Source: Candidatus Latescibacterota bacterium (lineage in GTDB: Bacteria > Latescibacterota > UBA2968). Taken from it: DNA of 64,000 nucleotides. Within the stretch, counting starts at the first letter, position 1. Each line of letters opens with the position of its first letter. The notes beneath the pieces are model-generated. The model saw only the letters and a program-made list of their open reading frames with translations, did no database searches and was not told the origin of the DNA. Location: positions 5,024,001-5,088,000 of the forward strand of contig OZ242010.1 of the NCBI GenBank assembly GCA_965204745.1, read 5' to 3'. A program made the position numbers and the translations under genes. Positions 1-64,000 of the stretch are shown one piece after another.

Positions 1-352
1 TGAGTTCGTTCATGACGAGTTTGCCGATCTGTTGTTTGGCTTCGATTTCGCGTTCGCCTTTGCTGACGAGTTGGTCTTCGATGCGGTCCGCGATTTCCTC
101 GATCTGCGCGGTTGAGATCGGGCGTTTGGTGCAGGAGAGTCGAATTTTGTCGATGAGTTTGTTTTTGTCAAAGGCTTCGCGGCGCCCGTCCGATTTGATG
201 ACGGTGAGGGAGGTGTCTTCGATAGATTCGTAGGTCGTAAATCGCCGGCCACACCCCAGGCATTCGCGTCTTCGCCGAATGGTGGTGCCTTCTTTGCTAG
301 CTCTGGAATCGACCACTTTGTCTTCGGTCACGCTGCAATAAGGGCATTTCAT
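1..352 (-). CDS. nrdR: Transcriptional repressor NrdR (3' end runs off window)
   Basis: Manual translation from ATG at 352: MKCPYCSVTEDKVVDSRASKEGTTIRRRRECLGCGRRFTTYE, the NrdR Zn-ribbon plus RRRR motif, followed by an ATP-cone. Not in the ORF track. Confidence 0.96.
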   Translation of the reverse strand, partial: MKCPYCSVTEDKVVDSRASKEGTTIRRRRECLGCGRRFTTYESIEDTSLTVIKSDGRREAFDKNKLIDKIRLSCTKRPISTAQIEEIADRIEDQLVSKGEREIEAKQQIGKLVMNEL

Positions 353-419
353 GGGACCGGCTTCCTTTCTTGAGGGGATGGGTATTCAATATGAGGTCGC
401 TGGCCGGATAAGGCTCTGC

Positions 420-959
420 TCAAAATCGAAACGACAGGCGAAACGCGAGATGCCCGTTGTCTTTTGCGACGACGGATGGCGAGAAGTCAATGGTCTCCCA
501 GACATGATAACTGAACAACCCACCGACAAAGGCGCCGACCAAACCGCCTCCCAAAGCGAACATAGGGGGGAAAATGAAATAGGCAACCCCAGCTAAGCCA
601 ATGGGATCGTCGGGTTCTACTTTGTTGACGAGAATGAGTCCCCCAGTGACCCCTGCGAGTGCGCCGAGGATGCCACCTTTTTTGACGTGGGACTCGTGGT
701 ATAGATGCACCTCGAGTTTGGAAATATCTGCGAGTGCGATAGACAGGCGTTGCTTCCTTCCCAAAATGCCCCTCGCTCTCGTCATGATCAGAGAATCCTT
801 TATCGCTTGCTGAAACCGGCCAGTGAGCCTCGTTTTCGCGTCTTGGGTATAAATGCGAATGGACTTGCCTGCTGGAATTTGGAGACTCGGCGGTTCGGCA
901 AAAACATCTGCCGCCTGTCCTGTGAACAGGAGAAAAATGAAAATCGCGATGGGGCGCAT
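420..959 (-). CDS. Hypothetical secreted/membrane protein with Gly-rich hydrophobic helices
   Basis: ORF 420..995; start MRPIAIF after a GGAG RBS; signal peptide; GxxxG helices. Confidence 0.7.
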   Translation of the reverse strand: MRPIAIFIFLLFTGQAADVFAEPPSLQIPAGKSIRIYTQDAKTRLTGRFQQAIKDSLIMTRARGILGRKQRLSIALADISKLEVHLYHESHVKKGGILGALAGVTGGLILVNKVEPDDPIGLAGVAYFIFPPMFALGGGLVGAFVGGLFSYHVWETIDFSPSVVAKDNGHLAFRLSFRF

Positions 960-991
960 GATGTCTCCTTTGGGAATTTTAAGACCACTTC

Positions 992-1903
992 TCAAAATGC
1001 TTTCCCGAACCCGATGGCAGCGGAAAGGCCGCTGAAATCGCCGGGGGAACCCAGCGCGTCGAAGAAGCGGGCGAGGGTGTAGCGGCCTTCAAGGGTGAGT
1101 GCGAAATCCTTTTTCGCGCCAAAGCGAATGGTTAGGCCAGACGCGACATGGCCGCCCAGCGTCAATGAGGTGCTCGGAAAATTCAAATCATCGAACGCGA
1201 GGGGTATCATCAATCCCAAGGCGTTGCGCCCATTGCGAAATGCGCCGCCAAATCCCATGCCGTAATTCGGATAATAACCCGCTTGGCGGGCGCGCTGATC
1301 CAAGCGGAGGATGGGGCCTGCGCCAAATCCAACGTAGGGATTGACGCGAGACGCGGGCGCGAAGTGGCGTTGTAGCCCGATGGGTAAGGCGATTAGGGTG
1401 ATCCGCGTCGTGCTTGCGGGCATCTGCTCGCGCAAAATTGACTGCGCTTTGAGAAGGCCGTACGTGAGAAATTCCGGGCTGGTCGTGAACCGGACCTGCG
1501 GAGACAACTTGTGGTCGTAATTGATGCGAAACCCAAATCCGCCGCTGGCCGTGGAAAAGAAAATTCCGAGGTGATTGAGCAAGTCCATCGCGGTTGACCG
1601 CGGCCCGTGGGTGGGATACAACCCGTCTTCGTTGCCAAAAACCGGTCGACCGGGGCCATTGAGAAGGCGCGGGTCAATGTAGATATCAGACGGACTGTGG
1701 GGCAATGAGAGCGAATCCACCGGGACAGCACCTTTGGGAATGTGGATTTTGATGCCGCCATCCGAGTCGATTTCGACCGCGCTGTTGCCAATGGTGATTG
1801 AACCGGACAAGGGCGCGGTGTTGCGTGCGGGTTCGGGTGAAGATGATGCCGCGCTGGGCAGGCAGACGAGGACCGCGAAAAAAAACAGGTGCATCCGTGA
1901 CAT
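992..1903 (-). CDS. Putative outer-membrane beta-barrel protein
   Basis: Signal peptide after an AGGAGG RBS; alternating beta-strands (NPYVGFGAG, LTLEGRY); C-terminal Phe. Confidence 0.65.
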   Translation of the reverse strand: MSRMHLFFFAVLVCLPSAASSSPEPARNTAPLSGSITIGNSAVEIDSDGGIKIHIPKGAVPVDSLSLPHSPSDIYIDPRLLNGPGRPVFGNEDGLYPTHGPRSTAMDLLNHLGIFFSTASGGFGFRINYDHKLSPQVRFTTSPEFLTYGLLKAQSILREQMPASTTRITLIALPIGLQRHFAPASRVNPYVGFGAGPILRLDQRARQAGYYPNYGMGFGGAFRNGRNALGLMIPLAFDDLNFPSTSLTLGGHVASGLTIRFGAKKDFALTLEGRYTLARFFDALGSPGDFSGLSAAIGFGKAF

Positions 1904-2099
1904 AACGACCTCCTGAAAAAGTGTGACCCCGGCGTTTTGTAAAATATGCAAAATGCGTGCCGCAAAGTGCCCAAAAATAAAAATGGTCTAACATCTTGTT
2001 TTTACAATGCGTTGTCTTGCACCACGCCAGTTGCATGCGGAAACGATAAGTGTATTATTTTCGCACAGGTGTTGTAAAATTGATACAGTCCCTTTAGTC

Positions 2100-2170
2100 C
2101 CTTCCTCTCCCATCTCGCCTCTCCCATCTCCCCTCTAACCTCTTACCGAAGGGGGCCGGGCAGGGCGGGT
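2100..2170. repeat. Heptamer-based pyrimidine tract ending CTTACCGAAGGG (family also at 6200-6245, 23085-23130)
   Basis: ctctcccatctcgcctctcccatctcccctctaacctcttaccgaaggggg. Confidence 0.6.
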
Positions 2171-2178
2171 CGCGGGCT

Positions 2179-3126
2179 TCATCGCCGCAACGCCATCAGC
2201 GCGAACCCGACAATCACCCAGAAAATTTTCCGAATGCGCCGGATCAACGCCACGCCCAAGCCCAACTCAGGCGTCAAGCCCAACAACTGAAACAGGAACA
2301 CATGCCCGCTTTCAAAAACCCCGACCCCGGATGGGATGAAGAAAAACGCCGTGTTGATCACCAGCGACAACGACATCAGCAAAAACGCGGTCAAAAAACA
2401 TTGCGACTCCCCGAGCAAGTGGAGAATCGCATAAATTTCAAACGTGCCCAATATCCAACTCACCCCGTGCAAGACCAGACACCACCAGAAGCCCGCGCGA
2501 TTTTGGCGGTAAAACGCCGCGATAGTGCGGTCGACCTCTTCAAACTTTTCGCGCTTGGACTCCAAAAAAGACAGGCGCACCTTTTTCAACGCATTCAGCA
2601 TCCACACAGACGCCTGTTGACGCTGAGACACATACGCCGCTACAATCCCGGCCGTGCCCACCACCAGCGCCGCGCCCAATCCGATCTGCACCTCCACCGG
2701 TAGCGGGAACATGTACACGGCCACGCCCGCGCCGATGAGCGCGAACCCCAGGCCGCTGACCAACTCCACTGTCTTGTTGACGATCAATGATGGCACGCCC
2801 CGGGTCACAGCGACCTGATCGCGCAACATATACGCCTTCGCCACCTCGCCGCCCACATGAGATGCGGGCGTGACATTGCCAACGGCTTCCCCGGAAATTT
2901 TGGTATAGAGAAGGGTCCAAAAACCCGGCCGCTCCCCGTCAAAACACATCGCCCACGCCCACGCATTGCTCGTATGCCAACTCAAGGCGATGAGCATCAC
3001 CGGCACATAGCCCCATCCCATTTCCCGCACCTGCATCCACACATCGGCGATTCCGACCTCGTAGATCAACACCGCCAACAACGATATCCCAATCACCCAA
3101 AACACGGCCCTGCGCGCAACTTTCAT
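2179..3126 (-). CDS. Lysylphosphatidylglycerol synthase TM / flippase-like (UPF0104) protein
   Basis: Multi-TM; motifs NVTPASHVGGEVAK and FFIPSGVGVFE. Confidence 0.8.
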   Translation of the reverse strand: MKVARRAVFWVIGISLLAVLIYEVGIADVWMQVREMGWGYVPVMLIALSWHTSNAWAWAMCFDGERPGFWTLLYTKISGEAVGNVTPASHVGGEVAKAYMLRDQVAVTRGVPSLIVNKTVELVSGLGFALIGAGVAVYMFPLPVEVQIGLGAALVVGTAGIVAAYVSQRQQASVWMLNALKKVRLSFLESKREKFEEVDRTIAAFYRQNRAGFWWCLVLHGVSWILGTFEIYAILHLLGESQCFLTAFLLMSLSLVINTAFFFIPSGVGVFESGHVFLFQLLGLTPELGLGVALIRRIRKIFWVIVGFALMALRR

Positions 3127-3135
3127 TCTCCCTCC

Positions 3136-5061
3136 CTACCACGAATGCGTGTGATGGCCTTGTCGGGGAAACCAGATTTGATCCACGAAAAACGACAGGA
3201 GCACGCCCAGGGCGTGGCCGACGAGCAAGCCCAAGAAGAAGGGGCGCAACCGCCGGTAGAGCGCCACGCCGCCGATGCGTAAAATGACCGATTTGATGCC
3301 CCATGCCACGAACACGGAGAAAATGGAATGCACCGCGTGGGTCGGGGGCACGACCATGCCGATGGGCGCGAGGGGCCACCACGCAAAGCGATAGCGCATC
3401 AGGCTTGCCACTGCGAAAATGCCGATGCCCAACAGCAAGAACAGGGGCCGCTCCGGCTCCCATTTTTCCTCGCCCTTGAGGGCTTTAACCAAGGCGTCAT
3501 ACGTGCGCGGCGGATAGCGCGTAAAGGGAAAATCATTGAAATTGTACGCGCCGTGCAAATAGCCCAAATACAGCGAATAGGCAATGGCCGCGCCAATGCC
3601 GATGCCCAGGGTCAGGCCGATGCCCAAGACGAGTCGCTTTTTGTTTTTTCCCGCCATATCTGCGATGCGCGCTGCGTGTACGAGCGGCGGCATGAACATC
3701 GCTTTGTTTTGCGACCGCACGGAATCGACCAAGCGCAGGGCCGTCAGCGTCGAACCGTCGAACGATTTGGGGCCGAAGATAAAATTCAAGATGCCATTGG
3801 GCGACATGGGCATGCTGAAATAGACCACGCCGGTTTCCGCGATCACGCGCGCCGTGCCCAAGTACGTGATGAAAATGCCGAGCACCAGGGCGATGGCAAC
3901 GGCCCAGCTAATGCCCACGGCTTGGAACCAGAACACGAGAAAAACCACGCTGAACAGCAGGCCAAACGCGCAGGCGCGGTACGAGAGCATTTCGCCCGAA
4001 TCGTCGATGGTGCGGTCATGGCGAAACGCTTTGGCGAACACGTCTCGAATGTGAAACCGCGCCATCCACAAGCCCAACAAGACCATCGCCACAAACGCGC
4101 CTCCGGCTTGCAGGGACGTAGTCGCATCGCCAGAACTGCCCTTGTTGCTCAGGTTGATGCCCACGCGCCTGTAAAACATGACCTGTGTGCAGTAGAACAA
4201 GTAAAAGACCCAGATGGAAAACAGCACGTCGAGGTTGGCAAAATAGGCAAAGCCCACGGTGTAAAAATTGAAGCGCACATGGATGCGCGGAAAATACAAG
4301 CCCATGGGCATCCAGCCCGGCCCCAGGCTGATGCGGGGAAAGCCGGGGGAGAAATAACTGATGATGTTCCACGCCAAGATGCAAAACGGAATGGCCGCGC
4401 CGACGAGGAAAAACTTGTTCTTCAACAGGGACACGCCGCGCTCGGCTTCGGCCAAGTCGCCGGCCGGATGCAAAATGGGATAGGCCAACCGCTCGTGCTC
4501 GGCCCATTGCTTTCGCAACATCACCGCCAGGCAGATACACCCCACCACAATCGCGGCGATAAATGTCATCCAACCGAACAGGGGCACAAACCACACGCCC
4601 CAAGGAATGGGCATGTCCGGGCTGGGCATGCCTTCGAACAACCACTGCATGGCCCCGCCCTCGTTGGAGGGGATCAACCAGTTGGGCAAGTACTGATGAA
4701 AATAACTGCCCCACTGATTCTCGGGCGTGGCGAGATAGTACGGGATCGCGATCATGCCCAAGAAATAACCCGTCAACCCATACGCGGGCACTGCCGCGCC
4801 CACCAGGCCCATCGCCAGCATGGTCCACACTTCGGTGTTGGTCAATGCCCATCGGGCCTGCCTGCGCCGCGCGAGTGCATTGCCCAATGTCAATACCGCG
4901 TAGGGCGCGAACAAGGCAATGGGAAAATGCGTGATGTTCATGCGCGCGGTGTGGGCGATGTATTCGACATAAGTGTTCCACGCGATCACCAGCAGCGCGA
5001 GTGCCAACCCCAAGACCAAGGCCCGCGCTGTCACGCCCTCCTGTCGCGTCTGTACGTCCAT
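3136..5061 (-). CDS. DUF6785/DUF6784-like polytopic membrane protein (putative transporter)
   Basis: LRKQWAEHERLAYP, RVIAETG, WWPLAPIG, YRRLRPFFLGL motifs; start MDVQTR after GGAG. Confidence 0.7.
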   Translation of the reverse strand: MDVQTRQEGVTARALVLGLALALLVIAWNTYVEYIAHTARMNITHFPIALFAPYAVLTLGNALARRRQARWALTNTEVWTMLAMGLVGAAVPAYGLTGYFLGMIAIPYYLATPENQWGSYFHQYLPNWLIPSNEGGAMQWLFEGMPSPDMPIPWGVWFVPLFGWMTFIAAIVVGCICLAVMLRKQWAEHERLAYPILHPAGDLAEAERGVSLLKNKFFLVGAAIPFCILAWNIISYFSPGFPRISLGPGWMPMGLYFPRIHVRFNFYTVGFAYFANLDVLFSIWVFYLFYCTQVMFYRRVGINLSNKGSSGDATTSLQAGGAFVAMVLLGLWMARFHIRDVFAKAFRHDRTIDDSGEMLSYRACAFGLLFSVVFLVFWFQAVGISWAVAIALVLGIFITYLGTARVIAETGVVYFSMPMSPNGILNFIFGPKSFDGSTLTALRLVDSVRSQNKAMFMPPLVHAARIADMAGKNKKRLVLGIGLTLGIGIGAAIAYSLYLGYLHGAYNFNDFPFTRYPPRTYDALVKALKGEEKWEPERPLFLLLGIGIFAVASLMRYRFAWWPLAPIGMVVPPTHAVHSIFSVFVAWGIKSVILRIGGVALYRRLRPFFLGLLVGHALGVLLSFFVDQIWFPRQGHHTHSW

Positions 5062-5373
5062 GCGTTTCTCCTCCTCTTCACCGCCTCGCCGCCGGGTGCG
5101 TCCCCTTCCCACCACTGCCCCGCCGGGTGCGTTCCCGCTACCCCGCCGGGTGCGTGCCGTGTCCGCCTTTGAGCAGTCAGCGGACGGAGCCAAGTGCAGT
5201 GTATCGGGATTGGTATAACTCTGTTCTCGTGCGTCCTCTCGTAGCAGATCGCTGAAAATCGGCTTTCAATATATACAAATGCACAGCGCGGAACAACCGC
5301 CTTGACAAAACAAAAAAGGCCGTAAGTGGGCAAACCCTCACGACCTTTCTTTGTTGATATCGGACTTCCAATT

Positions 5374-6006
5374 TTACCTGAAGAACACGGACATGCCCAC
5401 GGTTACAAAATGCCGCGGGGTGCGGGTGTTGTTGGCGAACAGGACCGAATAGCCGTACGTGGCATTCATGGCCGTGCGTTTTGAGACCATTTTGCGAATG
5501 CCTGCGCCGCCGCCCAATTCACTGACATTGCCCCAGCCCCAAAAATCGCGGGCCGCAAAGAGTTCCAAAAATGGAAAGGTGCGGCGCTGAATTTTGATGG
5601 GGATATTCATCCGGTAGAAGCCCGACACCGAAGACCCGAATCCCTCACTCGTGGACAAATAACGGCCGCGTGCATCCACAGTCGTATTGTCGAGCACCTG
5701 AAGGTCATCTTGCGATCCGGGCAAGCCACTGCGCTCAAACCGGTCGCGATTCCCCGCGACAAATGCCCCGCCGATTTGGTGCCATTGGTTGATCGAATAG
5801 GCAACTTGAATGCCCGCGCGATAGAAAAAATTGCCGCTGGAAAATCGCCACGAGATGATCGGCGTCACTTCCAACTGCCCAGCGCGGATAGGCCCAGTGT
5901 TGATGCCGCCCGTGCCCTCGGTTTCCTCCTCCCCGACGATATCGGCCCGAGCAGGTGTGCCCAAGGCCAACAAACCAACGACCAAATACATCAGCCAGTG
6001 TTTCAT
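5374..6006 (-). CDS. Putative outer-membrane beta-barrel protein
   Basis: Start MKHWLMY after AGGAG; signal peptide; C-terminal VGMSVFFR strand. Confidence 0.6.
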   Translation of the reverse strand: MKHWLMYLVVGLLALGTPARADIVGEEETEGTGGINTGPIRAGQLEVTPIISWRFSSGNFFYRAGIQVAYSINQWHQIGGAFVAGNRDRFERSGLPGSQDDLQVLDNTTVDARGRYLSTSEGFGSSVSGFYRMNIPIKIQRRTFPFLELFAARDFWGWGNVSELGGGAGIRKMVSKRTAMNATYGYSVLFANNTRTPRHFVTVGMSVFFR

Positions 6007-6342
6007 GGCGTCTCCTCCTGAAAGGGGTGATCCCGGCGTTTGAAGTAAAATATCCAAAAACAGCGCGGCTGTCAATAATCCGTTGACGGGCGCGGAAAAG
6101 ACAAAAGTCACTGGATTACTGACGTTGTGCTTTCGCATGCGCTGGAATGACGGTAGGGCCGGGACTGACTACTGACAACTTGGGCGGTGGCGGGGCGGCC
6201 TCACCTCTCCCTTCTTACGTCTCACCGAAGGGGGTTGGGCAGGGCACACCAAACGGATGAATTGGCTTGACTTGGGTTCATGTTCCCCATTTATTGTCGC
6301 ACGGTCAGGGAAATTATTCGGTTAGAAAGGACGACCTCTCTC

Positions 6343-7326
<984 letters not shown>

Positions 7327-7330
7327 CCAC

Positions 7331-7542
7331 AAGAGGCGTAAGAGGCAAGACGCAAGAGGCGTAAGAGGCAAGACGCAAGAGGCGTAAGAGGCAAGACGCA
7401 AGAGGCGTAAGAGGCAAGACGCAAGAGGCGTAAGAGGCAAGACGCAAGAGGCGAGAGGCGTAAGAGGCAAAAGGCAAGAGGCAAGAGGCAAAAAGCGTAA
7501 GAGGCAAGACGCAAGAGGCAAAAAGCGTAAGAGGCAAGAGGC
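7331..7542 (+). repeat. Tandem tract (AAGAGGCGTAAGAGGCAAGACGC)n and AAGAGGC heptamers; resumes at 8840-8940 after the IS
   Basis: About 5 near-perfect 23-bp units plus degenerate heptamers. Confidence 0.9.
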
Positions 7543-7561
7543 AAGATACTCTCTTAAAAGG

Positions 7562-8569
7562 TCAAGGGGTTTTCGGGGTGATTCGATAGAATTTTTCGCC
7601 CTCAAAATCTTGGTCATGGCGCAACATGCCCCAGATCGAATGGAGCAACTTTCGCATCACCGCAACGATAGCCTGCAAAGGTTTCTTGCCGCGGGCGATG
7701 AGTTGGTCATAGAAGGCTTTGACATGGCCTTCGTGTCTGATGGCCACCCAGGCAGGCATATAGAGGGCATGGCGGAGGTACTTATTCCCGGTTTTCGAGA
7801 TGCGTCTTTGTGGATTGGCGGTTCCGGATTGTTTGGGTTTGGGATCCAGGCCTGCATGTGCGACCCACTGGGGCGGTTGCATCTCCTCTGGCAAAAGGGT
7901 CAACTCGGCCAAGAGCCGCAAGGCACTCGTTTGCGCGATGCCAGGCGTCGAGCAGAGGCGTTGGTAGGCACGCTTGAGGGGCTCATCGTGCAAAACGAGA
8001 TCGAGGGCTTGGCTTTCCAAGTATGCAATCCGGCGTTTGAAGTGTCGAATATTCACCTGAATATCGCGTGCGATGAGACGTGTGCTGCGGATGTGGTAGC
8101 TCTGCGCGTGGTTGCGGCTCTGTTCGCGGATGATCTCCTGCTTGAGTTGGTCAATGCGTCTGGTGAGGGCTTGCAGTTGAAGCCGTTGCTCGCTCGGCGC
8201 TTGCCAAGGCACAAAAGGCATGCGCTCGGCATAGTCGAGGATCAACAACGCATCCTTCGCATCCGTCTTCGCCCGTTGCATGCAGGCTTGGGCGTACTTG
8301 CTCATCGCTTTGGGATTGACGACCATGACCTTTGTGTGGCGATGCCGATGCAAGGCCAAGGCCACCCCCAAACTGTAAAGCCCGGTCGCTTCGAGGCACA
8401 CAGAGACCATGTGCCCGCCCTTCGTGAGCCACTTCAGCAACCGCTTATGCGCTTGGGGATCATTGGCAAAGGTCGCTTGCATGACAGCTTGTCCGGGTCT
8501 GGACAGGGCAACGGACAACGTGCGGGCACTGACATCAATGCCGGCAAAAGCGGGGTGAGATTTCGACAT
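7562..8569 (-). CDS. IS110 transposase / bridge recombinase
   Basis: GIDVS, EATG, KTDAKDA (DEDD RuvC-like), PGIA, QSG catalytic Ser, ISKTGN; start MSKSHP after AGGAGG. Confidence 0.96.
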   Translation of the reverse strand: MSKSHPAFAGIDVSARTLSVALSRPGQAVMQATFANDPQAHKRLLKWLTKGGHMVSVCLEATGLYSLGVALALHRHRHTKVMVVNPKAMSKYAQACMQRAKTDAKDALLILDYAERMPFVPWQAPSEQRLQLQALTRRIDQLKQEIIREQSRNHAQSYHIRSTRLIARDIQVNIRHFKRRIAYLESQALDLVLHDEPLKRAYQRLCSTPGIAQTSALRLLAELTLLPEEMQPPQWVAHAGLDPKPKQSGTANPQRRISKTGNKYLRHALYMPAWVAIRHEGHVKAFYDQLIARGKKPLQAIVAVMRKLLHSIWGMLRHDQDFEGEKFYRITPKTP

Positions 8570-8609
8570 GGGGGCCTCCTGTGATGAGGGGGTTGTAAGG
8601 GATCTGGTG

Positions 8610-8822
8610 CGCGCTCGGGGTCGCGTCCCGACCATTGACGCCAAGTCTACCGGTCTTGTATATGCAGCCTCAAGGGGCTTAGATACTCTTCGGCATAGAC
8701 CCGGCGGTCGGGGGGCCTATCTTACCTACAAGGTCATCGCCTTCAAGAGGGGCCGGCCTTCCCCGAGCCGGGCATCAAGATGGCTTATCTCGATACGAGG
8801 GCGCAACTCCTAATTAACCCTT
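8610..8822 (-). ncRNA. Putative bridge RNA (target-binding loop then donor-binding loop)
   Basis: Guides at 8745-8752 and 8720-8727 match the flanks; guides at 8681-8689 and 8654-8661 match the element ends; stems 8613-8620/8761-8768 and 8627-8633/8706-8712. Ends approximate. Confidence 0.8.
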
Positions 8823-8941
8823 ACTTCCAAGATACAAGAGGGGAGAGGCAAAAAGCGTAAGAGGCAAGACGCAAGAGGTGAGAGGCAAGACGCAAGACGC
8901 AAGACGCAAGAGACAAGACGCAAGAGACAAGAGGGGAGAGG

Positions 8942-9110
8942 GGTGGTCTTCTCCCGTCTTGCCTCTCACCTCTCACCTTTTTCGGTGGTCTTCTCCCGTC
9001 TTGCGTCTCACCTCTCACCTTCTTTAGGTGGTCTTCTCCCGTCTCGCCTCTCACCTCTCACCTTTTTCGGTGGCCTTCTCCCGTCTTGCCTCTCCCTTCT
9101 CACCTTTTTT
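8942..9110 (+). repeat. Four tandem ~42-bp units GGTGGTCTTCTCCCGTCTTGCCTCTCACCTCTCACCTTTTTC
   Basis: Units start at about 8942, 8984, 9027, 9069; related tract at 34190-34322. Confidence 0.85.
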
Positions 9111-9123
9111 AAGGAGATTGAAT

Positions 9124-10179
9124 ATGGCACGCATTGGACGCGCCGCGGTAATGAGCGGCGAAAAATTTGAAATCCGCGAATATCCCGTTCCCGACCCGGA
9201 ACCGGGATCCATTTTGCTCAAACAAGAACTCGCGGGCATCTGCGGCACGGACCTGCACAACTGGGAATACCAGCGGTTGCAGGGCGAAATCATCCTCGGG
9301 CACGAAAACGTGGGCATCATCGACAGCATGGGCGCGGGTGTGGAAACCGATTATCTGGGCAATCCCATCGCGCCCGGCGACCGCGTGCTCTTCGCGCCCG
9401 GCACCAATCGCGGCGCGTACGGTTTTTTGCAAGCCGAAGAAGACCCGTACTTGCGCGGCGGGTTTGGCGAATACATTTATTTGTGGAACCCGGACACGGT
9501 GGTGCTCAAGACCGACATGCCCGCCGAAGTCGCGGTTATCACCGAGCCGTTCACCATTGGCGTTCACGGCGCGATGCGGTCGGGCCTACAATTTGGGGAT
9601 ACGGTCGTCGTTCAGGGTTCGGGCGCGATTGGCCTGCTCACACTCGTCGCGGCCAAAGTCAGCGGCGCTGGCAGGCTCATCATGGTCGGCGGCCCCAAAG
9701 GCAGGTTGGAATTAGCCAAACGCCTGGGCGCAGATCTCACTATCGACATTGCCGATGTACCCGATCCGGAAGAACGCACCAAAATTGTGCGCGAGAACAC
9801 GCCCCGCAACGAGGGGGCAGATGTCGTGTTTGAATGCGCGGGATTTTTGCCGGCCATCCCCGAAGGCGTGACGTTCTTGCGGCACAGCGGCACGTACGTC
9901 GCCATGGGGCATTTCGTCGATGTGGGGTCTTTTGACTGCAATCCCAATCAGATGTTCATGCGCCGCAACCTGCGCCTCGAAGCCGTGTGGGCGAGCGCCC
10001 CCGAACACTTTGTGCGCGCGCTTCCCATTCTCGAGCGCAATGAATACGCCTTTGCGGACCTCGTCAGCCACACCATCCCACTCGACCGCGTGGCCGAAGG
10101 CTTCAACGCGCTACACAGCGGGTATCGCCTCGACGACAAAGACGCGATCAAAATTGCGGTCAAAGGCGGGTTGGCGTAA
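9124..10179 (+). CDS. Zinc-binding (MDR family) alcohol dehydrogenase
   Basis: GICGTDLH, GHE, GSGAIG, DVVFECAG; AGGAG RBS. Confidence 0.9.
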   Translation: MARIGRAAVMSGEKFEIREYPVPDPEPGSILLKQELAGICGTDLHNWEYQRLQGEIILGHENVGIIDSMGAGVETDYLGNPIAPGDRVLFAPGTNRGAYGFLQAEEDPYLRGGFGEYIYLWNPDTVVLKTDMPAEVAVITEPFTIGVHGAMRSGLQFGDTVVVQGSGAIGLLTLVAAKVSGAGRLIMVGGPKGRLELAKRLGADLTIDIADVPDPEERTKIVRENTPRNEGADVVFECAGFLPAIPEGVTFLRHSGTYVAMGHFVDVGSFDCNPNQMFMRRNLRLEAVWASAPEHFVRALPILERNEYAFADLVSHTIPLDRVAEGFNALHSGYRLDDKDAIKIAVKGGLA

Positions 10180-10219
10180 CGCAATTCTTTTGTCCCTACT
10201 TTCTCAAGGAGAAGATGTA

Positions 10220-10924
10220 ATGATTGGATTTGATACGCTCAAGGCGGCGATGCGGTTGCAGGATGAAGCCGGCTTTGATGAACGACAAGCGCGGGCCTTG
10301 GTGACCACCTTTGCCGAAGGGATCGGCGAGGATATGGCGACTCGGGAAGGGTTGGAGAAAACCGAGGCAACTCTGCGGGCTGATATCGTGTCTTTGCAAA
10401 GCGACACGCAGAAGATGGAAATGACCCTGCACGGCGAGATCGTGTCTTTGCGGAGCGACATGGAGAAGACGGAAACGACGCTGCGTGGGGAGATTGAAGC
10501 CCTGCGGAGTGACATGGAGAAGATGGAAACGACACTGCGTGGGGAGATTGAGGCCCTGCGGAGTGACATGGAGAAGATGGAAACGACACTGCGCGGCGAC
10601 ATGGAGAAGATGGAAACGGCGTTGCGTACCGAGATCATGTCTTTGCGGAGCGACATGGAGAAGATGGAAATGACCCTGCGTGGAGAAATTGAAGCCCTGC
10701 GGAGCGACATGGAGAAAATGGAGACGAGGCTGCGCGGTGAGATTCAAGAGGTTCGCGGCGAGGCTGAGTCTTTGCGGCGTGACATGGATGAAATGGAGAC
10801 GAGACTGCGTGCCGAGTTGCGGGCATTTGAACTGCGGATGACGATCAAGTTGGGCGGCCTGCTCGTGCTAGCTGTCGGTTTGATGACGATGATCGACCGC
10901 CTGCTCGGTCCGGCGGCTCCTTAA
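10220..10924 (+). CDS. DUF1640/CCDC90-like coiled-coil protein with 18-aa repeats and C-terminal TM
   Basis: FDTLKAAMRLQDEAGFDERQARAL N-terminus; LRSDMEKMETTLRGEIEA repeats; LRMTIKLGGLLV C-terminus; AGGAG RBS. Confidence 0.8.
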   Translation: MIGFDTLKAAMRLQDEAGFDERQARALVTTFAEGIGEDMATREGLEKTEATLRADIVSLQSDTQKMEMTLHGEIVSLRSDMEKTETTLRGEIEALRSDMEKMETTLRGEIEALRSDMEKMETTLRGDMEKMETALRTEIMSLRSDMEKMEMTLRGEIEALRSDMEKMETRLRGEIQEVRGEAESLRRDMDEMETRLRAELRAFELRMTIKLGGLLVLAVGLMTMIDRLLGPAAP

Positions 10925-10950
10925 ATGCGGGATCTGATGGCGTTGCGCGA

Positions 10951-11298
10951 GGGGACCTATCCCCCCGGCCCCCGTTATTCGCTTCGCTCATTGTAGGCTA
11001 CGCCTGTGCCTGCGAGGAAAGGGGGAGCACATGGCTTTTTGAAGGTTGTATCCTTGGCTGTTCTGATGGCTTTGGGCGAATGGATCGCGCCATGAAAAAG
11101 CGACCTATCCCCCCGGCCCCCTTTCCTGCGAGGAAAGGGGGAGCACATGGCTTTTTGAAGGTTTGTTTCCTTGGCTGTTCTGATGGCTTTGAGCGAATGG
11201 ATCGCGCCATGAACCCCAAAAACCTCTCGCGTAAATCTCTCGCAAGACCCATCGCCATTCCCCCTTCCTCGTAGGAAGGGGGCCAGGGGGTAGGTCCC
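10951..11298. repeat. Palindromic MITE/REP-like family R1 (GACCTATCCCCCCGGCCCC...GGGGCCAGGGGGTAGGTC)
   Basis: Inverted termini around 11102 and 11297; other copies at 14681-15300, 32964-33149, 35373-35667, 54386-54597, 57162-57392. Confidence 0.85.
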
Positions 11299-11343
11299 AA
11301 AAAGTAAAGCCCGAGTTCACTGCGAACCCGGGCTTTTGTTTTG
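11299..11343. terminator. Intrinsic terminator (probably bidirectional); near-identical copy at 57393-57438
   Basis: AAAGCCCGAGTTC-ACTGC-GAACCCGGGCTTTTGTTTT hairpin with A/T tails, lying between convergent genes. Confidence 0.75.
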
Positions 11344-11365
11344 TGCGCGTAATCGTTCTGCGGCA

Positions 11366-14300
11366 TCAAATCTCCGTGTCGTAATACTGACTGAAGATCA
11401 AAAAATCGTCATAGCCAACCGCACCATCGCTATTGAGATCGTAGCGCGAGTTATATCTTTCTTCGCCGGGCCGCGTTCCATACCTGACGACAAAAAGCGC
11501 GAAATCCGCGAAATTGACCCGACCATTGCCATCGAAGTCGGGCGTGAGCCCTTCAAGGGTGAAGACCAGCGAAGCCACATCGCCATCCGCGTCCAACGCG
11601 CTCAGCGTGTATTCGGTCTCGAGTATCGCCTGAAGCAACGTGCCGGATATCACCCGCGTCTCGTGGTCAAATTCCAACTCATCGGGCAGGAATGGCAAGA
11701 GGATATAGGCCAGCACCCCATCGCCACCCGTCGCTTCGGGGAAAGTTATCTCGACCTCCGTTTTCACCAGATAGCGGTGGGCGACGACCGTATCGGCAAA
11801 TGAGGGCATGAGATCTTCCGCCACGGCGAGGGCGAATCGCAGAGTAGCCTCGTCGCCATCGCCATCTCTTGCGGTCAGCGTATAGGTCGTTTCGCCTAGC
11901 GCCTCGGTCGGCAGACCCGCCAGCACCCGCGTCTCGGTGTTGAAGGTCAAGCCCTCGGGCAGATCGGGGGACAGCGCGTAGGTCAGCGCGCCATCGCCAC
12001 CGGTCGCTCGCGGCAGGGTTATCGCTTCGATCTCTCGGTTTTGTACATAGCTTTGCGCGGCGACCGTCGCATCGCCGAAAGACGGCATCCTATCTGCCAC
12101 GACGCCCGACGATGTATCTACCATGACGACGATGTAGAATAACGCACGCGCCACATCTTCGTCTTCGTCTGTTGCGGTCAGGGCGTACGTGGCTTTGGCC
12201 TGTGTCTCGGTCGGCGTGCCGGACAAGACGCCGCCATGCGCGTCCTCTTCGCCCGGCGGGGTATAGGTCAGGCCCGGAGGAAGTGAAGACAAAGTGTAGG
12301 TCAATGCTCCGTCGCCACCCTGGGCCACGGGGAATATCAGCGGCGCAATAGGTGTGCCTTGTTGATAGCGTTGAAAATCCACCACATCTGTAAATTCGGG
12401 CACTCGATTTGCAACCGGATTTTCATCGTCTCGGATGGTCAGGGTCACATCTGAGGGGGAGGTGACGCCGGCGCTGTTCTGCGCGTTGCCCGACACAGTG
12501 ACCGTCTTATCGCCTGCACTGACCGAGTTGTCCACCGCTGTAATCGTTACGGTGCCCGTGCTCGTCGTTGCGCCAGCCGCGATAGTCAGCACGGGGTTGT
12601 TGCTCAACGTGAAATCGCCCGCCACAGTGTTTGCGCCCGGAGCAACCGAGACGGTGATCGTCGTTGCCGCGGTCGATGCCCGGGTCAAGGTCGCTGTCAC
12701 AGTCGTCTGATTGGTTGCACCGCTTTCGTCTATCTCGGATGGCGACAGCACTAGCGCTACGCCGGGGAAGGATTCATCGTCTCGGATGGTCAGGGTCACA
12801 TCCGAGGGGGAGGCGACGCTGGCACTGTTCTGCGCGTTGCCCGACACAGTGACCGCCTTATCGGCCGAACGGACCGAGTTGTCCACCGCTGTAATCGTTA
12901 CGGTGCCCGTGCTCGTCGTTGCACCGGCCGCGATAGTCAGCACGGTGTTGCTGCTCAACGTGAAATCGCCCGCCACAGCGTTTGCGCCCGGAGCGGCAGA
13001 GACGGTGATCGTCGTTGCCGTGCTCGATGCCCGGTTCTGGGTCGCTGTCACAGTTGATTGATTGGTTGCACCGCTTTCGTCTATCTCGGATGGCGACAGC
13101 ACTAGCGCTACGCCGAGTTCATCCTCTCGGATCATCATGGACACAGCTAAAGGGGGCGTTACGAAGGAGCGGGTACGCCCGCCGCCGGACCAGGTCGCTA
13201 TGGAGTCCGCCGAAATAGTGACCGTCTTATCGCCCGAAAAGACCGAGTTGTCCACCGCTCTAATCGTTACGGTGCCCGTGCTCGTCGTTGCAGTGGCCGC
13301 GATAATCAGCCTGGGGTTGTTGCTCAACGTGAAATCGGCCGCCACAGCGTTTGCGCCCGGAGCAGCCGCGACGGTGATCGTCGTTGGCAAAGTGCCCTGT
13401 GCTCGGTCCAACGTTGCCGTGATGGTCGCGGTTGCACCGTTTTCGTCAATCGCGGAGGACGACAGCACCAGCGTTGCTTCGGGCCAGATTCTTACCTCTC
13501 CCCCTCTGGCCCGAAGGGCGGGAACGTGCGTGTTCCGCGACGTGGCACTCAGCGGATTTGCGTGTGTGCGAATAACGTCTCCCGTCCCACCCACTCCCGG
13601 ATTTGAAACCAAGGGCGAGAGATCCGAGATGAAGTTCGTGCTAATGTACACAAATTGTAGATCGGTTAAGTTCGAGAGAGCCGAGATATCCCTGATGAAG
13701 TTGAGTCGAATATCAATACTTATCAAGTCGGTAAAGTTCGATACAGGCGAGAGATCCGAAAGATTGCAATAGAACGCTGTCAGATGTGTCAAGTTGGTTA
13801 AGGTCGATATAGGCGAGAGATCCGAGAGATTCGCGTTTCCTGTAAGCTCCAGTCTTCTTAGATTGGTTAAGGTCGATAGGGAGTCGAGATTTGTGATGCC
13901 GATGTTATTGCTAAGCGTGAGATAATTGTTCAGGCTGGTTAAGCTCTGTAGAGGCGCGATCCTCGCGTTCGTGAGCCCGTTGTTGCCAAGCCCCAGATAT
14001 TCCAGACGGGTTAAGCTCCGTAGAGGCGAGAGATCCGAGACCCTGTTGTTGTCAAGAAGCAGACCTCTCAGCTCGGTTAAGTTCGATAGGGAGTCAATAT
14101 TTGCGATGCGGTTCCTGCCTGCTTCCAGGGTTCTCAGGTTAGTTAGGGTATATAGGGAGTCGATATTTGTGATGTTGGTGTTGTAGTATAAGTTCAGGGA
14201 TCTCAGGCTGGTTAATTTCGACAGGACGCCGATATTTGTGATGTTGTTTTGGCTTAAGTCCAGGATTTGCAGGTTAGTTGAGGCGTATAGGGAGTCGATA

Positions 14301-14584
14301 TTTGTGATGCTGTTGTCGCGTAAATGCAGTCTTAGCAGTCCGGTTGCATGTTGCAAGCCGGTTAGATTACTGATATTCGAGCTATTCCCATTAATGTCGA
14401 CTATATTCGCCATCGAACTAACGGTAATCGTCGCAGTGCTAGTCCTTGCCCTGCCCAGTCCCTCCTGAACTGCCGCTCGCAGGTTGGTGTCGGGAATATT
14501 CGCGTTCTGCGCGTTGACCGGCCCCGGCCATGCACCGAACAAAAGCACCAACGCGATAAATATCGTACAAATTCGGATCACCAT
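11366..14584 (-). CDS. Secreted internalin-like LRR protein with Calx-beta-like repeats, putative Ig domains and a C-terminal dockerin/EF-hand
   Basis: Signal peptide; IPDTNLRAAV LRR cap; LxxLxLxxNxI repeats; three ~117-aa VTLTIRDDE modules; GGDGALTY Ig repeats; DFDGNGRVNFADF/DLNSDGAVGYDDF. Confidence 0.85.
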   Translation of the reverse strand: MVIRICTIFIALVLLFGAWPGPVNAQNANIPDTNLRAAVQEGLGRARTSTATITVSSMANIVDINGNSSNISNLTGLQHATGLLRLHLRDNSITNIDSLYASTNLQILDLSQNNITNIGVLSKLTSLRSLNLYYNTNITNIDSLYTLTNLRTLEAGRNRIANIDSLSNLTELRGLLLDNNRVSDLSPLRSLTRLEYLGLGNNGLTNARIAPLQSLTSLNNYLTLSNNIGITNLDSLSTLTNLRRLELTGNANLSDLSPISTLTNLTHLTAFYCNLSDLSPVSNFTDLISIDIRLNFIRDISALSNLTDLQFVYISTNFISDLSPLVSNPGVGGTGDVIRTHANPLSATSRNTHVPALRARGGEVRIWPEATLVLSSSAIDENGATATITATLDRAQGTLPTTITVAAAPGANAVAADFTLSNNPRLIIAATATTSTGTVTIRAVDNSVFSGDKTVTISADSIATWSGGGRTRSFVTPPLAVSMMIREDELGVALVLSPSEIDESGATNQSTVTATQNRASSTATTITVSAAPGANAVAGDFTLSSNTVLTIAAGATTSTGTVTITAVDNSVRSADKAVTVSGNAQNSASVASPSDVTLTIRDDESFPGVALVLSPSEIDESGATNQTTVTATLTRASTAATTITVSVAPGANTVAGDFTLSNNPVLTIAAGATTSTGTVTITAVDNSVSAGDKTVTVSGNAQNSAGVTSPSDVTLTIRDDENPVANRVPEFTDVVDFQRYQQGTPIAPLIFPVAQGGDGALTYTLSSLPPGLTYTPPGEEDAHGGVLSGTPTETQAKATYALTATDEDEDVARALFYIVVMVDTSSGVVADRMPSFGDATVAAQSYVQNREIEAITLPRATGGDGALTYALSPDLPEGLTFNTETRVLAGLPTEALGETTYTLTARDGDGDEATLRFALAVAEDLMPSFADTVVAHRYLVKTEVEITFPEATGGDGVLAYILLPFLPDELEFDHETRVISGTLLQAILETEYTLSALDADGDVASLVFTLEGLTPDFDGNGRVNFADFALFVVRYGTRPGEERYNSRYDLNSDGAVGYDDFLIFSQYYDTEI

Positions 14585-14680
14585 CGTACTTTACCTCCCT
14601 CAAGAATGACATGACCAATTCAGTTTCAACTTTCCCTTTGTGAAACTTAGATGATTATAGGTATTTAGGCAAGGACAAAA

Positions 14681-15300
14681 AGGGACTTATCCCCCCGGCC
14701 CCCGTTATTCGCTTCGCTCATTGTAGGCTACGCCTGTGCCTGCGAGGAAAGGGGAGAAAAGCGACCTATCCCCCCGGCCCCCGTTATTCGCTTCGCTCAT
14801 TGTAGGCTACGCCTGTGCCTACGAGGAAAGGGGAGAAAAGTTCCTTTGATGGCTTAGGTTGCTCTGATGGCGTTGCACGCGGGGACCTATCCCCCCGGCC
14901 CCCTTTCCTACAAGGAAAGGGGGAGCATGGGTTTCTTGATAGATGAATGCAAGGGCTATTTTGATGGCTTTTGGGACCTATCCCCCGGCCCCGTTATTCG
15001 CTTCGCTCATTGTAGGCTACGCCTGTGCCTACGAGGAAAGGGGAGAAAAGTTCCTTTGATGGCTTATATCAAGGGTTGCTCTGATGGCGTTGCACGCGGG
15101 GACCTATCCCCCCGGCCCCCTTTCCTACAAGGAAAGGGGGAGCATGGATTTCTTGATAGATGAATGCAAGGGCTATTTTGATGGCTTTTGGGACCTATCC
15201 CCCGGCCCCTTTCCTACGAGGAAAGGGGAGAAAAGTTCCTTTGATGGCTTATATCAAGGGTTGCTCTGATGGCATTGACCGAGGGCATAAAGCGATTAAA
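14681..15300. repeat. Cluster of R1 half-elements including a ~210-bp tandem duplication
   Basis: About seven GAC(C/T)TATCCCCC...AGGAAAGGGG units. Confidence 0.85.
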
Positions 15301-15319
15301 AAACCCTCACCTCATCCCC

Positions 15320-15383
15320 TCTCCCCTTTTGCCTTTTGCCTCTTGCCTCTTACCTCTTGCCTCTTGCCTCTTGCCTCTTCCCG
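15320..15383 (-). repeat. (AAGAGGC/AAGAGGT)n heptamer tract immediately after the symporter stop codon
   Basis: gcctcttgcctcttacctcttgcctcttgcctcttgcc. Confidence 0.85.
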
Positions 15384-16925
15384 CTATTCCAACACAACTT
15401 TAATCCCCGCTTCGCGCAATTTGTGTTCCTGCCCGACGGGCGTGTGGAGCAAGGTGTAAAAGCGGTCGAGGCGTTGGGGGTCTTGCGGTTTGGTGAGTAT
15501 GCTCGCGATGATGAGCGCGGCAAAACCACCGGTGATGTAGAGCACATAGCGAGCGGGCAATTCCCAGCCGAGGCCGGCAATGGCGATGCCCAGGCTTTCC
15601 CAATGGAGAATTTCTTTCCCGGAAATGGCAAATAACAAAGCCGAGACGAGCAACCCGGCCCAGGCACCCGGCGCATTGCACCTTCGCCAGAGGATGCCCC
15701 CCCAAAACGCAATGCCGAAAAACGCCACCAGAGACCACGACAGGCGGATGATCGCGACGACAGACGTGAAATAGAGCGCGATCACGATGCCAAAGACCAC
15801 CAGCACCAGAGCCACGACGCGGCCCGTGGCGAGGTAGTGTTTGTCGTCGGCTTTGGGTTTGAAGAGGGGTTTGTAAAAATTTTCGACAAAAAGGGCCGCG
15901 CCATCCACCATAAACGAATCGCAGGTGGACATGACCGCCGCGATCATGGAGGCGAGCATCACGCCGATGAGCCCGATGGGCAAGAGGTCGCGCGACGCCA
16001 TGCCAAAGGCGTGTTCCGGGTCGTCGATATCCGGATAGAGGGCGATGCAGGCCACGCCGGTAAATGCCCAGGCCACGGTGCAGAGGCGTTTGATCATGTT
16101 GCCGTACGTGAACCCCACGCGGGCTTCGCGCTCGGTTTTGCCCGCGCCGCCAATTTCCATGTGATGCGGCTGGGCGATGATGCCCACGAGGGCGTTGATC
16201 ACGACCATCACGATGAAGAACGGCGTGATGCGGTCGTACCCAGGCGGGGGATCCCCAGGTGCTTCAAGGCTGAATTTTTCAATGGGCACTCGTTGGTGCA
16301 AGCCCGTGAACCCGCCGACGCCGTCGATGACATACGGGACGAGCAGAAAAGAGAGCACGATGATGAAGATGCCCTGAATAAAATCGGTGATGATGGCCGC
16401 GGGCAGGCCGCCCAAAAGGCCGTAGGAGAGAAAGAGGACGGTCATGACGCCGATAGCGAGTTCGGGCGAAATCGCGCCGCCGGTCATCGCGCTCGCGGTT
16501 TTGCCCGTGCCCAAGAGCATGATGCCGATTTGGATGGCAAAATAGAGCAAGCCGTACAGCGCGTAGAAATAGCCGAGGGATTTGCTGAACCGGTCCTCAA
16601 AAAAGTCGGCAATGGTGAGGTAGCGCAACCGGCGCCAGATCGGCGCGATGAGCCAGTAAAACGGCGTGGCGAACAAATAGAGCCACTGGTACCATATCCC
16701 GGCCATGCCCAGTTTGTAGGACGCGCCCGCAACCGTGACCGCCTGATCCGTGTGCGTGCCCGTGCCAAAGGCGTGCATGATCATAAATGCCTTGCCAAAG
16801 CTGCGCCCGCCCATAAAGTAGTCGCCCGTGTTCTTGATCTTGCGCGCGACCCAAAACCCAGCGACCATAATGCCGAGCAAATAAATCGCGAGTGATGCCA
16901 AATCCAGCGCGTGTAACCCAACCAT
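15384..16925 (-). CDS. Sodium:solute symporter family protein
   Basis: DYFMGGRS, GGLPAAIITDFIQG, AAVMSTCDS; about 13 TMs. Confidence 0.92.
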   Translation of the reverse strand: MVGLHALDLASLAIYLLGIMVAGFWVARKIKNTGDYFMGGRSFGKAFMIMHAFGTGTHTDQAVTVAGASYKLGMAGIWYQWLYLFATPFYWLIAPIWRRLRYLTIADFFEDRFSKSLGYFYALYGLLYFAIQIGIMLLGTGKTASAMTGGAISPELAIGVMTVLFLSYGLLGGLPAAIITDFIQGIFIIVLSFLLVPYVIDGVGGFTGLHQRVPIEKFSLEAPGDPPPGYDRITPFFIVMVVINALVGIIAQPHHMEIGGAGKTEREARVGFTYGNMIKRLCTVAWAFTGVACIALYPDIDDPEHAFGMASRDLLPIGLIGVMLASMIAAVMSTCDSFMVDGAALFVENFYKPLFKPKADDKHYLATGRVVALVLVVFGIVIALYFTSVVAIIRLSWSLVAFFGIAFWGGILWRRCNAPGAWAGLLVSALLFAISGKEILHWESLGIAIAGLGWELPARYVLYITGGFAALIIASILTKPQDPQRLDRFYTLLHTPVGQEHKLREAGIKVVLE

Positions 16926-16998
16926 AAAAACCCGCTTTGCAAAAAATAACCCGTTTCGTCTCCGTGTGAAACGCTCGGATTATGGAAGTAATCTTCTC

Positions 16999-17235
16999 TT
17001 AGAATCCATTAAAACTATCCGTCGTCCCAGTACCCGAGGCACCAAAAAGTTCAGCTATATCTCGGCGCAACCCCTGCCCAATATAGAACTTGAGCAATGC
17101 TTGTGCCGACATGTCTCGGTTTGCCGCGACATGCTTGAGATCGTCAAGCGCGTCCTTTGGAATTTTTATGGACACCTTTTCCGTCTCGCGCGGATGGAAT
17201 TTGAGGGCGCATTTTTCTTTTTTATTCTTTTTCAT
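16999..17235 (-). CDS. BrnA/CopG-like RHH antitoxin
   Basis: VSIKIPKDALDDLK...MSAQALLKFYIGQGLR; overlaps the brnT-like gene. Confidence 0.75.
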   Translation of the reverse strand: MKKNKKEKCALKFHPRETEKVSIKIPKDALDDLKHVAANRDMSAQALLKFYIGQGLRRDIAELFGASGTGTTDSFNGF

Positions 17236-17515
17236 ACAACTTCCTTTCACGGCGCGTCGCACGACGCGCAGATATAATGCGTGTCCATTCGTCTCGTTCT
17301 ACATAAACGACCATCAAAATGCGTTGTGAAAGCGAATAACCAAGAATGAAATCCCTTTGTTCATCATCAGTGGAAGCATTGCCTGTTTGATGGAAAGGAT
17401 CGAAGAAGACTTCGGCTGCTTCTTCAAAAGCGATGCCATGCTTCTGCCGGTTGCTTTGGGCTTTGTCCGAATCCCATTGAAATGAGATGCCTTGTAGTTT
17501 GTATAAGATGTCCAT
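17222..17515 (-). CDS. BrnT family toxin (DUF497)
   Basis: FQWDSDKAQSNRQKHGIAFEEA...RIISARRATRRERKLY. Confidence 0.9.
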   Translation of the reverse strand: MDILYKLQGISFQWDSDKAQSNRQKHGIAFEEAAEVFFDPFHQTGNASTDDEQRDFILGYSLSQRILMVVYVERDEWTRIISARRATRRERKLYEKE

Positions 17516-17634
17516 TAGTTTCGGTCAGAGAGGTTGATCAGATACTCAACGAGAAGGTCAACAGCGTTTTTTGGGGTTCTCTAAAGCTCCTTTCTCGATA
17601 TATACTCGTATCTGTCCCTTGGTATGACTTCCCC

Positions 17635-18855
17635 TCACGGCGCGGCCACGTCGCGTTTCCACGCCTTGAGGGCGCGGCACATGGCCCGCGTGCGGTCCGG
17701 GTGTTGCGATGCGATGTCCTCGCTTTCCGAGAGGTCTTGCGAGAGATCGAACAGGCGCGGCGCGTCCTTGTCGATCACCAGTTTGTACGCGTCGTCTCGC
17801 ATGGCCAGGCCATTCCAGAACAAGTGCCGGGAACGCGGCTCATCCCCGCCCATGAGCAGCGCGTTGAGGTCGATGCCGTCAAAGTGACCCTCGGGCGCGG
17901 AAACGCCGGCCAGGTCGCACATGGTGGGGAAGAGGTCCAAACTGATGGCGAGTTGGTCCGTCACGCGATTGGCCGCGATAGTGCCGGGCCACCAAGCAAG
18001 GGCCGGCACGCGATGCCCGCCTTCCCAAACCGTGCCCTTGTGCCCGCGCAAAGGCGCGTTGGACATGGGGTTTTGGCGCGTGCCCCCATTGTCAGAAAAA
18101 AAGAAGACCAACGTGTTTTCCGCAATGCCCGCGTCTCGAACCGCGCCCATGATTTCGCCCAAGCTGTCGTCCATCGCCTTCATCATTTCGCAATACGTGC
18201 CCGCGGGATCGTCCGGATGGAAGTCTTCCTTTTTCGGCCCGCGAATCGCGGGGTCATCCGGCCCTTGCAACGGGGTGTGTACGGCTTCGTGGGCCACGTA
18301 CAGGCAAAAGGGCACATCCTTGTGGTCCTCGATGAATTGCACCGAATGTTGCGTGATGAGATGCGTGGTATAGCCCTCTTCCTCGACGTGTTCGAGGCCC
18401 TCCCACCAGTCATAGACTTCCATGCGGTCGTAGTGCGAGATGTAGTCGATATTGCCGCTGACGTACCCGCGAAACCGATCAAACCCGTGGTGCATGGGAT
18501 TGAATTTTTTGTCGTAACCCAAGTGCCACTTGCCAAAGATCGCGGACGTATAACCGGCTTCCCCGAGCAGTTTGGGAAAGGTGAGTTCGGTGGGATGCAA
18601 CCCCAAGTAATGATCCGCGTGCTTCGGATCGGCGTTGATCACATTGGGCACGCCTGCGCGCTGTTGATAGCGGCCAGTGAGCAACCCGGCGCGCGTGGGA
18701 CTACACACCACACCGCTGGCGTGAAAATCCGTAAATTTGAGGCCCTCGCGCGCCATGCGTTCCATTGCGGGCGTGTGGATCCAGCCGCCGTACGCGCTGG
18801 AATCGCCATAGCCCATGTCGTCTGCCAAGACGATGATGATGTTGGGTTTGTCCAT
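17635..18855 (-). CDS. Cys-type (formylglycine) sulfatase
   Basis: PNIIIVLADDMG, CSPTRAGLLTG, GKWHLG, SDNG, WEGGHRVP. Confidence 0.95.
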   Translation of the reverse strand: MDKPNIIIVLADDMGYGDSSAYGGWIHTPAMERMAREGLKFTDFHASGVVCSPTRAGLLTGRYQQRAGVPNVINADPKHADHYLGLHPTELTFPKLLGEAGYTSAIFGKWHLGYDKKFNPMHHGFDRFRGYVSGNIDYISHYDRMEVYDWWEGLEHVEEEGYTTHLITQHSVQFIEDHKDVPFCLYVAHEAVHTPLQGPDDPAIRGPKKEDFHPDDPAGTYCEMMKAMDDSLGEIMGAVRDAGIAENTLVFFFSDNGGTRQNPMSNAPLRGHKGTVWEGGHRVPALAWWPGTIAANRVTDQLAISLDLFPTMCDLAGVSAPEGHFDGIDLNALLMGGDEPRSRHLFWNGLAMRDDAYKLVIDKDAPRLFDLSQDLSESEDIASQHPDRTRAMCRALKAWKRDVAAP

Positions 18856-18866
18856 TGCCCCATCCT

Positions 18867-19667
18867 TTAATTGGCGTCACTCGTTCTAAAGCCCGACACG
18901 ATGGTGCTGTTGTTGCGCTCCAAAATATTGGCGGGATCGATGCGATAGGGGTCGTCTGTTGCGCGGCCTACGGGTCGCATCTTTGTGCTGTGGTAGCCAA
19001 AGCGCACGGATTTTCGCCACTGGTCGGTGCGGTTGCAATCGGACCAGTGAATGGCCTGATAGCTAAAGAAGATGACGTCTCCTGCTTTTGCCGGCACCAA
19101 GACGGAATCGATGTGATCCGGATGGTAGTCCGCAGGCGGCAGATGCGGAGACGTGTCCGGGCCTAAGACGTGGACGAGCGGGCCGGTTTTGTGGCTGCCG
19201 GGCACCACGCGCAAGCACCCGCTCTCGACTGGCGTGTCGTCGAGATGGAGCAGGCAATCGACGAAATCCGGGCCGTCGTGCGGGTAAAACGGATAGTCCT
19301 GATGCATGGGAAACGGCGTGCCGAGTTCGGGCGGTTTGGCGTGGAGCACAGTGTGATGCCACTGCACCGTGTCGCGGATGAGGTCTTCAACGCACCCCAC
19401 CAACCGGTCGTGAAAGATGACGCGCCCCCAGGTCGCGGAATAAAACTGCGGATTGTGCATGAAAACCGCTTTGGTGTTGAGGCGTTCGTCTTCGGGCAAG
19501 TACCGATCCCGCCAGGGGCCTCGCCAGCCAATGGTCTCATTGCCCCAGTTTTCGATGATGCGAACCATTTCCGAGCCGAGCTCGGCGGTTTCATCCGGGG
19601 TAAAGAGGGCCTCGCATTTGAGGTACCCGTTTTCATGGTAAAAGTCGATTTGTTCTCGCGTCAGCAT
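18867..19667 (-). CDS. Phytanoyl-CoA dioxygenase (PhyH) family 2OG-Fe(II) oxygenase
   Basis: LTREQIDFYHENGY, HQD, GCLRVVPGSH, GDVIFF...H...N...R. Confidence 0.9.
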   Translation of the reverse strand: MLTREQIDFYHENGYLKCEALFTPDETAELGSEMVRIIENWGNETIGWRGPWRDRYLPEDERLNTKAVFMHNPQFYSATWGRVIFHDRLVGCVEDLIRDTVQWHHTVLHAKPPELGTPFPMHQDYPFYPHDGPDFVDCLLHLDDTPVESGCLRVVPGSHKTGPLVHVLGPDTSPHLPPADYHPDHIDSVLVPAKAGDVIFFSYQAIHWSDCNRTDQWRKSVRFGYHSTKMRPVGRATDDPYRIDPANILERNNSTIVSGFRTSDAN

Positions 19668-19684
19668 GATGATATCCTCCGAGA

Positions 19685-20090
19685 GTGCTATCCCGTCCCT
19701 GCCCTTCAACCGCCCAAGTGCGATCCCCGCCGCGCCCCACCGCTCCGTGTGCGTGCCCGTCCCTGCCCTTCAACCGCCCGTGCGTTCCCCGCCACTGCCC
19801 CACCGCCCCAAGTGCGATCCCATCTCTACCCTTCCCAACCGCGTGCGTTCCCCCATTCCTCCGCTCCGCCGTGTGCGTTTCCATTTCTGTCCTTATCCAA
19901 GCGCGCTATACGCTACATACTTCCCTCTCCTCTCTTGTATCTTCGGGCGAGCACGGGGGCATCGCCCCTACACACTGCTCACCTTTTGTGTTTTGAACTG
20001 GCTGTCGCCAGTTGTACCCCGCTCGTGCTTTTTGTGGCTGAACTTGCCTCTCACCTCTTGCCTCTCACCTCTCGCCTCTCACCTCCTTCC
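19685..20090. repeat. Composite intergenic repeats (GTGCGT(G/T)CCC units, GTAG-type REP-like CACGGGGGCATCGCCCCTAC, heptamers)
   Basis: Related units at 5095-5165, 41384-41403, 43808-43835, 51692-51711. Confidence 0.7.
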
Positions 20091-20098
20091 TAATGCCC

Positions 20099-21343
20099 TC
20101 ATCGCGCAGGCACTTGAATGGACGCATTTGGAAAGACAGCGACTCGGGCATTGGCGGGCAATTTTTCGATCAGTTGATCGAGAAGCGCGTTCCAGTCGCG
20201 GAAGAGAACGCCATCGGGATTGCGTTTGTAAAAATCGTCAACCGGAAAGTGTTCGGACCACATCAGGGTTTGGTGTGGCCCCTCGATCTTTGGCTCGGGG
20301 AGTTCGCGTTGTGGCTGTGTGGCTCTCAGTTTGCAAAATTGCGCGTAGTCCATGTGGTCGAACAATCCGTGGTGGCAAATTCCATCCGTGGCCGGATTGA
20401 TGGCGACTTTGTACGCGTTTTTGAACCGCCGCATTGGCCAGAGTGCCTTGCCGGTTTGAATGGGATCGTAGTCGAGCGGATAGCAGTTGGCGATGACGAG
20501 ATCGGGCTCTGTTTCCGGCGCGTGCGTGCTGTACGTTTCCAATGCGAATCGGGCGCCTGCGCGTTGCGCTTGGATGAAATCCCCGACAAAAACGCCGCTG
20601 ATCTCGCGTTTGCGATTGAGCGTCACATTGACCACCGCATCGAGACCGAGCACGGTTGCAACCGCTTCGGCGGCGTCCCGATTGTCGGGTTCATCGCCTC
20701 GTCGCTCGATGATGGCGTGCCCGCGGCCTTTGTAAAAGGTGTGAAAATAGAACATGGTGGCAAAGCCGGAAACCCCCGGCAAGATGAGCTTGGCACCGCC
20801 GCCAAAGCCCACGGCGCCGTGGGGATACAGGCCGCCAACGCAGAGTTTGACCTCCGCGTCTGCGACGACTCGGTCAATGTAAATGGGCAGGCCGCTGTCC
20901 AAACTGCCCAAGGCGCGCAAGTCCCCGCTCATGAAGTTGTGACACGTCACGTCATACGCACGGGCGACATCGGCCCCCACCTTTTTGTCGATTTCGGCTC
21001 GCGTCAGTGGTCGGTGCGACCCGCCGCCAATGACAAAGCGAATCCGACCTTTGGGAATGCCCGCATCGTGGAGTTCTTTGAGGAGGTATGGGATGAGGTC
21101 CGCCGCCGGTGTGGGACGGCTGAGGTCATCGACCACAATCGCCGCGCTGTTTTTCCCATGCGCGAGTTCTGCAATGCGCGGCGAACCAATCGGGTTGTCA
21201 AACGCATCTCGAATCTGCGCCTCGGTCACGCGAGGGCATGCCACAGGGCCACACATCTCGACGCGCCACCCCTCGGGAAACGCGAGGGTCAGCGCGTCAT
21301 CCCCGGCCCATGCGCGCGTGTGTATCGTGGCGGTATTGCTCAT
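20099..21343 (-). CDS. Lactate racemase (LarA/DUF2088) domain protein
   Basis: NPIGSPRIAELA, DDLSRPTP, GSHRP, PHGAVGFGGGAK. Confidence 0.8.
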   Translation of the reverse strand: MSNTATIHTRAWAGDDALTLAFPEGWRVEMCGPVACPRVTEAQIRDAFDNPIGSPRIAELAHGKNSAAIVVDDLSRPTPAADLIPYLLKELHDAGIPKGRIRFVIGGGSHRPLTRAEIDKKVGADVARAYDVTCHNFMSGDLRALGSLDSGLPIYIDRVVADAEVKLCVGGLYPHGAVGFGGGAKLILPGVSGFATMFYFHTFYKGRGHAIIERRGDEPDNRDAAEAVATVLGLDAVVNVTLNRKREISGVFVGDFIQAQRAGARFALETYSTHAPETEPDLVIANCYPLDYDPIQTGKALWPMRRFKNAYKVAINPATDGICHHGLFDHMDYAQFCKLRATQPQRELPEPKIEGPHQTLMWSEHFPVDDFYKRNPDGVLFRDWNALLDQLIEKLPANARVAVFPNASIQVPAR

Positions 21344-21469
21344 AGCGATCTCCTTTTGGAGGGTGGTCAGTGGTCAACCTAAAAATTTTCAGCTTAGCCC
21401 GTTGGTATTTTACTAACGTCGTGTCTCGCGTGCAAGGAGAACATTTACTCGCGCTTGAACCTGACCGCG

Positions 21470-21660
21470 GCGAGCGGGGGAGGGTGAGTTGGAGGGCGTG
21501 CGGGTGGTTGGAGGGAGCGGCGGTAGGGCTGTGGGGGTAATCCGCGCAATCCCCTAATCCGCGACAATCCGCGATTCAGACACGGCAGGGTGGGGACGGG
21601 CACGCACGGGTGGCAGGGTGGCGAGGCGAGGCACGCACAGGCGGTGAGGCGGGCCGAGCA
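21470..21660 (-). repeat. GTGTCTGAATCGCGGATT-(GGATTACGC)n family; also 35236-35370 and 56882-57160
   Basis: Reverse complement of the copies at 35261 and 56908. Confidence 0.75.
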
Positions 21661-21747
21661 CTAACGCAATTTCCCCTTTTGATACTCCCCGATGTATTGT
21701 ATCTTAACCCGTGAAATGTCGATGCCACCTTCTCATAGGAGAACGCA

Positions 21748-23067
21748 ATGTCCATGACTCGTCTCGTTTTTCTGCTTCTGTTCGCGGCCCCGGCCTGCGC
21801 GCATGAATATCAATATCACCGGGCCGTGGTCGATTCCATGCCCACGCAAATTCCCGACCGCATCGTCCTCAACTGGTCGGGCGATCCGGCCACCACCGCA
21901 TCGGTCACATGGCGCACGGGCACGCGCATCACACGGGCCGAAGGCGAAATCGCAGAAGCCGATGCGTCCGCCAATTTCGTCACATGGGCCAGGCGCGAAA
22001 AAGCGCGCACGGAAAAGTGGATGTACGAGGGCTATGCCGCGCATTTTCACTCGGTCACGTTCAAGAGCCTCAAGCCCAATACCCGCTATGCCTATCGCGT
22101 GGGCAGCGACAAAATTTGGAGTTCGTGGTATCAATTTCGCACGGCCTCGGCACAACCGGACTCGTTCACCTTCATCTACTTTGGCGACGCGCAAAACAAC
22201 TTGCTCGCGCTTTGGGCACGCACCATTCGCACCGCCGTGCTCGACGCGCCCGATGCGGATTTTATCCTCCACGCGGGCGACTTGGTCAACATTCCCAACA
22301 GGGACAGCGAATGGGCAGAATGGTTTGAATCCGGCGATTGGATCCACGCAAAAATCCCCAGCGTCCTCACGCCGGGGAATCACGAATACTACCGCACGGG
22401 AACCAAACGCCGACTTTCCGTGCTGTGGCGTCCGCATTTCACCCTGCCGGAAAACGGGCCAATAGACCTCTTGGAAACGACGTATTACACGGACTATCAG
22501 GGCGCGCGCATCATCTCGCTCAACTCCAACGAACGCATCGAAGAACAGGCCCAGTGGCTGGAACAGGCGCTGAAAGACAATCCCAACCCGTGGACCTTTG
22601 TCACCTTTCACCACCCGGTCTATTCCGCGTCTGCTGGCCGGGACAACAAAGACCTGCGCGAGGCGTGGAAACCCCTCTTCGACAAATACGCCGTGGACCT
22701 AGTGCTACAAGGTCACGACCACACGTATGCCCGCGGACACAACATCGGCAATGGCGTGACCGTGCGCGACTCCACCAAAGGCACGGTCTATGTGGTCTCG
22801 GTCAGCGGCCCCAAACAGTACAAACTCCGAAAAGACCGTTGGATGACCCGCGGCGCGGAAAACACGCAACTCTATCAGGTCATTTCCGTTTCGGGCAACA
22901 CCTTGCACTACCGCGCCATGACCGCAGTTGGCGACCTCTACGATGCGTTCGATTTGATCAAACAACCGGGCAAACCCAACAAACTCATCGAGCGGGGTCC
23001 CGGATCTCCAGAACGCCGATGGGAGAACACGCTCGAAAAGCGAGATGGGGATGATAAGGTTTATTGA
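21748..23067 (+). CDS. Purple acid phosphatase family metallophosphoesterase, secreted
   Basis: GDAQ, HAGDLV, GNHE, HHP, GHDHTY; N-terminal FN3-like domain; signal peptide. Confidence 0.9.
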   Translation: MSMTRLVFLLLFAAPACAHEYQYHRAVVDSMPTQIPDRIVLNWSGDPATTASVTWRTGTRITRAEGEIAEADASANFVTWARREKARTEKWMYEGYAAHFHSVTFKSLKPNTRYAYRVGSDKIWSSWYQFRTASAQPDSFTFIYFGDAQNNLLALWARTIRTAVLDAPDADFILHAGDLVNIPNRDSEWAEWFESGDWIHAKIPSVLTPGNHEYYRTGTKRRLSVLWRPHFTLPENGPIDLLETTYYTDYQGARIISLNSNERIEEQAQWLEQALKDNPNPWTFVTFHHPVYSASAGRDNKDLREAWKPLFDKYAVDLVLQGHDHTYARGHNIGNGVTVRDSTKGTVYVVSVSGPKQYKLRKDRWMTRGAENTQLYQVISVSGNTLHYRAMTAVGDLYDAFDLIKQPGKPNKLIERGPGSPERRWENTLEKRDGDDKVY

Positions 23068-23273
23068 AGGCAGTAGTTAGTCCACCCTGTCCCACCACCC
23101 TTCGGTAAGACGTGAGAGGCAAGACGGGATTTTAGCCACAAAAGGCACAAAAGGCACAAAAGGCACAAAAGGGGTACAACTGGCGATAGCCCGTTCAAAG
23201 GCGGACAGTGACGATGCCCCTCGCCCGAAGAGACAAGACGGGAGAAGGCAACTGCGCCATCTCGCTCAAGTGG

Positions 23274-24059
23274 TCAGGGGTCATCTGCGCCCGTCTGTGG
23301 ATTCAGATCGACAACCACCGGCGCGTGGTCGGATATGGTCATGCCACCTGCGCGGTCGATGTGTGCGGATCGCACGCGGGTTGTAGCGGCGGCATTGCCC
23401 AGCAGGTAGTCGATGCGCCAGCCCCGGTCCAATGCGCGGGCTTGTCCCCGGTTGGACCACCACGAATACGGCCCTTGCACGTCGCCGCAGTGTTCGCGGA
23501 TAAAATCGCGCCAGCCAGAGGCGATGAGGTCGCCCATCCACGCACGTTCATGGGGCAAAAAGCCCGAGTGCTTCTCATTGCTCTTGGCGTAAAAAATGTC
23601 GCGTTCCGTATGCGCGATGTTGAAATCGCCGCCCATGATGGTGGGGACATGTGCGACCAAGCCATCTGCCCAGGCGCGAAAGCGATCCATCCAGCGTTCT
23701 TTGATGCCTTGGCGGTGATCGCCCGATGATCCCGAGGGCAAGTACGCGCTGATGAATTGCATGCCCTGCGTGCTGACGCGCAAGACCCGGCCTTCGGGAT
23801 CCGAGCCACCCGCGCCGCGTTCTTCTTCTGCGATGGGCATACGCGACCACACCGCCGTGCCCGCATAGCCCTTGCGCTCGGCCGGATGCCAGATCACATG
23901 CCACCCTTCGGGGTTGCGATAGCACTTGGGCAGTTGCTCGGGCAAAACGCGAATCTCTTGCAAGAGCAACACATCCGGGTTTAACCCGGCGATATGCTCG
24001 AGAAACCCCTTGCGAAGCGCGGCCCGCAGGCCATTGACATTCCATGTGACAATTCGCAT
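23274..24059 (-). CDS. xth: Exodeoxyribonuclease III / AP endonuclease
   Basis: MRIVTWNVNGLRA, LQE, GDFNIAH, YSWWSNRG, GWRIDY, SDHAP. Confidence 0.95.
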   Translation of the reverse strand: MRIVTWNVNGLRAALRKGFLEHIAGLNPDVLLLQEIRVLPEQLPKCYRNPEGWHVIWHPAERKGYAGTAVWSRMPIAEEERGAGGSDPEGRVLRVSTQGMQFISAYLPSGSSGDHRQGIKERWMDRFRAWADGLVAHVPTIMGGDFNIAHTERDIFYAKSNEKHSGFLPHERAWMGDLIASGWRDFIREHCGDVQGPYSWWSNRGQARALDRGWRIDYLLGNAAATTRVRSAHIDRAGGMTISDHAPVVVDLNPQTGADDP

Positions 24060-24061
24060 CG

Positions 24062-25816
24062 CTACGCCCCACTGTCGCCCACCGCCTCGCACGCCACCAT
24101 TTCCCAGCCGTGAAACACTATCGCCAAGCCGATGAACTGCACCGACGGGTACTGGCGCGCCAAGCGGTCATCCAAGAGATATTGCCGCAACTGTGTGGTC
24201 GCATCCCGAATCGCCGCCGAGACCTGAGTTGGGGATTCGCTCCGCTTGAGGTACTTGAGTTCGATCACGTATCCATAAGGTATATCGGGATACTGGGCGA
24301 TGAGCGGCTCGAGGCAGAGGTCCGCATAGCCCTTGTTGAGTTCGCGCTCGGTGTGAAACACAAAATGCGGGGCCACGGCCAGATAGGCCGCGAGGAATCC
24401 CTGAATCATTTTTTCGCCTTCGAGACAATCGCGCACGCTCGTCTGCGCGGCGATAGTGTCGCGCAAGAACGCGAGTACGGGCTTCCACGCGCCCTCGTAG
24501 GCCATTTCGACCGTGAGGTTGACGAAGGTCACTAGGTTGAGGGAAAACGTTCCCACATCCCGGTACGCGTCTCGCAAGTACCCGTACATCAGCCGCTTGA
24601 CCGTCTGGTTGGGGATGCCCAACCGAGGCACGCCGCGCGACACCTCCCGAATGCTGAGCAAGCCGAAGTAGTACAACAAGGAGAGAAAATTCTCGGGCTG
24701 ATCCAAGTGCTCTAAGGGAAAACTCATTGCGATATTGCTGGACGCGACGCCCTCGCCGATGATGTTTCGCAGCAAATCGAAGTTCCCATTGAGTTGCCGG
24801 TTGACCACCAATAAGTGGCGCAACTTGCCGTAGTCAATCCGGACATTGGTATCGATCAATTCGTCTGGCATGGGCTTGTTCGGCAGGGCGTGATCCAAAA
24901 AATAGAGCACCATATCCGTATTGTAGAGATCGCCCTCGGCACCCTTGGCGAACCGATAGCCATTGTACCACTCTCGCATGACCGCCAGCGCGGCGTCGAT
25001 GTCTTGATTGAACGCGCCGCATGCACGGTACATCTCCAGCAGATCTCGCACCTCCGGCTCGGTAAAGCCGAGCATCTCGTTAAACGCGAGGTCCAAACTG
25101 ATATTCTTGCCGATGTTGAACCCGCTGGTGACATCGTCCATCGTGATCGGCGACACGCCCGTGATGAACAGTCTCTCCAACCCGCCCCCGCTACGTCCTG
25201 TGCCGGCCTTGAGCGTGGCGAAGAAATTGCGGTAAAAGCCCCCGCCGTGCGTGAAGGATTGATACGCCTCGGCACCGCGATAGGCCAGCACGGTATTGGC
25301 GAAATTGTCGTATTCGTCAATGAGCGCGTACAACGGGATGCCGTGATCGCCGACATACGCGAACAGCGCAGAGAGCTTCCCGTTGATGGAGGCCGGCGCG
25401 AGGATGCGTTGGATCACCGCTTGGGGAAACAGATCGCGATTCCGTTCCAGCGCGTGGTAGAGTTCCAAGGTGCAATACTCTTCAAAGTTTTGTTCCAAGG
25501 TCTCCAACGCGTCGTTGAACGTCGAAAAGTCAAAGCGCAGAATGACGTAGCGGTGGCGGTTCTCCGTCGGATGTCGTCCAATATCTGTGCCGTCGAAGAT
25601 GGCCTCAAATTCATCGGCCCTAGTGCGGTCGTAATAGTTCTCCAACACGGACACCCAGCACGACTTGCCAAAGCGACGCGGCCGAATCAGAAAGGCATAG
25701 CGTTCCGCTTCCAACGCATGGAGAAAGCGCGTCTTGTCAACATAGAGTCGCTTTTCCAAGCGGATGGCTCTAAAATCCGCCCATCCGTAGGGAATGCGAG
25801 GATAGGATAGGGACAT
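24062..25816 (-). CDS. AAA-ATPase-like + PD-(D/E)XK nuclease protein, copy 1
   Basis: YVDKT, RPRRFGKS (Walker A), IDEYD, FITGVSP, WYNGY, IPN; E...GYAD...IELK. Confidence 0.92.
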   Translation of the reverse strand: MSLSYPRIPYGWADFRAIRLEKRLYVDKTRFLHALEAERYAFLIRPRRFGKSCWVSVLENYYDRTRADEFEAIFDGTDIGRHPTENRHRYVILRFDFSTFNDALETLEQNFEEYCTLELYHALERNRDLFPQAVIQRILAPASINGKLSALFAYVGDHGIPLYALIDEYDNFANTVLAYRGAEAYQSFTHGGGFYRNFFATLKAGTGRSGGGLERLFITGVSPITMDDVTSGFNIGKNISLDLAFNEMLGFTEPEVRDLLEMYRACGAFNQDIDAALAVMREWYNGYRFAKGAEGDLYNTDMVLYFLDHALPNKPMPDELIDTNVRIDYGKLRHLLVVNRQLNGNFDLLRNIIGEGVASSNIAMSFPLEHLDQPENFLSLLYYFGLLSIREVSRGVPRLGIPNQTVKRLMYGYLRDAYRDVGTFSLNLVTFVNLTVEMAYEGAWKPVLAFLRDTIAAQTSVRDCLEGEKMIQGFLAAYLAVAPHFVFHTERELNKGYADLCLEPLIAQYPDIPYGYVIELKYLKRSESPTQVSAAIRDATTQLRQYLLDDRLARQYPSVQFIGLAIVFHGWEMVACEAVGDSGA

Positions 25817-25933
25817 GGCGTCCTCCAAAATTTGCACAATATCCACAACGACCTTTGCTATGGGAATTCTGTGGACGAGGAGAAGGCAGGATACGGACAA
25901 CCTAAAATCAAATTGATATGACAATTCGCATCG

Positions 25934-27694
25934 CTACGCCCCACGGTCGTCCACCGCCTCGTACGCCACCATTTCCCAGCCGTGAAACACTATCGCCAAG
26001 CCGACGTGCCGCACTGAAGGGTAGCGACGTTGCAAGGACTGATCCGCCAAGTACCCGCGCAACTGATGCACGGCCTCCCGCATCTTTGCCGCAACTGTGG
26101 ATTCGCTCAGGGACTCGGATCGCTTCAGATACTTCAGTTCAAGAACATAGCCCCAACGCATATCGGGGTGGTGCGCGACGAACGGCTCCAAGTAGATATC
26201 CGCGTAACCTCGGTTCAGTTCGTGCTCCGAGTGGAGCAGAAAATACTGGTACAAACTGAAGTAAGCCGCGACAAACCCGTGAACCACCTTCTCGCCATCC
26301 ATGTAGTCGCGGATGCCGGTCTGCTCGGCCAAGGCGTCACTTAGGAAATCCAAGGCCGGTTGCCAAGCCCCTCGGAAGGCCATCTCGTGGATCAGGCGGG
26401 AAAACGCGTACGCGCTGACGGAAAACACCCCCACATCGTAGTACGCGTCTCGCAGGTAGCTATACATCAACCGCTTGACCGTCTGGTTGGGAATGCCCAG
26501 CCGGGGCGTCCCTTCCAACACATCCCGAATGCTGAGCAAGCCGAAGTAGTACAACAAGGAGAGAAAGTTCTCGGGCTGATCCAAGTGCTCTAAGGGAAAA
26601 CTCATTGCGATATTGCTGGACGCCACGCCCTCGCCGATGATGTTTCGCAACAAATCGAAGTTCCCATTGAGTTGCCGGTTGACCACCAATAAGTGGCGCA
26701 ACTTGCCGTAGTCAATCCGGACATTGGTATCGATCAATTCATCTGGCATGGGCTTGTTCGGCAGGGCGTGATCCAAAAAATAGAGCACCATATCCGTGTT
26801 GTAGAGATCGCCCTCGGCACCCTTGGCGAACCGATAGCCATTGTACCACTCCCGCATAACGGCCAGCGCGGCATCTATGTCTTGATTGAACGCGCCGCAC
26901 GCACGGTACATCTCCAGCAGATCTCGCACCTCCGGCTCGGTAAAGCCGAGCATCTCGTTAAACGCGAGGTCCAAACTGATATTCTTGCCGATGTTGAACC
27001 CGCTGGTGACATCGTCCATCGTGATCGGCGACACGCCCGTGATGAACAATCTCTCCAACCCGCCTCCGCTACGTCCTGTGCCGGCCTTGAGCGTGGCGAA
27101 GAAATTGCGGTAAAAGCCCCCGCCGTGCGTGAAGGATTGATACGCCTCGGCACCGCGATAGGCCAGCACAGTGTTGGCGAAATTGTCGTATTCGTCAATG
27201 AGCGCGTACAACGGAATGCCGTGATCGCCGACATACGTGAACAGCGCGGCGAGCTTGGTGTGAATGGAGGGTTGCGAGAGGATGCGCTGTCTAACTTTTT
27301 CCGGGAACAAATCCCGGTTGCGCTCCAAGGCAGCTCGAAGTTCCAAGTGACAATAGGCTTCAAATTCCCGCTCCAAGGTCTCCAACGCGTCGTTAAACGT
27401 CGAAAAGTCAAAGCGCAGAATGACATAGCGGTGGCGGTTCTCCGTCGGCTGTCGTCCAATGTCTGTGCCGTCGAAGATGGCCTCAAATTCATCGGCCCTT
27501 GTGCGGTCATAATAGTTCTCCAACACGGACACCCAGCACGACTTGCCGAAGCGACGCGGCCGAATCAGAAAGGCATAGCGTTCCGCTTCCAACGCATGGA
27601 GAAACCGGGTCTTGTCAACATAGAGTCGCTTTTCCAAGCGGATGGCTCTAAAATCCGCCCATCCGTAGGGAATGCGGGGATAGGATAGGGACAT
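25934..27694 (-). CDS. AAA-ATPase-like + PD-(D/E)XK nuclease protein, copy 2
   Basis: Same motifs; GYADIYLEP...VLELK. Confidence 0.92.
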   Translation of the reverse strand: MSLSYPRIPYGWADFRAIRLEKRLYVDKTRFLHALEAERYAFLIRPRRFGKSCWVSVLENYYDRTRADEFEAIFDGTDIGRQPTENRHRYVILRFDFSTFNDALETLEREFEAYCHLELRAALERNRDLFPEKVRQRILSQPSIHTKLAALFTYVGDHGIPLYALIDEYDNFANTVLAYRGAEAYQSFTHGGGFYRNFFATLKAGTGRSGGGLERLFITGVSPITMDDVTSGFNIGKNISLDLAFNEMLGFTEPEVRDLLEMYRACGAFNQDIDAALAVMREWYNGYRFAKGAEGDLYNTDMVLYFLDHALPNKPMPDELIDTNVRIDYGKLRHLLVVNRQLNGNFDLLRNIIGEGVASSNIAMSFPLEHLDQPENFLSLLYYFGLLSIRDVLEGTPRLGIPNQTVKRLMYSYLRDAYYDVGVFSVSAYAFSRLIHEMAFRGAWQPALDFLSDALAEQTGIRDYMDGEKVVHGFVAAYFSLYQYFLLHSEHELNRGYADIYLEPFVAHHPDMRWGYVLELKYLKRSESLSESTVAAKMREAVHQLRGYLADQSLQRRYPSVRHVGLAIVFHGWEMVAYEAVDDRGA

Positions 27695-27811
27695 GGCGTC
27701 CTCCAAAATTTGCACAATATCCACAACGACCTTTGCTATGGGGATTCTGCGGACGAGGAGAAGGCAGGATACGGACAACCTAAAATCTAATTGGTATGAC
27801 AATTCGCATCG

Positions 27812-29572
27812 CTACGCCCCACGGTCGTCCACCGCCTCGTACGCCACCATTTCCCAGCCGTGAAACACTATCGCCAAGCCGACGTGCCGCACCGAAGGGT
27901 AGCGACGTTGCAAGGACTGATCCGCCAAGTACCCGCGCAACTGATGCACGGCCTCCCGCATCTTTGCCGCAACTGTGGATTCGCTCAGGGACTCGGATCG
28001 CTTCAGATACTTCAGTTCAAGAACATAGCCCCAACGCATGTCGGGGTAGTGCGCGACGAACGGCTCCAAGTAGATATCCGCGTAACCTCGGTTCAGTTCG
28101 TGCTCCGAGTGGAGCAGAAAATACTGGTACAAACTGAAGTAAGCCGCGACAAACCCGTGAACCACCTTCTCGCCATCCATGTAGTCGCGGATGCCGGTCT
28201 GCTCGGCCAAGGCGTCACTCAGGAAATCCAAGGCCGGTTGCCAAGCCCCTCGGAAGGCCATCTCGTGGATCAGGCGGGAAAACGCGTACGCGCTGACGGA
28301 AAACACCCCCACATCGTAGTACGCGTCTCGCAAGTAGCTATACATCAGCCGCTTGACCGTCTGGTTGGGAATGCCCAGCCGGGGCGTCCCTTCCAGCACA
28401 TCCCGAATGCTGAGCAAGCCGAAGTAGTACAATAGGGAGAGAAAATTCTCGGGCTGATCCAAGTGCTCTAAGGGAAAACTCATTGCGATATTGCTGGACG
28501 CCACGCCCTCGCCGATAATGTTTCGCAACAAATCGAAGTTCCCATTGAGTTGCCGGTTGACCACCAATAAGTGGCGCAACTTGCCGTAGTCAATCCGGAC
28601 ATTGGTATCGATCAATTCGTCTGGCATGGGCTTGTTCGGCAGGGCGTGATCCAAAAAATAGAGCACCATATCCGTGTTGTAGAGATCGCCCTCGGCACCC
28701 TTGGCGAACCGATAGCCATTGTACCATTCCCGCATGACGGCCAGCGCGGCGTCTATGTCCTGATTGAACGCGCCACACGCACGGTACATCTCCAACAGAT
28801 CTCGCACCTCAGACTCGGTAAAGCCGAGCATCTCGTTGAACGCGAGGTCCAAACTGATATTCTTGCCGATGTTGAACCCGCTGGTGACATCGTCCATCGT
28901 GATCGGCGATACCCCCGTGATGAACAATCTCTCCAAACCGCCTCCGCTACGTCCTGTCCCGGCCTTGAGCGTGGCGAAGAAATTGCGGTAAAAGCCCCCG
29001 CCGTGCGTGAAGGATTGATACGCCTCGGCACCGCGATAGGCCAGCACGGTATTGGCGAAATTGTCGTATTCGTCAATGAGCGCGTACAACGGGATGCCGT
29101 GATCGCCGACATACGCGAACAGCGCAGAGAGCTTCCCGTTGATGGAGGCCGGCGCGAGGATGCGTTGGATCACCGCTTGGGGAAACAGATCGCGATTCCG
29201 TTCCAGCGCGTGGTAGAGTTCCAAGGTGCAATACTCTTCAAAGTTTTGTTCCAAGGTCTCCAACGCGTCGTTGAACGTCGAAAAGTCAAAGCGCAAGATG
29301 ACGTAGCGGTGGCGGTTCTCCGTCGGATGCCGACCGATATCTGTGCCGTCGAAGATGGCCTCAAATTCATCGGCCCTTGTGCGGTCATAATAGTTCTCCA
29401 ACACGGACACCCAGCACGACTTGCCGAAGCGACGCGGGCGAATCAGAAAGGCATAGCGTTCCGCTTCCAACGCATGGAGAAAGCGCGTCTTGTCAACATA
29501 GAGTCGCTTTTCCAAGCGGATGGCTCTAAAATCCGCCCATCCGTAGGGAATGCGGGGATAGGATAGGGACAT
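27812..29572 (-). CDS. AAA-ATPase-like + PD-(D/E)XK nuclease protein, copy 3
   Basis: Same motifs; GGAGG RBS. Confidence 0.92.
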   Translation of the reverse strand: MSLSYPRIPYGWADFRAIRLEKRLYVDKTRFLHALEAERYAFLIRPRRFGKSCWVSVLENYYDRTRADEFEAIFDGTDIGRHPTENRHRYVILRFDFSTFNDALETLEQNFEEYCTLELYHALERNRDLFPQAVIQRILAPASINGKLSALFAYVGDHGIPLYALIDEYDNFANTVLAYRGAEAYQSFTHGGGFYRNFFATLKAGTGRSGGGLERLFITGVSPITMDDVTSGFNIGKNISLDLAFNEMLGFTESEVRDLLEMYRACGAFNQDIDAALAVMREWYNGYRFAKGAEGDLYNTDMVLYFLDHALPNKPMPDELIDTNVRIDYGKLRHLLVVNRQLNGNFDLLRNIIGEGVASSNIAMSFPLEHLDQPENFLSLLYYFGLLSIRDVLEGTPRLGIPNQTVKRLMYSYLRDAYYDVGVFSVSAYAFSRLIHEMAFRGAWQPALDFLSDALAEQTGIRDYMDGEKVVHGFVAAYFSLYQYFLLHSEHELNRGYADIYLEPFVAHYPDMRWGYVLELKYLKRSESLSESTVAAKMREAVHQLRGYLADQSLQRRYPSVRHVGLAIVFHGWEMVAYEAVDDRGA

Positions 29573-29617
29573 GGCGACCTCCAAAATTTGCACAATATCC
29601 ACAACGACCTTCCTTTG

Positions 29618-30508
29618 CTATGGGGATTCTCTTGCTGGCAGGGGGAGTGCGCGGATGATGGGCCGCATGTGGGTGGATTTGTTGAGCACGTAAAAGTGGA
29701 TGCCCGGCGCGCCTTGCTCGAGCAATTCGGTTGCTTGGGCAATGCACTGATCGATGCCGATTTGCACGGCGTCTTCTTCGGTGGCGCGGTTGAGTTGATC
29801 CTGCAAGGGCGTGGGAATCTCTGCGCCGCACAGGGACGCGATGCGCTGAATCTGCCCTGCGGCGAGAATGGGCATCAACCCCGGCACGATGGGCGCGTCG
29901 ATCCCGGCAGCGCGCACGCGATCCACAAACCGAAAAAAGTGATCGTTGTTGTAAAACAGTTGCGTAATGACAATGTCGCCACCGGATTCGACTTTGCGCT
30001 TGAGGTTTGCGATATCCGTCTCAAAATCCGGGGCTTCGAGGTGTTTTTCCGGATACCCCGCAACAGCGAGGCCAAACGCATCGTCTTTGGGTTCAATGTT
30101 GCGAATGTGCGCCACGAGTTCATTGCCGTGTGCAAACCCGTCTTGGGGAGGCACAAACACATCCTCGCCACGCGGCGGGTCTCCGCGAAGCGCGACGATA
30201 TTGCGGATGCCCGTTGCGCGAATGGCTTTCAAAATCCCGTCAATATCCCTCCGCGACGACCCCACGCAGGTGAGATGACACGCCGCGGTCAGCCCAAATT
30301 CGTTCTGAATCAGCGAGGCAATTTCCAGGGTCTTGGCGCGGGTCGATCCGCCCGCACCGTACGTCACGGTCATGTAACTCGGCTTGAGTTTGTGCAAATT
30401 GGGCACGACCCGCGTCTTGAGGGCGCGCATCCCGCTCTGGGTCTGGGGCGGATAGAGTTCAAAGGAGAGAACGGGTTTGTCGCTGTTGAAGTAGTCTAAA
30501 AATCGCAT
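29618..30508 (-). CDS. metF: 5,10-methylenetetrahydrofolate reductase
   Basis: SFELYPP, VTYGAGGS, HLTC, ALRGDPP, AGYPEKH, ITQLF, IHFYVLN. Confidence 0.95.
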   Translation of the reverse strand: MRFLDYFNSDKPVLSFELYPPQTQSGMRALKTRVVPNLHKLKPSYMTVTYGAGGSTRAKTLEIASLIQNEFGLTAACHLTCVGSSRRDIDGILKAIRATGIRNIVALRGDPPRGEDVFVPPQDGFAHGNELVAHIRNIEPKDDAFGLAVAGYPEKHLEAPDFETDIANLKRKVESGGDIVITQLFYNNDHFFRFVDRVRAAGIDAPIVPGLMPILAAGQIQRIASLCGAEIPTPLQDQLNRATEEDAVQIGIDQCIAQATELLEQGAPGIHFYVLNKSTHMRPIIRALPLPARESP

Positions 30509-30549
30509 GGAAAAAGGGAATGGAGATTGGAGACTGGGGCGGGCAGGGA

Positions 30550-30577
30550 CTGACCACTGACCACTGACCACTGACCG
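30550..30577 (-). repeat. (CAGTGGT)n heptamer tract between ahcY and metF; also 6163-6180, 34115-34146, 41332-41356, 43691-43785
   Basis: actgaccactgaccactgaccactgacc. Confidence 0.85.
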
Positions 30578-30585
30578 CTTCATCC

Positions 30586-32037
30586 TCAATACCGATACAA
30601 CGCTGGCTTATACGGCCCTTCGACGGACACGCCGATGTACTCGGCCTGTTCTTTGGTGAGCGCGGTCAACTTGACGCCGAGTTTTGCGAGGTGGAGGCGT
30701 GCGACTTCTTCGTCGAGGTGTTTGGGCAGGGTGTACACGCCGACAGAGGGTTCTGTTGCCCACAAGTGCATTTGGGCCAAAACCTGATTGGTAAAGGAAT
30801 TGGACATCACAAAGGACGGGTGCCCGGTTGCACAGCCGAGGTTGACCAGTCGGCCTTCGGCGAGCAAAAAGATGGCGTGCCCGTCTGGGAACGTGTACTT
30901 ATCCACCTGCGGCTTGATGTTCTCGCGCACAATGCCGGGGTATGCGTTGAGCGCGTGAACCTGAATCTCATTGTCAAAATGCCCGATGTTGCAAACGATG
31001 GCTTGGTCGCGCATGTTCGCCAGGTGTTCGATGCGGATAATGTCCGTATTGCCGGTCGTGGTGACAAAGATATTGGCTTCGGGCAGGGCGTCTTCCACAG
31101 TCGTCACCTCAAACCCTTCCATCGCGGCTTGCAACGCGCAGATCGGATCGATTTCCGTGATGAGCACGCGCGCGCCAAACCCGCGCATGGACTGGGCACA
31201 CCCCTTGCCCACATCGCCGTACCCGCAGATGCACACCACCTTGCCGGCCACCATCACATCCGTGGCGCGCTTGATCCCATCCGCGAGCGATTCGCGGCAG
31301 CCGTAGAGGTTGTCGAATTTCGCTTTGGTGATCGAATCGTTGACATTGATCGCCGGAAAGAGAAGCGCGCCCTCGCCGTGCATCTGATAGAGGCGGTGAA
31401 CGCCGGTTGTGGTCTCTTCCGAGACGCCTTGAATATCGGCGACCATGTCGTGCCAAAAGCGCGGATGGCGTTCGAGTTGCCGCCTGAGCACGGCATTGAC
31501 GATCTCGAGTTCTCTGTTCTCCGTGGGTTCGTCTAAAATGGCTGGATCGCCTTCGGCCCGATACCCCCTGTGAACCAACAAAGTCGCATCGCCCCCGTCA
31601 TCCACGATCAGGCTTGGGCCGCCCGCTGGAAAATTCAGGGCTTGCAACGTGCATTCCCAATACTCCTCCAGCGATTCGCCCTTCCAAGCATAGACGGCCG
31701 TGCCGGCCTCGGCTATGGCGGCGGCGGCGTGGTCTTGCGTGGAAAAAATATTGCACGATGCCCAGCGCACATCCGCGCCGAGTGCTTGGAGCGACTCGAT
31801 CAGCACCGCGGTTTGAATCGTCATGTGAAGCGATCCGGTGATGCGCGCGCCGCGCAAGGGTTGCTGGTCCGCGTACTTTTCGCGCACCGCCATCAGGCCG
31901 GGCATTTCGCGCTCGGCTATGGCGATTTCCTTGCGCCCAAAATCCGCCAGCGTCTCATCGGCCACTTTGTGGGGCAAGTGCGAATAATCGGGAAGTTGAA
32001 TGTCAGTCGCGCTCTCGAACACCAGTGTATCTGCCAT
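30586..32037 (-). CDS. ahcY: Adenosylhomocysteinase
   Basis: [55 protein letters not shown]. Confidence 0.98.
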
Positions 32038-32082
32038 TTTATCTCCTTTCTCGGTGAGTTGTTGGGCAAGCCGCGCAGATTG

Positions 32083-32111
32083 AAGTTACCAACTATCGGG
32101 CAATCCGTCAA
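32083..32111 (-). promoter_or_regulatory. Putative sigma70 promoter of ahcY-metF
   Basis: TTGACG-N17-TAACTT. Confidence 0.55.
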
Positions 32112-32209
32112 TTGTTCTCTCGCTTGTTTCGCCTTTGCGTTCTAGGCGCGCTTTTGTATATTAGAGCGGTTCGCAGTCGGCAAAAGAACGCTCAACACAG
32201 GAGGAGACA

Positions 32210-32689
32210 ATGATGGAGCGCGCTGTGGTGATCTTTTTGGGGGGGATGCTCATGGCGGGATGCCAGATGCCCTCGCTCTTTGAAGGCCAGACGCAAATGA
32301 CGCAGTACGGTCGCGTGCGGGCAGAAGGGCAATACAACAATGGGGTGCGAGACGGGGTTTGGACGTATTACGACGCACAGGGCAATGTGCAGGGGCAGGG
32401 CACGTACAAAGATGGCAGGATGCAAAACGGCCTTGAAATCACGTTTCACAGCAATGGGCAAAAAAAGACAGAAGGCATGTGGACCAACGCGCAGAAAGAC
32501 GGGCGCTGGGTGTTCTATTTTAGAAGCGGTATAAAAAAAGAGGAAGGGCTTTACCTCGACGGGAAGAAAACAGGCGTGTGGCGCGAATACGACCCGTCCT
32601 CTTTCTACGCGCTGGAAAAGGTGTTTGAAGAGGACAAAATGGTCGGCTGGCGCGAATTTAACCTGGCCCGACTGGGCAATCCATTGTGA
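32210..32689 (+). CDS. MORN-variant/YwqK-like repeat lipoprotein
   Basis: Lipobox-like LMAGC; repeats such as GQYNNGVRDGVWTYY; AGGAGG RBS. Confidence 0.75.
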   Translation: MMERAVVIFLGGMLMAGCQMPSLFEGQTQMTQYGRVRAEGQYNNGVRDGVWTYYDAQGNVQGQGTYKDGRMQNGLEITFHSNGQKKTEGMWTNAQKDGRWVFYFRSGIKKEEGLYLDGKKTGVWREYDPSSFYALEKVFEEDKMVGWREFNLARLGNPL

Positions 32690-32841
32690 AAAAGCAACAG
32701 ATGAACGCGGATGAAAGGGGTCGTGCGTCAACTTGCACGGCCCCTTTTTTTTGTCGTAGCCTACACCGGAGCGGAGCGAGGATCGGGTCCACCTTTTTTG
32801 CTTAGGCGGTCTTTTCCCCCTTCCTGTCAGGAAGATGGAAG

Positions 32842-33149
32842 TTAGGTTCTGTTGACATTTTATATTTTTTGACGTTACGCACAGAGTAGCAAATGTGTTG
32901 CTTGCTCATTTAAGGCGTTTGGTCCTTTGATGGCTTAGGTTGCTCTGATGGCGTGGCGCGAGGGGACCTATCCCCCGGCCCCTTTCCTACGAGGAAAGGG
33001 GAGTAAAGTCCCTTTGATGGCTTCTCGCTCTGGTTGCTCTGATGGCTTTTGCGAGGGCATAAAGCGATTAAATATCCCTCATCAATACCCTCGCAAAACC
33101 GCTCACAGTTCCCCCTTCCTCGCAGGAAGGGGGTTAGGGGGTAGGTCCC
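32842..33149. repeat. IS-end-like left terminus (TAGGTTCTGTTGACATTT) plus nested R1 element; truncated version of 54264-54713
   Basis: Colinear similarity with 54264-54597. Confidence 0.7.
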
Positions 33150-33155
33150 ATAAAA

Positions 33156-34091
33156 TCACACCGGCATGCTACGGCCCGAATGCGCTCGGCCGATCCGTGC
33201 GGTCTCTTCTTTGCCGCCCGCGATGACGCGCACGCCCTCGTCGATTTTTGACGCGATGGTTTCCGGGCTGGCCCCTTCGAGAAACGCGATGCCATTTTCC
33301 GCACACGCGGCTTTGATGCGATCCCGAATGGTTTGTATCTCCGGCGGGATGGGCGTTGGACGGTGCAAATAGCCCATGGACATGCTCAAATCCCCAATCC
33401 CCATTTCGGCAAACCCGATGCCGCGCACTTTGAGGATTTGTTCGATATTGGACGCGCCGCGCACATTCTCGATCTTGAGACCCAGTAACAATTCGCCATC
33501 CGGGTTTAGAGGATAGGGATCGGCTTTTTGAACGTACTCATCCCGGCTGACGCCCCATATCGCTGCGGCATGGGATTCGGACCCCACGCCTCGGATGCCC
33601 GTGCCCAACACGTTCTGTACCCATTTCCCCCGATCCACCAACCACGGTCGGCTATCCGCGTCAGGGTCGTTTTCAGTGCCGATTTTGTTGATGGGATAGC
33701 GACACGATTCGACAAAGGCGCGCACCGCATCCGCGGATTCGGTCTGACAGAGCAAAATGCCGTGGACGCCGCGCGCGAGAATTTGGCGAAATTGCCACGC
33801 ATTGTAGCGCACGATTTGCTCGTTCGCGCCCTCCACCGGGGCTTCGACAATGACGGCCGGCGTCCTGTGCCCGCTGTTCGTCGGCCCGCCCGCGACCAAC
33901 CCGCGCATGTACTCGTCCAGCCCGGCCAAATTGAACGCCCCATGTTCCATGCCCACATTGATGTAATCCGCCCAAGTGCTGGCGTCTTTCTCGCCCTGCT
34001 CAAAGGTGAGCACATGCCCGGTGTGCGCGCCCATGTAATAAATGGGTTGATCCTGCGACAACAATTCAACTGCGCGATTGATGCGATTCAT
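33156..34091 (-). CDS. HpcH/HpaI aldolase / citrate lyase family protein
   Basis: MEHGAFN, RQILARGVHGILL, LKIE, GIGDLSMSMG. Confidence 0.8.
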   Translation of the reverse strand: MNRINRAVELLSQDQPIYYMGAHTGHVLTFEQGEKDASTWADYINVGMEHGAFNLAGLDEYMRGLVAGGPTNSGHRTPAVIVEAPVEGANEQIVRYNAWQFRQILARGVHGILLCQTESADAVRAFVESCRYPINKIGTENDPDADSRPWLVDRGKWVQNVLGTGIRGVGSESHAAAIWGVSRDEYVQKADPYPLNPDGELLLGLKIENVRGASNIEQILKVRGIGFAEMGIGDLSMSMGYLHRPTPIPPEIQTIRDRIKAACAENGIAFLEGASPETIASKIDEGVRVIAGGKEETARIGRAHSGRSMPV

Positions 34092-34321
34092 TTTGAAATC
34101 CTTTCGGTTAGAAGTCAGTCGTCAGTGGTCAATGGTCAGTGGTCAGCCCGCCCAACCCCTCCCCACCGTCAGTCCAGCGCACGCCTGACCGCGGCCTTCT
34201 TGCGTCTCGCGTCTTACATCTCACCGCCTTTGAACGTGGCCTTCTCGCGTCTTACGTCTTACGTCTCACCGCCTTTGGCCGCGGCCTTCTCGCGTCTTAC
34301 GTCTCACCGCCTTTACCGCCT

Positions 34322-35125
34322 TTAACCCACGCTCGCATTCTCCCACGTCTGATACCACTTGCGATAGCCGGTTTCCACGGGTTCGAGATGCCCGACCTCA
34401 AATTCGAGCGCGTAATCGCGGTCATAGCCCAGGCCTTCCACTTGCGTCCACACCCAGCGAAAGTCGATGATGCCATCGCCGAGCATACAGCGTTCCCATT
34501 GGCCTGCGGCGTTGTAATCGCCATCCTTGATATGGACGTGGACGATGTGATCCTTGAACACGTCAAAAGCGGCTTGGTAGTCCGTGCCCGCGGCCATGAG
34601 ATTGCAGGGTTCGTACAAAATCCCAAAGTACTTTGACCCCACTTTTTCGCACAACTCCAAGCAGACCGCTGGATCGCCCGAAATTTCTGTGCCGTGGTTT
34701 TCAATGCCCATGTAAATGCCCAGTTTTTCCGCGTATTCCGATGCCGCGCGAAACTGGGGCACGAGCGCGTCAATGGATGCGCGTTTGCTATCGCCGGGCA
34801 CAATGCGAATGGACTTTGCCCCAAACGCCTTGCCCACGTCCAGCGTCTTTTTCAATTCGTCTATCGCGGCGCGGCGGACATCCTCGGAGTCGGCGACAAA
34901 ATCCCGGCCGCAGTACGACCCGATATTTGCCAGTGCAACGCCATGCTTATCGCACGCCCGGCCCAAAGCGTCCAGGTCGTAATCCGGATCCGTGACGGAA
35001 AAATGGGGCATACGTCCCAACAGGTCAATTTTGTCAAATCCCGATTCGGCAACCACGCGAAACGTCTCGTCCAAACCTCTATTCCGCAAGGGAATACTAC
35101 ATGCGGAAATGCGCGTCACATCCAT
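34322..35125 (-). CDS. Sugar-phosphate isomerase/epimerase (xylose isomerase-like TIM barrel)
   Basis: IENH, YEPCN, HVHIKD, LGDGIID, LEFE. Confidence 0.85.
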   Translation of the reverse strand: MDVTRISACSIPLRNRGLDETFRVVAESGFDKIDLLGRMPHFSVTDPDYDLDALGRACDKHGVALANIGSYCGRDFVADSEDVRRAAIDELKKTLDVGKAFGAKSIRIVPGDSKRASIDALVPQFRAASEYAEKLGIYMGIENHGTEISGDPAVCLELCEKVGSKYFGILYEPCNLMAAGTDYQAAFDVFKDHIVHVHIKDGDYNAAGQWERCMLGDGIIDFRWVWTQVEGLGYDRDYALEFEVGHLEPVETGYRKWYQTWENASVG

Positions 35126-35784
35126 GTCAAATCTCCTTAAAAGCAAATTAACGGATGAAAATTTTAGGAACAGGCCCCCCCGTGCCTGTCCTTATAGATA
35201 ATAAACTCTCAGCGGTTAGCCCGCAACCCTGCCACCCGTGCGTGCCCTTCCCACCCCGCCGTGTCTGAATCGCGGATTAAACGGATTACGCAGATTACGC
35301 GGATTACCCCACACATCCCTACCGCCGCATCATCGTTCCCACTCCGCTATGTCCTTCGCATCCCCACCGCCATAGACCTATCCCCCCGGCCCCCTTTCCT
35401 ACAAGGAAAGGGGGAGCACATGGCTTTCTTGAAGGTTTGTATCCCTAGCTGTCCTGATGGCTTTGAGCGAATGGATCACGCCATGAAAATCCAAACCCCT
35501 CTCGCGCAATCCCCGCGCAAAACCTCTCGCCATTCCCCCTTCCTCGCAGGAAGGGGGCGAGGGGGTAGGTCCCCTCGCAAAAACGCTCACTGGTTCCCCC
35601 TTTCTCGCAGGCACAGGCGTAGCCTACAACGAAGCGAAGTGAGTAACAGGGGTTAGGGGATAGGTCCCGATAATGTAGCGTTCCTTACAACCTTAAAAAA
35701 AAATAAAACGAGGCGATTTCCTTTTTGGAGATCGCCTCATTTTATTTTTCTTTGTTTCAGGGAGAATTGCGACTCCCCTTTTGA

Positions 35785-36108
35785 TTACGTGCAGCCCGTC
35801 GGCGTTGGCAGGCCCGCGATTTTGCACGCGCCATCTGCCGGGCCCGCGGGAAACAGATCGTAAATGGTATCGATGTCTTTCTCGGTCTCTTTGCACAGCC
35901 GCCGGATCAGCGGGGCGATCTCGAATTTCAGCCAGTAATTGCGGATGTAATACACCACCTGCCAATGATCCGCGCCCATCTCATCGATGCCATCTCGCCC
36001 GGCCAGATCGCGCGCCACGGCTTCGTCCCACAACTCGGGCTGTTGGATAAACCCATCTTCATCCACCTCAATTTCCTTGCCGCCCAGCATCGCAATTTGA
36101 TATGCCAA
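35785..36108 (-). CDS. DsrC/TusE family sulfur carrier with C-X10-C C-terminal arm
   Basis: VDEDGF, HWQVVYYIRNY, LFPAGPADGACKIAGLPTPTGCT; GGAGG before TTG. Confidence 0.92.
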   Translation of the reverse strand: MAYQIAMLGGKEIEVDEDGFIQQPELWDEAVARDLAGRDGIDEMGADHWQVVYYIRNYWLKFEIAPLIRRLCKETEKDIDTIYDLFPAGPADGACKIAGLPTPTGCT

Positions 36109-37285
36109 CGCCGCCTCCTATTCGCCCGTGTCGTTTGGCAATATCGCGCAAGCCCTCAATCGCGGTCTCGACATGCGCTTCGGTATTGAAAGGGCCGAGG
36201 GAAATCCGCACCGTGCCCTTCATCTCCTGCGTGCCCAACCGCTCGTGAACCCTAGGCGCGCATTGCAACCCGGTGCGCGTTGCCACATTGAACTTTACAT
36301 CCAGCAAAATGCCCACATTATTCGCCGTCATCCCCGCGAGATTGACCGACAGCACGGGCACGCGCTGATCGATTTCTTCGGCGCAGTACAAAATGCACCC
36401 CTCAACACTGCGGAGACCCTCGACCAAGCGTGTGAACAACGCCATCTCGCGCGCGTGAATATTCTCCACGCCCTCGCGCTCAAGCCATTTTTGCGCGGAT
36501 AACAACCCCGCAATGCCCAGCAAATTGCCCGTGCCGCACTCCAATCGCCAGGGATACTCCTCCAAGTGATCCGGATATTCTGACCGCACGCCCGTGCCGC
36601 CATATCGCAACGGCGCCACAGACACCCCCTCGCGCACGTACATCCCGCCCGTACCCGTTGGCCCCATCAGGGACTTGTGCCCGGTAAAGCACAAAATATC
36701 GGCCTGCATCGCCTCCATGTCTATCGGCAACGCGCCCGCGGTCTGCGCGGCATCCACGCAAAAAATCACACCTCTCGCCCGACAAATCGCGCCGACCACA
36801 TGCACGGGTTGCACCGTCCCCAACACATTGGAAGCGTGGGGCATTACCACCAATTTCGTATTCGACTGGATCGCGTTGGCAACATCATCCGGATCCACAA
36901 CGCCATCGGCCCCAAACCCCACATGCGTCACCTCGACCCCCTCGTACTTTGTGAGATGGTAAATGGGGCGCAAAACCGAATTGTGATCCAAAAGCGTCGC
37001 GATCACATGATCCCCGGCTTGCAACGTGCCCTGAATCGCAATATTCAAAGCATCAGACGCATTATAGGTCAACACCAACCGATCCGGACTGCCCGTGGCC
37101 CCAAAGAACGCCGCCAACGCAACGCGCGCCTCGGCCACCATCGCCTCGGCCTCCCGCGCCAAATCCGTGCCACTGCGCCCGGGGTTCACCCCGTACTGCC
37201 GATAAAACGCCAGCGCGTCCTCCAGCACCCCCGGCGGCTTCGGAAACGTCGTCGCCGCATTGTCCATGTAAATTAAATTGGTCAT
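36068..37285 (-). CDS. Cysteine desulfurase (class V aminotransferase, group II-like)
   Basis: YMDNAATT, HNSV, HASNVLG, DAAQTAG, TGHKSL (PLP Lys), RTGLQCAP (catalytic Cys). Confidence 0.9.
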   Translation of the reverse strand: MTNLIYMDNAATTFPKPPGVLEDALAFYRQYGVNPGRSGTDLAREAEAMVAEARVALAAFFGATGSPDRLVLTYNASDALNIAIQGTLQAGDHVIATLLDHNSVLRPIYHLTKYEGVEVTHVGFGADGVVDPDDVANAIQSNTKLVVMPHASNVLGTVQPVHVVGAICRARGVIFCVDAAQTAGALPIDMEAMQADILCFTGHKSLMGPTGTGGMYVREGVSVAPLRYGGTGVRSEYPDHLEEYPWRLECGTGNLLGIAGLLSAQKWLEREGVENIHAREMALFTRLVEGLRSVEGCILYCAEEIDQRVPVLSVNLAGMTANNVGILLDVKFNVATRTGLQCAPRVHERLGTQEMKGTVRISLGPFNTEAHVETAIEGLRDIAKRHGRIGGGVGISNCDAGRQGN

Positions 37286-37678
37286 CGTGATACCAGATTG
37301 AATTGCTGTTATCCTGATATGATGCGATATGCTATCCGCAACGGATACTCTTGGCGTTCCGCAGTCATTCAGAGAAGCCATGGCAACCAGGCCATCGCAA
37401 AACACAATCCGATAAAGCCATCAAGCACAGCGCGTAAGGCCGTTTCGCAACCAACATCCATTATGCAACCTCCTTTGCAGGCTGGCGCGTATCGTCCTGT
37501 TACAAAAGCGATTTGCGCTGTGCAAGCCCCTCGGCGTTTGAGAGTGCCCTTTTTTGCTTCTTTTTTGGGCAAGCAAAAAAGAAGTCGCCGAAGGCATCGG
37601 AGGCAACCAACAATGCTGTAGGACCAAACGCCTTAAATGAGCAAGCAACACATTTGCCAGTTGTACCCCGCTCGCAGC

Positions 37679-39046
37679 TCAGCTCATCGGCTCTTGATCG
37701 AACACAACCGCATTATTCACCAACTCATGCACCCCTGCAATCTGCAACGCCATACCGTAATGGCGTGCAATTTCCATGAGTTGCGTGCGGCATTGCAAGC
37801 ACGAGGTCGAGACGACTTTCGCATCGGTCTCGCGCATCTGCTCGGCCTTTTTTTTGCCCGAAACCCGCATCCGAAACGCCCGCACCGAGCGCAGCGCGGA
37901 CAGCCCGCCGCCCCCACCACAGCACCATTGCGTATATCCTCCATCGGGCATCTCCCGATAATCCGCGCAGGCCGCTTGCAAAATGCGCCTCGGCTCTTCC
38001 ACAATCCCGCACCCGGCGGCGAATTGGCACGCGTCGTGATACGTCACGGCCTTGGGATTTTTGTCCGGATCCAATCTCAACTCGCCCTGCTCGATCTGCT
38101 GCGCCGTGTACTCGAACCCACTCGTAATTTCAAAGGGCAGGGTTCCCCACCAGCGGCCTTTGCTCGCCATGAACTTCATCACCCGATAGGCGTGCCCGCA
38201 CTCGCCCATCACCATCACCTCGCACCCCAATTTTTCGCATGCGTCGATATAGTGCTTGTTCTCGTACTTCATGGAAAAATTGTTCCCGGTCGTAAAGCCA
38301 AAATTCGATCCGTCAAACGCCCGCGAGCTCATCGTCCAATCCGCGCCTACGGCATGAAAAACCTTTGCCATACCCATCAGATTTTCCGCGTAAACCAGCA
38401 CATCGCCCGACGGCGGCAAAAAGAAAATCTCCGCGCCCGTGCGGTCTATGGGAATGGGAATATCCCGCCCGGTTTCCTCTTTGAGTTCCCCTTCGATAAA
38501 TCGAATCGCATCCAAAAACGCCTCGGGCGACGCGCCCTCCAAATTGCCGGTTTCAAATGAATTGTGCGTGCCCTGCGCGAGGGATGGCGGCGTAAGCCCC
38601 ATCAAATCCACCAGGGACCGCCCGACGCGCGAAATCACCGAATGATCGATCCCCACCGGACAAAACGCCGCGCACCGCCGACACGTCAAACACTCGTACA
38701 CGCGCTCGGCAAACACCTCGGCATCGTCGTTTTCAAAATCCGGCTTTGGAAAAATCGCATTCCAAAACCGCCCCCAAATGGTCGCGTACTTTTTGTACAG
38801 CCGAATCACTTGCCGCGAGCGTTCCACCGGATGCATGCGCTTATCCGGTTGCCCGTAATACACCGGGCACTCCTGCGCGCACACCCCGCATTTGGTACAC
38901 GTATCCATGTACAAGCGCAGTGCTGACGGCTCGTCCTGAATCTCGCGCACAAAGGGATCCGACTCCGCAATTCGCCGCATATACGTGCGGACCAACCCCG
39001 GCGGGATGTACTTCTTCTCGCGTTCTGTCTGCTTTGGCTTTTCCAC
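37679..39046 (-). CDS. DsrK-like (HdrD-type) Fe-S protein
   Basis: CTKCGVCAQEC and CLTCRRCAAFC ferredoxin motifs; ECGHAY; YHDAC; CCGGGGG; CLQC; GTG start after AGGGAG. Confidence 0.85.
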   Translation of the reverse strand: MEKPKQTEREKKYIPPGLVRTYMRRIAESDPFVREIQDEPSALRLYMDTCTKCGVCAQECPVYYGQPDKRMHPVERSRQVIRLYKKYATIWGRFWNAIFPKPDFENDDAEVFAERVYECLTCRRCAAFCPVGIDHSVISRVGRSLVDLMGLTPPSLAQGTHNSFETGNLEGASPEAFLDAIRFIEGELKEETGRDIPIPIDRTGAEIFFLPPSGDVLVYAENLMGMAKVFHAVGADWTMSSRAFDGSNFGFTTGNNFSMKYENKHYIDACEKLGCEVMVMGECGHAYRVMKFMASKGRWWGTLPFEITSGFEYTAQQIEQGELRLDPDKNPKAVTYHDACQFAAGCGIVEEPRRILQAACADYREMPDGGYTQWCCGGGGGLSALRSVRAFRMRVSGKKKAEQMRETDAKVVSTSCLQCRTQLMEIARHYGMALQIAGVHELVNNAVVFDQEPMS

Positions 39047-39059
39047 CGCTCGACTCCCT

Positions 39060-39818
39060 CTATTCACCTGCAAACGTATCGGATGTGCCCAAAAACGCAC
39101 GGCTCAAAAAAATCCCGCCCAAATGCAGCAAATGGGAAAACGGGATCGCGATCAGCAACGAGTATGCGGCGAGCAAGTGATAGACAAACATGGGTTGCAC
39201 CTCGAGCACCGGCGCCGTGCCGGTCAACAGCGCGGATGCGTATCGGCGCAACAGTTCGGCTGTCACCCCCTCGTCCAACAGCATGAGAAATGCTGTCACA
39301 GCAAAGCACAGGAGGATGAACTCCGCCAGATAGTCCCGAAAATCCGTAATCTCGCGCACGCGCTGAACCACGAGCCTGCGAACCCATAAATAAACGCCCG
39401 ACGCGCTCATCAACCCGCTACCTCCCAATGCCACAGCCAAACAAACCGCGTCCAACTCGGGCGGCAGTGCCACACGCACATGGGCAATGACCACCAGCAA
39501 CAGCCCCAAATGCAGGCACCAAGACCCCAACCACAACACCTTATCGCGCTTCCAAAGGCCGGTGAAAAACACAAACCCCTTGATCGTGCGTTTCCATTCC
39601 CCTCCCCGAGTGCGCGGTCGCCCGGGAAAAATGTCGATGGTCGGACGATACTGCCGCTTCCACACGCGATACACACGCCCTTTGCCGCCGGGCAACAACT
39701 TGAGTGCCGGATTGTAAAACCGCAACCACACCCAGATCCGCACGGTCAGCATAATAACATAAAAAGGACAGGCGAGATAGGGCAGGCGATACAGGATGAA
39801 GAAATCGAATGCGTCCAT
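39060..39818 (-). CDS. DsrM/NarI-like membrane diheme cytochrome b
   Basis: His pairs in LHLGLLLVVIAH and YHLL...IPFSHLLH; RRLVVQRVREIT..DY. Confidence 0.8.
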   Translation of the reverse strand: MDAFDFFILYRLPYLACPFYVIMLTVRIWVWLRFYNPALKLLPGGKGRVYRVWKRQYRPTIDIFPGRPRTRGGEWKRTIKGFVFFTGLWKRDKVLWLGSWCLHLGLLLVVIAHVRVALPPELDAVCLAVALGGSGLMSASGVYLWVRRLVVQRVREITDFRDYLAEFILLCFAVTAFLMLLDEGVTAELLRRYASALLTGTAPVLEVQPMFVYHLLAAYSLLIAIPFSHLLHLGGIFLSRAFLGTSDTFAGE

Positions 39819-39902
39819 AGATTAAGTTGCCAGCGGTCAACTTGCATTTTTTATTTTTTGGCGGATGGGGAAAGACAAAAGTCACTAGGTCGCGTTGACA
39901 TT

Positions 39903-40169
39903 TTATTTTTTTCCGATGAAAGTGGGAGCAATGCAAAAGAACGCGATTTTGGTAAGCAACCCAATCATGATTAGCCCCGCCCAAATTTTTCGGTTGATGC
40001 TCTCGATGCCGCGCTCAATCGAAGTCAGGCGCGATTCAATGCTCGCCATCCAAGTCCCCAATTGTTCAATAATGCCCTCAAGCCGTGAGATTCGGCTTTC
40101 GTGTTCAATCGTTTTTTTATCTCCTTCATCCCTTTCGATTTGGACATGTCTATTTAGTCGTACATTCAT
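39903..40169 (-). CDS. Small coiled-coil + TM protein, possibly a remnant; 3' part duplicated at 41141-41262
   Basis: ESRISRLEGIIEQL...IESRLTSIERGIESINRKIWAGLIMIGLL. Confidence 0.4.
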   Translation of the reverse strand: MNVRLNRHVQIERDEGDKKTIEHESRISRLEGIIEQLGTWMASIESRLTSIERGIESINRKIWAGLIMIGLLTKIAFFCIAPTFIGKK

Positions 40170-40403
40170 TGTCCTGATCAGTTTACCCAAAAACGCATCA
40201 AAAAACAAGGTTGAATTTCGCTATGACAGTGGCGCGGCGGGGACTGAAAGCCGAAAGCTGATTGCTGACCGCTACAAAAATCCCCATCTGAAATCGCTTG
40301 TGTGACCTCGGATGGGGCGGTGTTTTGGGGATTGTGTCTATGCGTTTTGTCGCGTACGATGAACCGAATCAAAACCCTTATCTCCAATTTCTCACCTTTT
40401 CTC

Positions 40404-40432
40404 TTGATATAGTCTTGAATATTTGGTATTTA
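40404..40432 (+). promoter_or_regulatory. Putative promoter of the DUF4160-DUF2442 pair
   Basis: TTGATA-N17-TATTTA with TGn extension. Confidence 0.5.
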
Positions 40433-40452
40433 ATTCATATTCGGAGGCAATA

Positions 40453-40689
40453 ATGCCAAGTGTCAGAAATATTCCTGGGCCATATCGGTTTTTCTTTTAT
40501 AGCTTTGATTGTAACGAACCCCAGCATGTGCATGTGAGACGAGACAAAAGAACATGCAAGTTTTGGCTTGAACCCGTTGCATTATGCAAAAATTACGGGT
40601 TTTCTCCCCATGAACTCAATGAAATTCGGCGGTTGATCCAATTGCACTTTGTGATAATTTTGGAGGCGTGGCGTGAACACTGTGAATAA
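40453..40689 (+). CDS. DUF4160 protein (putative toxin)
   Basis: YRFFFYSFDCNEPQHVHV...KFWLEPV...AWREH; GGAGG RBS. Confidence 0.85.
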   Translation: MPSVRNIPGPYRFFFYSFDCNEPQHVHVRRDKRTCKFWLEPVALCKNYGFSPHELNEIRRLIQLHFVIILEAWREHCE

Positions 40690-40939
40690 TATTGAACCTC
40701 GCATCAAAGCCATCGAAATTACTGAGGACCTGATCGTAGTTGATTTATTGGATGGCCGCACGATCAGCATACCGCTTGCTTGGTCTTGGCGACTTTCAGA
40801 TGCGACGCCCAATCAGCGTGAAAATTACGAATTTATCGGCGATGGACAGGGCGTTCACTGGCCTGATATCGATGAAGACATCAGTGCAGAAGGCATGTTG
40901 CGGGGCGTGCCAGCACGGCTTCCAAAACAGCGCGTGTGA
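40673..40939 (+). CDS. DUF2442 protein (putative antitoxin)
   Basis: DLLDGRTISIPLAWSWRL..AT..QREN...GVHWPDIDEDIS. Confidence 0.88.
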   Translation: MNTVNNIEPRIKAIEITEDLIVVDLLDGRTISIPLAWSWRLSDATPNQRENYEFIGDGQGVHWPDIDEDISAEGMLRGVPARLPKQRV

Positions 40940-41466
40940 AAATCGGTGACGAGTTTGGGTATATCAACCGAGCAGGTGAGTCATTATCAACCCGCAATTT
41001 TACGATGCTGGAAATTTTCAAAGTGATCTGTTGTGGTCTAATTGTGCATACAAAAAGCCCCATCTGAAATCGCTTGTGCGATCTCGGATGGGGCGGTGTT
41101 TTGGTGGCTGTGTTGACTAACTGGGGCGTGTGTGCAGACTCAAAAGAACGCGATTTTGGTAAGCAACCCGATCATGATGATTAGCCCCGCCCAAATTTTT
41201 CGGTTGATGCTCTCGATGCCGCGCTCAATTGAAGTCAGGCGCGATTCAATGCTCGCCATCCGAATCCCCAGTTGTCTCACCTCTCCCCTCTTGCGTTTTA
41301 CGTCTTTCCGGTGGAGCGGCGGGCCGGGGTAACTGACTACTGACCACTGACTACTGCCTTTTGCCTCTTGTATCTTCGACCAAGCACGGGGCATCGCCCC
41401 TACGATCTCACGTCTTACGTCTCACGTCTTGCCTCTTGCCTCTTGCCTCTTCCCTCTCACGCCTCA

Positions 41467-42654
41467 TCACCAATTCGCATTTCCCTTTTCCCACGGATGT
41501 GCTCGGAGCACGTCCTCGACCATTGCCGTGCCCCAGCCCGCGCCCGTGGGAATGGTCAGGTGCCCGTTTTCTATTTTGGGGAGATGCGTGACCATGGCTT
41601 CGCGCCAAGGCACGTCGTCAACGTCGATTTCCATGATACGCACGTTGGGCAAAACCGCGCACAGGCTTGCGCTGATGTGGGTCGAGAGGTGGCTATAATA
41701 ATTGTGGGGCGCGATGTTGAGTTGATAGGCTTCGGCCAAATCGCCCACTTTTTTGGACTGGGCAAACCCGTTCCACGGCACATCTATCATAAACACGTCG
41801 GCGGCCCGCGCTTGGAAATAGGGGATGAACTCGCGCATGTAAAACAGGTTTTCGCCGGTGCAAATTTTGGTGCGGGTCGCGTCTTTAATCTGGCGAATGG
41901 CATCGGGTTCGTACATGTCAATTTCGAGCCAGAGCAGGTCGAATTGTTCCAACACTTGGGCGATTCGCATGCACGATTCGGGCTTGAAATTGAAATTGAG
42001 GTCCAGATTGATATCTACCTCTGGACCAACCGCATCGCGGAACGTGCCGATGAGGGTTTCGATGTGGCGGAGCAACTGGCGCGTGACCACGCCATCCGTC
42101 GTCCCCGGCGTGCCGCCAAAGCCGCCAAAATAGACGCTGGCCGGGTCGCCCGGTATGACGATGTTGGTCTTGAGTGCGGTATAGCCCTTTTCCACCACCT
42201 CGCGCCCGAGTGCGGCAATGTCGTCCATCGTGCGAAGCGGCGGGGTCTTGAGCAACTCGTGATTGCGTGCGCGAGACGTGCCGCAGTGCGACCAGTACAG
42301 GCGGATTTGATCGCGCGTTGGCCCGCCAAACAGTTCGATGACGGAGATGCCGAGGGCACGCGCCTTGATGTCGATGAGCGCGAGTTCAACCCCTGCAATG
42401 GCTTTGGCCGCAATCCCCCCGGGACTTTGGCGCGTGCCGCGCAACATATCCCAAAAGCGCATCTCGTAAGCACGTGGGTCTTTGCCGATGAGCAAGGGGG
42501 CGAGGTCGCGCACCGTGCCGGTCACGCCGTAAGGACTGCGCCCATCGCTGCACTCGCCCCAACCGCTGATACCCGCATCGGTATCCACGCGGACAAAGAT
42601 CCACGGGCGCCAACCCGCATCGACGATAAATGTTTCAATCTGGGTGATTTTCAT
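41467..42654 (-). CDS. Mandelate racemase/muconate lactonizing (galactonate dehydratase-like) enolase-superfamily enzyme
   Basis: MKITQIETF, TDAGISGWGE, ELALIDIKARALG, KTN, TGEN, APHN. Confidence 0.88.
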   Translation of the reverse strand: MKITQIETFIVDAGWRPWIFVRVDTDAGISGWGECSDGRSPYGVTGTVRDLAPLLIGKDPRAYEMRFWDMLRGTRQSPGGIAAKAIAGVELALIDIKARALGISVIELFGGPTRDQIRLYWSHCGTSRARNHELLKTPPLRTMDDIAALGREVVEKGYTALKTNIVIPGDPASVYFGGFGGTPGTTDGVVTRQLLRHIETLIGTFRDAVGPEVDINLDLNFNFKPESCMRIAQVLEQFDLLWLEIDMYEPDAIRQIKDATRTKICTGENLFYMREFIPYFQARAADVFMIDVPWNGFAQSKKVGDLAEAYQLNIAPHNYYSHLSTHISASLCAVLPNVRIMEIDVDDVPWREAMVTHLPKIENGHLTIPTGAGWGTAMVEDVLRAHPWEKGNANW

Positions 42655-42671
42655 GTCAAACTCCTCGGGTT

Positions 42672-43184
42672 TTACCATCCTCCGACCTGCGCGCGATCTA
42701 CGATGTCTTTGGCGAGCATCTGGAGGGCGGCGCCGATGCCTTCTGTGCGGGCGAGGTCGCGCTGGCGGGTGGCGTCGTAAATGCCGTAGCCGCGTGCGCG
42801 TTCCATTTCCCAAAGCGTTTGCTTTTGCCGCGCGTCGTAAAAGGCCATTTTGACGAAAACCGAAATCCGATATTGCTCGGCGCCCGGTTGTCCATAGGTG
42901 AAGGGTTCTTCTTTGACCTCGAGCACCACGCCTTGCACCACGGCATCGGCGCGGTCTTCTTCGACCACGCGCAAGGTGCCATCGGAGACAAATTCCCGAA
43001 TCAAGCTGTCGGTCAATGCCTGATGGATGCCGGCTTCGAGACTTTCGTTGTCGAGCAGGGGAACGGCCACCGAGCGCGTGCCGCCGCTTCCCGTGGCGGA
43101 TGTGGAATAGTAGGCGCAACCCAAGCAAGGGATGAGCAGAAAGCAACAAGCGAACCATTTTTTGACGAGATTTGGGGCGATCAA
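42672..43184 (-). CDS. LptE-like lipoprotein
   Basis: LGC lipobox; SVAVPLLDNES...LTDSLIREF...ADAVVQG; start uncertain. Confidence 0.65.
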   Translation of the reverse strand: MIAPNLVKKWFACCFLLIPCLGCAYYSTSATGSGGTRSVAVPLLDNESLEAGIHQALTDSLIREFVSDGTLRVVEEDRADAVVQGVVLEVKEEPFTYGQPGAEQYRISVFVKMAFYDARQKQTLWEMERARGYGIYDATRQRDLARTEGIGAALQMLAKDIVDRAQVGGW

Positions 43185-43546
43185 CTTTTGTTCTCCGAAT
43201 CTGCGGAGGGCGATTCCGCGTCCGCAGGGTTGTCTGTTGTCGGTTCCTCGGCAGATGCTTCGGCGTCCTTTTTGATTTCATCGACGTAGTTCATTCGCAA
43301 TTCAAACAGGACGTGTTCCAACAACCTTTGCTCGTTGTCGTTTAAGTTGCCCTTGGTTTTGGCGTCCAACATGCCGAGGATGTCGATCATGTTTTTCGCC
43401 TGCTCCAAGTTGCGCTCGATCTCGCTGGTCACGGGGTTCATGACTTTGCCCAAGTTTTGCAAAGCCATGCCCTGAAACATCATGACCAGTTGCATGAACA
43501 GCAATTCGTTTTGCTGATCTTGCGGCGGGGTGTCTTGATCGATCAT
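43181..43546 (-). CDS. DUF1844 domain protein
   Basis: LGKVMNPVT...AKNMIDILGMLDAKTKGNL...ELRMNYV. Confidence 0.85.
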   Translation of the reverse strand: MIDQDTPPQDQQNELLFMQLVMMFQGMALQNLGKVMNPVTSEIERNLEQAKNMIDILGMLDAKTKGNLNDNEQRLLEHVLFELRMNYVDEIKKDAEASAEEPTTDNPADAESPSADSENKS

Positions 43547-43690
43547 TTCTATGCCCTCCTGTGAATGATGTGATACGGTATTGACGAGAGATAATATTTG
43601 CAACCTTCAGACTGATGTCAAGGGTTTGCGCGTTTGAGGAGTGAGACGAGATGGAGGTTTAGCCACGAGCGGGGTACAAGAGGCAAAAGG

Positions 43691-43785
43691 CAGTTGTCAG
43701 TTGTCAGTGGTCAGTGGTCAGTGGTCAGTGGTCAGTGGTCAGTGGTCAGTAGTCAGTGGTCAGTGGTCAGTAGTCAGTGGTCAGT
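43691..43785 (+). repeat. (CAGTGGT)n, about 13 heptamer units
   Basis: cagttgtcagttgtcagtggtcagtggt... Confidence 0.9.
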
Positions 43786-43870
43786 CCCCGCTCCGCCCAA
43801 CCCACTTCGTAGGCCCGTGCTCGCCCGAAGATACAGCCTATCCGCTATTCGCTGATTTGTTCTAATGGAC

Positions 43871-43899
43871 TTGCACGGAACGCTTGTTGTGGGTATTAT
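43871..43899 (+). promoter_or_regulatory. Putative promoter of the Uma2 gene
   Basis: TTGCAC-N17-TATTAT. Confidence 0.5.
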
Positions 43900-43955
43900 T
43901 TTGGACGGAAACATGGATGGAGAAAGGCATTGTCACTTCGCCTGGGGGGTTTGTC

Positions 43956-44561
43956 ATGACCGCCGTTGCATTGCAACAGAATGCCCTGACGCTTCATTTT
44001 GGGTCTGTGTTACGCATGAGCAGGCATGAGTTTTTTCAATTCTGCCAAGCCAATCCCGAGTTGAGGCTGGAACTCACTAGCAGGGGGGACCTGATCATTA
44101 TGCCACCGACAGGGAGCAAAACTGGACAGCGCAACTTTACACTTACGACCCAATTTGGCATGTGGATGCAATCTGATGAAACGGGTGTGGGCTTTGATTC
44201 ATCCGCGGGGTTCACCCTTCCAAATGGCGCGGTGCGCGCGCCTGATTTGGCTTGGATTCGCAAAGAGCGTTGGGAAGCCCTTTCCGCTGATGAACAGGAG
44301 GAATTTGCCCCGATTTGTCCGGACTTTGTCGTGGAACTGCTTTCTCGCACGGATCGGCTCGAGACCATCCAAAACAAGATGCGGGAATACATCGCCAATG
44401 GCGCGCAACTCGGCTGGCTCATCGATCCCAAAGCGCGGAATGTGTATGTCTATCGTCCAAATGAAGCGGTCGTTTGTCTGTCCGATCCCAAGACCATCTC
44501 GGGCGATCCCCTGTTGCCCAAGTTTGTATGTCAGGTAGGCAAACTCTGGCGAGATGAATAA
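43956..44561 (+). CDS. Uma2 family (DUF820) endonuclease
   Basis: GDLIIMPPTG, FDSSAGFTLPNGA.RAPD, CPDFVVEL.S, GAQLGWLIDP. Confidence 0.92.
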   Translation: MTAVALQQNALTLHFGSVLRMSRHEFFQFCQANPELRLELTSRGDLIIMPPTGSKTGQRNFTLTTQFGMWMQSDETGVGFDSSAGFTLPNGAVRAPDLAWIRKERWEALSADEQEEFAPICPDFVVELLSRTDRLETIQNKMREYIANGAQLGWLIDPKARNVYVYRPNEAVVCLSDPKTISGDPLLPKFVCQVGKLWRDE

Positions 44562-46525
44562 TGGCTTTGCGTACAAACAGGGCGTTGGTCGAGCACGTCT
44601 TCGACAAAGGCGCGCAGGACTTCGGCGGTGCTCCATGCTTGGGCAAAACAGCCTCGCGGCGCGTGGGGCGGGTCCCCGTCGAAAATCTCAGAAATGTGGC
44701 CCAAGCCAGATTCTCGCATGTGGTTCCGCAACGGCCGCAGCATGCGTCTCGCGGCGGCGCGGGCATCGGCATCTGCGCCTCGTAGGCGAACCCAAGCGGT
44801 GATGAAGTGGCCCATAAGCCAGGGCCAAACCGTGCCTTGGTGGTACGCGCTGTCGCGGCTGTGCGGGTCCCCGCCATAAGTCCCGCGATATGCCGGGTCA
44901 GAAGGCGAGAGACTCCGCAGGCCGTAGGGCGTGAGCAACTCGCGCTCGACCACCTTGAGAATGCGGCGTTCACTGGCCGCGCACAGCATGCGATGGGGCA
45001 GGCTGAGGGCGAAGATCTGGTTGGGGCGAATCGCCGCGTCCGGGCCTGTCTCGGTCAGACAATCGTACAGACAACCCGCGTCTGGGTTCCAGAACGCATC
45101 GGCAAAGCACGCGGCTGTTTTTGCCGCGAGATCAGCGTATTCGGCGGCGCAGTCGGGTTCGCCATATCGATGAGCCAAGTCGCGCATGACACACAGGGCG
45201 TTGTACCACAGCGCGTTGACCTCAATGGGTTTGCCACGACGCGGAGTGACGACCCAGTTCCCAACCTTGGCGTCCATCCAGGTGAGTTGCACCCCCGGCG
45301 CGCCCGCGCAGAGCAAGCCATCTCGATCCAAGTGAATATTGTAGCGCGTTCCCCGAACAAAATGGCGGATGATGTCTTTCAACACCGGCCAGAGGGTTTT
45401 ATGCACGAACGCATAATCGGCCGTGTAGGCCAAAAAGCGATCCACCGCATGGATGTACCACAGGGTTGCATCCACGCTGTTGTAATCAGGCGCGGCTCCG
45501 GAATCGGGAAATCGGTTGGGGATCATCCCTCGGTCGCAAAAGCGCACATAGTGGGCGAGGATGTCGCGGGCGACGTCAAACCGCCCTGTCGCCAGCGCGA
45601 GGCCGGGCAGCGCGATCATGGTGTCGCGGCCCCAGTCCGCGAACCACGGGTACCCCGCGATGATCGTGGCACGGGTGTTTTGGGATTTGACGAGAAAGGC
45701 ATCTGCACTGAGACCGAGCCGGGCGCGTCCGGAAACGGTTTGGGCAATTTTCTGCCTGCGATCTCTTTCGGCCCGCCGCAGGTCGTCGATCTGATCGCAA
45801 GTGACCGGATCGAGGCTGGCGAGCAAGTGTGCGGATTGGCCTTGTTCCAAGTCAAAAGTCAATTCTCCTGGGCAGTATAAATCCTCATGGCAGTCCAAGC
45901 CGCGATAGGCTTCCACCGCGTATTCAAAATTGTAATACCACATGCCCCGCGTTTGAAAGCGCCCGTTGTGCGCGAGGTGCAAGGGCGGGAGTTCGGGATA
46001 GGGTCGGAGGCGAATGCGGCCCTCGCGGATATCGACATCGCCATTGAACGCGGGGTTTTGCCGCGTTAGGTGGTGGTAGTCTCGGAACGCCACGAGCGGG
46101 CGCAGGGTAAGCCTGACCGGGCGATCAACCGGGCCATACGCGATTGCAGTGGTGTTTTGACCGTGGATCATGAAGATCTGTTTTTCAAGGCGCAGATCGC
46201 CGACGCGATAGGTAAAGATGGGATGGGGATCCAGGCGAAAGTGTCGAAGGTGGCGATACCCGTGCGGGTGGATGGCGCCGACATAGCGATTGGTGCTCAA
46301 GTCATACGCCCCCGCGCCGGGTACGAGGAGCGTTTCTTCGAGTTTGGACAGGGCGACGAATCGACCTCGCTCGTATGCTGGCGTGAGTAAGCCGTGATAC
46401 CGCCGCGTGTTCATGCCGATGATGGTCGCGCAGGCAAATCCGCCGATGCCATTGGTTTCGAGCCATTCCCGACCCATCGCTTGATCGAGATCGCGGCATA
46501 TTTCTTTTTCGATGTGGATGTTCAT
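44531..46525 (-). CDS. Amylo-alpha-1,6-glucosidase (glycogen debranching enzyme)
   Basis: EWLETNGIGGFA, RRYHGLL, AGYPWFADWGRD, TWMDAK, YHQGTVWPWL, AQAWS. Confidence 0.92.
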   Translation of the reverse strand: MNIHIEKEICRDLDQAMGREWLETNGIGGFACATIIGMNTRRYHGLLTPAYERGRFVALSKLEETLLVPGAGAYDLSTNRYVGAIHPHGYRHLRHFRLDPHPIFTYRVGDLRLEKQIFMIHGQNTTAIAYGPVDRPVRLTLRPLVAFRDYHHLTRQNPAFNGDVDIREGRIRLRPYPELPPLHLAHNGRFQTRGMWYYNFEYAVEAYRGLDCHEDLYCPGELTFDLEQGQSAHLLASLDPVTCDQIDDLRRAERDRRQKIAQTVSGRARLGLSADAFLVKSQNTRATIIAGYPWFADWGRDTMIALPGLALATGRFDVARDILAHYVRFCDRGMIPNRFPDSGAAPDYNSVDATLWYIHAVDRFLAYTADYAFVHKTLWPVLKDIIRHFVRGTRYNIHLDRDGLLCAGAPGVQLTWMDAKVGNWVVTPRRGKPIEVNALWYNALCVMRDLAHRYGEPDCAAEYADLAAKTAACFADAFWNPDAGCLYDCLTETGPDAAIRPNQIFALSLPHRMLCAASERRILKVVERELLTPYGLRSLSPSDPAYRGTYGGDPHSRDSAYHQGTVWPWLMGHFITAWVRLRGADADARAAARRMLRPLRNHMRESGLGHISEIFDGDPPHAPRGCFAQAWSTAEVLRAFVEDVLDQRPVCTQSHYSSRQSLPT

Positions 46526-46570
46526 GATCTGTTTCCATTTCCCGGGCGATCTTTCACCTGCCCGCCGACC

Positions 46571-46599
46571 TTGACAGCGAGGCGTTTTGTGGCTATTGA
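46571..46599 (+). promoter_or_regulatory. Putative promoter of the methyltransferase gene
   Basis: TTGACA-N17-TATTGA. Confidence 0.5.
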
Positions 46600-46615
46600 T
46601 CAGAGAGATAGAATA

Positions 46616-47926
46616 ATGGCATCAAACGCGAGTCAACTGGCTTTTGATTTTTCCGGTACTGTGCAGCAAAAATCAAATGGCTACCCTACTTCTTTTGTAG
46701 AGGACATTAAAAATTTCAATGCGTTCGGCAAAGAGACGATTGTGACTTCAACCGAGGTCGAACGGGTGGGCGGGGATTCGGGGTGCCAGCGGGTTCGGGT
46801 TGAAACGTATGTGAACGAATTTTGGACCTCGAAACAACGGGCCGCAAACGCGCTCCACGAGATCTCGTATCGGGCGTGTTTCAAGCCCCAACTGCCCAGA
46901 TTTTTTATCGACCGATTAACCGCGCCGGGGGATGTGGTCTATGACCCCTTTGCCGGACGGGGTACGACGCTCATCGAATCCGCGCTGTTGGGCCGCGTGC
47001 CTATCGGGTGCGATGTCAATCCCCTGAGTGCGATCCTCACCCTTCCCCGTCTGCACCCGCCCACCAGTGAGCAAGTCGCCGATAGGCTGTCGCGCATCGC
47101 GCTCGATGAGGGGGATGAATATCCCGAAGAACTATTGGTCTTTTACCATCCCGAAACCCTGAAGCGGATTTGCGCCCTTAAAAAATATCTGACAGACAGA
47201 GAACGCGGTGGAAAACTCGACGAGGTCGATCAATGGATTCGCGTGGTCGCGCTGAATCGCTTGACGGGTCACTCATCGGGGTTTTTTTCTGTTTATACCC
47301 TGCCGCCCAATCAGGCGGTCTCGGTTGACGCGCAGCGAAAAATCAACGCAAAGAGAAAGCAAGAACCCCCGTTGCGAGACGTCAAAACCATCATCCTAAA
47401 AAAAACGTGCGCCCTTTTGAAACACTGCGACGACCACACGCGAGACACGTTGAGTCGCGTGTCGCATCGGGCGCGATTCCTCACGCAACCCGCGGATAGC
47501 GTGCCCGAAATCGCGTCTAATTCCGTCGCCCTCGTCGTGACCTCTCCGCCCTTTCTCAATGTGGTCAACTACGCGCAAGACAATTGGCTCAGGTGTTGGT
47601 TTTGCGGCATAGATGCCCAATCCGTTCCCATTACGATGCAAAAAAAAATTGCAGACTGGCAGCGCGTTATGACGCGGGTTTTTGCCGAATTGGAACGGGT
47701 ATTAAAACCCGGCGGATATGTCGCCTTTGAAGTCGGCGAAGTCCGCCACGGCAAAGTAAAACTCGAAGAAGCCGCGATCCCGTGCGGCCTCGAGGCGGGC
47801 CTGACGCCGGTACTGGTTTTGATCAACGCGCAGAAATTCACCAAAACCGCCAATGTTTGGGGCGTTGACAATGGCAGAAAAGGCACGAACACCAATCGGA
47901 TCGTCGCGTTCAAAAAGAATGAGTGA
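46616..47926 (+). CDS. DNA amino-methyltransferase (N4-C/N6-A type)
   Basis: Motif I DPFAGRGTT precedes motif IV TSPPF; RVLKPGG. Confidence 0.85.
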   Translation: MASNASQLAFDFSGTVQQKSNGYPTSFVEDIKNFNAFGKETIVTSTEVERVGGDSGCQRVRVETYVNEFWTSKQRAANALHEISYRACFKPQLPRFFIDRLTAPGDVVYDPFAGRGTTLIESALLGRVPIGCDVNPLSAILTLPRLHPPTSEQVADRLSRIALDEGDEYPEELLVFYHPETLKRICALKKYLTDRERGGKLDEVDQWIRVVALNRLTGHSSGFFSVYTLPPNQAVSVDAQRKINAKRKQEPPLRDVKTIILKKTCALLKHCDDHTRDTLSRVSHRARFLTQPADSVPEIASNSVALVVTSPPFLNVVNYAQDNWLRCWFCGIDAQSVPITMQKKIADWQRVMTRVFAELERVLKPGGYVAFEVGEVRHGKVKLEEAAIPCGLEAGLTPVLVLINAQKFTKTANVWGVDNGRKGTNTNRIVAFKKNE

Positions 47927-48050
47927 AGCGCGCGCTTCAAATTCATCCAAATCGGGTCATAAAAAAATAAAACGTCACAAGGCGGGTTTTCTTTTTTCGG
48001 AAGATATGTTATATTTTGGCACGCCACTTTGAAACTGATAGGAGGAAGAA

Positions 48051-48863
48051 ATGGAATTGTGCTATTTTGCCGATGAAATCGACAAAGCCGATTTTGATGC
48101 GTCCGTGCGATTGGGCGCAGAAGCCGGGGCGACCGGGATCGAGTTGCGCGGCGGGATATGGGGCAAGCGCGTTCAAGAAATTGACGATGAGGACTTGAAG
48201 CGCGTTCGGGATGTGCTGGCAAAGTACGACATGACCGTGATGGCTGTCGGCTCGCCCGTGGGCAAGTGCGCGCACGACAGCGAAAGGGAAAAGGCCGAGC
48301 ACCAGCGCGTATTTGACCGCATGATCGAACTCGCCCACGCCTTGGGCACAACGGTCATCCGAGGCTTTTCCCTGTGGAATCCCAATCGAAAACAAGGGGA
48401 TAGGGAAAATCGGCCCGGCGTTAAAAAGCATCTCGATGTGATCGTGCCCTTCCTCGAACCCATTGTCAAAACCGCCGAGCGCGAGGGCGTGACCCTGTCC
48501 TTGGAAAACGAGGGCGCGACTATCGCCGGCACTTGTGCAGAAGCGCGGATGGTGGCCGACGCGCTGGGCACTACCCCGGGATTTAGCTTTTGCTGGGACG
48601 TGAACAATGGCATCGGCTGTGGCGAACGCGCCGTGCCCGATGGCTACGAGCAGATTAGGGGGCGAATCACCCATGTACACGTCAAGCCCAATCCCGAGAA
48701 GGAACTCGACCCGATTCGCGGAAGCGAAATGAAATACGCCGAATTGCTCGAGATACTCCGCGCAGATGGCTATGCGGGCAATGTGAGCATCGAGCACTGG
48801 GGGTCGCCCGCCTTGATGCTAAAGGGCGTGCGGCAATTGCGCGCGGTTTTGGATGAGCTGTAA
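48051..48863 (+). CDS. Sugar-phosphate isomerase/epimerase TIM barrel
   Basis: FADEI, IELRG, GSPVGK, LENE, WDVNN, HVHVK, SIEH. Confidence 0.85.
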   Translation: MELCYFADEIDKADFDASVRLGAEAGATGIELRGGIWGKRVQEIDDEDLKRVRDVLAKYDMTVMAVGSPVGKCAHDSEREKAEHQRVFDRMIELAHALGTTVIRGFSLWNPNRKQGDRENRPGVKKHLDVIVPFLEPIVKTAEREGVTLSLENEGATIAGTCAEARMVADALGTTPGFSFCWDVNNGIGCGERAVPDGYEQIRGRITHVHVKPNPEKELDPIRGSEMKYAELLEILRADGYAGNVSIEHWGSPALMLKGVRQLRAVLDEL

Positions 48864-49020
48864 ATGTTGCGACGAGCGGACAGCAGGGATAAGGCGTTCG
48901 CCTGTTGTTTGGACGGGATGATTTTGACACGCGCTTGATGGATGATTTGCCGCGCTTGGACCTGCTCAAAGCGGCTTATCTATCAAAACGCGCAAAAGTG
49001 ATTGGGCGAAGGGTGAAGCT

Positions 49021-50190
49021 ATGTTTTTGAGATCGCACGAGAAGCAAAAAGGGACGCAACCTGGCGCCTCGCCTTTTCCACCGCTTTCAGCCGAGCGAAT
49101 CGCCGCGGCCAGACAACGACATGGCAACGCGATTGATCCGTATTTGGCGCATCTGCACTTGGGCGATCCCATCGCTGACGATCTCATTCTCCATTTTGAA
49201 AAACTGCCGCAGGGCCATGGATTTCGCATGCTATCTCATGCCCTCAAGAACGGCATTGCGTCTATCGACAATCCGCCCAAACCCCTGGTGGTGCTGTTTG
49301 AACAACTCGATAGCGTGCCCACCTGGGTGGACTGGGATCTCATGCGCGTTGCGAGCAAGAAGATCATCCGCTCGGGGCTGCTCACCGCCTTGTCTTTCGC
49401 CGCCTACGCCTTGCCGCACACCTACCTTGCGACCGCCAACAAACCCCTCGCTTTTACGCGCACCCTCCTCAATAAGACCGCCCATCGCTACGCCCAAACC
49501 CTGCGCTTGATCACCGAAAGTTTCCTGCCGGGCGGCTTGCAACGCCAGGCGGATGGCTTTGAGTTGGTGGTTTTTGTGCGCGTCTTGCACGCCCGGATTC
49601 GGCGGCAGATCCTCCAGTCGAACAAGTGGGACAAAAGCACGCCCGAACTCCCGCTCAATCAAGCGCACATGGCGATGGATGTCATTTTTTTCTCGCGCTA
49701 TGTCATTCAGGGGATGAAGCGATTGGGGATGCGTTTGACGCGCCGCGAGGAGGAAGGCGTTCTCATGACATGGCGTTATATCGGGTATCTCTTTGCCATC
49801 GATCCCGAAATGGTCTGCGCGTCAGAAGAACAAGCGCGGCGGATGATAGAGATCGCGTTCAGCTTGGAATTTGATCCGGACGAAACCTCGAAGCACCTTT
49901 GCCAAGCCCTGATCCATGCAGGCCCGGCGCTGATGAAAATTGAGAACGAACGCCAAGCGCGCTTTTTCGTCAGCATGGCCAATCCCATATCGCGCCACCT
50001 GCTCGGCGACAAGCTCGCGGATCAGTTGGGCTATCCCAAGCAAAAGCGGCGGTTGTTGTGCTATGGCTTCATCGCCCTCGTGTGGCTCTCCGAGCGGGTT
50101 CCGTGGCTGGTCCCCCGTGCGATCAAGGAATACAAGGGCGTGGTGTTCTGGCTCGAGAAAGGCGACTACGAGACATCCATCTTCGACTAA
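49021..50190 (+). CDS. DUF2236 / MpaB-rubber-oxygenase-like heme oxygenase
   Basis: GDPIAD, PTWVDW, VRVLHARIR, PLNQAHMA, WRYIGYL. Confidence 0.8.
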   Translation: MFLRSHEKQKGTQPGASPFPPLSAERIAAARQRHGNAIDPYLAHLHLGDPIADDLILHFEKLPQGHGFRMLSHALKNGIASIDNPPKPLVVLFEQLDSVPTWVDWDLMRVASKKIIRSGLLTALSFAAYALPHTYLATANKPLAFTRTLLNKTAHRYAQTLRLITESFLPGGLQRQADGFELVVFVRVLHARIRRQILQSNKWDKSTPELPLNQAHMAMDVIFFSRYVIQGMKRLGMRLTRREEEGVLMTWRYIGYLFAIDPEMVCASEEQARRMIEIAFSLEFDPDETSKHLCQALIHAGPALMKIENERQARFFVSMANPISRHLLGDKLADQLGYPKQKRRLLCYGFIALVWLSERVPWLVPRAIKEYKGVVFWLEKGDYETSIFD

Positions 50191-51536
50191 CCCCGGCGCT
50201 CGCACACCTCGACCGGCAGGCCGTGCTTAAAAAAGTAGCCCGCCATGGTTTTCAACGCCGGCGGCCCCTCCGAGACGACCTCGAGCCGCCAGCGTTGGGC
50301 GATGCTCGCCAAGGCGTACACCCCGCTCATCAGGGCGAACGCCTCGCCGACGCAACCGCGAGAACCGGCGCCGAATGGCATGTACGCGTACCGCGGGCGC
50401 TCGGGTTGCTCGTCCAGCCAGCGTTCTGGCAGAAACTGCTCCGGGCGCGGGAAATACCGCTCATTCCTGTGGGACGCATAGCAACAGAGTTGCACATTCG
50501 CGCCCTTGGGCATGAAATAGCCGCCGATAGTGCAGTCTTCGATGGCCCGTCGGCCGATATAATAAGAGGGCGACGCGAGGCGCAAGGTCTCGTCGAGCAC
50601 GGCGCGGGTATAGACGAGTTGGTCGTAGTCCGCCAAAGCCGGCGTCCGGCCGCCCAACACCGAGTCGATCTCCCGCTCCATCCGCTCGCGCACAGATGGG
50701 TTCCTGCTCAAAAAATAGAACGCCCACGCCAGCGTGCAACCCGTCGTTTCGTGAGATGCCATCAGCATCTCTATCACTTCGTCCAATATCTCAAAGTCAT
50801 CAAACGCGGTTTTGCCGTGCTCGTCTGTGGCGTGGACCAGAAACGCCACCAGATCGGTTCGCTCTCCGGAATCCGCACGGGCCGCGCGAATAGACGCCCG
50901 GATAATCTCGTCCATCGGTTGCTTGAGACGCATCAGCCGCCGGTAGCGAGGCAACACGCGCTTGATCAAATAGCGGCCCGGCAGCAGGGCCAATTGGAAA
51001 TCCAAAATCAACAAATCGATCAGATTCTTGGCCATCTCGTTGTCGATCCGCGTCTTGTCCTCGAAAAAGACCTCGAGCGAGATGGACAGCGTCAACTGAC
51101 GCATCTCCCGATCCGCATCGACGATCTGACCGCGGTGCCATTCCTCCCGCTTGGCAATCGCGCGCTCGGCCATAATGGCGGCGTATTTGTCCAGTGCTTT
51201 CCGGTGAAAGAACGGCTGGATGATCCTTCGCCGCCGCAGGTGATCCTCGCCATCCCCAGTCACGAGCGTTGGCCCGTGCAGAACCGTGTTGCGCTTGTAA
51301 ATAAACCCCTTTTCAAATGACGACCGCTTCTCGTAGAGCACCTCTCGGATCAACTCGGGATCGAAGATGATGCAGAACTCGAGAAAGAGGATGTTGTACC
51401 TGACGATGTCGCCATAGTCCCCGTGCAATCCCACAAAAAGCCCGAGCGTATCCCGAATCCGCCTGATCGCGTTGCGGATATAATGCCCTTTCGCACTCGG
51501 CGGAAGCGGCGCGCGTTCAATGGCCGGTGTCTCCAT
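50187..51536 (-). CDS. Cytochrome P450
   Basis: ASHETT, ETLR, PERW, FGAGSRGCVG. Confidence 0.95.
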   Translation of the reverse strand: METPAIERAPLPPSAKGHYIRNAIRRIRDTLGLFVGLHGDYGDIVRYNILFLEFCIIFDPELIREVLYEKRSSFEKGFIYKRNTVLHGPTLVTGDGEDHLRRRRIIQPFFHRKALDKYAAIMAERAIAKREEWHRGQIVDADREMRQLTLSISLEVFFEDKTRIDNEMAKNLIDLLILDFQLALLPGRYLIKRVLPRYRRLMRLKQPMDEIIRASIRAARADSGERTDLVAFLVHATDEHGKTAFDDFEILDEVIEMLMASHETTGCTLAWAFYFLSRNPSVRERMEREIDSVLGGRTPALADYDQLVYTRAVLDETLRLASPSYYIGRRAIEDCTIGGYFMPKGANVQLCCYASHRNERYFPRPEQFLPERWLDEQPERPRYAYMPFGAGSRGCVGEAFALMSGVYALASIAQRWRLEVVSEGPPALKTMAGYFFKHGLPVEVCERRG

Positions 51537-51561
51537 AGCTCATTCATCCTTTCTTTTTTTG

Positions 51562-51660
51562 TAAGACGTGAGAGGCAAGACGTGAGAGGCGAGAGGCAAG
51601 ACGTGAGAGGCAAGACGTGAGACGTGAGACGTGAGACGTGAGAGGCAAGACGTGAGAGGG
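51562..51660 (+). repeat. (GAGACGT/AAGACGT/GAGAGGC)n heptamer tract
   Basis: aagacgtgagaggcaagacgtgagaggc...gagacgtgagacgt. Confidence 0.85.
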
Positions 51661-51726
51661 CCACCCATCCCAAAACCCGGTGATTCGGGCGGGCACGGGG
51701 CACCGTCCCTACGGCTTTCTGCTCAG

Positions 51727-52788
51727 CTATTCGTCGATTCGTTTTTCGCCTTTTTGTGCCCGTGCGTTGCCATATCCCAAAAGCGTCTGCGCGGGTTCGC
51801 AGGCGGCGGCGAGTTGTGTTTGTTCGGCGGCGCTGAGGCGCGTCCAATTCGGCGATTTCGGCTGTATCAAGCCAATGGCTGCCTGTAGCCATTGGCTGTT
51901 TTCGTATTCCGGTCCGATAAAACGGATGAACCGGCGCAATTCGCGCTCGGGCGAGTCCAGCGCGGTTTCGTAGCGCATCGACAGCACGCGCTCGGGCGGT
52001 AGCGCGTTTAGGTACGCAACCCCATGCCCGATTAAGCGGCTCCAAAACCGCCCAAATGCGGGCAATGCGATCTCGGTGCGCCGATATCGCTCCGCGGTGA
52101 AAAATTGGAATCGAAACCACTCGAGGAAGGGGATATACGGGCTGGTGCCGAGCAGGTTGAATGGCCGGTAGGGATCGATCCCAACTTTCATCATCAACTC
52201 CTCAGATTGCACGCGCAAGCGGAAGTAAGGATGCTGGGACATGGAAATCGCGGTATCCCTGCCATCCCGATAGAGGTGTACGAACCGCGCATCGGGAAAC
52301 ATCTCTGCCAATGTCGGGACGAACAGCAACGAGAGACCCGAGCGTTCGATCCACCCCTTTTTTGCAAACCGGGCCGCGAGCCATTCGAAGATGAAGCGAT
52401 AATGCGCGCCCAACGATGCTCTGCCGCGCGCCCGCAATGCCGCCGAGAGATCGTCCCACAAACGCTCGTGGTCGTCTGTGAGATGCGGTAGCGTGGTACA
52501 CATAATCGACGGCACGTCGCCCAAAGCGTAGCGCGCATCCGGTCCAATCGGATACAAAAACTCATCCACGATCAAATCGTTTGTCAACAGGGCCTTGCCC
52601 CCAGGCGACAGCGAGTTCAGCCGCCGGAACACGGTCTCGCCGGTCGGTCTGCGCCCCCGAAACACTCGGCTGGTCAACGCCGTGAAAAATTCCGAGATGC
52701 TCAACAGATCCGGGTGCAACTTCACCATGTTCGACAGCATCGTCGATCCACACCGTCCAGTGCTTACGATGAATACGGGATCGGTCAT
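51727..52788 (-). CDS. Sulfotransferase
   Basis: GRCGSTML (5'-PSB), HLYRDGRDTAIS (3'-PB), MRYE, LLGY. Confidence 0.9.
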   Translation of the reverse strand: MTDPVFIVSTGRCGSTMLSNMVKLHPDLLSISEFFTALTSRVFRGRRPTGETVFRRLNSLSPGGKALLTNDLIVDEFLYPIGPDARYALGDVPSIMCTTLPHLTDDHERLWDDLSAALRARGRASLGAHYRFIFEWLAARFAKKGWIERSGLSLLFVPTLAEMFPDARFVHLYRDGRDTAISMSQHPYFRLRVQSEELMMKVGIDPYRPFNLLGTSPYIPFLEWFRFQFFTAERYRRTEIALPAFGRFWSRLIGHGVAYLNALPPERVLSMRYETALDSPERELRRFIRFIGPEYENSQWLQAAIGLIQPKSPNWTRLSAAEQTQLAAACEPAQTLLGYGNARAQKGEKRIDE

Positions 52789-52863
52789 TTTTTTCCAAAC
52801 GCGGTCTATGACGAAGCGACATCGTCAGGCAAGAGGTAAGAGGTAAGATACTCTCTTAAAAGG

Positions 52864-53871
52864 TCAAGGGGTTTTCGGGGTGATTCGATAGAATTTTTCG
52901 CCCTCAAAATCTTGGTCATGGCGCAACATGCCCCAGATCGAATGGAGCAACTTTCGCATCACCGCAACGATAGCCTGCAAAGGTTTCTTGCCGCGGGCGA
53001 TGAGTTGGTCATAGAAGGCTTTGACATGGCCTTCGTGTCTGATGGCCACCCAGGCAGGCATATAGAGGGCATGGCGGAGGTACTTATTCCCGGTTTTCGA
53101 GATGCGTCTTTGTGGATTGGCGGTTCCGGATTGTTTGGGTTTGGGATCCAGGCCTGCATGTGCGACCCACTGGGGCGGTTGCATCTCCTCTGGCAAAAGG
53201 GTCAACTCGGCCAAGAGCCGCAAGGCACTCGTTTGCGCGATGCCAGGCGTCGAGCAGAGGCGTTGGTAGGCACGCTTGAGGGGCTCATCGTGCAAAACGA
53301 GATCGAGGGCTTGGCTTTCCAAGTATGCAATCCGGCGTTTGAAGTGTCGAATATTCACCTGAATATCGCGTGCGATGAGACGTGTGCTGCGGATGTGGTA
53401 GCTCTGCGCGTGGTTGCGGCTCTGTTCGCGGATGATCTCCTGCTTGAGTTGGTCAATGCGTCTGGTGAGGGCTTGCAGTTGAAGCCGTTGCTCGCTCGGC
53501 GCTTGCCAAGGCACAAAAGGCATGCGCTCGGCATAGTCGAGGATCAACAACGCATCCTTCGCATCCGTCTTCGCCCGTTGCATGCAGGCTTGGGCGTACT
53601 TGCTCATCGCTTTGGGATTGACGACCATGACCTTTGTGTGGCGATGCCGATGCAAGGCCAAGGCCACCCCCAAACTGTAAAGCCCGGTCGCTTCGAGGCA
53701 CACAGAGACCATGTGCCCGCCCTTCGTGAGCCACTTCAGCAACCGCTTATGCGCTTGGGGATCATTGGCAAAGGTCGCTTGCATGACAGCTTGTCCGGGT
53801 CTGGACAGGGCAACGGACAACGTGCGGGCACTGACATCAATGCCGGCAAAAGCGGGGTGAGATTTCGACAT
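52864..53871 (-). CDS. IS110 transposase / bridge recombinase
   Basis: Translation identical to 7562..8569. Confidence 0.96.
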   Translation of the reverse strand: MSKSHPAFAGIDVSARTLSVALSRPGQAVMQATFANDPQAHKRLLKWLTKGGHMVSVCLEATGLYSLGVALALHRHRHTKVMVVNPKAMSKYAQACMQRAKTDAKDALLILDYAERMPFVPWQAPSEQRLQLQALTRRIDQLKQEIIREQSRNHAQSYHIRSTRLIARDIQVNIRHFKRRIAYLESQALDLVLHDEPLKRAYQRLCSTPGIAQTSALRLLAELTLLPEEMQPPQWVAHAGLDPKPKQSGTANPQRRISKTGNKYLRHALYMPAWVAIRHEGHVKAFYDQLIARGKKPLQAIVAVMRKLLHSIWGMLRHDQDFEGEKFYRITPKTP

Positions 53872-53911
53872 GGGGGCCTCCTGTGATGAGGGGGTTGTAA
53901 GGGATCTGGTG

Positions 53912-54124
53912 CGCGCTCGGGGTCGCGTCCCGACCATTGACGCCAAGTCTACCGGTCTTGTATATGCAGCCTCAAGGGGCTTAGATACTCTTCGGCATAG
54001 ACCCGGCGGTCGGGGGGCCTATCTTACCTACAAGGTCATCGCCTTCAAGAGGGGCCGGCCTTCCCCGAGCCGGGCATCAAGATGGCTTATCTCGATACGA
54101 GGGCGCAACTCCTAATTAACCCTT
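53912..54124 (-). ncRNA. Putative bridge RNA, copy 2
   Basis: Same sequence as 8610-8822. Confidence 0.8.
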
Positions 54125-54263
54125 ACTTCCAAGATACAAGAGGTAAGAGGTAAGAGGCAAGAGGCAAGAGGCAAGAGGCAAGAGGCAAGAGGTAAGACAT
54201 CGTCAGACTACCTGTCCACATTGCACGCACCAAGTTACGCAAAAAATCGGATATTCCAAGGGC

Positions 54264-54713
54264 TAGGTCGTGTTGACATTTCATTTTTTGTTGTTACGCA
54301 CAGAGTAGCAACTGTGTTGCTTCTTGCTCATTTAAGGCGTTTGGTCCTTTGATGGCTTAGGTTGCTCTGATGGCGTTTTGCGAGGGGACCTATCCCCCGG
54401 CCCCGTTATTCGCTTCGCTCATTGTAGGCTACGCCTGTGCCTACGAGGAAAGGGGAGTAAAGCTCCTTTGATGGCTTAGGTTGATCTGATGGCGTTGACC
54501 GAGGGCATAAAGCGATTAAATATCCCTCATCAATCCCCTCGCAAAACCGCTCACAGTTCCCCCTTCCTCGCAGGAAGGGGGTTAGGGGGTAGGTCCCGAT
54601 AAGGCGCGACCGTTTCAGTTTCTCAAACCGAGAGCATATTCTGCGATAGGGCTTGATTTTCTCGATAAACCGCTCAAGCCAGTTGCTTTGCTCGTAAATG
54701 TCAACACAACCTA
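54264..54713. mobile_element. Non-autonomous MITE with 18-bp terminal IRs containing a nested R1 element
   Basis: TAGGTCGTGTTGACATTT (54264-54281) and AAATGTCAACACAACCTA (54696-54713), 17/18 complementary including the terminal TA. Confidence 0.7.
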
Positions 54714-54776
54714 ATACCCAGTCCCATCAGCCGCGGGGACAATCCCGGTAGCCATCCCTCATCAGAATTTATCGCT

Positions 54777-56828
54777 CTATGGTTTGACGCGGGAGATGAT
54801 GCGCCCGCCCGCGATTTTGATTTTTCCCGCGCACTGGAGGGCTTCGATAGTGACGTCGCCATTGTCCCAAACGACGGTCCCCATGCCCATGGCCTCGATA
54901 GAGAGTTGCCCTTCGGGCACGGTGAGGGTCAGGGGTTCGGGATCCGCGCCGTGGAACGCCGCGACGTAACGCTTGGTTTGGGGGCAGGCAAAGAGCCACG
55001 CGGGTTGGCTTCCGCAGGTGAGCGTGGCGTTTCCAACCGCAATACGGCCCGTGCGGTTTTGGCGGGCCAGGGGCGATTCGAGTTGGGGCCAGCCGAGCGC
55101 GCCCTCGTGCGTCCAGCGTTTTTGGAGGTGCCAGTTTAGCAAGTCGATCTCGATGCCGAGGGCTTGGTTGTCGCGGGTATATTCGACAGACCACGCACGC
55201 GTTTTGCCCGCTTCGTACGCGATGGGAGGCGACGCTTCGTCTTTGAGCGTGCCAGTAGCGACGGTCTGGGCAAAGGTTTGCACATCGGGATAATCAGCGC
55301 GTTCGGCCAGTTCCGCGTAAAAACCGCACTGGGGTTTGCCCTGGTAAAACGAGCCGGGATGGGCCTGCTCCCAAAAGGTTTTGGATGGGCCGAGGTAGTT
55401 GTAGAGTTCGAGAAAGAGATGCGTGCCGCGTTCGACCAAGCGAAGGGGCGCGTTGCGGCCCAAGTCCGTGCGGCCGAGGGGCCGAATGCCGACGAGGACG
55501 GGCCCCACGGCAATGGCGATGGTGGCGGGTTCGGGAATGTCAAAAGGCAGGGTTTCGACTTTTTGGTCATCGACCCAAATTTCATCGACCAAACTGCGGT
55601 CGTGCCAGCAGATGATGGCTTTGGCGCTGGTTCGGGGTGCCATCGCGCCAAGGTCCTTAGGCGAATACAGGACGATGGCCCGAGGGCCGTCTTGGACATT
55701 GTGGCATTGGCCTTCTTCAGAGAGGATCTGGTCATTGGATCGGGCGGGCGTCGAGCGGAATGATCCGAGCCAGTGGTCGTCGAGCACATAGCGAGAATAG
55801 ATGACGCCGGTTTGAGCTGTATCGGTCTTGTGGTGGGCGATGAAAACGCTGGATTGGCCCGCGATAAAGCGATTGGCTTGGCTCCGCAATTCCTGCGAGG
55901 AAACGCCCAATGCGAAGGACGGGCTGTGGTACGTGGCGATGCCTACGCTGTTTTTCGCGTCCGCGGTTTCAAAAAAAAAGAAGGTCTCCGGACGGTGGTC
56001 GAGCGCGTCTTTGAGCCAAGCGGGCAAAAGACCCGTTGCGATGTCGTCGCGAAAAGCGTCGATTTCCGGTGGGGCCTCGCAAAAGAGGGCATGGCGGTAC
56101 GCACGGCTAAAAGGCCCGGCCCAGCGTCCGGTGGGCGGGTGAATGTGCAGGGCCGCGGACAGGCCAATTCTCGCACACATGGTTTTGGCCCCGATGCGCG
56201 TGGGGAGGTGCTGGACGAGTTCGCCGAGCCGGTGCAACACGCGCATTGCGACGTTGGCGTAGTTGGGGCTGTTAAATTCGTACGCACAGCCGTTCTGCAC
56301 CGTGAAGTCCATCCACGCCTGAAATTTGCGATAGCCCCGATTTTTGAACGCCTCATCCCCGAGGAGTTCGCCGCCCAAGCAGGTGTTGGTGATGTCTTTG
56401 ACCACGATGTTGGTGTACCGAAAATGGACGTCTATCCTGCGGATTTCCTCCAAGCCCAAGCGGATGCTGTGGAGGACGCGATTCTGCAAATCAGCGGAAA
56501 GCACGTCCCGGTGCCCGATCATCAAGGGGATGAGTTGGAACAGGCAGAACTGCACGGCGTTGAGGTCTTCCACGACTTCGTCTTCGCGCTCCCAAAGAAA
56601 ATTGCCCAAATGGGGGTCCGCTTCTCGGGTCTCTTGGCACGCGAGCATGGCGTCGAGTACTTGTTCGGCCAAGGCGATGTCTGCGCGGGTGCCATTGTCC
56701 AACAGGGCATTGGCAAATTCAGCGGCCAACCGGGGCGCGTGATAAGTCTTGCCGCCTTCCCGACGGGCGAGCATGCGGGTTTCGGGATTGAAGGTCGGAG
56801 GCAGTGGTAGAGGTCGTGTTTCGGACAT
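54777..56828 (-). CDS. Hypothetical protein (helical N-terminus, beta-rich C-terminus; possibly lyase/heparinase-like)
   Basis: 683-aa ORF; GGAG RBS; YTN and EFNSPNY motifs; function not recognised. Confidence 0.7.
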   Translation of the reverse strand: MSETRPLPLPPTFNPETRMLARREGGKTYHAPRLAAEFANALLDNGTRADIALAEQVLDAMLACQETREADPHLGNFLWEREDEVVEDLNAVQFCLFQLIPLMIGHRDVLSADLQNRVLHSIRLGLEEIRRIDVHFRYTNIVVKDITNTCLGGELLGDEAFKNRGYRKFQAWMDFTVQNGCAYEFNSPNYANVAMRVLHRLGELVQHLPTRIGAKTMCARIGLSAALHIHPPTGRWAGPFSRAYRHALFCEAPPEIDAFRDDIATGLLPAWLKDALDHRPETFFFFETADAKNSVGIATYHSPSFALGVSSQELRSQANRFIAGQSSVFIAHHKTDTAQTGVIYSRYVLDDHWLGSFRSTPARSNDQILSEEGQCHNVQDGPRAIVLYSPKDLGAMAPRTSAKAIICWHDRSLVDEIWVDDQKVETLPFDIPEPATIAIAVGPVLVGIRPLGRTDLGRNAPLRLVERGTHLFLELYNYLGPSKTFWEQAHPGSFYQGKPQCGFYAELAERADYPDVQTFAQTVATGTLKDEASPPIAYEAGKTRAWSVEYTRDNQALGIEIDLLNWHLQKRWTHEGALGWPQLESPLARQNRTGRIAVGNATLTCGSQPAWLFACPQTKRYVAAFHGADPEPLTLTVPEGQLSIEAMGMGTVVWDNGDVTIEALQCAGKIKIAGGRIISRVKP

Positions 56829-57479
56829 TACAAACTCCTAATTATGAATTGATGTTCGCCCGTCCGCTCCGCCTAGCCCCACTCGTGCGTGCCCGGCCCC
56901 TGCCGCCGTGTCTGAATCGCGGATTAAACGGATTACGCGGATTACGCGGATTACCCCACACATCCCTACCGCCGCTTCATCGTTCCCACTCCGCTGTGCC
57001 CTTCGGCTGTGCCCTTCGGCATCCCCCGTACCTGTCCTTGTATATAATAAGCTCTTAGTGATCAGTCCGCAACCCTGCTCATCGGCCCCGTGCGTGCCCG
57101 TCCGCCCTACCACCGCTTCATCGTTCCCACTCCGCTGTGTCCTTTGCACGCCCTACCGCCATAGACCTATCCCCCCGGCCCCCGTTATTCGCTTCGCTCA
57201 TTGTAGGCTACGCCTGTGCCTACAAGGAAAGGGGGAGCGCATGGCTTTCTGAAAGGTTTGTATCCCTGGCAGTTCTAATGGCTTTGAGTGAATGGATCAC
57301 GCCATGAACCCCCAAAACCTCTCGCGTAAATCTCTCGCAAACCCTCTCGCCATTCCCCCTTCCTCCTAGAAAGGGGGCCAGGGGGTAGGTCCCAAAAAGT
57401 AAAGCCCGAGTTCACTGTGAACCCGGGCTTTTGTTTTTACGTCTTTCGCGATTGTCAGCCTGATGAGCCAAAGCCGGCG

Positions 57480-57631
57480 GCGAAGATGAGGAAAAGGGAT
57501 TCGATCTCTTGCTTCCGCGTATTCCACACTCGCATCGCCAAAGGACAGCATCAGATTCGCGCTGATGGTGAGGAAGAAACTCAGGGTGTTCTCATCGCCA
57601 TCGCCATCTGTGGCGGTCAGAGAACAGGCTT
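57480..57631 (-). pseudogene. Remnant of a putative Ig domain
   Basis: LTATDGDGDENTLSFFLTISANLMLSFGDASV resembles LTARDGDGDEATLRFALAVAEDLMPSFADTVV in 11366..14584. Confidence 0.6.
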
Positions 57632-60600
57632 TCATTGGAAGTGGGAGGCGGGATAGAGGCTTCGGATGTAGGGTTCAATGGCTTGAGCGGTCGTGCGCGT
57701 AGCATTTTGCTCGATGACGTTCCCTCTGATGAGGGCCTCGTTCCGGAAGAAGAGGACATATCGAATGATCAGGATTATATCCGAGAACAGCCTCACATCG
57801 CCATCGCCATCCACATCGAGAATGTTCTGATTGACCAACGTGTCGAGGTAGGGTTCAATTTCTTGAGCGGTCGTGCGCGTGGCAGTTGGCTCGATGACGT
57901 TCCCTCTGAGGAGGGCCTCGTTCCGGAAGAAGAGGACATATCGAATGACCAGGATTATATCCGAGAACAATCTCACCCGGCCATCGCCATCCACATCCAA
58001 GTTGGCACTCGGGCTTTCGTCATCGATAATCGTCCCTGTGCCTTGCGCCGTGCTTATGGTCGCATTGGTCGCATTGCTCAGCGTCACGATCACGGTCTCG
58101 TTCTGCTCATCATCCGAGTCGTCGGTCACAGAAACAGGGATGGTCTGGATGGTATCGCCTACCGTGAAGGTCAGGGTCCCTGCGGTAAGCGCGGTGTAAT
58201 CGGTCCCCGAAGTCGCGGTGCCCGTGCCCGAGTCTGCATACGCCACCGTCACTTGTAACATGTCGTGCGCTGGGCGTAGGTACACCTGAAAGGTCAGGGT
58301 CGCGCTGGTCGCGTCTTCAATCACGCTTGGCGAACCGATACTCAGCGCAGGCATGCCATCGTCATCGATAATCGTCCCTGTGCCGGTGAGGCTCGTCGCC
58401 CCGCCATCAAAGGTGGCATTGACCGCGTTGCTCAAAGTCACCTCCACGGTCTCGTTCGGCTCATCATCCCCGTCGTCGCTCACAGAAACAGCGAAGGTCT
58501 GGCTGGTCGTGCCCGTCGCAAAGGTCAGGGTCCCTGCGGTAAGTGCGGTGTAATCCGTCCCCGAAGTCGCGGTGCCCGTGCCCGCGTCTGCATACGCCAC
58601 CGTCACCGCCTTGCCGCTCACTGTATTCAATCTAACGGTGAACGTCAGGGCAGTGCCCTCAACCGCACTCGGCGAACTGATCGAGAGCCTCGGCGGCGCG
58701 TCATCATCGGTGATCGTCAGGGTCTCGGAAGATGATAGCACCGCCATATTGCCACCCGTCACCGTTGCAGACACGGTCACTTCCTTGTCAGGCGCATCGG
58801 TCGTATCGTTCACCGAGGTGATCGTCACGCTGCCCGTGCTCGTCGTCACATTCGCCGCGAAGGTCAGCGTGGTCGCGGTCGATAGCGTAAAATCGCCCGC
58901 AACCGCAGGCGACACAGCCATCGCTGAAACCGTGACCGTCGCCGCCGTGCTTGCGATGCGATCCAGCGTCGCCGTAATCGTGGAAACCTGGGCATTCTCC
59001 GTAATCGACGCAGGAGTCAAAACCAACGTCACGTTCGGCACGTCGTCATCGGTAAGCGTCAGCGTCACATCAGTGACCGATCCCGTGCCTACGCTGTTGG
59101 TTAGCGTACTCGACACGGTCACCGTCTTGTTCCCCGTAGCATCGGCGTTATTCACCCCTGTGATCGTCACGGTGCCCGTGCTCATCATTTGCCCCGCCGC
59201 GACGGTCAGCGTGGCCGGCGTGCTCCGCGTGTAGTCGGCCGCAACCGCAGGTAGCACAGGCGCCACTGTCACCGTAATCGTCGTCGGATCGCTCGACGTG
59301 TGAGACAGCCTCGCGGTCACGGTCGAGACACCGCCGTTCTCTGAAATCGACGCAGGCGATACAACCATCGTCACGTCCGGCGGGTCGTCGTCGTCCGTCA
59401 GCGTCACAGTGCCGGTCACACTGCCCGCGCCTTGGGCGTTGCGCGACACACCGGACAAGGTCACGATGCGATTAGGCGCGTCTTGGGTGTTGTCCACCGC
59501 TGTGATGACCACCGTATCCGACGCGTTAATCGTGTCCCCAGCCGCGATGGTGATCGTCGAATCCGCCGCCACCGTATAAGCACTCGCCACAGGACGCACC
59601 GTGATCGTCGTCGCCGCGCTTGATGGACGCGATAGTGACGCCGTGACCGTCGAAACCGCGCCGTTCTCCGAAATCGACGACGGGTTCGCCGCCAACGTCG
59701 CTGTCGGTGCAGGGTCGTCGTCTGTGATCGTTAAAGTCGCCTCGGTCACACTGCCCGCGCCTTGGGCGTTGCCCGCCACAACGGACATGTCCACGTCGCG
59801 ATTAGGCGCGTCTTGGGTATTGTCCACCGCTGTGATGACCACCGTATCCGACGCGTTCGCCGTGCTCCCGGCCGCGATGGTGATCGTCGAATCCGTCGCC
59901 ACCGTGTAAGCACCCGCCACCGGGCGCACCGTGATCGTCGTCGCCGCGCTCAACGGGTGTGCCAGCGTCGCGGTCACGGTGCTCATCCCGCCGCTTTCCG
60001 AGATCGACGAGGGCGTCAGTGCCAACGTCACTCTCGCGGGTTGGAGCTGAAATTGCACGGTGGTGTCCATGCCGGCATACTTCAAGGCCGGATACTGATC
60101 CATCGCGCCAAAGGTCCATGGATCGTCGTTGCCGGGTTGTCCGTCGAGGTTGGCGTTCCAGTTGTAGTAGGTGTCGTTGCTGGTGGCACCGTAGGTGGTG
60201 GGGATTAGAAGATCGCGGGTGGTTTTGCCCGTGCCGGCGGCGCTGCCTGTTCGGCCGCTGGTTGAGGTATCCCAGTAACTTGCGGTTACAGTGCTACTGC
60301 TGACAAGCCCTATTAACCCGCCGATGTTGTTGCCGCTGGCGTTGACGCGGCCGGTGGAATATGAGTTTGTTATGTTGCTGCTTATGGCCCGCCCTATTAG
60401 GCCGCCGGCATTATTGGCGGCTCCGCCGACGGAAGCGGTGGAGTAGCTAGAGCTGACGGACGCATTGGATGCGTTCATTAAGCCTACCAGACCGCCGACA
60501 TCGCTTCTGGAGCCGCTTACCGCGCCGGTGGTGTAACAGGCGACGATTGGTCCGTAACTGGTGCCTACCAGAATGCCGACATATTCCCGCGCCGTGATGT

Positions 60601-63600
60601 TGGCGTTGATTACGCCCAATGTCTCGATGGTGGATGCACTGGAATTTGCGCCGAACAGCCCGATGTCGTCGGTGCCGGTTCTATTGATGACCAGGTTGTC
60701 TATGGTGAAGCCGTTGCCTTTGAAATTGCCTGAGTACTGGTTGCGGTTGCCGGAGTCGCCGCCGATTGGCTCCCAACCCGTGCCGCTGTTCCAGTACGCG
60801 CCGCTGTGGTCGTTGGCGTCCACATCGCCGTCGCTGTCGCTGTCGAAGTCAAGGCTGGCGGCGAGTTCGTAGCCGGTGCAACCGGTGGCAGGGCAACCCC
60901 TTGAGACTGAAGCGTCGGGAAAGGCGGTGTTGTAGGCGGTCGTATCGTTGGTCGAGGCACTTGCGTCGATGGCGCCATCGCCATTGAGATCCCAGCGCAC
61001 GGCGTTGAGTTGTGCCAAGGACGAGACCTCGATGAGGCCATCGCTATCCGTGTCGTAATGCACGGGTTGGGCAGCGTACTGCACCGTGGTGTCCATGTCG
61101 GCAAACTTCAAGACCGGATACTGCTTTGTCGTACCAAAGGTCCAGGGATCATCATCGTTGGCCCCCAAAGCATCTATGGTCAGATCGTCCCAGTTGGCAT
61201 AGATGCCACTCGCAGACGTGACCGATTGTAAGTCGGCAGTCGGCTTGCCCTCCGGCGCAACAGTATCGCTATCATCGGCAATGTCGCTTTCTTGTGTGTC
61301 CCAGTAGCTATCGGTCACTGTACCTGAGTTTTCCGCCAGCCCATGCTTGTTCGGGCAGGCCCCCGTTACTGAGCCTGTTGAATAGCTCGACGCTATCGTC
61401 GCACCGGCACCATTGGCACCCACCAACCCACCGCCAGTGGAGTATGTACCCCCCGCATTGCACACCACAGGCGCCGTGGCGTAACTCGCCACGATGTACG
61501 ACCCCCTCTGAGCGGCACCCACCAACCCGCCGACATTGGTGTTCGCCGTGACCGACCCCGTGACGTAACTCGCCGCGATCCGACCCTTGTTCAGACCCAC
61601 CAGCGCGCCCACCGTGCCCTGACCCGTATTGATCACCGCGTTGACCAACCCCAAAGAGCGGATGTGGGCAGTGGTGTCCGTGCTTGCGAAAAATCCCGAA
61701 TAGTTGATGTAGCGGTTGATGTACAGGTGGGAGATCGTCTTGCCGTTGCCCTCAAACGTGGCGGTGTACGGGACGGTGTTGCTACCGATGGGTGCCCAGC
61801 CGGAGCCGCCATTCCAGTAGGTGGCGTCTGCTAAGGTGATCTGGTCATCGTTGTTCTCGTCAAAGTCCAGGTCGGCGAGCAGTTCGTAGCCGGTGCATCC
61901 CGAGAGGCAACCCATGCGGGTGGCGGTGTCCCGGTTTGGAAAAGCGGTGTTGTAGGCGGTCGTATCGGCGGTCGAGGCACTTGCGTCTATGGCACCATCG
62001 CCATCGATATCCCAGCGCATGGCGTTGAGTTGCGCCAGCGTGGTGATAGCGATGAGGCCATCGCCATCGGTATCGTAATTGGTGAGACCTGTAGTGCCCA
62101 TGACCTCGACCGAGGTTCCATCGCGCACACCGGTCTTGCTGGCAATGACACGCACTGTGTAGGTCGTCCCCGACGCCAAGGGAATCTTGTAGCGCGTAGC
62201 CGTGGTGGTGGCCTCACGCGCGGCGTCGTAGCTTTGCATGCCGGATTTCCACTGCACGGTGTATCCCGTCGCTTGACTCGCCGCACGCCAGCCCACGTAC
62301 AAGGTGTCCCCATTGGACGTCACTGCCACACCCGTCGGTATGCTCGGTTGCAACGCAAATTGCGCGGTGGTGTCCAGGCCGGCATACTTCAAGACCGGAT
62401 ACTGATTCGTCGCGCCAAAGTACCACGGATCGTCGTTGCCCGTTTGCCCGTCCAGGTTCAGGTTCCAGTTGGCGTAGATGCCACCGGCGGTATAGCCGGT
62501 GGGGGATTGGAGATCGCTGGTGGTCCGTCCTGAGCCGCCGCCGGGGCTTGTGTTCCGGTTGCTGGTTTGGGTGTCCCAGTAGCTGTTGGACACGCTACCA
62601 AAGGTAAAGTAGCCTATTAGCCCGCCGATGAGGTTTCCTGTGCCGCTGACGGCGCCGATGGAGTATGAGTTTATTATAGAGCCGTTAAACCGAAATCCCA
62701 GCAGACCGCCGGTCTCGGGACCTCCGCTGACGGACGCGGTGGAGTAGCTCGTGGTGATGCTTCCCGAATGCTGGTAGCCGACCAGTCCGCCGCTGGAAGT
62801 GCCGCTGGCGGTGACCGCGCCGGTGGTGTAGCAGGCGACGATGTTGCCTTCATTTCTGCCGATCAGAATGCCGGTATATGCCTGTCCCGTTACATTGGCG
62901 TTGATTACGCCTAGGGTTTCGATACGGGAGCTGGTGCTATTGTTGCCGAACAGCCCGACCTGGCTTATGTTGTTTCGGCTGATGAACAGGTTGTTGATCG
63001 TGTAGCCGTTGCCCTTGAAATTGCCCGTGTATTTGTTGGCGTTTGTGCCGATGGGGGACCAGCCGGCGCCGCTGTTCCAGTAGGTGGCGTCTGCTGAGGT
63101 GATCTGGTCATCGTTGTTCTCGTCAAAGTCCAGGTTGTTGAGCAACTCGTAGCCGGTGCAACCGCCGGTGGCCGGGCAACCCATCCGGCCGCTACTGGCG
63201 GTAATGTCGCCGCCGGGAAAGGCGTTAGCATAGGCGATGGTGTCGGCGTTGGTGCCGGTGGGCAGGCCATCGCCGTTCAAATCGTAGCGGATGGCGTTTA
63301 ACTGCAACAGGGAAGTCACGTCAATCAGGCCGTTGTTGTCGCTGTCGTGGTCAACTACCCGCTGGCTGGGGGTTCTCAGGGTTGGGTACTGGCTGGTGGT
63401 GCCGAAGTTCCACGGGTTGTCGGGTACGCGATCACTGTCCATATCTACGTTCCAGTTGGCGTAGATGCCGGTGTAGCCGGTGGGAGATTGGAGCGCGTTG
63501 GTGAGTTGTCCCGTGCCGGCGTCGCTGTTCCCCAAGTTGCTGGTTTGGGTGTCCCAGTAGCTAGCGATTGCGTTGGCCCCTATGGAGCCGCCTAACAGGC

Positions 63601-64000
63601 CGCCGACTTCGGCGCTCCCGCTGACTCTGCCGGTGGCGTAGGAGTTTGTTATAGAGCCGGCACGCTAAATCCCACAAGGCCGCCGACTTCGGTAGTTCCG
63701 CTGACGGATGCAGTGGAGTAGCTTGTGGTGATAGACCCTCGGTTCAGGTATCCGACCAATCCGCCGCTGCCGAAGCCGCGGGCGGTGACCGAGCCGGTGG
63801 TGTAACAGGCGACGACGGCGGCGCCGCGGTTATAGCCTACCAAGATGGCACTATGTTGCCTCCCCGTTATGGTGGCGTTGGTTACGCCTAGGGTTTCGAC
63901 ACGGCTACCGGATTCAATCTCGCCGAACAGCCCTATGTAGTTGGTGGTGCGGCGGTTGATGAACAGGTTGTCGATGGTGAAGCCGTTGCCCTTGAAATCG
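57632..64000 (-). CDS. Giant surface protein: GLUG-like beta-helix modules, FN3, Calx-beta repeats, duplicated C-terminal dockerin-like domain; 5' end outside window; frameshift at 63659-63666
   Basis: 1967-aa ORF extends in frame to about 63660; the upstream frame (DFKGNGFTIDNLFINR...GGLVGF) is the same module type; GGLVG repeats; ATSGTDY Calx-beta. Confidence 0.85.

Follow-up and report, generated by a model that had tools for sequence, protein, structure and literature searches.

A stretch of 64,000 nucleotides from a Candidatus Latescibacterota bacterium (contig OZ242010.1, positions 5,024,001 to 5,088,000; hereafter, the window) contains two copies of an insertion sequence embedded in tandem arrays of heptamers, which raises the question of how an element chooses so simple a repeat as its landing site, and whether it takes part in making it. 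A preliminary description of the window proposed an IS110-family recombinase with a bridge RNA programmed against the heptamers. Elements of the IS110 group have a long left and a short right non-coding end (PMC11208160, Extended Data figure legend). In IS621, this layout is combined with a CT core, and the RNA of the left end carries a target loop followed by a donor loop, with the 5' guides pairing with the bottom strand over 8-9 nt and the 3' guides with the top strand (PMC11208160, PMC11208158). The same reports describe a -35 element in the right end and a -10 element in the left end of IS621, an abundant intergenic repeat as its target and the natural tolerance of one G:T-type wobble.

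Anatomy and distribution of the element

On the minus strand, copy 1 of the element (Table 1) starts with TGTATCTTGG, read from position 8836 downwards, and finishes with AAGAGAGTATCT at 7544, with non-coding ends of 267 nt on the left (8570-8836) and 18 nt on the right (7544-7561). It is flanked by ..CCCCT-CT on one side and TGCCTCTT.. on the other. The two termini are not mutual inverted repeats; the CT core is found at both junctions and there are no long terminal inverted repeats. Assignment to the IS1111 group, in which the left end is short, the right end is long and carries the guide RNA, and the inverted repeats are long and subterminal, was rejected given a right end of just 18 nt. 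All coordinates and strings of the preliminary description were recovered base-exact on the minus strand of the window, and the insertion site that it gave for copy 2 was confirmed.

Table 1. Features of the element, its predicted RNA and the neighboring arrays in the window
Feature	Position	Strand	Remarks
IS110-family insertion sequence, copy 1	7544..8836	-	1293 bp, TGTAT...AGAGTAT-CT including one CT core
Insertion sequence, copy 2	52846..54138	-	same sequence as copy 1; site TACCT-CT-TACCT; left guide 6/8, right guide 8/8
Arrays flanking copy 2	52827-52848 and 54137-54197
Recombinase (transposase) gene	7562..8569	-	335 aa; preceded by AGGAGG
Left-flank pyrimidine heptamer array	8837..8934	-	about 14 units; ends ..CCCCT-CT at the element; TRF period 7, 14 copies
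Right-flank array of heptamers and nonamers	7330..7543	-	starts TGCCTCTTGCC; TRF period 23 (7+9+7), 9.3 copies
Four 42-nt units of pyrimidine heptamers	8942..9111	+	orientation opposite to 8837-8934; long imperfect palindrome
Predicted bridge RNA	8613..8795	-	5' hairpin, closing stem, target-binding loop, donor-binding loop
Predicted RNA 5' hairpin	8773..8795	-
Predicted closing stem, 5' strand	8761..8768	-	GCUCGGGG (listed for these positions as GCTCGGGG); partner 8613-8620, CCCCGAGC
Predicted target-binding loop	8714..8758	-	GGCC/GGCC stem, internal loop, small AAGG/CCUU hairpin
Predicted donor-binding loop	8628..8711	-	long covarying stem, internal loop, small hairpin
Left target guide	8745..8752	-	CCCCUCUU; top-strand sense: LT5 + CT + 1
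Right target guide	8720..8727	-	AGGUAAGA; reverse complement of T-CT-TACCT
Left donor guide	8681..8689	-	AGAGUAUCU; the last 9 nt of the element
Right donor guide	8654..8661	-	AUACAAGA; reverse complement of T-CT-TGTAT (final right-end T, core, left-end nt 1-5)
-35-like hexamer TTGACC	7560..7565	-	overlaps the stop codon; 15-16 nt from the element end in 52/52 copies
-10-like hexamer TATCTT	8829..8834	-	left-end positions 3-8

The genome contains 52 full-length copies, every one of them bordered by CT on both sides (..CT before TGTAT and ..AGTAT-CT at the other end). The left end begins with TGTAT in 51 copies, the remaining one having a 1-nt insertion, and in the youngest group, formed by the 37 copies of at least 99% identity, 30 are identical to copy 1 over the whole length. 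In principle, such copies could be inert fossils whose flanks were multiplied along with them, through segmental duplication or homologous recombination, and would carry no information on targeting; the repeats around them could promote homologous exchange, and two subfamilies are combined in the chimeric copy 602768. This explanation is extremely improbable given the 30 identical copies, the recombinase reading frame that is intact in 51 of the 52, the different flanks that accompany different guide variants (see below), and the outer flanks, which beyond approximately 14-20 nt differ from copy to copy in both unique DNA and array length.

Both copies in the window are intergenic, according to a Pfam check of the neighboring genes, and the target arrays might serve as intergenic "safe harbors", as the preliminary description suggested. 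Stop-to-stop reading frames over the rebuilt empty sites were dropped as an indicator: frames of at least 100 codons span 39 of the 52 sites, which is of no diagnostic value in heptamers devoid of stop codons.

The element was also detected in sequencing runs (20 entries from 8 studies, mostly sponge metagenomes, with no RNA run among them), and contigs of four runs contain it with letters that differ at guide positions 8724, 8726, 8727, 8748 and 8752. In the contigs of these four public runs, no circle junction (right end joined to left end) was seen, and the 14-nt donor junction of the joined ends has no match on the chromosome. "Skip" joints in the contigs of the four runs, considered as empty sites, were distrusted because their sides are at most 32 nt long and lie inside repeats. 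When the element was compared by blastn ("distant") with 20,395 E. coli records, no match was obtained, and a search of metagenome contigs returned two distant loci only (L057 at 46% and L058 at 42%).

The recombinase

The protein encoded by the element contains the Pfam domain PF01548 (E=1.2e-24, residues 9-154, 87.3 bits; cut-off 29) and the C-terminal transposase domain with the conserved serine, PF02371 (E=4.8e-20, residues 203-287). The closest solved structure is that of ISCro4 (9t56_A, E=7.6e-40 over residues 7-326), and IS621 (8wt6_A) is matched with E=5.8e-36 (phmmer). The alignment with both proteins is full-length and all five catalytic residues are present: D12, E60, D103, D106 and S248 correspond to D11, E60, D102, D105 and S241 of IS621, with S248-G249 aligned to S241-G242 (the PDB chain numbering is shifted by 2 in this comparison). 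Mutation of these five residues abolishes recombination by IS621 (PMC11208160/PMC11208158). By sequence, the element is a member of the IS110 family with a DEDD/Ser recombinase related to those of ISCro4 and IS621.

A predicted two-loop RNA in the left end

The single-sequence fold of the left-end RNA has a minimum free energy of -82.3 kcal/mol (z=-3.09). In this fold, the target guides pair with each other through the halves that overlap the core (UCUUG on the left, UAAGA on the right), which is unavoidable because of the way the guides are built. The consensus structure derived from 22 orthologues comprises 28 pairs, 15 of which show compensatory changes. Among its paired cells, 94.1% can pair, compared to 86.6% in shuffled alignments, with none of 500 shuffles as high, and the covariation score is 0.275 compared to 0.130 (again reached by 0/500 shuffles), dropping to 0.03-0.09 when the partners are slid. 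In helix 3, the stem of the donor loop, both sides changed in 11 of 13 pairs. Among the enclosing helices, the homologue of the closing stem is the longest in 14 of the 22 single-sequence folds, and it occurs in the covarying versions CUCUGG/CCAGAG, CCCGGG/CCCGGG and CUCUGGC/GCCGGAG; the second stem is formed by CCCGACC (8706-8712) and GGTCGGG (8627-8633).

Burial of the guides in stems would have spoken against the preliminary description; in the consensus of the 22 orthologues, they sit in unpaired columns, within internal loops. The left target guide is the most variable part of the orthologue alignment, with 0.42 bit per column versus 1.6 bit for the donor guides; a variable target loop and a conserved donor loop have been described among IS110 orthologues (PMC11208160, Extended Data figure legend). 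A search of positions 7400-9000 against Rfam 15 (E<=10), a release that may not contain a bridge-RNA family, gave no relevant match in this interval and none at all on the left end; weak miRNA-like matches at 8872-8984 are meaningless, being caused by the heptamer palindrome near 8942-9111. The fold and the covariation support the prediction that the left end encodes a bridge-type RNA with a target loop followed by a donor loop, and the proposed bridge-recombinase orthologue is supported by the Pfam domains, the catalytic residues, the loop order and the covariation.

The guides and the sites of insertion

The letters of the window at the guide positions are CCCCTCTT (8745-8752), AGGTAAGA (8720-8727), AGAGTATCT (8681-8689) and ATACAAGA (8654-8661). 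The guides of loop 1 together spell the target CCCCT-CT-TACCT, and those of loop 2 spell the joined ends of the element itself, AGAGTAT-CT-TGTAT. Relative to the top strand, the guides of each loop are sense (5') and antisense (3'), and both are in register with the CT core. The left donor guide is the same as the right end in 51 of the 52 copies and the right donor guide is kept in all 52. In 9 orthologue loci, GAGTATC is present at both the left donor guide and the right end (counted over L056, L062-L065, L067, L068, L074, L075 and L080, where this double occurrence set the orientation). The donor loop is common to all subfamilies in the genome, so that any guide variant might steer any copy in trans.

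Comparison of each copy with its own reconstructed site shows an agreement far beyond chance: in addition to the invariant CT borders, both 8-nt guides are fully paired, wobble allowed, in 43 of the 52 copies (23 perfectly, 18 with a single right-guide wobble and 2 with a single left-guide wobble). The guides described above are borne by 45 copies. Their left guide matches the site 8/8 in 41 cases (left half CCCCT-CT), and their right guide matches 8/8 in 24, 7/8 with one U:G wobble in 18, 6/8 with one wobble in 1 and 5/8 in 2; 37 of the 45 are found in the site CCCCT-CT-T[A/G]CCT. Insertions at unrelated sites, which would have contradicted the preliminary description, are therefore not the rule among the other copies. 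True guide mismatches occur in 9 of the 52 copies, namely four at TACCT-CT-TACCT, two at CCCCT-CT-CCCGT, 778444, 1307056 and the chimeric copy. Insertions fill 20 of the perfect sites (CCCCTCTTACCT) and leave 5 free (80% occupied), whereas 17 of the wobble sites (CCCCTCTTGCCT) are filled and 65 free (21%; Fisher p=1.2e-7).

The preliminary description also held that the guides determine the specificity, and natural guide variants indeed accompany changed insertion sites; five variants that track the site were found in the genome. Copy 1297026 has the guides UCCCUCUC/AGGUGAGA and the site TCCCT-CT-CACCT, a 16/16 match; the 89% subfamily combines CGCCUCUU/AAGUAAGA with C[G/A]CCT-CT-TACTT; and truncated copies within a REP-like repeat have the guides CCCCCCUU/CAGGAAGA for the site CCCCC-CT-TCCTC. 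The co-resident subfamilies are 1-3 guide bases apart and reside in correspondingly different heptamer variants. They differ in the protein, too, and the structured left end lies directly upstream of the ribosome-binding site, so that it might be regarded as a cis-regulatory mRNA leader, with the protein picking the site and the guide matches arising as a by-product. This is very improbable: the sense and antisense guides in register with the core in both loops argue against it, and single-base guide changes track the site, while the ~96% subfamily, whose protein is more diverged (320/335 identical residues) than that of copy 1297026 (324/335), has unchanged guides and an unchanged target. Moreover, the homologous RNA of IS621 has been shown to guide recombination (PMC11208160), and the guide/site pattern persists in orthologues down to 52-64% protein identity.

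Among these orthologues, the guide UCGCCUCU goes with the flank CTCGCCT-CT in genome G091, AAGCAUCU with AAGCAT-CT in G128 and AAUAGUCU with AATAGT-CT in G120, and the copies in a sister genome sit in a palindromic REP-like repeat. For some orthologues, the right guide matches at just 2-3 positions past the core, and the three copies in G041 show no clean fit to their guide. Overall, the sequences support the view that related genomes bear the element retuned to their own repeats.

Putative junction promoter and proposed mechanism

The left-end hexamer is TATCTT in 46 copies, TATGTT in 5 and disrupted in 1. In a joined circle, TTGACC would be located 17-18 nt upstream of TATCTT, a geometry found in 52/52 copies, and by analogy with the junction promoter of IS621 (PMC11208160), the two hexamers may form a circle-junction promoter. 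A promoter scan found no sigma-70-like site inside the integrated left end. The heptamer flank as a source of the -35 element for integrated copies was rejected, as a hexamer with at least 4/6 agreement at the right spacing is present in only 7 of the 52.

The element is very probably an autonomous IS110-family (IS621/ISCro4-like) element that moves by bridge-RNA-guided recombination. Its anatomy, the protein homology, the RNA covariation and the complementarity of guides to sites and ends are documented across the 52 copies and several species, at the level of sequence; the steps of transcription, RNA-protein binding and circle formation, as well as present-day activity, are inferred from them. 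The element would be excised as a circle, the joined ends placing the right-end -35 beside the left-end -10, and transcription of the left end would then yield an RNA of ~185-200 nt containing two internal loops. Of these, the donor loop would pair with the joined ends and the target loop with CCCCT-CT-T(A/G)CCT within the pyrimidine heptamer arrays of the host, and a recombinase tetramer would swap strands at the CT core, so that the element would insert with a fixed orientation at the border of two heptamer units in non-coding DNA. It is the RNA, not the protein, that would set the address; an older, decayed subfamily with other guides sits in a palindromic REP-like repeat.

Comparison with known elements

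The element shares with IS621 the two protein domains, the five catalytic residues, the CT core and the combination of a long left with a short right end and, as far as the available descriptions of IS621 extend, the loop order, the guide polarity, the wobble tolerance, the placement of the -35-like and -10-like hexamers and the targeting of intergenic repeats. In addition, the right target guide is followed on its 3' side by AU, a dinucleotide that could pair with donor A6-T7 in the manner of the A81/U82 handshake guide of IS621. The element differs from IS621 in inserting where two units of a tandem heptamer array meet, rather than within a REP palindrome; in its protein, which is only distantly related; in the lack of a nucleotide match in 20,395 E. 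coli records; and in its 52 copies with several co-resident guide variants, which belong to an uncultured Latescibacterota host. The likeness to ISCro4 (PDB 9t56), the best structure match, refers to the protein alignment and the PDB molecule name only. ISPpu9 and ISPpu10 of Pseudomonas putida are multi-copy IS110 elements with REP-type palindromic targets (PMC12288879, 10.64898/2026.03.19.712850), for which the preprint puts forward a recognition of DNA structure as well as sequence. In the parts of these sources available, they resemble the present element in being multi-copy and confined to one kind of intergenic repeat but differ from it, as it is mainly directed at a simple array of direct repeats in tandem.

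This is a known mechanism with a new address, less novel than the preliminary description had judged. Since the mechanism is already known, the value of the locus is that of a natural experiment: one closed genome holds 52 copies with at least 5 guide variants and a near-complete record of the sites taken by each variant, including wobble tolerance, saturation of perfect sites and half-matched insertions, and the sister genomes show the retuning. The record amounts to a ready table of specificity and mismatch tolerance for an orthologous relative of ISCro4 and IS621, the engineered systems, and it suggests that tandem microsatellite-like repeats can act as RNA-addressed landing pads.

In the accessible portions of the literature searched, no paper was found that ties pyrimidine heptamers, or any tandem heptamers, to targeting by IS110 elements or other insertion sequences; term searches that included 10.1101/2025.10.25.684509 and 10.64898/2026.08.14.744561 yielded no heptamer-aimed IS110 element and no excision footprint in the text covered. 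The tandem-heptamer target class is thus absent from the literature searched, and the target catalogue of PMC11208160 may already list the element or such targets.

Heptamer arrays and a possible excision footprint

The 12-mer target arises where a CCCCTCT unit abuts a TACCTCT or TGCCTCT unit. The targeted heptamer class is pyrimidine-rich (CCTCTTG/CCTCTTA/CCCCTCT), and its arrays have 528 matches in genome G000, 219 in G091, one each in G085 and G087 and none in 17 genomes. A second class, ACTGAYM, is never targeted and is present in 7 of the 21 genomes of the genus. Its units ACTGACA, ACTGACC and ACTGATA are rotations or near-variants of TAACTGA and are likewise intergenic and tandem. The STRR repeats of cyanobacteria are intergenic direct repeats of heptamers. 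Intergenic direct TAACTGA repeats have been described in Beggiatoaceae and cyanobacteria (PMC4679880). Such repeats are kin of the landing pads, not of the element, and the class targeted here differs from them in being pyrimidine-rich. If the arrays were inserted units with target-site duplications, direct repeats would be expected on both sides; a weak excess of such flanking repeats is seen (>=8 nt at 59/810 arrays versus 15/810 shifted control positions).

The heptamer TGTATCT, which corresponds to the first five bases of the element plus the CT core, is found at the insertion point, between CCCCC-CT and TCCTCG, in 15 of the 126 copies of the REP-like repeat, with at least four different upstream contexts. 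The pattern has 14 matches in G000 and none in the 20 other genomes of the genus; the undisturbed form of the repeat has 103 matches in G000, 10 in G082, 4 in G090 and 8 in G091. TGTATCT in this unrelated host repeat may be a footprint of excision. If excision can leave TGTAT plus CT, the link between element and heptamers could be reversed, with the activity of the element seeding or extending heptamer units and the arrays being partly its product. The exact position of TGTATCT and its restriction to G000 are compatible with such a reversal, as are the 166 occurrences of CTTGTATCTT outside full copies, the variants TGTCTCT, TGCATCT and CGTATCT, which grade into array units, and the abundance of pyrimidine arrays solely in the two genomes, G000 and G091, whose element targets them. 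However, recombination leaves TGTATCT alone, never TACCTCT, TGCCTCT or CCCCTCT; only 2 candidate footprints are at heptamer-type right halves; and the footprint could result from replication slippage between the 7-nt direct repeats GTATCTT at the ends of the element. The footprints may also descend from one event, since 12 of the 15 share one repeat subfamily. Finally, the untargeted ACTGAYM arrays are found also in genomes free of the element, and array formation is therefore a property of the host. The reversed link is hence quite improbable, and insertion guided by RNA into arrays of the host's making is preferred.

A further reading, itself rather unlikely, is that excision sometimes leaves TGTATCT, through the second CT at left-end positions 6-7 or through GTATCTT slippage, and thereby writes new heptamer units, so that the element and the arrays might co-evolve in a self-reinforcing manner. 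If so, the element would help make and diversify the landing pads that the guide variants then partition, and if the footprint is real, scarless excision would no longer hold for these elements without qualification. The abundant module CT-TGTATCTT plus hairpin was considered as a miniature derivative with both ends, an idea that finds no support, as AGAGTATCT occurs only 13 times outside full copies. The sequence TGACGATGTC, which flanks the array of copy 2, occurs 37 times in the genome.

The element and its recombinase

Both copies of the IS110-family element in the window (Table) lie beside genes: copy 1 between those for a GDP-mannose 4,6-dehydratase and a zinc-dehydrogenase, and copy 2 upstream of a sulfotransferase gene. 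In the window sequence, copy 1 is flanked by ..CCCCT-CT on one side and TGCCTCTT.. on the other. The recombinase carries both domains of IS110 transposases (Pfam PF01548, E=1.2e-24; PF02371, E=4.8e-20), and its solved-structure matches are two sequences only, both full-length: the transposases of ISCro4 (9t56, E=7.6e-40) and IS621 (8wt6, E=5.8e-36). Residues D12, E60, D103, D106 and S248-G249 align with D11, E60, D102, D105 and S241-G242 of IS621, in which recombination is abolished by mutation of D11, E60, D102, D105 and S241 (Hiraizumi et al., PMC11208158). The non-coding ends measure 267 nt on the left and 18 nt on the right, the proportion of the IS110 group, unlike that of the IS1111 group (PMC11208160). 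In the main family (copies at 99% identity or more), an extra in-frame ATG upstream makes a 357-aa product possible; in all other subfamilies and in the orthologues, the homologous start gives 335 aa.

Table. Positions of the element, its gene and associated repeats (G000:C1, host genome)
Feature	Position	Strand	Remarks
IS110-family element, copy 1, 1293 bp	window 7544-8836	minus	start TGTATCTTGG, end AAGAGAGTATCT
Element, copy 2	window 52846-54138	minus	
Recombinase gene, 335 aa	window 8569-7562	minus	AGGAGG ahead of start; sole protein encoded by the element
Extra upstream in-frame ATG region	window 8570-8644	minus	main family
Opposed pyrimidine heptamers	window 8837-9111		meet at ~8935-8945 (..GAAGACCACC-CCTCTCC..)
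10-mer TGACGATGTC	window 54190-54215, 52815-52830	minus	brackets the array of copy 2 on both sides
Head-to-tail copies	G000:C1:1121591-1122880 and 1122888-1124180		one heptamer (7 nt) between
Undisturbed REP-like copy	window about 54420-54470	minus	
REP-like copies, TGTATCT form (examples)	G000:C1:415937-415957, 1079905-1079925		context ..CCCCC-CT-TCCTCG[C/T]AGGCACAGG..
Modular intergenic repeat (examples)	G000:C1:536074, 580050, 2015613		hairpin module TGTATCT-T[T/C]GGGCGAGCACGGGGGCATCGCCC

A predicted bridge RNA with two guide-bearing loops

The preliminary description, whose strings and coordinates all proved correct against the window sequence, had proposed a two-loop RNA with enclosing stems, and this architecture is upheld by folding and by covariation. 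Window 8600-8800 folds at -82.3 kcal/mol (z=-3.09). Besides a hairpin at the 5' side, the fold has a closing stem (8761-8768/8613-8620) that encloses two stem-loops, both of which contain a large internal loop and end in a small hairpin. The alignment comprised 22 distinct homologous sequences: six variants from the host, others from two sister genomes (76-84% protein identity), seven genomes from more distant members of the phylum (52-64%), a Gemmatimonadota contig (48%) and a metagenome contig (46%). Its RNAalifold consensus again has the two-loop design, with compensatory changes in 15 of 28 pairs. On this structure, 94.1% of cells are paired against 86.6% after shuffling, and covariation scores 0.275 compared with 0.130 (0/500 shuffles as high in either case), both observed scores being somewhat favoured by testing the consensus on its own source alignment; sliding the 3' partners by 1-3 columns lowers the covariation score to 0.03-0.09. 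The closing stem, dropped by the aligner, was examined in single-sequence folds, where its homologue is the longest enclosing helix in 14 of 22, in covarying versions (GCUCGGG/CYCGAGC, CUCUGG/CCAGAG, CCCGGG/CCCGGG, CUCUGGC/GCCGGAG). All four guide segments fall in unpaired consensus columns, and conservation is 0.42 bit for the left target guide versus 1.6 bit for the donor guides, in agreement with the published pattern of a poorly conserved first loop and a much more conserved second one (PMC11208160). No family in Rfam 15 matches the left-end RNA.

Guides and insertion sites across the host genome

When the host genome (5.48 Mb, one contig) was searched by blastn with a 1311-base query, 68 segments were returned, 52 of which span more than 1250 query bases and represent full copies: 37 at 99% identity or more, eight at ~96%, two at ~95% and five at ~89%. 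They are separate insertions, since the outlying flank sequence differs from copy to copy. The guides of each copy were read and compared with its own reconstructed empty site. CT flanks both junctions in 52/52 copies, and pairing is perfect (8/8 + 8/8) in 23/52. Another 18 pair 8/8 + 7/8 with a U:G wobble, 17 having TGCCT in place of TACCT and one TACTT; IS621, too, has a reported natural target containing a single rG:dT wobble (PMC11208160). Two copies show a G:T wobble on the side of the left guide, and nine have true mismatches. In 51/52 copies the left donor guide repeats the element's final nine bases, and every copy has the reverse complement of T-CT-TGTAT as its right donor guide. Among the youngest copies 30/37 are identical, and reading frames are intact in 51/52, which suggests recent activity. 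In one head-to-tail pair, a copy of the ~96% subfamily stands next to a copy from another subfamily (more than 99%).

The proposal that an IS110 bridge RNA is aimed at the heptamers of the host is thus borne out by homology, RNA covariation and guide/site matches. Judged from sequence, the element is of the IS110 bridge-RNA type with a new class of address; the mechanism itself is not new. By homology, the RNA would be bound by the recombinase, which would act as a tetramer and exchange strands at CT via a phosphoserine at S248. All 52 copies carry TTGACC at a distance of 15-16 nt from the right end, and left-end positions 3-8 read TATCTT in 46 copies and TATGTT in five; on a circle these boxes would stand 17-18 nt apart as a putative junction promoter, a spacing as in that of IS621 (PMC11208160). 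A -35 box with at least 4/6 matches accompanies only 7/52 integrated copies, and a scan of the integrated left end gave no sigma-70-like site. The element also occurs, with different letters at guide positions, in public-run contigs of several studies, most of which bear the label sponge metagenome; none of these contigs shows the joint of right to left end expected of a circle.

Heptamer arrays as the target

TRF found 606 period-7 arrays in the host genome, or 810 arrays (43.5 kb) when merged with periods 14/21/28. They fall into an ACTGACA/ACTGACC type and a pyrimidine-rich CCTCTTG/CCTCTTA/CCTCTCA/CCCCTCT/CGTCTTG type, and the target is the junction CCCCTCT-T[A/G]CCTCT inside the latter. 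Perfect sites are nearly exhausted: 20 occupied and five intact 12-mers are counted for CCCCTCTTACCT, against 17 and 65 for the wobble form CCCCTCTTGCCT (occupancy 80% vs 21%, Fisher p=1.2e-7). A coding role for the arrays is very unlikely, because a 7-base tandem unit cannot hold a reading frame; gene neighbours were inspected for the two window copies. Direct repeats of at least 8 nt flank 59/810 arrays versus 15 at shifted control positions.

The element was detected in three of 21 genus genomes, the host and its sisters G082 and G091. The pattern (CCTCTNN)3CCTCT has 528 hits in the host, 219 in G091, one each in G085 and G087, and none in the other 17, and the ACTGAYM class occurs in seven, element-free ones included; G091 gives no hit to this pattern. 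The arrays are therefore a variable host trait, and the guides follow the locally common pyrimidine repeat.

The ACTGACA/ACTGACC/ACTGATA class (574 pattern hits in the host; e.g. left flanks of copies 1942497, 4382965 and 4781702) is often linked to pyrimidine arrays via CTTGAGGAACAGCGCGGTGGCC and resembles the TAACTGA intergenic repeats reported from Beggiatoaceae (PMC4679880). Beside copy 1, the opposed heptamers form a long imperfect palindrome, which produces spurious miRNA hits in Rfam; similar ones flank copies 331834, 778456, 1122888 and 2600959. The 10-mer bracketing the copy 2 array occurs 37 times in the genome.

Natural retargeting

Subfamilies differ at few guide positions, and their sites differ along with the guides. 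As a natural record of retargeting, the element is unusually complete. Copy 1297026 (guides UCCCUCUC/AGGUGAGA) matches its site TCCCT-CT-CACCT at 16/16 positions, and the five ~89% copies (left guide CGCCUCUU or UGCCUCUU, right guide AAGUAAGA) occupy C[G/A]CCT- or TACCT-CT-TACTT, with a single exception having TACCT. The eight ~96% copies keep main-family guides and sites with a more diverged protein (320/335 residues identical to the main family, against 324/335 for copy 1297026), so the address tracks the RNA and not protein divergence.

At 2972651, a fragment of the left end has guides CCCCUCUU/ACGGGAGA spelling CCCCT-CT-CCCGT, the site type of main-family copies 1927368 and 5150716, both mismatched to their own right guide. 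As the donor loop and ends are common to all variants, we infer that one copy's RNA could place another's circle. Alternatively, these may be half-matched insertions, as described for IS621 (10.64898/2026.08.31.748434), which would also account for four copies in TACCT-CT-TACCT. Copy 602768 (602782-604074) is chimeric: the initial ~115 nt, with both target guides, are of 89% type and the remainder is of 96% type. Its site TCCCT-CT-CACCT matches neither guide, which is compatible with gene conversion among copies or with its placement by the RNA of another copy.

An older address is preserved in truncated copies 921765, 1263480, 1433011 and 2089473, which occupy another repeat (..ATTCCCCC-CT-..), a REP-like palindrome of which the host has 126 copies; a right-end remnant at 5088575 adjoins TCCTCGCAGGCACAGG. 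The first three retain the guide region, with CCCCCCUU (or one to two bases longer) and (C/U)AGGAAGAG spelling CCCCC-CT-TCCT. Intact copies in G082 (OY282377.1) combine UCCUCCUU or UCCCCCUU with AGAAAAGA; several are inserted at ..CCCC-CT-TTTCTCG.., apparently in a repeat of this REP-like kind. Copies in G091 (OZ251458.1; guides UCGCCUCU/AGGGAGAU) occupy CTCGCCT-CT-CCCGTCT, that genome's own heptamer dialect. Left guides match the left flanks of the more distant orthologues in G128 (AAGCAUCU, AAGCAT-CT) and G120 (AAUAGUCU, AATAGT-CT), and with one mismatch in G101; their right guides match only 2-3 positions beyond the core. Three copies in G041 give no clean fit to their own guide.

A possible 7-nt footprint

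CTTGTATCTT, which consists of the core and the element's first eight bases, has 212 occurrences in the host, 166 of them outside full copies, and the sequence to its left resembles the left target half (C at -5 in 147/166). REP-like repeat variants differ by a clean 7-nt indel exactly at the insertion point. The ordinary form CCCCC-CT-TCCTCG has 103 pattern hits in the host, 10 in G082, four in G090 and eight in G091; CCCCC-CT-TGTATCT-TCCTCG, seen among the 21 genus genomes in the host only, makes up 15/126 REP-like copies in at least four upstream contexts, 12 being from one subfamily. The inserted TGTATCT equals the element's first five bases plus CT and may be an excision footprint. It could arise if recombination used the left end's second CT, where TGTAT-CT-TGG resembles the donor GTAT-CT-TG, or by slippage between the GTATCTT repeats at both junctions. 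Excision of IS110 elements is described as scarless or precise in sources including PMC11208160, and no paper on IS110 footprints was found in the literature searched. At heptamer-type right halves there are two candidates only.

Most of the other occurrences of CTTGTATCTT (83) precede a GC-rich hairpin module, a case that is not clean because the preceding heptamer is degenerate (TGTATCT in 67/137, otherwise CGTATCT, TGCATCT or TGTCTCT). This modular intergenic repeat has 137 copies and a G091 counterpart (GGACAGGC..GCCTGTCC); its hairpin is often followed by CTTTGAACTGGCTATCGCCAGTTGTACCCC, 9-mer arrays (CTTTTGTGC), GGCTAAAATCCC and then heptamers.

Follow-up and report, generated by a model that had tools for sequence, protein, structure and literature searches.

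[quoted passage not shown] The same preprint links an Asp residue of DsrK to an oxygenated perthiosulfenate substrate. The DsrC partner carries a second cysteine that is described as typical of organisms with DsrAB and as mostly replaced in TusE-type proteins, and in vitro a heterologous desulfurase, IscS, supplied with cysteine placed a persulfide on the penultimate Cys of A. vinosum DsrC (PMC3397948). TusE is the DsrC homologue of the IscS-TusA-TusBCD-TusE-MnmA relay, in which desulfurase-derived sulfur is passed on for thiolation. We found no published description of a module in which a cysteine desulfurase is linked to DsrC and DsrMK.

In the window, the whole stretch of 64,000 nucleotides analyzed here, positions 35785-39818 hold four co-oriented minus-strand genes encoding a DsrM-like protein, a DsrK-like protein, a cysteine desulfurase (CD), and a two-cysteine DsrC, exactly where the original prediction had placed such a run. 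The CD and dsrC reading frames share 41 nt (36068-36108), and in most relatives the four genes are spaced by a few bases or overlap. The spacer between dsrK and the CD gene is approximately 10-14 bp in most loci of the same genus. Here it is occupied by a 393-bp copy of an interspersed repeat (37286-37678) that has no Rfam match and is present in 88 copies of at least 200 bp on both strands, as judged by blastn against the genome. The gap named in the original prediction is not an ordinary intergenic spacer. The insertion is particular to this genome and a few sister genomes, and since it separates dsrMK from CD-dsrC we count it against our best reading of the locus.

The DsrM-like gene (39060-39818) encodes a membrane cytochrome b of 252 amino acids with a NarI fold and a predicted diheme site. 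The protein matches PF02665 at 43.5 bits, and its best NCBIfam match is DsrM (NF038037), at 51.6 bits against a cut-off of 300. Four histidines (H103, H113, H214 and H232) are invariant across seven cassette-type sequences and three DsrM sequences from the related clusters described below. The DsrK-like cytoplasmic Fe-S protein lies at 37679-39100, where the longest open reading frame has 473 codons; the likely start is a GTG at 39046, giving 455 amino acids, because conservation among relatives begins there and an RBS-like GAGGGAG lies upstream. It is encoded by a single-copy gene and matches Fer4_8, CCG, and DsrK (NF045796), the last at 310.9 bits, below the cut-off of 400; a canonical DsrK scores 705 bits. 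Its motifs comprise two CxxCxxCxxxC clusters, C301-x-H303, and one complete CX34CCGX39CxxC, and the cluster cysteines and C301-x-H303 are all kept in nine of nine cassette sequences. In the same nine sequences, an Hdr-type CxxC takes the place of the CxxD of canonical DsrK, with Cys437 at the position of Asp500. The original prediction of a DsrK-like Fe-S/CCG protein therefore stands, whereas equivalence to canonical DsrK does not. An all-Cys site would fit a non-oxygenated persulfide or disulfide as substrate. Given that both proteins fall below their NCBIfam equivalog cut-offs, the substrate assignment is an extrapolation.

By sequence, the DsrK-like protein belongs to a clade that is sister to DsrK paralogues of DsrAB-bearing bacteria, and is not itself a canonical DsrK. 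These paralogues, which we refer to as group B, come from DsrC-like/DsrM/DsrK-like clusters of DsrAB-bearing Gemmatimonadota, Zixibacteria, Elusimicrobiota, Planctomycetota, and Myxococcota; they are 47-54% identical to the cassette proteins, with SH-aLRT values of 97 and 100. Group B shares the CxxC ligand pattern (54 of 54 sequences) and the adjacency of DsrM and DsrK. Its gene order, however, is DsrC-like, DsrM, DsrK, and a desulfurase is found in none of its 55 loci. The neighboring DsrC-like protein has Tyr at the position of the second arm cysteine, CysB, and a fused double DsrC-like gene without CysA is often nearby. Unlike the cassette-bearing genomes, 37 of 41 group-B genomes carry dsrA.

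The desulfurase gene (36068-37285, with a longest open reading frame extending to 37405) encodes a class-V, type II-like enzyme of 405 amino acids. It matches PF00266 at 285 bits and is assigned to the EF2568 family by TIGR01977, at 405 bits against a cut-off of 377; the SufS, CsdA, IscS, and SclA models each score under their own cut-offs. In 17 aligned sequences, neither the PLP lysine, Lys204, nor the catalytic Cys342 (RTGLQCAP) varies. CD is an additional, dedicated desulfurase, as other loci of this genome code for SufS, a member of the IscS subfamily, and a NifS-like enzyme. Its second-best NCBIfam match is the selenocysteine lyase SclA, and the genome uses selenium, as indicated by a selD gene with an in-frame TGA. 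It could therefore be asked whether the EF2568-type enzyme is a selenocysteine lyase and DsrC and DsrMK carry or reduce selenium. The SclA score (312.6 bits) is nevertheless far below its cut-off of 525, while the EF2568 family model passes. Moreover, selD lies approximately 2.9 Mb from the cassette, is present in 16 of 16 cassette-free genomes of the sister family, and was not found in one cassette-bearing genome (G009). We consider a role in selenium handling very improbable.

DsrC (35785-36108, 107 amino acids) starts at a TTG preceded by AGGAGG and ends in GACKIAGLPTPTGCT. It is the sole PF04358 protein of the genome, scoring 110.7 bits with that family's model and 105.6 bits with TIGR03342. 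Both arm cysteines foreseen in the original prediction are present as Cys95 and the penultimate Cys106, spaced C-X10-C, and both are kept in all 24 cassette DsrCs. The closest relatives are 60-68% identical and end AGLPKPTGCV, as do solved DsrCs of sulfate reducers. Membership in the TusE/DsrC/DsvC family raises the alternative of a biosynthetic relay, in which CD would load a TusE-like DsrC for a thiolation enzyme, MnmA or one of a cofactor pathway, and the DsrMK-like pair would serve only to keep the DsrC cysteines reduced. The genome encodes MnmA and neither TusA nor any PF02635 (DsrE/TusBCD-family) protein, so that a shortened relay is conceivable. However, MnmA is also present in 16 of 16 sister-family genomes and in one member of the cassette-bearing family (G021), all of which are without the cassette; thus, MnmA does not need it. 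The TusE model (NF008562) has a cut-off of 191 bits and gives this DsrC only 77.6, and the nearest solved structures are true DsrCs (1ji8, 108 bits), compared with 29 bits for the TusE-like 7syb. Retention of the second cysteine likewise departs from the TusE type as characterized in PMC3397948, and a membrane quinol-linked reductase would be an odd accessory to such a relay. We therefore regard this alternative as unlikely.

A physical interaction between CD and DsrC is supported by a structural model of two CD subunits and one DsrC. This model scored 0.65, compared with 0.02 for the best control, in runs that used our own alignments and a 2+1 format unlike that of the tool's calibration; among reference cases, 58 of 80 solved complexes attain this mark, compared with 2 of 110 mismatched pairs. 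Contacts agree between runs at 73% or more, and the partner pLDDT is at least 86. The predicted interface joins CD residues 320-331, just before the Cys342 loop, to DsrC residues 79-92, just before the cysteine arm, while the arm itself (residues 93-107) is absent from the confident contacts. The interface pairs CD K331 with DsrC D80. The former is Asp in seven of seven non-cassette relatives and the latter is Lys in most canonical DsrCs, a reciprocal charge swap at the predicted contact. The modeled contact suits the biosynthetic reading equally well.

The four genes remain together across the lineages that have them. Our survey comprised 80 loci, 25 with the cassette and 55 of group B, and the order M-K-CD-C is kept in all 24 cassette loci with enough flank, which span several genera; it also occurs in 18 of 19 loci of the same genus, the remaining one being without flank. 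Only these four genes are common to seven loci from different genera, and they have no conserved neighbor, whether regulator, transporter, or riboswitch, to suggest a cysteine substrate. The DsrK-like protein was found in 28 of 30 genomes of one uncultured Latescibacterota family and in none of 137 genomes from 13 other families of the phylum, and the cassette is confined to that family. A close CD homologue was found in 22 of 24 genomes of this family and in none of 16 from the sister family. The two exceptions are G021, which also lacks the DsrK-like gene, and G023, whose contig ends inside dsrK. Thus, CD occurs only where the cassette occurs. Given that dsrA is so frequent in group B, dsrMK and dsrC might be relics of a lost Dsr pathway with CD as a chance neighbor. 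Against this, the four genes are intact and their catalytic residues are kept across a clade in which identity falls to 72% for DsrK and 41% for DsrM, the unit persists while its flanks vary, CD is restricted to it, and the predicted interface has lineage-specific reciprocal changes. An evolutionary leftover is the least probable of the alternatives that we considered.

The original prediction proposed that the desulfurase may load DsrC for reduction by DsrMK independently of DsrAB. Neither dsrA nor dsrB was found in the window or in the whole genome, a single contig of 5.48 Mb that is 97.65% complete, and dsrA was found in 0 of 31 genomes of the cassette-bearing family and in 0 of the 9 genomes behind cassette-bearing loci. 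The absence of dsrAB, the conservation of the unit, and the binding model favor that proposal; the sulfur transfer, the direction of electron flow, and a physiological role as an electron sink are inferences. In the reading that we prefer, and to which we give about an even chance, the four genes would together make up a self-contained module for converting the sulfane sulfur of L-cysteine to sulfide at the membrane without a sulfite reductase. CD would turn cysteine into alanine, holding the sulfur as a persulfide on Cys342, and DsrC, bound beside the catalytic-loop helix, would accept it on Cys106. The flexible arm could then carry the sulfur to the DsrK-like subunit; alternatively, Cys95 may resolve the persulfide to give H2S and a Cys95-Cys106 disulfide. 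The DsrK-like subunit would reduce the persulfide or disulfide to yield H2S and reduced DsrC, with electrons from menaquinol oxidized at the diheme DsrM-like anchor. The net reaction would be cysteine + MKH2 -> alanine + H2S + MK. The genome has two futalosine-pathway (PF02621) genes, and three loci have an MqnA/D-type gene 2-3 kb away from the cassette.

At standard potentials, reduction of a persulfide or disulfide by menaquinol is unfavorable, and low sulfide, coupling, or another donor would be required. Oxidation toward menaquinone would be thermodynamically easier, which counts for the opposite direction: the DsrMK-like pair would oxidize a DsrC persulfide and thiol to a trisulfide or disulfide and pass electrons to menaquinone, with cysteine sulfur as an electron donor or as a carrier for stored S0, as proposed for the Dsr proteins of sulfur oxidizers. 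Such organisms are described as running Dsr proteins in reverse (PMC10504309, PMC3397948). However, the genome has no DsrAB, DsrEFH, or TusA to pass a trisulfide on, so the oxidative product would be without a sink. The sulfate-reducer-type ending of the nearest DsrC relatives may also argue against it, and we consider this direction quite improbable. If the reductive reading is true, the module would provide a quinol-linked electron sink or a controlled source of sulfide, and the four-gene unit suggests a quinone-linked pathway, so far undescribed, by which cysteine sulfur becomes sulfide.

Compared with known systems, the cassette resembles DsrMK of the DsrM-1 type and DsrMKJOP in its NarI-fold diheme membrane subunit with four His ligands, in its HdrD-like cytoplasmic subunit, where two [4Fe-4S] motifs accompany one CCG motif and a conserved Cys-x-His, and in its two-Cys DsrC. 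It differs from them in the desulfurase between dsrK and dsrC, in its DsrC arm (PADG...PTPTGCT rather than PAKG...PKPTGCV), and in its divergent DsrK, and from the DsrMK of sulfite and sulfate reducers in the lack of DsrAB throughout its family. Like SufS-SufE/SufU, CsdA-CsdE, and IscS-Tus, it has a desulfurase with a PLP lysine and a catalytic Cys loop, and as with type II desulfurases an adjacent gene encodes a small partner that is predicted to dock beside that loop. Unlike SufE, SufU, CsdE, and TusA, this acceptor is a two-Cys DsrC; the genome lacks the TusA and TusBCD of the IscS-Tus relay, and the downstream partner, in contrast to all of these systems, is a membrane redox complex. HdrDE of methanogens shares the combination of a cytochrome b anchor with a CCG-domain subunit, and, as in Hdr according to the preprint (10.64898/2026.08.25.746951), the C-terminal CCG motif of the cassette protein has Cys as its final ligand. 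The cassette protein nevertheless has one complete CCG motif, the first being reduced to Cys301 as in DsrK, and where HdrDE acts on CoM-S-S-CoB, the proposed substrate here is a protein, DsrC.

The minus strand of the window carries four genes in a row at 35785-39818. A 252-aa DsrM-like protein with a NarI fold is encoded at 39060-39818; it matches PF02665 at 43.5 bits, and its best NCBIfam match, to DsrM (NF038037), scores 51.6 bits, far below the cut-off of 300. The adjoining gene (37679-39100) encodes a DsrK-like protein with Fer4_8 and CCG domains that scores 310.9 bits against the DsrK equivalog NF045796 and does not reach its cut-off of 400. There follow, on the same strand, a gene for a 405-aa cysteine desulfurase of the EF2568 family, hereafter CD (36068-37285; TIGR01977, 405 bits against a cut-off of 377), and a gene for a 107-aa DsrC (35785-36108; PF04358, 110.7 bits against a cut-off of 24.9). 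A GTG codon behind GAGGGAG, together with conservation in relatives, puts the probable start of the DsrK-like protein near 39046. The dsrC gene has a TTG start codon preceded by AGGAGG and shares 41 nt with the CD gene; its product ends in GACKIAGLPTPTGCT, with Cys95 and the penultimate Cys106. Given four consecutive minus-strand genes of matching families and two cysteines in DsrC, the original prediction of a DsrM-like, DsrK-like, CD and DsrC gene run, which we call the cassette, is correct. No Rfam family matched at E<=1 anywhere in 35000-40600, and a promoter and terminator scan returned a number of sites not above that in shuffled sequence.

The gap that had been noted at 37286-37678, between dsrK and the CD gene, is present and measures 393 bp; however, it is not plain spacer but one copy of an interspersed repeat that occurs in this genome in 88 copies of at least 200 bp, on both strands. 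Since dsrK and the CD gene lie only about 10-14 bp apart in most genomes of the same genus, the ancestral state is a tight operon. Downstream of dsrC, the segment 35147-35784 matches 166 stretches of at least 200 bp elsewhere in the genome, again on both strands, and the two segments represent two interspersed repeat families with a MITE-like look. Elsewhere in the window, a DUF4160/DUF2442 gene pair (40423-40939) lies between two small ORFs without a Pfam match (39903-40208 and 41140-41394); these ORFs have a near-identical stretch in common (…MASIESRLTSIERGIESINRKIWAGLI…), suggesting that the surroundings of the pair were duplicated locally. A tandem repeat of the heptamer CAGTGGT (13.6 copies) spans 43691-43785 and, in two frames, translates into repeats of SVVSGQW.

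The proposed link between the desulfurase and dsrMKC calls for their conservation side by side, and this is what we observed. Among loci of the same genus, DsrM, DsrK and CD occur in order in 19 of 19, and DsrC is present as well in 18, the 19th locus being one without enough stored flank. A wider, alignment-based scan with one genome per species yielded 379 loci, the best 80 of which were analysed. Group A, the cassette-type loci, makes up 25 of these best 80, with DsrK-like identities of at least 72%, and has DsrM, DsrK, CD and DsrC on one strand in 24 of the 25; the contig of the 25th ends inside dsrK. The genes flanking the cassette are not conserved, even within the genus, and seven loci from different genera have only the four cassette genes in common. 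Across 168 surveyed genomes of the phylum, a DsrK-like protein (E<=1e-50) was found in 28 of 30 genomes of one family, in five of its six genera, and in none of 137 genomes of 13 other families. A close CD homologue (E<=1e-60) is present in 22 of 24 genomes of the cassette family versus none of 16 in the sister family; of the two genomes without CD, one is missing the DsrK-like gene too, and the contig of the other is cut inside dsrK. An Atlas look-up revealed DsrK-like clusters in Bacteroidota and Ignavibacteriota.

Some individual loci have features of their own. Four loci have a nitroreductase-family gene upstream of the cassette (L032:6535-7176, with counterparts in L043-L045), and three have an MqnA/D-type menaquinone-synthesis gene 2-3 kb downstream of it (L032:12786-14006, with counterparts among L043-L045); these neighbours are not common to all genera, and neither is near the cassette in the window. 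In one cassette locus, dsrM and dsrK are about 1.6 kb apart (L047:6401-7980), and the intervening stretch has 13 stops in the frame in which it was translated.

Because dsrAB elsewhere in the genome would supply DsrC with its usual partner, the original prediction depends on what the rest of the genome encodes. The genome is a single 5.48-Mb contig, estimated as 97.65% complete, and a search of all of it returned no dsrA or dsrB over the family cut-offs. With dsrA also found in none of 31 genomes of the cassette family, the cassette DsrC does not show the co-occurrence with DsrAB that is expected of DsrC sensu stricto. A 740-aa NirA-family assimilatory-type reductase, in which the sole weak dsrA/dsrB matches lie, was considered as a DsrAB candidate and rejected; its NirA-family score is 280 bits, below the cut-off of 523. 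The genome has a single PF04358 gene and a single DsrK-like gene, it encodes MnmA, and it holds no gene for a PF02635 (DsrE/TusD-type) protein or for TusA. At other sites the genome has genes for SufS, an IscS-subfamily enzyme and a NifS-like one, which makes the CD of the cassette an extra, dedicated enzyme. Two futalosine-pathway genes (PF02621) indicate menaquinone synthesis.

The genome also encodes selD (G000:C1:2158845-2159765, outside the window), which contains one in-frame TGA, as does the selD of all 40 genomes with a match among 41 related genomes. The product is presumably a selenocysteine-containing SelD, in which case this Latescibacterota lineage uses selenium. The presence of selD is a point in favor of a cassette that handles selenium rather than sulfur, a reading that we nevertheless consider highly improbable given that selD does not co-vary with the cassette.

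To place the DsrK-like protein, we compared group A with the other 55 of the best 80 of 379 loci. These form group B, whose DsrK-like proteins are 47-54% identical to that of the window and come from Gemmatimonadota, Zixibacteria, Elusimicrobiota, Planctomycetota, Myxococcota and Thermodesulfobacteriota. We built a tree of 76 sequences after setting aside 16 group A loci that were near-identical or truncated. Group A forms a single clade in it (SH-aLRT 100), on a long stem, with group B as its sister (SH-aLRT 97). Within the same best 80 of 379 loci, the gene order in group B is DsrC-like, DsrM, DsrK in 43 of 55 loci, and none of the 55 has a desulfurase. When 50 of the best 80 of 379 loci were tested, dsrA over the cut-off was present in 37 of 41 group B genomes versus none of nine group A genomes. 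Both groups differ from canonical DsrK: the canonical protein of L089, encoded beside a second DsrM, scores 705 bits against NF045796, whereas group B scores 343-351 and group A 298-311. A search of the PDB found no solved DsrK structure, its sole match being a weak CCG match to 9ojn_A.

In group B, the DsrC-like neighbours depart from the usual pattern, with Tyr at the position of CysB, the upstream arm cysteine, and with a fused double DsrC-like protein nearby that lacks CysA, the penultimate cysteine. The clusters at loci L053-L107 (for example L098:6839-10036) constitute a second, non-canonical cluster in DsrAB-bearing genomes of several phyla, made up of a DsrC-like protein (Tyr for CysB and an extra Cys in FPCG), DsrM, and a DsrK-like protein of 343-351 bits with CxxC rather than CxxD. 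The fused double DsrC-like protein without the penultimate Cys is about 215 aa long and is often found near these clusters.

The DsrC of the cassette belongs to the TusE/DsrC/DsvC fold family, with 105.6 bits against TIGR03342 (cut-off 53.5). CysA (Cys106) and CysB, 11 residues upstream (Cys95), are both present in 24 of 24 cassette DsrCs. The DiSCo criterion for DsrC is a C-terminal AGLPKPTG(not N)CA in which one difference is tolerated, two cysteines being accepted in its place (PMC8477390); the motif of the window protein, AGLPTPTGCT, has a K-to-T change in the core and a different last residue. Group A DsrCs are 60-68% identical to 105-aa DsrCs that end in AGLPKPTGCV. Among solved relatives, the window protein scores 108 bits with 1ji8, 93 with 1sau and 87 with 2v4j_C, versus 29 with the TusE-like 7syb, and against the TusE model NF008562 it scores 77.6 bits, below the cut-off of 191. 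By these comparisons, the cassette DsrC is closer to solved true DsrCs than to TusE. This weakens the alternative that DsrC serves as a TusE-like relay in biosynthesis, as does the finding that MnmA is encoded in 16 of 16 sister-family genomes without the cassette, and we regard such a relay as unlikely.

The CD falls below the cut-offs of the SufS, IscS, CsdA, NifS and SclA models, with 312.6 bits against 525 for SclA (NF040779) and 246.8 against 475.1 for SufS (TIGR01979). The PLP-binding Lys204 and the catalytic Cys342 are invariant in the 17 sequences aligned. The nearest relatives of CD outside group A are free-standing EF2568-type enzymes of about 50-57% identity. We rejected a link to DsrC as a general trait of EF2568-type desulfurases, since DsrC, DsrM or DsrK was found within about 1.5 kb of none of 26 homologues (42-56% identity, from 23 of the 41 group B genomes searched).

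We modelled a complex of two CD protomers and one DsrC. The model scores 0.65, versus 0.02 for the best of three controls; 58 of 80 solved complexes score this high, as do 2 of 110 mismatched pairs, although our input used our own alignments and a 2+1 format, both unlike those of the tool's calibration. Contacts agree between runs to at least 73%, and the partner has a pLDDT of 86 or more. On the CD side, the confidently predicted contacts are residues 320-331 and 385-386 together with 39, 41 and 44 of the second protomer, with a helix that leads into the Cys342 loop; on the DsrC side, they are residues 67-92, leading into the cysteine arm. In the predicted interface, K331 of CD meets D80 of DsrC. 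Residue 331 is Lys in 10 of 10 group A sequences and Asp in 7 of 7 others (alignment A3), and D80 and D92 of DsrC are Asp in group A and mostly Lys in canonical DsrCs. A reciprocal charge change of this kind, here at a contact predicted by the model, would be expected if the two partners had co-adapted.

Residues that matter for the proposed mechanism are likewise kept in the other two proteins. The four putative haem-ligand His residues of the DsrM-like protein are invariant, and the DsrK-like protein has two CxxCxxCxxxC motifs, a C301-x-H303 pair and a full CX34CCGX39CxxC motif. C301-G-H303 is invariant in 9 of 9 cassette, 54 of 54 group B and 13 of 13 other sequences, its equivalence to the non-ligating Cys and neighbouring His of A. 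fulgidus (C329 and H331) being drawn through one canonical DsrK, that of L089. The position of the canonical Asp (D500) is Cys437 in the window protein and Cys in 9 of 9 group A and 54 of 54 group B sequences; only the single canonical DsrK of the set has Asp there. In A. fulgidus DsrMKJOP, D500 stands where the Hdr cluster has its last Cys ligand and may adapt the cluster to an oxygenated perthiosulfenate, and C329 of DsrK carried a persulfide in the map (bioRxiv 10.64898/2026.08.25.746951). Given the retained Cys-x-His pair and Cys437 at the Asp position, the window protein is DsrK-like in architecture, with one non-cubane site and an extra Cys, and Hdr-like in its ligands. These Hdr-like ligands fit a non-oxygenated persulfide or disulfide as the putative substrate. 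That the cassette is a mere relic seems the least probable reading of all, since its catalytic residues are intact across a deep clade.

Taken together, the best-supported reading is the mechanism originally proposed, from CD to DsrC to the DsrK-like protein with menaquinol, to which we give an even chance. CD would make a persulfide from cysteine, Cys106 of DsrC would take up the persulfide sulfur, and the DsrK-like subunit would reduce the persulfide to H2S with electrons that come from menaquinol through the haems of the DsrM-like protein. Thermodynamically, it is doubtful at standard potentials that quinol can drive the reduction of a persulfide. [quoted passage not shown] The same report describes the second DsrC Cys as otherwise occurring in DsrAB organisms, with few exceptions. 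In two-subunit DsrMK complexes, DsrM is predicted to oxidise quinol itself, and DsrM-1, the quinol-oxidising type of DsrMK-only complexes, is distinguished from DsrM-2 by the absence of two occluding Arg residues and of a TMH3 loop insertion (bioRxiv 10.64898/2026.08.25.746951). A cassette that runs in the oxidative direction is rather improbable, as no enzyme is present to carry a trisulfide onwards. Returning to reduction by menaquinol, its own cysteine desulfurase is the only plausible sulfur donor of this conserved and intact DsrC/DsrMK-like unit. It is a tentative further step, and one we doubt, that the cassette acts as a respiratory "cysteine-sulfur reductase", in which the DsrC persulfide made by CD would be the terminal electron acceptor for menaquinol via a two-subunit Hdr-like DsrMK, with protons released outside and energy conserved without any sulfite reductase.

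DsrC and DsrMK are regarded as marking dissimilatory sulfite reductase and as its obligate partners. Where a genome has DsrC/DsrMK but lacks DsrAB, it is usually counted as a false positive (DiSCo, PMC8477390), and DsrMK without DsrAB receives only a passing mention (PMC10504309). Our search of the full-text literature, in which subscription journals are partly covered, found no description of a desulfurase-DsrC-DsrMK unit. The four-gene system is small and directly testable in vitro. If the mechanism is true, DsrC can be loaded independently of DsrAB, bacteria of sediment and soil that are not counted as sulfidogens have a new sulfide-forming route from organic sulfur, and the cassette provides a test, found in nature, of the recently proposed tuning of DsrK for oxygenated sulfur through an Asp-for-Cys ligand change. 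The cassette is thus a set of known parts, DsrC, a DsrMK-like pair and a cysteine desulfurase, in an undescribed functional combination, and, if the respiratory reading is also true, DsrC/DsrMK would serve generally as a quinol:protein-persulfide oxidoreductase, and the Dsr pathway would be just one of its uses.
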